Of a DNA stretch of 25,687 bases, positions 1 to 25,687 are shown in pieces (the stretch's first letter is position 1; every line of letters begins with the position of its first letter). The position numbers were made by a program, and so were the translations under genes. The stretch is from positions 1 to 25,687 of the forward strand of contig JALUCS010000124.1 in NCBI GenBank assembly GCA_027050205.1. The letters run 5' to 3'. Source of the stretch: a candidate division WOR-3 bacterium (lineage in GTDB: Bacteria > Hydrothermota > Hydrothermia > LBFQ01). The notes under the pieces are model-generated. The model made no database searches. It saw nothing but the letters and a program-made list of their open reading frames with translations, and was not told the DNA's origin.

Positions 1-665
1 AAAGACACCTGATTACCAAACTGGGCGCTGTTGAACGATACCGGAGATTTGAACTCCGAACTGCTGAACGATATTCCATCACCAAATTTAACCCATGCAA
101 AATCAACTCTACTATTTGTACCGAAATCAAACTTAGATTCAACAAAAGACACCTGATTACCAAACTGGGCGCTGTTGAACGACACCGGAGATTTGAACTC
201 CGTCCTGTTAAACGATATCCCATCACCAAACTTAACCATTACGAAATTAACCTCATTATTTGTACCGAAATCAAACTTAGCGTTGATGAAAGACACCTGA
301 TTACCAAACTGGGCGCTGTTGAACGATACCGGAGATTTGAACTCCGAACTGCTGAACGATATTCCATCACCAAATTTAGATCCTACGAAATCAACTCTAC
401 TATCTGTACCGAAATCAAACTTAGCGTTGATGAAAGACACCTGATTACCAAACTGGGCGCTGTTGAACGATACCGGAGATTTGAACTCCGTCCTGTTAAA
501 CGATACCCTATCTCCAAATTTGACCCATGCAAAATCAGCTATCATATTTTTACCAAAATCAAGGATAGCATAGATAAAAGATGTCTGATTACCGAACTGG
601 GCGCTGTTAAACGATACCGGAGATTTAAACTTGGAACTGTAAAACGATACCCCATCTCCAAATTT
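1..665. repeat. 144-bp (48-codon) intragenic tandem repeat, four full units plus a diverged partial unit
   Basis: AAAGACACCTGATTACCAAACTGGGCGCTG starts at 1, 145, 289 and 433, with a diverged copy at 577. Confidence 0.95.
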
Positions 666-1160
666 CGCTCTTATAAATTTTGTCTCTCCAAGGAATTTAC
701 CAAAAATAAATAATACCTTATCCCCAAATATCCATCCTGAAAAATCATTTTCACCAACAAACACTGATTTTGAAAATATTGGCTTTATATTTAAATGCGT
801 AAGATTAACTATATTACCATCCTCATCCCCTCCCAACGGCCTCCACAACCTCCCCCACTCCTCCCGACTGAAAGCCGGAAACACAAATCGGCTCATATCA
901 AGGACCCTCGGAGGAGGGGATTCTAAGACTTCTTTGGCATATTTGTGAAATTTAGAGATAAAGTCCTCCTTAATACTGTCCAAATTCTTCGCCAGATTTT
1001 CCCTTTTCTCTTCCCACTTAGGATTGGGCTTTCCCTCATCGTCGTACCGGCTGTCCTCCGACAGATACCACAAATCGTCCTTCCAGTTCCACCCATAGTG
1101 AAAAACGCAGTACTCCGAATTTCTATACACCTCCCTATCACACAGTTTGCACTTATCCAT
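1..1160 (-). CDS. Pentapeptide-repeat protein with N-terminal Cys/His motif (3' end beyond window edge)
   Basis: Manual translation, not in ORF track: ATG at 1160, MDKCKLCDREVYRNSEYCVFHYGW..., open to position 1, with Phe-periodic repeats such as FINAKFDFGTNNEVNFVMVKFGDGISFNRTEFKSPVSFNSAQFGNQVSF. Confidence 0.85.
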   Translation of the reverse strand, partial: MDKCKLCDREVYRNSEYCVFHYGWNWKDDLWYLSEDSRYDDEGKPNPKWEEKRENLAKNLDSIKEDFISKFHKYAKEVLESPPPRVLDMSRFVFPAFSREEWGRLWRPLGGDEDGNIVNLTHLNIKPIFSKSVFVGENDFSGWIFGDKVLFIFGKFLGETKFIRAKFGDGVSFYSSKFKSPVSFNSAQFGNQTSFIYAILDFGKNMIADFAWVKFGDRVSFNRTEFKSPVSFNSAQFGNQVSFINAKFDFGTDSRVDFVGSKFGDGISFSSSEFKSPVSFNSAQFGNQVSFINAKFDFGTNNEVNFVMVKFGDGISFNRTEFKSPVSFNSAQFGNQVSFVESKFDFGTNSRVDFAWVKFGDGISFSSSEFKSPVSFNSAQFGNQVS

Positions 1161-1174
1161 CGGAGTAGGGGGAT

Positions 1175-1180
1175 ATTATA
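1175..1180 (-). promoter_or_regulatory. Candidate -10 box (TATAAT) for the pentapeptide gene
   Basis: ATTATA on the + strand, 14 nt upstream of the ATG at 1160. Confidence 0.5.
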
Positions 1181-1243
1181 CACCGGCAGGGGTGGGAGGG
1201 GGAGTTGGACGGATGCTCTGCTTGGGCTGGGCGGCTTCCCCAG

Positions 1244-1249
1244 TATAAT
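1244..1249 (+). promoter_or_regulatory. Candidate -10 box (TATAAT), leaderless arrangement
   Basis: Perfect TATAAT 8 nt before ATG 1258; no SD present. Confidence 0.6.
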
Positions 1250-1257
1250 ACCACCTT

Positions 1258-2025
1258 ATGTTTGCTATTTACCCCTACTTCCCTTCCTTCCACGTCCCCG
1301 CCAAGGGCCTTTCGGGCCACGTGGGGGCCGATGTCCGTATGGTCTTCTGGAGCATCTCCGTCCCCTCCTACGACCGCTATGGCTTCGCTGGATACCAACA
1401 GACCGACTTCGGGGAGTTCTACAACCTGACCGTAGGTAGCTCCTACCTCGCCTACTCAACCGGCAAAGTGGCCGTAGCCCTCTTTTACAACGACGTACTG
1501 ACCGGAAACGTAAAGGTGGATACCCTAACCTACACGTACGACCACAGGAACTTCGGCGGTGGGATAGCCTTCTCCCCCCTGAAGTGGTTGGCGCTGGGGT
1601 TGGACGCCTTCCTGACCCCAAAGGATAGAGGGGGAGGGGTGGACTTCACCCTACGGTACGAGTACTTAGCGCACTTGAGCGGTGGGGTGTTCTACACCAC
1701 GGGAGGGATACGGTACGACCTCTCCGGATTTTTGGCCTTCCCCGACCCCCGTATGTCCTCCTTGGGAATCTATCTCTCCAACGCCTACGGGACCTCCCTC
1801 CTCCTAAGGTACGAGACCAACATCACCCGCAATAGACGCATAAAGTTAGGGGGAGGATTCATATACGACAGCACTTATACCCCCGTATTCTCAATCGGGG
1901 AGAGGGAAAAACTCGGCAGGTACGATCTGGGGTTTGACGTTACGGTCTTCCCCGTCAGGTATGACCTGAAGGGTATGCGTGTGGAGTGGAACGACGTAAA
2001 GTTGGGCGTATGGGTGGGTTTCTGA
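1258..2025 (+). CDS. Hypothetical protein, predicted outer-membrane beta-barrel
   Basis: 255 aa, rich in G/Y/F with alternating amphipathic strands, C-terminal KLGVWVGF; host-like codon usage; overlaps rsmH start. Confidence 0.65.
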   Translation: MFAIYPYFPSFHVPAKGLSGHVGADVRMVFWSISVPSYDRYGFAGYQQTDFGEFYNLTVGSSYLAYSTGKVAVALFYNDVLTGNVKVDTLTYTYDHRNFGGGIAFSPLKWLALGLDAFLTPKDRGGGVDFTLRYEYLAHLSGGVFYTTGGIRYDLSGFLAFPDPRMSSLGIYLSNAYGTSLLLRYETNITRNRRIKLGGGFIYDSTYTPVFSIGEREKLGRYDLGFDVTVFPVRYDLKGMRVEWNDVKLGVWVGF

Positions 2026-2984
2026 AGGAGTACCACCGGCCCGTTCTCCTTAGGGAGACCCTTGAGGTCCTCGACCTCAAACCCCACCTGGTAGTGGTGG
2101 ATGCCACCTTCGGCTTCGGAGGACACGGTTTTGAGATAGCGAAGAGGGTAGACCCCGGTATCGTTATAGGGTTTGAGAAGGATCCGGAGACCTACAGGAT
2201 AGTCGCCGAATCCCTTCCCCCCATTACCAACATCCGACTCCTCAACCTCGGATACGAGAGGATGGACGAGGGCCTACTGAAGGTGGGAATCCTGACGGTG
2301 GATAGGGTCCTGTTTGACCTCGGAGTCTCCTCCTTCTCCATAGAGGGTACGGGGCGGGGCTTCACCTTCCGCAAGGAGGAACCCCTTGACCTCCGGTTCA
2401 ACCCCAACGAGGGCCGACCGGCCTACGAGTTCCTGAACGAGGCGACGGAGAGGGAGATAGCAGAGGTCCTAAGGAGGTACGGGGAGGAGAGGAAGGCCCT
2501 CCAGATAGCGAGGGAGATAGTCAAGAGGAGGCCCGTAAAAACGACGACGGAACTCGCTGCTATCGTAGACGCCCTCTATCCGCCGCCGTGGAGGAGGAAG
2601 GCCAAGGCGAGGGTGTGGCAGGCCCTTAGGATATACGTAAATAACGAGTTGGAGAACCTAAGGAGGGGTCTGGCCCTGGCGATAAAGCACCTGAAGGTGG
2701 GTGGGATTCTATCCGTTATCAGCTTCCACTCCCTTGAGGATAGGGCGGTGAAATCCCTCAAGGATTTCCCATTCCTGAAGGCCCTAACCCGCAAGCCAAT
2801 CGTACCCTCCGAGGAGGAGGTAGAGGAGAACCCAAGGAGCCGGTCCGCCAAACTGCGGGCGTACATGAAGGTGGCAGAGGTAGATGTCCCCTCCCTCCTT
2901 GAGGATCGCAGGTTCGCCAACCCCTTCCCGCCTATGCGGAAGGAGAGGGGTAGGGGGCGGAGGAGAAAGCGGAGGCGGAGGTGA
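2010..2984 (+). CDS. rsmH: 16S rRNA m4C1402 methyltransferase RsmH (MraW)
   Basis: HRPVLL, DATFGFGGH, DLGVSS, RGFTF, YGEE, QALRIYVNNEL, ISFHSLEDR, NPRSRSAKLR motifs. Start moved to ATG 2010 (track gives 1986). Confidence 0.95.
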   Translation: MGGFLKEYHRPVLLRETLEVLDLKPHLVVVDATFGFGGHGFEIAKRVDPGIVIGFEKDPETYRIVAESLPPITNIRLLNLGYERMDEGLLKVGILTVDRVLFDLGVSSFSIEGTGRGFTFRKEEPLDLRFNPNEGRPAYEFLNEATEREIAEVLRRYGEERKALQIAREIVKRRPVKTTTELAAIVDALYPPPWRRKAKARVWQALRIYVNNELENLRRGLALAIKHLKVGGILSVISFHSLEDRAVKSLKDFPFLKALTRKPIVPSEEEVEENPRSRSAKLRAYMKVAEVDVPSLLEDRRFANPFPPMRKERGRGRRRKRRRR

Positions 2985-3196
2985 AGTTCCGACACATCGC
3001 ACATTTTATACTGATTTCCGTCATAATCCTTGCGAGTGTCATACTCAACTCTTACACCGTGACCCACCTAACGCGGGAGATCTCCCGCAAGAAGGCCCAA
3101 CTTCGTAGGTTGAGGTGGGAGTACGATAGAGTCCTCTACGGTAGGTACGCCCTCTGGCCCAAGTACCTGAAGGAAATCTTAAAGGATGTGCGCTAA
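2981..3196 (+). CDS. ftsL: Probable cell division protein FtsL-like (single TM plus coiled coil)
   Basis: 71 aa, one TM then a coiled-coil-like segment; GTGA overlap with rsmH, the canonical ftsL position. Confidence 0.55.
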   Translation: MKFRHIAHFILISVIILASVILNSYTVTHLTREISRKKAQLRRLRWEYDRVLYGRYALWPKYLKEILKDVR

Positions 3197-3969
3197 CCCT
3201 CGGAAGGGGTGGCCTTTAGCCTGTACGTAAGGAGGAGTAAGCCGGAGAGCATCAGGCCGACGGCTATCCACTGGTTGAAGGTGAGGCCGAGGATGTACGC
3301 GTTAGGCTCGTAGGCACGGGTGAAGTCTACCAAGAACCGCACCAAGGGGGTGAAGATGAGGGCAACGGCCCCCACAACGCCGGGCCGCCTCTGACCGTAC
3401 CGCTTGAGCAGATAGAGGTAGAGGAGGAAGAGGATGGCGTCCCCGACGGACTCGTATATTTGGGAAGGATGGACGGGTACCCCCCCGAACTGAAGGTGAG
3501 GTTCGGAGTACTCCGGATAGACCACACCCCAGGGCAGATCCGTCGGCTTACCGTAGCAGCAACCGTTGAAGAAGCACCCCCACCTCCCTATGGCTATCCC
3601 GAGGGTCACTCCCGGTATGGTGGCGTCTAAGACAGCCCAGAAGTTCCAGCGGTACCGCCATATCGCCCAGAGGATGGGGATAACACCGAGGAGGACACCG
3701 TAGAAGGTCAGGCCCCCCTCCCACACCTTGAAGATCTCGTCTATGTGGTTCTGGAAGTACGACCAGTGTTGTATTACGAAGGCGAGGCGGGCGCCGACGA
3801 TCCCGAAGACCATGGCATAGACCGCCACGTCCCACACCTTGTTCTCGGGGATGCTGAATCGTTTGAGGTGCTTGGCGGCGAACCATACCCCAAGGAGGAC
3901 GCCGAGGGTGACGAGGACGCCGTACGTCCTAAGCTGGAAGAAGCCGAAGTCAAAGAGTACGGGATGCAT
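3193..3969 (-). CDS. lgt: Prolipoprotein diacylglyceryl transferase
   Basis: [44 protein letters not shown] motifs. Start placed at ATG 3969, with TAGAAT 7 nt upstream. Confidence 0.95.
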
Positions 3970-4035
3970 TCTCCCTATTCTACGGTGGCACACCCTTCAA
4001 CCTTAAACTTAACGCCCAAGGAGGTAAAGGGAGAC

Positions 4036-4938
4036 GTGGAAATCAGGATCATAGTACCCGAAGAGAAGCGTCTGGACGTCTTCGGCGTCTACGACGAGAA
4101 GATAAAGGAGCTGCGGAGGATGTACCCCTCCGTCAAGATCCACGCGAGGGGGAGCGAACTCCGGATAAGGGGGTCCCAGGGCGACGTTGAGATGGTGAAG
4201 GAGCGAATAATGGGGATGATGAGGGGTGAGTGGGATCCCCTTGAGGCCGCCATAGAGGACTACGAGGAGGAACCTCCGGAGGACGGCACCATCATCACCT
4301 TCAAGAAGAGGATAAAGCCCCTGACCCCCAAACAGTTGGAGTACGTACGGGCCATAGAGGAGAACGACATCGTCTTCGCCATAGGGCCAGCAGGGACCGG
4401 AAAGACCTTCCTCGCCGTGGCGATGGCCGTCAAGTACCTCCGCGAGGGCAGGGTGGAGAGGATAGTCCTGACGAGACCGGCGGTTGAGGCGGGTGAGAGC
4501 CTCGGCTTCCTACCAGGCTCCTACGAGGAGAAGGTCTATCCATACCTGATACCTCTCTACGACGCCCTCTACTCTATGGTCCCCTACGACCGCGTCCGCC
4601 GTATGATGGACGCGAGGGTCGTGGAAATAGCCCCCCTGGCCTACATGAGGGGGAGGACCCTCTCCGACGCCTTCATAATCTTAGACGAGGCCCAGAACAC
4701 CAAGACCGTCCAGATGAAGATGTTCTTAACCCGCATAGGGCCGAGGTCCAAGGTGGTCATAACGGGGGACATAACCCAGATAGACCTACCCAAACACCTT
4801 GAGTCGGGCTTGGTTGAAGCCGAGAGGGTCCTACAGGGGATAGAGGGCATAGCCTTCGTGTACTTCGGCAAAGAGGACGTCTCAAGGCACCACATAGTCA
4901 AGCGTATCATAGAGGCCTACGACAGAGCCGGAAAGTGA
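4036..4938 (+). CDS. phoH: PhoH family ATPase
   Basis: [48 protein letters not shown]. Start at GTG 4036 after AAGGAGGT; the track's 3745 start lies antisense in lgt. Confidence 0.95.
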
Positions 4939-6809
4939 TGGACAGCCGCGTCCTCCGGGCGGTGGTCATATCCCTCACCGTAGCCCTATCTTCCCTCTTC
5001 TTCCGTTCCCCCTTCCGTTTCAAGATAAACCAGGTTTCACCGAAGACGATAATAGCCGACCGCGAGATAACCGTTGAGAAGCCGAGGGAGGAGTACGTCC
5101 GGGACTCCATCCGTATAGTATCGGAGGTCCCCCCCGTTTATCGCCCCATCCCTTTTATGCAGCACGTTGAGAGGACCTACGACTCGTTGGTGAAGATAAT
5201 AAACCCCAAGAGGGCGAGGGAGCTGAAGGAGAAGGCCCTGACCTACCTCCAGCGGGGAGTGATCTCGCCGAAACCTTCGGGTACTGTAGTGGTCTATGAG
5301 AACGGCAACTTCAAGCTCGTCCCCACCGACGTACTCCGCTCCCCCTCCGAGATCTGTCTTGAGAACGACACCCTCTGCGCCTTCATCGTCCCGACCCTCG
5401 TCCCCGACTCCTCCCTATGGAAGGTCTACGCCCGGAGGATGTTGGAGGAGAACTTGAGCAGGGTGGACTACGTCGTAAATCCCGGTGAGATAATCGTATC
5501 CAAAGGGCAGATAATAGACTCATCCGCCTACCGCGTCCTGAAGGCCTACGAGGAGGTGATGGTCAAACCCCGAAGGCTCGCCTATACCCTCCTCTCCCTT
5601 ATGATGGCCCTCGTCCTCCTCATCATCTTCTACAGCCGGAAGTGGGACGTACCCTCCGGCGCCTCCGTCTTCGTCTTCTCCGTTGGCCACCTCTTGGAGC
5701 TGACCCTCCACTACTTCCTCTCACTCCCTCCCTTCGTCACCCTTATGCCCTTCGTTGCCCTCTCCGTAGGGGTGTTGGACACCCCGACTATGGCCATAGG
5801 CCTATCCCTCATCACCTCCGTAATCCGGGGTGTGTCCTACGACTTCTCCCTCCTCCTCCCCTTATACATAGGTTCTATGGCATCCGCCTCCGCCTTCAGC
5901 GTCAAGTTCTTCAAGCGGAGGTCCCATTACTTCTTCATCGCCGTAATAGTGGCGATATTCGGCGTAGCCTCCGTACTCGTCTCCGCCCCCTTCGTGGATA
6001 TGGGTAGGGAGGACCTCGTCTTGGCCGCCGTCATCACCGGCGTGGTATCCATCGTCTCCGTTGGTCTGTACGCCGTCCTCATACCCGTCATTGAGGCTAT
6101 GTTCCGGCGAACGACGGAACTGTCCTATATAGAGCTGGCCTCCCTCAACCATCCCCTCCTCAAGGAGCTTTCCGAGAAAGCCCCCGGCACCTTCGCACAC
6201 TCCATCATCGTCGGCAATATGGCCGAGGCCGGAGCCAGGGCCATAGGGGCGAACGAGACCATAGCCAAACTGGGGGGCTACTACCACGACATAGGGAAGT
6301 TGCACAACCCGGAGTACTTCATAGAGAACCAGACGGGAAGAAGCAACCCCCACGACAAGTTGGACCCCGTCAAGAGCGCCCAGATCATAATCTCCCACGT
6401 CAAGAAGGGGGTTGAGCTGGCCAAGAAGTACAGGCTACCGCAGGAGATAATAGACATAATCCGTACCCACCACGGGGACACCCTCCTGTGGCCCTTCTAC
6501 AAGAAGGCGAAGGACCTCGGCCTACCCGTAAAGGAGGAGCAGTTCCGGTACCCCGGCCCCCGTCCGAGGACCCCCGAAGAGGCCATCGTTATGCTCGCCG
6601 ACTCCTCCGAGGCGGCCTCCCGGAGCGCCGAGACCGAAGAGGAGATCCGCAAGATAGTGGATGCCGTGTTTGAGCAGAGGGTGAAGGAGGGACAGCTGGA
6701 TCTGGTGCCCCTATCCCGCCGGGACCTCGCCCAGATAAAGGAAGCGTTTATCCCCATAATATTGACCTTCCGCCATCAGAGGCCGAAGTACCCCTCCCCC
6801 GACGAGTGA
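4935..6809 (+). CDS. 7TM-HD (HDIG) membrane phosphohydrolase, PgpH-like cyclic-di-AMP phosphodiesterase family
   Basis: Extracellular region, about 7 TM helices, [34 protein letters not shown]; standard position downstream of phoH. Confidence 0.9.
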
Positions 6810-6856
6810 TGACTCTCCCCACGGAGGTGCCTTTCACCCTTAAAATATCTTCCTCC

Positions 6857-6940
6857 GCCGGGGTGGCGGAATTGGCAGACGCGCATGGTTGAGGGCCATG
6901 TGGGCTTCGGCCCGTGCGGGTTCAAGTCCCGCCCCCGGCA
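6857..6940 (+). tRNA. tRNA-Leu (anticodon GAG); 3' CCA not encoded
   Basis: GCCGGGG/CCCCGGC acceptor stem, D-arm TGGCGGAATTGGCAGACGC, anticodon arm CATGG-TTGAGGG-CCATG, long variable arm GGGC-TTCG-GCCC, T-loop GGTTCAAGTCC; TAAAAT at 6841. Confidence 0.97.
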
Positions 6941-6982
6941 CTTTTTTTATCCGGAGGGGCGACCACGGGGCCGTCCCGATGG

Positions 6983-7012
6983 TACCTTACTCGTGAAGGC
7001 GCGGGTAAGGTA
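6983..7012 (+). promoter_or_regulatory. 13-bp hairpin immediately upstream of the speD Shine-Dalgarno
   Basis: TACCTTACTCGTG-AAGG-CGCGGGTAAGGTA pairs fully (two G-U); followed by AAAAGGAGGT and a TTG start. Confidence 0.6.
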
Positions 7013-7028
7013 AAAAGGAGGTAGAGAA

Positions 7029-7460
7029 TTGGAGAAGGAACTGGAACACACGACCATCGGGGAGCATTACATAGTGGAGGCTTCGGGGTGCGACCCCGAA
7101 ATCATAGGGGACGTGGAGAAGGTCCAGGAGATCCTCGTTGAGGCCGCCAAGGAGGCCAACGTTCAGATATGGTCGGTCTCCTTCCACCGTTTCGCTCCCA
7201 ACGGCGTCAGCGGGGTCATCGTCATAGCCGAGTCGCATATCTCCATCCACACGTGGCCCGAGGTCGGGTACGCCGCCATAGACATATACACCTGTGGGGA
7301 GAGCGCCCTCCCGGAGAAGGCCGTGGAGTTCGCCGTAAAGGCCTTCAAGGCCAAGTACGCCCACATAACCGAGCTGACCCGCGGTATCCACGACGGGGAC
7401 CACATATACTACCACACCCTGACGACCTGGGAAGAGGTGGGTAAGGGGGAGAAGGTATAA
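7029..7460 (+). CDS. speD: S-adenosylmethionine decarboxylase proenzyme (pyruvoyl-dependent)
   Basis: GVSGVIVIAESHISIHTWPE with ES cleavage site, and DIYTCG; TTG start with strong SD. Confidence 0.9.
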   Translation: MEKELEHTTIGEHYIVEASGCDPEIIGDVEKVQEILVEAAKEANVQIWSVSFHRFAPNGVSGVIVIAESHISIHTWPEVGYAAIDIYTCGESALPEKAVEFAVKAFKAKYAHITELTRGIHDGDHIYYHTLTTWEEVGKGEKV

Positions 7461-8125
7461 GGGTAGCCCTCGTCCTACCCTGCTACAACTGTTTCCCGGA
7501 GGTTGAGGGAGTTTTAGAGGATTACCTATCGTACTTCCCACCCGGAAACGTCTTCCTCGTTGATGACGGTTCGGAGACTGGGGACTTTGCCTCGTTAAGG
7601 AGGCGGTACGGCATAAACGTCCTCCACCACGGGGAGAACCGCGGTAAGGGGGCGGCCCTCAAGACGGGCTTCGCCGAGGCCCTTAAAAGGGGATACACCC
7701 ACGTACTGACGGCCGACGCCGACGGTCAGCATCCGGCCACCTACGTACCCCTCTTCCTTGAGGCTGGACACACCTACGACCTCGTCATAGGTTCCCGGAG
7801 GGGAGAGATGGGGAAGATGCCCCTCCACCGCCTCCTCTCCAACCGCATCACCTCCACCTTCATATCCGTTATGTTAGGCAGGAGGATAGAGGACAGCCAG
7901 TCGGGCTTCAGGCTCGTAAAGGCGGAGGTCCTAAGGGCGGTGAAGTTGAAGAGGGACAGGTACGATATGGAGTCGGAACTCTTAGTGAAGGCCGTCTGGA
8001 TGGGGTTCTCCGTCGGCTTCGTCAGGGTGGGGGTGGTACCTTCGGGCAAGTCCTTCATCCACCCCTTCAGGGACGTCTTCAGGGCGATAACCTTGGCCTC
8101 TGAACTTCTCCTGTCTAAAGCTTAG
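7457..8125 (+). CDS. Family 2 glycosyltransferase (DPM-synthase-like); apparent ATA start
   Basis: Frame open from 7445: IRVALVLPCYN, VDDGS, NRGKGAAL, DADGQH, VIGSR, DSQSGFR. No ATG/GTG/TTG before 7808, so the track truncates it. Confidence 0.85.
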   Translation: MRVALVLPCYNCFPEVEGVLEDYLSYFPPGNVFLVDDGSETGDFASLRRRYGINVLHHGENRGKGAALKTGFAEALKRGYTHVLTADADGQHPATYVPLFLEAGHTYDLVIGSRRGEMGKMPLHRLLSNRITSTFISVMLGRRIEDSQSGFRLVKAEVLRAVKLKRDRYDMESELLVKAVWMGFSVGFVRVGVVPSGKSFIHPFRDVFRAITLASELLLSKA

Positions 8126-9242
8126 CTTTTATCCGGTTTATCCAGAGGGACCGCAGGAAGGCGGCGGCTGGGACGGCGAGGATGACCCCCAGGGCGCCGA
8201 AGAGGGTCGCCCCGATTATCAGGGAGAGCATAACCAGGACGGGGTGGATCCCGACGCTCTTACCGAGGATCCGGGGCGTGAGGACGAGGGTCTCCAAGAG
8301 TTGGTCAGCGGCGAGGACGGCCCCGAACTTCACAAAGGCCACCAAGAGGTTAGGCTCGGATACGAGGATTATCATGGAGCCGAAGAAGACGGTCAGGGCG
8401 AAACCGATGTTGGGGACGAGGTTGAAGACCCCCGCCATAAACCCTATAAGGAAGCCGTACTTTATACCGAGGATCTGCAGGGACAGCCCCACGAAGGTAC
8501 CCACCACTATGGCGACGGTGACCTGACCCCGGAAGTACTGGGCGAGGAGGACGTACATCTCCGATAGGATGCCCTTGAACTCGTCGGGGACGAGCCTGTC
8601 CAACTCCCTGCTCAAGGCCTCCGTGTCCTTCAGGACGTAGAAGCCGAGGACGAGGCCGATGAGGGTTGAGAAGGCCATCTCAATTGAGGAAGACAGAAGG
8701 GAGGGGATGTTCTTCAGGACGGAGGACACTCCGGGCAGGGAGGATAGGAGGCTGTCCCGGAGCTGGAGGGCCAACCTTACGAGGTCGTCGGGGACGTCGT
8801 ATCGCCTTAGGAGGGTGGCGAGGTCCCTGTTGAGGAGGAGTACCTCCTGAAGGGAACGCACTATGTCCGTAATCTGGAGATAGACCTGGTAGGTTATCAG
8901 GCCGCCGGCGAGGACGCTCAAGGCAAACATTCCGAGTATGATGATGGCGGCGCTCAATCCCCTCGGTACGTGCCACTTCTCAAGGCGACGTACTACGGGG
9001 AGGAATATGAAGGCTATGACGAGGGCGAGGCCAACCGGCCAGAGGACGCTGGAGGCGAGCTTCATAACCACCAGAGCGGTTATACCCAGGGAGACCGCCC
9101 CCCAGAACCTCTCCCCCGCCCTGTAGAAGGCCATCGTGGATAGTACCAACAGAATGAAGGGACCCCAGAGGCCCTTGAAGGCGAGGAGGACGGATACAGT
9201 CAGCAACGTAAAGCCGCCTACGAGGAACACGAGGTTGGCCAA
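8115..9242 (-). CDS. AI-2E (PerM/YhhT) family transporter
   Basis: Multi-TM 375 aa, YFRGQ, FNLVPNIG, LTPRILGKSVGIHPV, GALGVILAVP motifs. Confidence 0.9.
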   Translation of the reverse strand: MANLVFLVGGFTLLTVSVLLAFKGLWGPFILLVLSTMAFYRAGERFWGAVSLGITALVVMKLASSVLWPVGLALVIAFIFLPVVRRLEKWHVPRGLSAAIIILGMFALSVLAGGLITYQVYLQITDIVRSLQEVLLLNRDLATLLRRYDVPDDLVRLALQLRDSLLSSLPGVSSVLKNIPSLLSSSIEMAFSTLIGLVLGFYVLKDTEALSRELDRLVPDEFKGILSEMYVLLAQYFRGQVTVAIVVGTFVGLSLQILGIKYGFLIGFMAGVFNLVPNIGFALTVFFGSMIILVSEPNLLVAFVKFGAVLAADQLLETLVLTPRILGKSVGIHPVLVMLSLIIGATLFGALGVILAVPAAAFLRSLWINRIKAKL

Positions 9243-9280
9243 GGGAGGATTTTAGGGGCGATGGGGCCTAAAAGGAGGAT

Positions 9281-11368
9281 CTAACGATACCCCTCCATCA
9301 TGTGCTTCAACCTCTCAACGTTCAACCTCGCCCTCGTGTAGGTTGAATCGTACCTCAGTATCTCCCGCCATATCTCGTACGCCCTGCGATACTCCCCCCT
9401 CTGATAGGCCTCCAGCCCCATCAGGTACATCCTGTCCAGAACCTCACGGGAGACCCTCTTCCTGCTCTTCTTCTGCTGGATACGTTTGAGCAGATCCTTC
9501 GCCTCCGGCATTTGGGCGAGACTGACCGCCTCCTTCAACCGGGCTATGGCCATCAGGGTGTCCCCCTTCTCAAGGTGGGAGACGGCCTCGGTGTAGAGCA
9601 TACGGGCTCTGGCCTTCTTCCTCCTGACCAGCTTACGCTTCAGGGCCTTCGCTCTACGGTTGTTCGGATCTTCCCTCAGGGCTATCTTCAGCAACCTCTC
9701 TGCCTCGTTGTACCTGCCGGAGGCTATAAGGGAGGTAGCCCGTAGGAGAATCTCATTGACGTACTCCCTGCGCATAACGTTGAGGTGCTTTATGAACCTA
9801 TTCAGTACTCTGCTGTTGCGTTTCTTCTGGATCCTCTTGAGGACGCCTATCGCCCTACGGTACTGCCTCCTCTCAATCAGGGATACGACCTCTCTGGCAC
9901 CGGGGAAGTTCAGGCGACGTATCTCTAACGTGTATATGGAGTCCCGCAACCTGCGTAGCCTCGGGAGGGAGTCCTCCCAGTTGAGGGCGCTCGCCAGACT
10001 GTCCATGCCGTTCAGGTATATCAGGGCCGCAGCGTAATCCTGCCTCTTCATAGATGCCTTCAGGCTATCCCTCAGGGACCTGTACCTTCCCCGGTTTATC
10101 CTCTCCATAAGGGCCTTCACCCTCTCCTCGTAGGACGTGTCGGGCGCCCATATGAGGGCGAGGTTGGCGAAATGTTCAGCATCGTCGTAATCTCCGGCTC
10201 CGGCACTCTGCTCCGCCTGTTTTATGAAGTATTCCGTCATACGCTCCTCCGTCCGGGCCTCCTGAAGGATAACGGCCAGCGTGGTGTCCGAGAGGACCTC
10301 AACCGTCCCGTCCTCCGGATAGTACCCCTTCGCGGTTATCTTGAGGGAATACTTTCCCTCCTTAACCTTTTCAAACCTGAGGCTTCCTATCTCGTCCGTT
10401 CTGCCGACCTTCCCACCGAGTATAACCGTCGCACCGCTTATGGGCTTTCCCTCCGTGCTTACCACCTTCACCCGTACGGTGTGCCTGTACCTGTACAGGG
10501 GCAGGGTGTAGGATATGGAGAACCATACGGTAGCGTCGGGCCTGAGCAGGACATCCCAGTAATCCGGCCACCTGTTGGAGTACCTGACATCCGGGTAGTT
10601 GCCCAGAGTAAGGAGGTGGTCGTAGGCGAGGGATACCGTCAGGCCCTCCCTTACGTAAGCCAGTCCCACCTTGACCCAGGAGGGTCCCCCAACCTCAACG
10701 AAGCCCTCACCGAGGAGCCTCAAATTCGGCAGTACGGAGAAGGTAGCGAGGTTGGAGACGTTTACGTCAAGGTCCGCCCCACCCATGTAGAGGTTGAGGT
10801 CGTAGGACCACCTCTTACCGCTCAGGGAAAGTATCCCGCCGAAGGCGAAGTGATCCGGTTCGTTGAAAACCCTAACAAGTCCCCTCGTAAATCTGTACCT
10901 CTCCCTGACGTTCCTTATCGGTGTGGTTGAACCCGTATCGCCCACGAGGGGCCCGTAATAACCCATCAGGCCTATACCTCCGAGTACGCCGGATAGTCTG
11001 AACCTGTAGGCTGACTTTAGCGTAAAGGTGGGGTTTCCGAAACCGTAGGCGTAGAACATCTCCCCCGTCTCGTTCAGGTTGAGCTGGTCGTACCTGAGCG
11101 GGGCAGATAAGCCTACCTCAAGGAACCTGTAGGATAGGCCCACGCCGAGGTAGAGGTCGGCGAAGAAGGTGTTGAAGGTCCTCGTGGGGGGCAGGGGATG
11201 GTCCACGGGAAGGTAGGAGTACAGCCCGGTGCCTCTCTCGTGGTCGTACCCAAGGCGTACGGAGGGGACGGTCAGAAGGAGGGTCGGTCTCTCGTAGAAG
11301 AGGGCGGACTGCGTCCTCTCATAGCCCGAAGTTCCAAAGATGCTTACGGAACCCACGGTAAAGAGCAT
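9281..11368 (-). CDS. Multidomain protein: N-terminal barrel-like region, PEGA/carboxypeptidase-regulatory-like domain, C-terminal TPRs
   Basis: Beta-rich N-half; GKPISGATV..TDEIG..GKYSLKITAKGY motif; helical TPR-like C-half (GLEAYQRGEYRRAYEIWREIL). Confidence 0.7.
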   Translation of the reverse strand: MLFTVGSVSIFGTSGYERTQSALFYERPTLLLTVPSVRLGYDHERGTGLYSYLPVDHPLPPTRTFNTFFADLYLGVGLSYRFLEVGLSAPLRYDQLNLNETGEMFYAYGFGNPTFTLKSAYRFRLSGVLGGIGLMGYYGPLVGDTGSTTPIRNVRERYRFTRGLVRVFNEPDHFAFGGILSLSGKRWSYDLNLYMGGADLDVNVSNLATFSVLPNLRLLGEGFVEVGGPSWVKVGLAYVREGLTVSLAYDHLLTLGNYPDVRYSNRWPDYWDVLLRPDATVWFSISYTLPLYRYRHTVRVKVVSTEGKPISGATVILGGKVGRTDEIGSLRFEKVKEGKYSLKITAKGYYPEDGTVEVLSDTTLAVILQEARTEERMTEYFIKQAEQSAGAGDYDDAEHFANLALIWAPDTSYEERVKALMERINRGRYRSLRDSLKASMKRQDYAAALIYLNGMDSLASALNWEDSLPRLRRLRDSIYTLEIRRLNFPGAREVVSLIERRQYRRAIGVLKRIQKKRNSRVLNRFIKHLNVMRREYVNEILLRATSLIASGRYNEAERLLKIALREDPNNRRAKALKRKLVRRKKARARMLYTEAVSHLEKGDTLMAIARLKEAVSLAQMPEAKDLLKRIQQKKSRKRVSREVLDRMYLMGLEAYQRGEYRRAYEIWREILRYDSTYTRARLNVERLKHMMEGYR

Positions 11369-11430
11369 CGCCCTGATATTATACGACAGATAGGTATCTG
11401 TGGGGATAGATTATCGCTAAAATCCCGCCT

Positions 11431-11436
11431 TATAAT
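11431..11436 (+). promoter_or_regulatory. Candidate -10 box of the yceI-to-pgs operon; divergent TATAAT at 11378-11383 on the minus strand
   Basis: TATAAT 6 nt before GTG 11443. Confidence 0.6.
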
Positions 11437-11442
11437 ATACAG

Positions 11443-11991
11443 GTGGCTTTAACTTTCCTCATCTCTCTGTCTGCTTCCTTCAAAGAGGGCTACGTTCAGT
11501 ACCACACGGTACTGAAGGCCTTCGGTACCGTCCCCGACCCCGTCAGTGGAAGGAGCGAGAATCTCAAGGTGAATGCGGGCTTCAGGGATGACGGCAGGTT
11601 CTACCTGAAGTTCAGGGTCCCCGTCCGCTCCTTCAGGTCCGGCAACACGACCAGAGACAGGGAGGTGGCCAAGATCCTGGGCTATCCGAAGCACAGGTAC
11701 ATACACTTCTCCCTCCTTGCGTATCCGAAGGACGCCATAGACAGGGTCCTGAACTCCGACAGCGGCACGGTGAAGGTGCGGGCCAGACTCAAGGTTAAGG
11801 GAAAGGCGAAGACCTATACGTGGAAGGTGAAGTACCGCTGGCTCTCGGAGAACCTCCTTGAGCTGAAGACCTCCCGGCACGTCAAGTTCACCGACTTTGG
11901 CATAAAGCCGCCCACCCTCTTCGGCTTCGTAAAGAGGGCGCCTGACGATGTGGTCGTGTCGGGAAGGATCGTTCTGGAGGTAAGAAGATGA
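11443..11991 (+). CDS. YceI-like lipid/polyisoprenoid-binding protein
   Basis: VPVRSFRSGNTTRD, YPKHRYIHF, LKVKGK, KFTDFGIKPP motifs typical of the YceI fold. Confidence 0.8.
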   Translation: MALTFLISLSASFKEGYVQYHTVLKAFGTVPDPVSGRSENLKVNAGFRDDGRFYLKFRVPVRSFRSGNTTRDREVAKILGYPKHRYIHFSLLAYPKDAIDRVLNSDSGTVKVRARLKVKGKAKTYTWKVKYRWLSENLLELKTSRHVKFTDFGIKPPTLFGFVKRAPDDVVVSGRIVLEVRR

Positions 11992-12581
11992 CGTGGTTGA
12001 TGCTTTTGTCCCTCTATGCGGGCGATGGGTTGGAGGTATGCTGTGATCAGGGGGTGAAAATCGCCCTCGCCGACGAGGAGAGTGAAGAGGCCGAGGAACT
12101 AATGCAGGAGGAGGCTTCCACCGGCGAGGAGATGGTGGAAGTTGAGGACGAAGGATCGGAGGAGGAGGAGAATGAGGAACACGAGTCCTACACCACCTTC
12201 ACCCTCCATCGCTGGATGGGGTACGGTATAATCCTCGGAAGCCTCGCCAACGTCGGTCTCGGTCTGTACGAACTCAACCTATACCAGAACGGTAAAGTTC
12301 CACCCGACCCCCTAAGGATAACGCACAGGGCAATAGGCTACACCGTCTTCTCCCTCTCCCTCGTCCAGTCCACCATCGGCACGTACAACGCCCTGAAACT
12401 CTGGGGTGAGGAGGAAGGGTCTTTCCGCCGTCTCGTACACGGCGTCCTGGCGTGGTCCGCCACCGGGGCCTACCTCTACGCCGGGTACCTCGGCTACCGG
12501 GGGTACTACGAGCAGCACCGGAACTGGATGTTGGTCGCAACGGGCCTTGCCACGCTGACGGGTCTGTGGATAATCTTCTGA
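11988..12581 (+). CDS. Membrane protein with acidic linker and 4 TM helices each preceded by His (cytochrome b-like)
   Basis: LHRWMGY, THRAIGY, VHGVLAW and QHRNWM each open a hydrophobic helix; ATGA overlap with the upstream gene. Confidence 0.6.
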   Translation: MTWLMLLSLYAGDGLEVCCDQGVKIALADEESEEAEELMQEEASTGEEMVEVEDEGSEEEENEEHESYTTFTLHRWMGYGIILGSLANVGLGLYELNLYQNGKVPPDPLRITHRAIGYTVFSLSLVQSTIGTYNALKLWGEEEGSFRRLVHGVLAWSATGAYLYAGYLGYRGYYEQHRNWMLVATGLATLTGLWIIF

Positions 12582-12592
12582 AGGGGGGAGGT

Positions 12593-13060
12593 ATGAGGTG
12601 GTTCCTTATTCTGATTCCGGCACTCCTCCTGATCGGGTGTGAGGCCGGGGAGTTTGAGGGGGAGGAGGAGTACGGCCCCAACCACGCCCTGATACGGGAG
12701 GCTGGCCTGAAGTTCAAGGCCGACTGTCTCTCCTGCCACGGGGGTGGAGGGTTCGGTGAAGAGGAGGGGCCAACGTTCAGGTACGCGGGGACAGTTTGGG
12801 ACAGACCCAACGGAGACCCCCTGCCCGGTGTGAAGGTCATCCTTAAGGCCGTAGGTGCCGGAGACTCCCTCGTCCTGACAACGGACACGTACGGCAACCT
12901 CAAGACCTCCTCCTCTCTGAGTACGGCTAAATACTCCGCGAGGGTGGAATGTCCCGGCGGGAAGGTACTGGCTATGAGGCTCCATTCCTACTACGGCGGT
13001 TGCAACGACTGCCACAGGCCCGGAGGGAAGGCCGGTAGGGTCCTATCCTGCAACAGGTGA
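12593..13060 (+). CDS. Diheme cytochrome c lipoprotein
   Basis: SD GGAGGT, MRWFLILIPALLLIGC lipobox, CLSCH and CNDCH flanking a beta-sandwich (YAGTVW..TTDTYGN). Confidence 0.8.
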   Translation: MRWFLILIPALLLIGCEAGEFEGEEEYGPNHALIREAGLKFKADCLSCHGGGGFGEEEGPTFRYAGTVWDRPNGDPLPGVKVILKAVGAGDSLVLTTDTYGNLKTSSSLSTAKYSARVECPGGKVLAMRLHSYYGGCNDCHRPGGKAGRVLSCNR

Positions 13061-13554
13061 GTATGAACGCTGCGTATCTGCACCTTTTAACCAACCACAT
13101 ACCCATCTTTGGGTTTCTCTTTGGGGCAGGCCTCCTGGCCTACGGTATGGTCAGGGGGAATACGGAGCTTAAGCGGGTGGCCGCCTTCGTCCTCCTCCTC
13201 GCCGCCCTTGGCACGGTGGTGGCCTACTTCAGCGGGCATAACGCCGAGGAGATAGTTGAACACCTTCCGGGGGTCCTTGAGGAAGCCATAGATAAGCACG
13301 AAGAGGCCGCCAAGTTTCCCCTCTACCTCTCCATCATAACCGGTCTACTCTCCGCCGTCTATCTCTTCCTCCCCTTCCGGTTCGGGGACTGGGCGCTCCT
13401 GCTCCTCTCCGTCCTCTCCCTCGGCGGTGGAATCTACGCCGCAAAGACCGGAGGCGCCATAAGACACGCCGCGGAGCAGGGCCTAACTACCTTCCCCTCC
13501 GGTGAGGGTGAGGGGACGTATCCGGAGAAAGAAGAGGAGGAAGATGATGACTGA
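13057..13554 (+). CDS. DUF2231-like 4-TM membrane protein
   Basis: HLLTNHIPI, SGHNAEE, HEEAA, GGAIRH pattern; acidic tail. Start at GTG 13057 or ATG 13063. Confidence 0.65.
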   Translation: MSMNAAYLHLLTNHIPIFGFLFGAGLLAYGMVRGNTELKRVAAFVLLLAALGTVVAYFSGHNAEEIVEHLPGVLEEAIDKHEEAAKFPLYLSIITGLLSAVYLFLPFRFGDWALLLLSVLSLGGGIYAAKTGGAIRHAAEQGLTTFPSGEGEGTYPEKEEEEDDD

Positions 13555-14752
13555 CCCCTTCGTTTTGAGCGTTGGGGGGGCCGCCCTGACGTTCATGGTG
13601 GCCGAGGCGGTCAGGTACCGCCTGCATTTGAGGAGGCTCAAACGCATCCCCAACCGCATACACGTAAACGGCTCACGGGGTAAGTCCTCCGTCACCCGCC
13701 TGATCGGGGCGGCCCTGCGGGGGGATGGCCGGAAAGTGGTCGTGAAGACGACCGGGACGACCCCGCGCTTCATATACCCGGACGGCAGGGAGGTCCCCAT
13801 ATTCCGCCCCGGAAAGCCCAACATAATAGAGCAGTTGAAGGTCGTAAAGAGGGCGGTTGAGGTCGGGGCGGATACCCTCGTTGTGGAGTGTATGGCCATA
13901 ACACCGGACTACATCCGCATCCTTGAGGAGAAGATAATCCGAAGCACCGTAGGGGTCATAACCAACGTGAGGGAGGACCACCTTGACGTCATGGGGCCGA
14001 CCCTCTACGACGTCGCCCGGAACCTCGCCCTCTCCCTCCCCAAGAACGGCATAGCCTTCACGGCCGAGGACAGGTGGTTCTGGGTGTTTGAGGAGGAGGC
14101 GAAGAAGAGGAACACGCGGATCATCAAGGTCTCCGCAGAGGACGTCAGGGACGAGGAGATGTTGGGCTTCCCCTACATAGAGCATAAGGAGAACGTGGCC
14201 ATAGCCCTCGCAGTGGCCAGACACTTCGGCGTACCGCGGGAGGTTGCCCTCCAGAGGATGTACAAGGTGAATCCGGACCCCGGTGTCCTGACGGAGACCA
14301 TCGTTGAGAGGGATGGCAAGCGGATATACCTCTTCAACGCCTTCGCCGCCAACGACCCCGACTCAACCGTGATAATATGGGACATGGTGAACCGCAGGAG
14401 GAAGGGGAAGAGGCTCGTCGTCCTCACCCTGCGAAAGGACAGGCCGCAGAGGACGGAGAGCTTCGCCAGGATAGTGGGTACCCGCATAGAGGCCGACCAC
14501 TACTTCGTCGTCGGCACCTTCACCTCCTACATCGTCAAGGCCCTCAAGGGGGCAGGCGTCCCCGAAGAGCGGATAACGGCCGTTGAGCATACCAACCCCG
14601 TCCCGGACCCGGAGGCGGAGGAGGTGGCCAGGAAGGTCGTTGAGGAGATATGGAAGGTGGCCGACAGGGAGAACGTCCTCGTCACGATGGGCAACATCGT
14701 TGGTATAGGCGGCAAAATCGTGGAAGTACTTGAAAAGGAGGCGAAAGTATGA
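13547..14752 (+). CDS. pgsB: Poly-gamma-glutamate synthase PgsB/CapB
   Basis: RIHVNGSRGKSSVTRLI, KTTGT, NIIEQ, VECMA, ITNVREDHLDVMGPT, NAFAANDPDST, GNIVG. SD GAGGAGG before ATG 13544/13547. Confidence 0.95.
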   Translation: MTDPFVLSVGGAALTFMVAEAVRYRLHLRRLKRIPNRIHVNGSRGKSSVTRLIGAALRGDGRKVVVKTTGTTPRFIYPDGREVPIFRPGKPNIIEQLKVVKRAVEVGADTLVVECMAITPDYIRILEEKIIRSTVGVITNVREDHLDVMGPTLYDVARNLALSLPKNGIAFTAEDRWFWVFEEEAKKRNTRIIKVSAEDVRDEEMLGFPYIEHKENVAIALAVARHFGVPREVALQRMYKVNPDPGVLTETIVERDGKRIYLFNAFAANDPDSTVIIWDMVNRRRKGKRLVVLTLRKDRPQRTESFARIVGTRIEADHYFVVGTFTSYIVKALKGAGVPEERITAVEHTNPVPDPEAEEVARKVVEEIWKVADRENVLVTMGNIVGIGGKIVEVLEKEAKV

Positions 14753-15201
14753 TACTTACGGAGGCTGTAGCCCTCGGTTTGGTGTTTTCCCTCTACTCTT
14801 CGGAGGTCCTCGGCTTCGTCGCCGGGGGTTTGGTGGTGCCGGGGTACTTCGTCGTAATATCCTCCCGGCCCCTGATGCTCATCGCCACCCTGTTGGCGGC
14901 CTTTCTGGCGTACCTGTTTTTGAGGATCATATCCTCCCAGATGCTCCTCTACGGCCGCAGGAGGCTCCTCGTCGCCGTCCTCCTCGGCTTTATCTTCTCC
15001 TACCTCAGCAAGTGGCTCGCCGTCGCCTACCCCTCCCCCATCCTCTTCCAGCTTCAGGCCTTCGGTTTCGTGATCCCCGGACTCCTCGCCTACTGGATGG
15101 ACAAGCAGGGCGTCCTCCCCACCCTCGGAATGCTCTTCGTTAATGTGGCCGTCGTGAGGCTCCTGCTCATACTCCTCCATGGCGGGGAGGTGGTGATATG
15201 A
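14749..15201 (+). CDS. pgsC: Poly-gamma-glutamate biosynthesis protein PgsC/CapC
   Basis: AGGLVVPGY, LYGRRR, GFVIPGLLAYWMDKQG motifs; directly follows pgsB. Confidence 0.95.
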   Translation: MILTEAVALGLVFSLYSSEVLGFVAGGLVVPGYFVVISSRPLMLIATLLAAFLAYLFLRIISSQMLLYGRRRLLVAVLLGFIFSYLSKWLAVAYPSPILFQLQAFGFVIPGLLAYWMDKQGVLPTLGMLFVNVAVVRLLLILLHGGEVVI

Positions 15202-16328
15202 GGATCTTCTTCAAGCACCGCTTAAACACGGCCGAGATGGTCTTCCTCGGGGTGGTGGGGGTGGTGGTGATAGCCCTCTCCGCCCTCGCCAGGACAACGG
15301 CCAAAGCACCCCTATACGACGTAAAACTATCTGCCGCAAGGCGCACGCTGAAGGCGTTTGAGATTCTGAAAAAAGAGAGGCTCCGCAGGGACATACCCAT
15401 AGACTCCGTGAACGACCCCGCCCTTAGCGGGCTTATAGGCTACAAGGACTCCCCCATAACTACGACCACCGGCGACCTACTGGCGAAGCAGATGACGATA
15501 AACCCCAACTGGGCGGCCCTGGTGGTGGAACTGTTGAGGGAGGCGAAGGTTAAGAGGGGGGACTACGTCGCCGTCCATATGACCGGCTCCTTCCCCGCCC
15601 TGAACGTCGCCACCCTGATAGCTATTGAGACCTACGGGGCTATCCCGGTCTGGGTCTCCTCCGCCGGCTCCTCCAGCTGGGGGGCCAACATCCCCGACTT
15701 CACCTGGCCGGATATGGAAAAGGTCCTGCGGGACAGGGGGATGATCAAAGGGGCCTCCCTACTCGTCTCCCTCGGAGGGAACAACGACGTAGGGGCGGGG
15801 CTGCCGGAGGAGGGCCGGAGGATGCTGCGGGAGGCCATAAGGCGGAACGGGTACCGTCTCCTTGAGGTCCTACCCCTGCAGAGGTCCGTAGATGCCAAGT
15901 ACTCCACCCTAAAAGGGGCGGCGAAGGGCAGGATAAAGGCCTTCATAAACGTCGGCGGAGGTGTGGCCAGCCTCGGATCCCACGAGGTGGGGGAGCTGCT
16001 CAAACCCGGAATAAACTGGCCCCGCACCTACACCGACCTATCCCTCTCGGACTACCCGGTTGAGGGGCTGGTGGCCAAATTCCTTAAGGAGGGCGTGCCG
16101 GTGATACACCTGCTACACGTCAGGACCCTCGCGAAGAGGTACGGACTCCCCCTCGTAGTGGCGGCCATGCCGGAGGTGGGGGAGGGGAGGCTCTTCTTTG
16201 AGGAGAGGTACGTCCTGTGGGTTCAGGCCCTCCTGTTGGTTGGCTACCTCGTCCTGGTCTTTCTGGTCGTTAACGGATACCTCGGAAGGTTCTTTGGAAA
16301 TCCGAGAAAGGAGGAAGAGACGGTATGA
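15198..16328 (+). CDS. pgsW: Poly-gamma-glutamate system protein (PgsW-type)
   Basis: DPALSGLIG..SPITTTTGDLLAK, TGSFPALN, SSSWGAN, SLGG, FINVGG motifs; N- and C-terminal TM; follows pgsC. Confidence 0.85.
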   Translation: MRIFFKHRLNTAEMVFLGVVGVVVIALSALARTTAKAPLYDVKLSAARRTLKAFEILKKERLRRDIPIDSVNDPALSGLIGYKDSPITTTTGDLLAKQMTINPNWAALVVELLREAKVKRGDYVAVHMTGSFPALNVATLIAIETYGAIPVWVSSAGSSSWGANIPDFTWPDMEKVLRDRGMIKGASLLVSLGGNNDVGAGLPEEGRRMLREAIRRNGYRLLEVLPLQRSVDAKYSTLKGAAKGRIKAFINVGGGVASLGSHEVGELLKPGINWPRTYTDLSLSDYPVEGLVAKFLKEGVPVIHLLHVRTLAKRYGLPLVVAAMPEVGEGRLFFEERYVLWVQALLLVGYLVLVFLVVNGYLGRFFGNPRKEEETV

Positions 16329-18175
16329 AGAGGTTTGCGTTTCTCATCTCCGCTTTAATTCCCGCCTCCCTGATGGGGGCGTGGGTTGATATGACGGATC
16401 TGGCCGAAGGGCCGAGGGCCACGGTCGGAAAGAAGAGGTACCTCCAGCTCTCACCTAACACACCCGTAAGGATCAAAGTAAAAAAGAGCATGAGCGTCAA
16501 GTGGAAGCTCAAATCGGACAAAGACGGCAAACTCTGGTACGTAAACCGCAAGAACGGGAAGCGGAGGGAGTTCCCCTTCAAGGCGGGTAGGAGCGAGATA
16601 AGGATGCACCTAACGGCCGGCACCTACGACTTCTACGCCTCGCCGGAGGCCATAGCCCGTATCTACAGGTACATACGCCGCCGCTGGAAACCCATCCAGC
16701 CGGAGGGGGGAGGGTACCCCGTCGTCCTCTTGGTAGGTGAGAACCGATACACCTACTACAGGGCGGACAGAGAGATCGTAGTTAAGGTCAAGGGACCGAC
16801 GAAGCTCTACCTGTTCTTTAGGGCCTTTATGAAGGACAGGCGCAAGGTCAAGGCCAAACTCAAGGTGTACGAGGGAAGTAAGCTGCTGAAGTCGGCCATC
16901 AGGACCCTCAAACCTTCAAGGAGGGCGGTGTTCTTTACGGGGAAGGACAGCTTACCCGCCTCCGTACCCCTCAAACTAACCCTGAAGGTTCCGGAGGGGT
17001 TACACCGGTACAGGGTGGTCGTCTCCGGCGCCCCTGGGGCCATAAAGCCCTACGTGCATAAGAAGAGATCCAAGAGAGGCGACAGGAACATCTTCCGCTT
17101 CACGGGTACGGATATGGGTATGGCCGGGTACGGCCCCATGCTCGCCTCTCTCAACGCCGTGAACTACAAGGAGGCGAAGGTGGAGAAGAGGAGAAAGAAG
17201 ACCAAGAAACGTCGTAGGCGTCGGAGAGCCTTCAAGCACCATTATGTGCGCATCGTCCCATCCGTAGCCTATCGCTCCTCCGACAACGTCTATCACTACA
17301 GCCAGCCCCAGATAGACACCTTCTACCTAGGCCTCAAGCCCTACAGGTACCCCGGAGTTGAGGGGATAGGGGACGGGATCTGGAGGCTCGGCGTATCCCT
17401 CACCTACCTTTACCGTTTCAAGAGGAGGGTCTTCGTCGGCCCGTCCCTCTACTACTCCCTCTACAGGTACGTCCAGAACCAGCAGCTCAACCGCAGTCTT
17501 TACAGGGTATCCCTTGAGGGCAGGTACTACGGCCTTCGGGCGTCTGTCTCCTACCTGAACATGCCCTTTTACGGCGTAAGGCCCACGTACACGGGGGTTC
17601 CGAGGACATACGAACTGCTCTCCTTCGCCTATACGAGGACGGGCCTGTCCGTCTCCTACATCTTCAAGTTCCTGACCGTAAGGGGTACGTACGGCTTCGG
17701 AAACTACGATTTCAACCCAACGTTTGACGTCTACGACGCCCGATTTCAGAGGTCGGGGATGGGTTTGACCTTCAGGTACTCCGTCCTCTCCGTAAAAGGG
17801 GACATTCTCTTCGGCAAGGTGGAGGCGACGAACCTCCCCGCCGGCACTCCCAAGGACTGGTCCCACGACTACACCACCTTCAAGGCGGGCCTACGCCTCC
17901 TCTTCCCCTACGCATCCCCCTACGTATCCTACAGGCACACAGTCCGAAACTACACCACCACCAACACAGCCGACTCCCACTACGGCAGGGAGGACAAGGA
18001 GAGCGACCTCACTCTGGGAATATCCGGAGACCTCCCTTACGTCAGGCCCTTCCTCTCCTACCGCATAAGAAGCCGCAGCACGACCGCCCCTGTGCCGAAG
18101 GTGGACGTCTTCAAGGACTACAGGGAGGCGATATTTACGGCCGGGGTAAGGGTGCCGGTGAAGTTCAAGTTCTAA
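16325..18175 (+). CDS. Secreted basic protein with C-terminal predicted outer-membrane beta-barrel
   Basis: Signal peptide MKRFAFLISALIPASLMGA, K/R-rich beta domains, polybasic linker, Tyr-rich alternating strands, terminal VKFKF; ATGA overlap with pgsW. Confidence 0.75.
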   Translation: MKRFAFLISALIPASLMGAWVDMTDLAEGPRATVGKKRYLQLSPNTPVRIKVKKSMSVKWKLKSDKDGKLWYVNRKNGKRREFPFKAGRSEIRMHLTAGTYDFYASPEAIARIYRYIRRRWKPIQPEGGGYPVVLLVGENRYTYYRADREIVVKVKGPTKLYLFFRAFMKDRRKVKAKLKVYEGSKLLKSAIRTLKPSRRAVFFTGKDSLPASVPLKLTLKVPEGLHRYRVVVSGAPGAIKPYVHKKRSKRGDRNIFRFTGTDMGMAGYGPMLASLNAVNYKEAKVEKRRKKTKKRRRRRRAFKHHYVRIVPSVAYRSSDNVYHYSQPQIDTFYLGLKPYRYPGVEGIGDGIWRLGVSLTYLYRFKRRVFVGPSLYYSLYRYVQNQQLNRSLYRVSLEGRYYGLRASVSYLNMPFYGVRPTYTGVPRTYELLSFAYTRTGLSVSYIFKFLTVRGTYGFGNYDFNPTFDVYDARFQRSGMGLTFRYSVLSVKGDILFGKVEATNLPAGTPKDWSHDYTTFKAGLRLLFPYASPYVSYRHTVRNYTTTNTADSHYGREDKESDLTLGISGDLPYVRPFLSYRIRSRSTTAPVPKVDVFKDYREAIFTAGVRVPVKFKF

Positions 18176-18214
18176 CGGGCGAACCGGCGAGGCTCGTCCA
18201 TAGAATCGCCGGCA

Positions 18215-18832
18215 GTGAAGGTCAAGGTACTGGGGATAAACGGCTCCGCCCGGACGGAGGGTTGGACGGTCTCCCTACTGAAGGAGGTACTTAGGTGGGC
18301 GGAAAAGGCGGGGGCCAAGAGCAAACTCCTCCACCTCGCCCTAACGCGGATGGAGTTCTGTACGGGTAGCTACAGCGAATCCCCGGAGCTGTGCAACCTT
18401 GAGGCCTGCGTAAGGAACAGGGACGCCTTCTCCTCCATCGTGTGGGACCTGTTGGAAGCCGACGCCGTCGTCTTCGCCACGCCGGTGTACTGGTACTCCC
18501 CCTCGGCCCTTCTGAAGGTCCTCCTTGAGAGGATGACCTCCCTTGAGAACATGGGTGCGTTTATGATGAGGGGGAAGGTGGGGGGTGTGGTGGTCGTGGG
18601 GGAGGAGGGGGGAGCCATGAACGTAGCCTCAACCCTGATGGCAACCCTGACGCATATGGGGTTCGCCATCCCCCCGATGGGGGCGGTCTATCTCCTGCGG
18701 CGGTGGGACGACACCCGCAAATCGGAGGCCTACGAGGACGCCCGTACCCTCGGTGCCAACCTCGTCAAGATGGCCAGGCTCCTCCGCTCCGACGACTGGG
18801 ACTGGGTCGACGGCTGGAGGAACTACACGTAA
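18215..18832 (+). CDS. Flavodoxin family / NADPH-dependent FMN reductase (iron-sulfur flavoprotein-like)
   Basis: LGINGSAR, ADAVVFATPVYW, KVLLER, GKVGGVVVVG motifs. Confidence 0.88.
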   Translation: MKVKVLGINGSARTEGWTVSLLKEVLRWAEKAGAKSKLLHLALTRMEFCTGSYSESPELCNLEACVRNRDAFSSIVWDLLEADAVVFATPVYWYSPSALLKVLLERMTSLENMGAFMMRGKVGGVVVVGEEGGAMNVASTLMATLTHMGFAIPPMGAVYLLRRWDDTRKSEAYEDARTLGANLVKMARLLRSDDWDWVDGWRNYT

Positions 18833-18860
18833 TCCGGAGGCACCTTTAAAATAGTGGCCT

Positions 18861-19406
18861 ATGCTTTTACTTCTCGTTTCGCAGCAGGTGGACGTGAAGA
18901 CTCTTACGGAGGGGAGGAAGCCCATCATAGGCAACGAGGACGCCCCCGTGGTGATAGTGATGTTTACGGATCCGGACTGTCCCTACTGCCGTGCCACCCA
19001 CCACAACCTCTTTGAGTTCGCCCAGAGCAGGCCCGACGTCGCCGTCTATCTCCGTTGGTTCCCCTTGAGGACGATCCATCCCAACTCCCAGTTGAAGGCG
19101 GAGGTCCTCGCCTGCACCCCCCGTAAGTACGTCCCAGAGGTCATAAGCATAATGGAGCAACACTCCGCCCGTGAACCGTTTGACTGGACGTGGATAGCCC
19201 GCTTTGACGAGAAGACCGTTCGGAGCATAAAGAAGTGCGTTGAGTCGGGTAAGGGGAAGAAGATAGTTGAGGAGGACTTCCGCCTCGGCTTCAAGCTGGG
19301 GGTACAGGGGACCCCTACCTTCTTCATAAACGGCAAGAAGCACGTCGGGGCTATGACGTCCCCGCAGATAGTGGAGAAGGTGGTGAGACAGTACACCGGC
19401 CAGTGA
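18861..19406 (+). CDS. DsbA/DsbC-like thioredoxin-fold oxidoreductase
   Basis: GNEDAPVVIVMFTDPDCPYC, FPLRTIHP, GVQGTPTFFING. Confidence 0.9.
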   Translation: MLLLLVSQQVDVKTLTEGRKPIIGNEDAPVVIVMFTDPDCPYCRATHHNLFEFAQSRPDVAVYLRWFPLRTIHPNSQLKAEVLACTPRKYVPEVISIMEQHSAREPFDWTWIARFDEKTVRSIKKCVESGKGKKIVEEDFRLGFKLGVQGTPTFFINGKKHVGAMTSPQIVEKVVRQYTGQ

Positions 19407-20327
19407 TCAGGGGAGGACGGTAGGGACCTCGGACAGTGTTACGGGCGAATAGCCCCGGTCGGCGAGGAATGAGAGGGTGTCAGTGAGGTTCCTCCTGACG
19501 AGGTCAGAGTCGTAAGGACTCATCCCCGGCACCAGCTCCACGTTGTGAAACATCATCACGAGGACCACCCTCTCCCCCATTACCTCCTCCATCTTCCGGG
19601 TTAGCCACGCTACGTCCTCTAAACCCGACACCGTTGGCCTCAACCAGACCGTCCCGAACCTCCTCCTCAACCACCTCCTCACCCTCCGGATGGGGAACCT
19701 TGAGGCGAAGCGGTAGAGGTACCTGTTCCTCGGATAGACGGTTATGGGGACCTCGTAGATGTCCAGCTCTCCGGGGGTGTAGGGGTCGGCTCTGGAGGGT
19801 CGGTAGGGATAGACTGGGGACCGCCTGTGGTCTACGCCGGATACTACGGAGAAGGGGGTAAAGGAGGAGTCTGTCCGGTACCCCAACCTCTCAAGGTACA
19901 GGAGGGTGCGGAGGGAGGCGGCGAACCTCCCCGCCCTGTAGGACAGGGGACGGTGGCCGAAGGTCTCCGTAAAGAGGCGGGTAAGGTTCCGGAGCTTGGC
20001 CCACTCCACATCGGGGGGGTAGTCCGTGGCCCTCTCCGACGTTATCTCCGGCTCTGGCCTCCGGCCCGGCTCTATGAACTCGCCGTGGAGGTGGGTACCC
20101 AGCTCCGCCCCCGCCCTGCCAGTGTCCTTGAGGAGGGAGACGCTCCTACTGTCCTCCATCACCTCCGGGCTGATTAAGTAGGTTGCCCGGAAGCCGTACC
20201 GCTCCAATAGGGGCTGGAGGACCTCCCCTATACCCTCGTACACCCCCCTGAAGCTAAGGGGGTACCTGACCCTCCACCCCGGCCCCTTATCGCACTCCGT
20301 ATCCACCGTGATGGCCAGGAGCTTCAC
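19407..20327 (-). CDS. Polysaccharide deacetylase family protein (WalW-like)
   Basis: ITVDTE, ELGTHLH, SYRAGRF, DSS, EVPIT, MFHN motifs; GTGA overlap with topA. Confidence 0.82.
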   Translation of the reverse strand: MKLLAITVDTECDKGPGWRVRYPLSFRGVYEGIGEVLQPLLERYGFRATYLISPEVMEDSRSVSLLKDTGRAGAELGTHLHGEFIEPGRRPEPEITSERATDYPPDVEWAKLRNLTRLFTETFGHRPLSYRAGRFAASLRTLLYLERLGYRTDSSFTPFSVVSGVDHRRSPVYPYRPSRADPYTPGELDIYEVPITVYPRNRYLYRFASRFPIRRVRRWLRRRFGTVWLRPTVSGLEDVAWLTRKMEEVMGERVVLVMMFHNVELVPGMSPYDSDLVRRNLTDTLSFLADRGYSPVTLSEVPTVLP

Positions 20328-22030
20328 TCTCCCTTCGCCTTCTCCAGTTTGGGCTTGAGGTTCCCGTAGAACTCCCTTATGAGGTGGGAGTAGCTCTCCT
20401 CCCCCTCCTCTATGCGGTCCAGTTTCTCCTCCATCTTCGCCGTGAAGTCGTACTCAAATATGTCCGGGAAGTCCTTGAGGAGTTCGTCCAGGACCTGCTC
20501 CCCCCTCTCCGTCGGGGCGAGGGCCTTACCGCGGCGGTAGATGTACTTCCGCCTGAAGAGGGTTGAGATTATGGTGGCGTAGGTGGACGGACGCCCTATT
20601 CCGAGTTTCTCCAGGGTCTCCACGAGGCTGGCCTGGGTGTACCTCGGCGGGGGTTTGGTCTCGTCCCTCACCAGTTCCAGCTTCTCCGCCTTCAGGACGT
20701 CCCCCTCCTTGAGGTCGGGTATCTCCTCCCCCTCCTTGAGGTTGTAGGGCCACACCCTGGACCACCCGTCAAAGGTTATCTTCCTCCCCTCCGCCTTGAA
20801 CTTCACTCCGTCGGCCTCAAGTATCACCTCCCGCCTCTCGTACCGCAGCGGGGCCATCTGACTGGCTACGGCCCTCCTCCAGATGATGTCGTACAGTTTA
20901 ACGAGATCCTCGTCTATCTTACCTTTAAGGGATTCGGGGGTTATGTCGGGGTAGGTGGGCCTTATGGCCTCGTGCGCTCCCTGTACGTTCCCCCTATCCC
21001 GGCCGTAGGGTCTCCCCCTCGCCGGCAGGTACTCCTCCGGGAAGTTCTCCTTTACGTACTTCCGCAGGAGGTTTATCCCCTTCCGGGAGAGGCGGGTTGA
21101 GTCCGTCCTGTGGTAGGTTATGAGGCCCACCCTCTTTCCGTCTATCTCCACCCCCTCAAAGAGCTTCTGGGCGAGCTGCATGGTCTTCTCCGCCGAGAAT
21201 CCGAGGACGCTGTTGGCCACCTGCTGGAGGGTTGAGGTCTTGAGGGGAGGAGGGGGGGACTTCTTCTCCTCCTTCCGGACGTACTTCACTACGGTGAAGG
21301 ACCTGCCCTTGAGCCTCTCGTAGGTCTCCTTCGCCTTCCCCTCGTCCTTGAACTCCTTAACGGTCCGGGCTACGAAGCCCGCCTCCATGTGGGCGTAGAT
21401 GTGCCAGAAGGGTTGGGGTTTGAATGCCCTTATCTCCCTCTCCCTCTCAACTATGAGGCGGAGGGCGGCCGTCTGTACCCTCCCGGCGGAGAGTCCCCAC
21501 CCCTTTACCTTCTTCCAGAGGATGGGGCTGATGAGGTACCCGACGAGCCGGTCTAAGACCCGGCGGGCCTTCTGGGCCTCCACCTTCCTCTCGTCTATCT
21601 CCGTCGGGTTCTCCACGGCCTCCCGGACGGCCTCCGGGGTTATCTCGTAGAAGAGGACCCGCTTTATGGGTTTCTTCAGCCTCTTCAGCTCCTCGGCGAG
21701 GTGGTGGGCTATGGCCTCACCTTCGCGGTCGGGGTCGCTCCCTATCAGGATGTACTCGCTCTCCTTGGCGACCTTCTTTATGAAGGCGAGGGTCTTACCC
21801 TTCCCCCGGATCAGCTCGTACTTCGGCTCAAAGGTCTCCAGATCCACCCCCAGCTCCTTCGGGGGGAGGTCCTTTATGTGGCCTTTGCTGGCGAGGACGA
21901 CGAACCTGCCGTGGAGGTACTGGGCGAGGGTGCGGGCTTTGGTCGGAGACTCCACCAACAGGAGGGGTTTCTTCTTCCCCTCCTTCTCCGCGCTTCCCTT
22001 CCGTTTCTTCCTTCCCTTACCTTTCGTCAT
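20324..22030 (-). CDS. topA: Type IA DNA topoisomerase I, without C-terminal zinc ribbons
   Basis: VESPTKA, GHIKDLP, DPDREGEAI, SAGRVQ, ITYHRTDS (catalytic Tyr), AHEAIRPT, GIGRPSTY. Confidence 0.96.
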   Translation of the reverse strand: MTKGKGRKKRKGSAEKEGKKKPLLLVESPTKARTLAQYLHGRFVVLASKGHIKDLPPKELGVDLETFEPKYELIRGKGKTLAFIKKVAKESEYILIGSDPDREGEAIAHHLAEELKRLKKPIKRVLFYEITPEAVREAVENPTEIDERKVEAQKARRVLDRLVGYLISPILWKKVKGWGLSAGRVQTAALRLIVEREREIRAFKPQPFWHIYAHMEAGFVARTVKEFKDEGKAKETYERLKGRSFTVVKYVRKEEKKSPPPPLKTSTLQQVANSVLGFSAEKTMQLAQKLFEGVEIDGKRVGLITYHRTDSTRLSRKGINLLRKYVKENFPEEYLPARGRPYGRDRGNVQGAHEAIRPTYPDITPESLKGKIDEDLVKLYDIIWRRAVASQMAPLRYERREVILEADGVKFKAEGRKITFDGWSRVWPYNLKEGEEIPDLKEGDVLKAEKLELVRDETKPPPRYTQASLVETLEKLGIGRPSTYATIISTLFRRKYIYRRGKALAPTERGEQVLDELLKDFPDIFEYDFTAKMEEKLDRIEEGEESYSHLIREFYGNLKPKLEKAKGE

Positions 22031-22133
22031 CCCAACCTTCCCCCTTGAAGAGGATCATATACATACTCCAGACGAACATCGCCGTCACGACACCCCACGA
22101 GAAGAGCATCATCAACAGGGCGTCAAGGCTCAT
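22017..22133 (-). CDS. 38-aa single-TM small protein (MetS-like small membrane peptide)
   Basis: Manual translation MSLDALLMMLFSWGVVTAMFVWSMYMILFKGEGWDDER*; TATAAT 9 nt upstream (22143-22148); overlaps topA start by 14 nt. Confidence 0.7.
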   Translation of the reverse strand: MSLDALLMMLFSWGVVTAMFVWSMYMILFKGEGWDDER

Positions 22134-22196
22134 AAGAGGGGGATTATAGCCCCGTTGAACGGGCGACTTCGGGCTTACGGGAGTAAAATAGCCACT

Positions 22197-22994
22197 ATGC
22201 TTGAGGAGTATAGGGACATCCTCGCCTTGTACGAAGAGTTCGCCCTCAAGGAGCTGAAGCCCAGGGTGTTGGATCTCGACTCCCCCGATACCTCGGAGGC
22301 CGTTATGGAGAGCTTGGCCGAGATGGGGGCGGTTTCCGACGAGATGAACTCCCTCCCCTTACCCGTCAGGGTGGCCGCCGTCGTCAGGTTGGCCGAGGGC
22401 GAAGGGGCGATAGGCCTTCGGGTGGGCGTCTCCCTCGCTATGTTGGAAGCGGGACTGGAGGGCTATATACCCGCCTACGAGGGGAAGTTGGCGATGGGGA
22501 AGGATAGGGTCTATTACGGTGGTAAGGTCGGAATATTGGAGGGGGAGGAGGTGCAGACGGTGGGTTTGAGGGGAATACGGTGGTACCGCGGGGAGTTCGT
22601 CCCCCAGAGCGACACCCTTGGCAGGCCGGAGGAGAGGCTCCTCCTCTACCACCTCGCCGCGGCCGTCGGGGTGGGGTTGGCGGCCTACGGGGACGCCCTA
22701 TCTTACGCCAAGGAGAGGAAGGCCTTCGGGAAACCCATATACGAGTACGAGGAGATAAGGCGGTTCCTGAACGAGGGGTACGCCAAGCTCAAGGCGGCCG
22801 AAGCTCTACTGCTGACGGAAGGGACGGACCTCAAAGCGGCCGTCTGGCCGGTGGTGGAGGCCGCCACCTTTATGACGGAGAAGGCCACCCAGATATTCGG
22901 GGGGTACGGATACATAAACGAGTACGCCGTATCCAAGTACATGCGGGACGTCAGGATGCTCCGTTCCCTCGTCGTAAGGGAAGCCTACGTCTGA
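22197..22994 (+). CDS. Shortened acyl-CoA dehydrogenase family protein
   Basis: YAKERKAFGKPI, ATQIFGGYGYINEY, KYMRD C-terminal motifs. Start at ATG 22197 after TAAAAT; the track's 21666 start is antisense to topA. Confidence 0.8.
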   Translation: MLEEYRDILALYEEFALKELKPRVLDLDSPDTSEAVMESLAEMGAVSDEMNSLPLPVRVAAVVRLAEGEGAIGLRVGVSLAMLEAGLEGYIPAYEGKLAMGKDRVYYGGKVGILEGEEVQTVGLRGIRWYRGEFVPQSDTLGRPEERLLLYHLAAAVGVGLAAYGDALSYAKERKAFGKPIYEYEEIRRFLNEGYAKLKAAEALLLTEGTDLKAAVWPVVEAATFMTEKATQIFGGYGYINEYAVSKYMRDVRMLRSLVVREAYV

Positions 22995-22997
22995 CCC

Positions 22998-23900
22998 GTG
23001 GCCTCCCGAAAGCTCCTCGTCCTCTCCGTCCTCGCCTTTGCCGTACTCTTTGAGCTGGTAGCCGGGAGGGTGTTCTCCCTCCACATCCTCCTCCTGCGGG
23101 GAATAAGGGTCCTCCTCGGCCTCGTCGCCGGTATGGTCCTCGGCAGCACCGGGGCCGCCCTCCAGAGGGTCTACAACAACCCCCTCGCCGACGGGTACAT
23201 CCTCGGCATATCCGGGGGAGCCGTCTTCGGTGTGGCTTTGGCCGAGATAACCCGGATGCCGCAGTTGGACTTCCTCTGGGCCTTACTCGGCTCCGCCCTC
23301 GTCGGCATCCTCCTCGTAGCCGCCGTACGGAGGACGTCCCGCCTCCTCGTACCGGTGATGGGGATAGGTCTGGGTATGTTCTTCTCCTCCGTCGCCATCC
23401 TCCTGTTTATGATGGCGGGGGTGGAGGCCTCCCGCACCTTCTACGCCCTATGGGGGACCCTCGGAAGGTTCTACGAGTACGGAGACCTCCCCCTTATCCT
23501 CCTCCTGTCCGTCGTCTCCGCCGTAGGGTTGGCATACCTGTCCCTCTACGACAGGGAGATGGACGCCGTCTCCCTCGGTGAAGTAGAGGCTCTCGCTCTC
23601 GGATACGACCCCCGCATCGCCGTCCTAAGGGCGACCGTCGTCAGCGCCGTATTAGTGGCCTTCGTGACCGCCTTCGTCGGGGTCATAGGCTTCGTCGGGA
23701 TAATGTCCGCCCACATCCTCCGGGGCCTCGGCATAAGGGAGGGGAAGGCCTTCTACCTCCTCTCCGGCGTGGTGGGAAGCTCCCTCGTCCTACTCTCCGA
23801 CGGGACCGGTCGCCTCTTCCTCGGCATAGACCCGCCGGTCGGCATAATAATGAGCATCCTGGGGGCGCCGTTCTTCGTCTATCTTACGACCGAAAGGTAG
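22998..23900 (+). CDS. FecCD/BtuC family ABC transporter permease (iron chelate, heme or cobalamin)
   Basis: GAALQRVYNNPLADGYILGISGGA, LGEVEALALG, GVIGFVG, PVGIIMSILGAPFF. Confidence 0.9.
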   Translation: MASRKLLVLSVLAFAVLFELVAGRVFSLHILLLRGIRVLLGLVAGMVLGSTGAALQRVYNNPLADGYILGISGGAVFGVALAEITRMPQLDFLWALLGSALVGILLVAAVRRTSRLLVPVMGIGLGMFFSSVAILLFMMAGVEASRTFYALWGTLGRFYEYGDLPLILLLSVVSAVGLAYLSLYDREMDAVSLGEVEALALGYDPRIAVLRATVVSAVLVAFVTAFVGVIGFVGIMSAHILRGLGIREGKAFYLLSGVVGSSLVLLSDGTGRLFLGIDPPVGIIMSILGAPFFVYLTTER

Positions 23901-23928
23901 CCCCCGGACTCCCTTATACTAACGGCCT

Positions 23929-25176
23929 ATGCGTAGATTTCTTGGTATAGGGATTTTATCCGTCCTGATAACCGGAGGGGCTATCCTACTGGCCCAGGGA
24001 GAGCCGAAACCCCAGTCTGCCAGCGAGTCTCTGGAGTCGGAGATGCCCCAACCTCAACCCCAGGAGACCCCACCGGAAACTCCCCCACCGCAGGGGGAAG
24101 AGGCCCAACCCGCCCAGGGAGGAGAGCAACAGGCCGAGGGGAAGAAGGGTGGTCTGCCGGAGTTCAAGGCGGGTCCTTACACCTACGAGCTACCCCCCAA
24201 GAGCCTTGACAAGTACTATCCCCCCATAGCCAAGAGGGCGAAGGTCTATCCGGCCTATATGGATACCCTTGGCCGTCGCTTCTACGACCTCATCGTAGAC
24301 CTCGGTGCCATAAATATCCATAAAGAGGACGCCGAAGTTTCCTACTTCCTGTTCAAGGATTATTACGAGTTCATCGCCGACCTCGTACCCGAATGGAAAG
24401 ATCGCTTCCTCTTAGACGACGTTAAGGAGCTGGGTAAGGAGCTGGGCTTCATAAAGGACTCCACGGATACCACGAAGGCGGAGAAGGCCGAAGGTAAGGG
24501 GAAGCCAAAACCCATAGGGGAATCCCCGAAGATAAGCGAAAGGGCGAAGGCCCTCATCAAGAAGATAGAGTACTCCTGCAGGGCCTGCCATATAACGGAG
24601 ATACCGAGGGTGTATGCCCGGTACTACTGGCACACGCGGGACCTACGGATGAACATGGCTACCTTCATGGTACGGGACCCCATCACCCGCCGGAAGATGA
24701 GGTACAGGATATTCAAGAGGGAGCTTCAGAGGGACCTCTACACCATCCTCCGCAGCATAGACAAAGGCTCCCGTATGCAGCTCCGTAAGAGCGTCCAGAG
24801 GTTCGTGAAGAGGTTCAACTACAACCAGAGCCTCTGCACCAAATGCCACGAGACGGATCCCTATCTCTTTACCACCCCTACCATAGCCGAGTTGGTGAGC
24901 GATTTGGACAAGGAGGCCCACAAGAGGGTACCCAGCAAGAAGATCCTCCGTCAGGTCTTGTCCTCCCTCTACGTGGAGAACTGCAAGGCCTGCCACAGGG
25001 TGCATCTGCCGACCACCTACGTACAGAGGTGGTGGTACGGTGAGTTTGACGAGGTTCCGGAGGTTCCGGCGGCTAAGAGCGAGAGTCAGAAGCCAACCGC
25101 GAGTGAAACCCCAGCCCAACCCGATACCACGGCCCAACCCCAACCCGAAGAGCAGGGAGGAGGGCAAACCAAGTAG
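23929..25176 (+). CDS. Exported triheme cytochrome c with P/Q/E-rich termini
   Basis: Signal peptide, CRACH, CTKCH, CKACH; TATACT 8 nt before the ATG. Confidence 0.85.
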   Translation: MRRFLGIGILSVLITGGAILLAQGEPKPQSASESLESEMPQPQPQETPPETPPPQGEEAQPAQGGEQQAEGKKGGLPEFKAGPYTYELPPKSLDKYYPPIAKRAKVYPAYMDTLGRRFYDLIVDLGAINIHKEDAEVSYFLFKDYYEFIADLVPEWKDRFLLDDVKELGKELGFIKDSTDTTKAEKAEGKGKPKPIGESPKISERAKALIKKIEYSCRACHITEIPRVYARYYWHTRDLRMNMATFMVRDPITRRKMRYRIFKRELQRDLYTILRSIDKGSRMQLRKSVQRFVKRFNYNQSLCTKCHETDPYLFTTPTIAELVSDLDKEAHKRVPSKKILRQVLSSLYVENCKACHRVHLPTTYVQRWWYGEFDEVPEVPAAKSESQKPTASETPAQPDTTAQPQPEEQGGGQTK

Positions 25177-25193
25177 CTTCGGGCAAGGGGAGC

Positions 25194-25484
25194 ATGCTCG
25201 GTATCCTCATCGTTGAGGTGCATTTACCTTTTGTGAGGTCGCTGAAGGAGAAGCGGAAGTACATCCATCGCCTTAGGGCCATATCGCGGGAGTTCAACGC
25301 CGCCTTCTCCGAGATAGACAACCACGACAAGTGGCAGCTGGCCACCGTCGTATACGTCCTCGTCGCCAACGGCTCCCAATACTTAGACTCCGCCCTTGAG
25401 AGGATCTTGGACAGGATAGACGAGAGGTACGAGATCCTCGGCATAAAGAAGAGCATAGAGCCGATAAGCATAGACATCCTGTGA
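25194..25484 (+). CDS. DUF503 (YlxP-like) protein
   Basis: LPFVRSLKEKR, FNAAFSEIDNHDKWQ motifs, 96 aa. Confidence 0.88.
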   Translation: MLGILIVEVHLPFVRSLKEKRKYIHRLRAISREFNAAFSEIDNHDKWQLATVVYVLVANGSQYLDSALERILDRIDERYEILGIKKSIEPISIDIL

Positions 25485-25687
25485 GCGTCAGGGAGGCCAT
25501 AAAGGAGATAGCCCGTCTCCGGACGGAGAGGAAGGAGTACGACCTCTCCACCCTCAACGTTGGGGAGATATACGACCTCTCCGTAGATGGGAACATCGCT
25601 GCCCTCCTTCTCCTCAAAAGGCCGGAGGTGAAGGAGAAGGTCCTACTCCTGGCGGAGTGGTGGGCGGAGGCCCTGCGGGGCGGGGGG
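25481..25687 (+). CDS. murQ: Partial gene, probably N-acetylmuramic acid 6-phosphate etherase-like SIS protein
   Basis: Manual translation from GTG 25481 (GTGA overlap): ..LRTERKEYDLSTLNVGEIYDL..AEALRGGG, resembling the MurQ N-terminus; the diagnostic GAGTSGR would lie beyond the edge. Confidence 0.5.
   Translation, partial: MSVREAIKEIARLRTERKEYDLSTLNVGEIYDLSVDGNIAALLLLKRPEVKEKVLLLAEWWAEALRGGG

Follow-up and report, generated by a model that had tools for sequence, protein, structure and literature searches.

This locus raises the question of how poly-gamma-glutamate (gamma-PGA) might cross an outer membrane, a passage that is not described in the literature searched. That search, which had most subscription journals outside its reach, returned nothing on PgsW or on a gamma-PGA outer-membrane exporter. 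The window (the whole stretch of DNA analysed, 25,687 nucleotides) carries four same-strand open reading frames, and every junction between them is a 4-base ATGA start/stop overlap. Their features are as follows.

13547..14752, + strand: pgsB, poly-gamma-glutamate synthase of the Mur-ligase family, 401 aa (TIGR04012, 408 bits, cut-off 222.7; PF08245)
14749..15201, + strand: pgsC, membrane subunit, 150 aa (TIGR04011, 103.7 bits, cut-off 96.45; PF14102)
15198..16328, + strand: pgsW, 376 aa, directly after pgsC (TIGR04332, 314 bits, cut-off 100)
16325..18175, + strand: unnamed 616-aa protein, a putatively periplasmic N-terminal domain fused to a predicted outer-membrane barrel (71 homologues; model pLDDT 92.6, pTM 0.61)
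16325..16381, + strand: probable Sec signal peptide, residues 1-19 (sequence, by eye; homologues have a hydrophobic N-terminus and the same mature start)
16382..17059, + strand: tandem all-beta basic domain, residues 20-245, putative periplasmic guide (all-beta, pLDDT >90)
17078..17230, + strand: linker 252-279 (low confidence), then polybasic helix 279-302, lineage-specific (model, charge analysis)
17240..18172, + strand: predicted 14-stranded outer-membrane beta-barrel with C-terminal Phe (14 strands in model; CymA Z 24.0)

The operon is translationally coupled, and pgsB, pgsC and pgsW are members of their named families, each scoring above its own NCBIfam cut-off, as the sequence-only reading of this DNA had proposed; its coupling of the fourth gene to pgsW is likewise borne out by the ATGA overlap. 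The name pgsW is the one that NCBI gives to family TIGR04332, and PDB sequence searches with PgsB or PgsC gave nothing significant. As in the Bacillus PgsBCA(E)/CapBCA(D)E systems, PgsB and PgsC are adjacent and above curated cut-offs; CapB and CapC are mandatory in the CapsuleFinder model, according to the accessible part of its description (PMC5542703). Unlike the Bacillus system, the window has no linked CapA or CapD, the two families searched for, and instead has PgsW, with a different predicted fold; it also encodes a putative periplasmic domain and a predicted outer-membrane barrel, both missing from the CapsuleFinder model as given in the available portion of that source (PMC5542703). 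The absence of CapA and CapD from the window was reproduced, with 0 family matches in the 16 window ORFs scanned. Elsewhere in the host genome (93.5% complete), a single CapA-family gene lies on contig C16, unlinked to the pgs locus, and no CapD/GGT match was found. CapA-family genes were present in 13 of 27 pgsW-positive genomes compared to 20 of 34 pgsW-negative genomes.

The suggestion that PgsW replaces PgsA holds for gene position alone, because the predicted PgsW fold is not PgsA-like. The PgsW model (pLDDT 95.9) shows an alpha/beta domain between two predicted membrane helices (residues 11-30 and 340-358), and a fold search returned generic Rossmann-like matches only (Z <=7.5); model and fold matches together ruled out PgsW as a PgsA homologue. 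An alignment of 67 PgsW sequences contains 17 invariant columns.

The 616-aa protein has no match in Pfam or NCBIfam, PDB sequence searches with the full protein and three profiles yielded nothing significant, and its 71 homologues occur in fused or split forms. A signal-like N-terminal segment, judged by eye, agrees with the signal peptide proposed earlier. The N-terminal part carries a net charge of +40 across 231 residues, and a 230-residue segment equally basic was found in just 1 of 1157 genome proteins (crude gene calls). This domain is present as a single copy in the host genome, and its Pfam matches are scattered and weak. Matches of the protein to a viral structure library had low TM-scores, and the PDB fold-search matches listed were dominated by barrels. 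The basic linker is present as described (KRRKKTKKRRRRRR from residue 288, 13 K/R per 14 residues), as are the motif YRSSDNVY, located at the end of strand 1, and the final Phe.

Among 272 genomes of the phylum, the barrel was found in 137 and pgsW in 130, with both in 127, pgsW alone in 3 and the barrel alone in 10; these counts include kin genomes that are not independent, and a Fisher test was therefore set aside. Counted from lists, the barrel is present in 125 of the phylum's 130 pgsB genomes. Of the 127 genomes having both, 118 have the barrel adjacent to pgsW, <4 kb downstream and on its strand, and in four genomes (L032, L033, L037, L043) the barrel-domain gene sits between pgsW and pgsB. 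The module is absent from G128, a 99%-complete genome of the same phylum. It also occurs in Eisenbacteria, Krumholzibacteria, Fibrobacterota, Bacteroidota and others, typically as a pair of genes with an LVIVD lipoprotein gene next downstream. In a sample of the best 80 of 185 GTDB pgsW loci, drawn from several phyla, the N-terminal domain occurred in 72 loci and the barrel in 59, with 58 loci having the two together, and the barrel was located elsewhere in the genome in six of six N-domain-only genomes tested. No monoderm lineage is named among these best 80 of 185 loci, many of which carry no lineage. The linkage of homologues to pgs loci, whose absence would have counted against the earlier proposal, is tight, both in the phylum genomes and in the GTDB pgsW loci.

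Most lineages encode the N-terminal domain separately, in a gene of ~270-310 aa, and in five genomes the N-terminal part and barrel are split at a conserved A9 run. In 6 of the 80 loci a single ORF encodes PgsW together with the N-domain, and the N-terminal part is thus fused either to the barrel or to PgsW. Six of the 80 loci have neither an N-domain nor a barrel gene in a downstream sequence of 4 kb or more, and genome-wide searches did not find the barrel in four of those genomes, nor the N-domain in five (completeness unstated). A Fusobacteriota pgsBCW cluster also lacks the module, which is not universal among diderm pgsBCW clusters.

Relatives of the fourth protein travel with pgs genes across several two-membrane phyla, and the protein is therefore a likely exit route for the polymer; on balance, we lean towards its being a periplasmic guide combined with an outer-membrane exit pore for gamma-PGA. 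By this route, PgsB would ligate glutamate in the cytoplasm, the chain would cross the inner membrane via PgsC/PgsW, and the polyanion would be guided through the periplasm by at least one copy of the basic beta-domain before threading the 14-stranded barrel and leaving through the outer membrane. In most lineages, the barrel would then be capped by the LVIVD propeller lipoprotein, which would also retain the polymer or process it.

The predicted fold of the barrel is consistent with this exit route. The model gives a high-confidence 14-stranded barrel, as had been anticipated, and outer-membrane features accompany it, including the signal segment, an even number of amphipathic strands, a C-terminal aromatic residue and BamA-type genes in the host genome. 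In comparisons of this model, the nearest folds were CymA (Z 24.0, rmsd 3.4, 274 aligned) and OmpG (Z 21.4), which share 14 strands with it at 7-10% identity and no PDB profile match, although both are stand-alone proteins found outside synthase operons. Being hydrophilic channels, these nearest folds would favour a pore, and CymA lets the peptide protamine through, according to the part of the source available (PMC8049027). PgaA, PelB and BcsC scored clearly lower (Z 13.5-14.7). The window resembles PgaA, BcsC, PelB, AlgK/AlgE and Wzp systems in joining an inner-membrane synthase operon to a periplasmic scaffold and barrel, fused or split. The earlier analogy to AlgE/PgaA does not extend to fold: PgaA combines a 16-stranded barrel with TPRs, and Wzp has 18 strands, as stated in the accessible text of PMC9603273, whereas the window protein pairs a 14-stranded barrel with all-beta N-terminal domains, and its cargo would be a polypeptide. 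No TPR match was found among 73 barrel members, nor any in a search of 81 members for a TPR scaffold, and the N-terminal part of the window protein is all-beta in the model; membership of the AlgE/PgaA class was excluded by the lack of a 16/18-stranded barrel and of a TPR scaffold. Matches to named barrel families are few and weak, pointing to a distant relation at most: BBP2 (PF10082) in 4 of 73 members, EpsL (TIGR03014, an outer-membrane family of polysaccharide biosynthesis) in 4 of 73 (best E 3.4e-7) and SlipAM (PF04575) in 2 of 73 (best E 5.4e-4), with the window's own protein matching none of the three. Searching a word index with this barrel's profile yielded only 11 matches.

In synthase-dependent exopolysaccharide exporters, lumen charge matches the polymer, as described in the available part of the same source (PMC9603273). 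The inward-facing net charge of the window barrel is +16, against a family median of +5 and positive values in 59 of 73 members, by a strand-parity estimate made without control barrels, so that a modestly basic lumen is predicted along with the fold. Across the family, the median net charge per residue is +0.006 in the barrel, compared with +0.048 in the N-terminal part. The description of the barrel as polybasic consequently stands for the window's lineage and was excluded as a family-wide trait, the poly-Arg linker being lineage-specific as well.

Several observations weigh against a pore. The barrel family is net neutral, and its near-invariant polar residues lie close to strand ends and loops, a position as compatible with docking as with passage. 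In addition to the pgsBCW loci without the module, two loci (L150, L151) have a barrel without an adjacent N-domain gene. Bacillus PgsBCAE expressed in E. coli puts PGA in the supernatant without an added pore, as reported in the accessible portion of PMC7490850.

This last point would also suit a different, rather unlikely role, in which the barrel is a surface platform that offers the LVIVD lipoprotein a docking site, as BamG does for BamH, and/or uses its extracellular loops to grip the polymer, retaining a capsule instead of conducting it. Wzi holds capsule at the cell, and the missing match to a CapD anchor enzyme in the host genome would accord with retention. Of 59 barrel loci, 44 have an LVIVD gene <=0.8 kb downstream (six of the others are at contig edges and nine are without it), and where the operon is split, in Eisenbacteria-type loci, the barrel keeps company with the LVIVD lipoprotein; fused forms of the window's class, however, have no neighbouring LVIVD gene, and none was found beside the fused form in the window. 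Strands 5-6 are long (19-21 residues) and resemble the BamG pillar, in which a surface lipoprotein is docked on extended strands, going by the part of PMC12611786 that was available. The 14-stranded BamG, FadL and PorV barrels reach Z 15-18 (BamG-type chains 17-18), below CymA and OmpG, and in split-form barrels strand 1 follows closely on the signal peptide, the long N-terminal tail seen in FadL and BamG being missing. Fusion of the N-domain both to PgsW and to the barrel suggests a trans-periplasmic link, as the exit-pore reading would have it.

Tight barrel-lipoprotein linkage could also reflect a Slam/T11SS-like translocon that surfaces the neighbouring lipoprotein or the N-domain protein, with the polymer exiting otherwise, which we consider improbable. 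The 14 strands and the weak SlipAM matches are in keeping with such a translocon, and SlipAM clusters score 0.85 in the Atlas, under the lead threshold; the lack of a TPR match in any of the 73 barrel members and of a SlipAM match in the window protein argues against it, as do barrels that stay with pgs genes without an adjacent lipoprotein (the nine loci above and the window) and a barrel presence that mirrors pgsW nearly one-to-one.

In targeted neighbour searches, 26 of 86 loci had an HGSNAT-like acyltransferase; C25 peptidases lay nearby, and one locus only (L118) had a gamma-PGA hydrolase gene. There is little chance that, in these phyla, the product of PgsBCW handled by the module is not free gamma-PGA but a different polyamide, or glutamyl chains attached to an acylated envelope carrier: the acyltransferase and peptidases, and a PgsW whose invariant motifs look enzyme-like and whose fold has no close match, would agree with such a product, whereas PgsB and PgsC score above equivalog cut-offs and one locus does contain the hydrolase. 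Very improbable, too, is an inward channel recapturing PGA fragments or glutamate, in the manner of cyclodextrin uptake by CymA, since the gene is coupled to the synthase operon (and inside it in four genomes) and the hydrolase is confined to one locus, even though the top structural match is an uptake channel and the lumen is modestly basic by the parity estimate.

Finally, the exit-pore reading can be extended to a proposal that we hold at somewhat under an even chance: inner-membrane PgsBCW, a bridge of several basic beta-domain copies and a new family of 14-stranded pores, often LVIVD-capped, may together form a machine, widespread in FCB-related phyla, that secretes a non-ribosomal polypeptide polymer across the envelope, with some lineages tuning the bridge-to-pore ratio by programmed A9 slippage. 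Two protein families without a name come out of this analysis, and by implication a coat of polyglutamate may be frequent among uncultured FCB-related lineages (roughly half of the 272 phylum genomes). A possible use lies in engineered gamma-PGA production in Gram-negative hosts. If true, the proposed route would add a polypeptide to the polysaccharides handled by synthase-dependent export, via a smaller class of barrel.

The locus is organized as one operon, listed here with the predicted regions of its fourth protein.

13547-18175, plus strand: four-gene operon (pgsB, pgsC, pgsW and the fourth gene), adjacent genes overlapping by ATGA
Fourth protein, residues 20-245: all-beta region (AlphaFold2 model)
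Fourth protein, residues 252-279: low-confidence segment (AlphaFold2 model)
Fourth protein, residues 279-302: basic helix (AlphaFold2 model)
Fourth protein, after the basic helix: 14-stranded barrel (AlphaFold2 model)

As ATGA overlaps join all four genes, the translational coupling to pgsW proposed in the sequence-only reading was borne out, and the motifs it quoted for the fourth protein were found in the sequence. The pgsB, pgsC and TIGR04332 (pgsW in NCBI annotation) products of the window all exceed curated cut-offs; the 616-aa fourth protein has no Pfam or NCBIfam match. Modeled in its mature form from an alignment of 149 sequences, this protein yielded the proposed barrel as a prediction of 14 strands, with a pLDDT of 92.6 and a pTM of 0.61. 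The top fold match was CymA (Z 24.0, rmsd 3.4, 274 aligned), followed by OmpG (21.4), FadL- and BamG-type barrels (15-18) and PgaA (14.7), and a wide fold search again placed CymA first (18.9), with PelB at 13.8 and BcsC at 13.5. The PgsW model (pLDDT 95.9) depicts an alpha/beta domain between two membrane helices; its fold search returned generic matches only (Z up to 7.5), with CapA-type folds absent among the matches listed. The host genome encodes BamA-type genes and a single CapA-family gene unlinked to the pgs locus, and has no match to CapD/GGT.

The earlier description of the protein as polybasic holds for its N-terminal part (net +40, among the most basic stretches of the genome, with a comparably basic 230-residue window in 1 of 1157 crudely called host proteins) but not for the barrel family, which is neutral (median +0.006 per residue; 38/73 positive). 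The family of the N-terminal all-beta part, or N-domain, is moderately basic (median +0.048 per residue; 70/81 positive), and nineteen fused forms were checked for the strong poly-Arg/Lys linker, of which only a part have it. Strand-parity estimates, made with neither a control set nor coordinates, give inward-facing barrel positions a net charge of +16 in the window protein and a family median of +5, positive in 59/73.

Across 272 genomes of the phylum, the barrel profile matches 137 and TIGR04332 matches 130; both occur in 127, barrel alone in 10, pgsW alone in 3 and neither in 132. Relatives are not independent in these counts, but there are whole families with both genes and others with neither. 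Of the 127 genomes with both, 118 have the barrel less than 4 kb downstream of pgsW on the same strand, which bears out the expected linkage of homologues to pgs loci, and match lists place a barrel in 125 of the 130 genomes with pgsB. Made from barrels linked to pgs genes, the profile is biased toward such barrels, yet when searched over whole genomes it returned few unlinked relatives. Four of the ten barrel-only genomes were inspected: a contig edge cuts the usual cluster in L142 and L158, L157 carries an N-domain with a divergent barrel, and L155 a lone, weakly matching barrel. Two others are weak matches. A contig edge also cuts two of the three pgsW-only cases, and G128 (99% complete) has no module (N-domain plus barrel) beside pgsBCW. 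Two genomes (G023, G034; loci L050, L051, L156) have a dispersed system, with pgsW directly after gyrB and both pgsB and an N-domain-divergent barrel pair on other contigs. The 100%-complete G061 has pgsB-pgsC alone (L164:5769-7381), with no match to pgsW or barrel.

Beyond the phylum, the best 80 of 185 pgsW loci in a GTDB survey include records named as Eisenbacteria, Krumholzibacteria, Fibrobacter, Bacteroidota, Latescibacterota, Marinimicrobia, Gemmatimonadetes, TA06, Spirochaetales, Myxococcales and Pseudomonadota. Among these 80, the N-domain occurs in 72, the barrel in 59 and the two together in 58, while 7 lack both (one of them ending at a contig edge); the profiles include these loci, but profiles predating their inclusion gave a matching pattern. 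All six N-domain-only genomes tested carry a barrel elsewhere.

N-domain and barrel, fused in the window, are separate genes in most lineages. Another architecture adds one extra repeat to the barrel, and in four genomes the homologue lies between pgsW and pgsB. PgsW and N-domain share one reading frame in 6/80 loci (L060, L068, L089, L094, L107, L134), keeping a signal-like segment at the joint, and are possibly a cleaved polyprotein. A shared A9 run interrupts the gene in five genomes, which belong to two families.

L042, L044, L046, L047, L142: A9 frame break at the N-domain/barrel joint (reading-frame comparison)

These genes share 75-98% DNA identity, and past the break the barrel can be read for 283-301 codons in its own frame, which has no signal peptide. 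Structure downstream of the run is weak; L039 has A10 at the joint, in frame, and L048 is in frame via an extra base upstream. The run is a candidate for programmed transcriptional slippage or -1 frameshifting, and slippage would yield a short and a fused product.

On balance we lean toward a route in which PgsB/PgsC would make gamma-PGA, PgsW would hand it to the basic beta-domains and the polymer would exit through the barrel. The N-domain is assigned a bridging role because it is found fused to both PgsW and barrel, and the barrel a pore role because of the class of its fold, its coupling within the operon and the bias of its lumen. A barrel acting instead as a surface docking or anchoring platform, for which the capsule-holding Wzi is the comparison, is a lesser prospect, and a lipoprotein translocon is doubtful. 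Of 59 loci, 44 have an LVIVD propeller lipoprotein gene no more than 0.8 kb after the barrel (6 others at edges, 9 without), often with fn3 and FGE-like domains, and 15 of 33 LVIVD starts, from crude gene calls, carry a lipobox pattern. Fused forms of the window's class have no adjacent LVIVD gene, and the host's five LVIVD matches are all unlinked. That the locus makes a different product is improbable; a gamma-PGA hydrolase occurs in one locus (L118:9746-10384) and an HGSNAT-like acyltransferase in 26/86. An uptake channel, CymA-like fold notwithstanding, is slightly less probable still. Extended clusters (L029:669-5074, L090:737-5228, L093:1178-4735, L118) combine the LVIVD lipoprotein, which may or may not carry fn3 and FGE-like domains, with a C25 peptidase bearing a type IX-like sorting domain and the HGSNAT-like acyltransferase.

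Several side observations concern the window itself. A block at 11443-13554 (plus strand; YceI-like, cytochrome b561-like, two-CXXCH lipoprotein and membrane-protein genes) leads into pgsB, its last stop overlapping the pgsB start; part of it is also upstream in L035, not in L038. Elsewhere lie a 695-aa protein with a CarboxypepD_reg domain, TPRs and an unannotated N-terminal half (9281-11368, minus), a 255-aa protein with C-terminal Phe and no family match, possibly a small barrel (1258-2025, plus), and a secreted multiheme cytochrome c-like protein (23929-25176, plus). The pentapeptide-repeat gene at the contig end (3-1160, minus; 40% GC against 55-62% elsewhere) was probably acquired.

Six loci, in records named Spirochaetales, Myxococcales, Pseudomonadota and Eisenbacteria, contain pgs genes with no module nearby; genome-wide searches did not find the barrel in four of these genomes, nor the N-domain in five. 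The module is also absent from the 14.7 kb shown of a Cetobacterium (Fusobacteriota) pgs cluster; the title of a reference in PMC4497714 points to Fusobacterium nucleatum as the recorded Gram-negative gamma-PGA producer. Four Flavobacteriia loci (L085, L091, L095, L099) combine pgsBCW and the N-domain with two further genes, one for a 234-aa lipoprotein and one, barrel-like and of 284 aa, that has no match to the barrel profile and possibly replaces the barrel. As module-less pgs loci exist and E. coli with Bacillus PgsBCAE gives PGA in the supernatant, according to PMC7490850, a dedicated barrel is not universally needed.

The analogy to AlgE/PgaA drawn at the outset stands in part: the system is proposed to work like synthase-dependent exporters, but strand number and the lack of TPRs set it apart from them. 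No account of PgsW or of an outer-membrane exporter of gamma-PGA was found in the literature searched. The system is real and conserved, and undescribed in that literature; with the function inferred for it, it would be a variant form of synthase-dependent polymer export.
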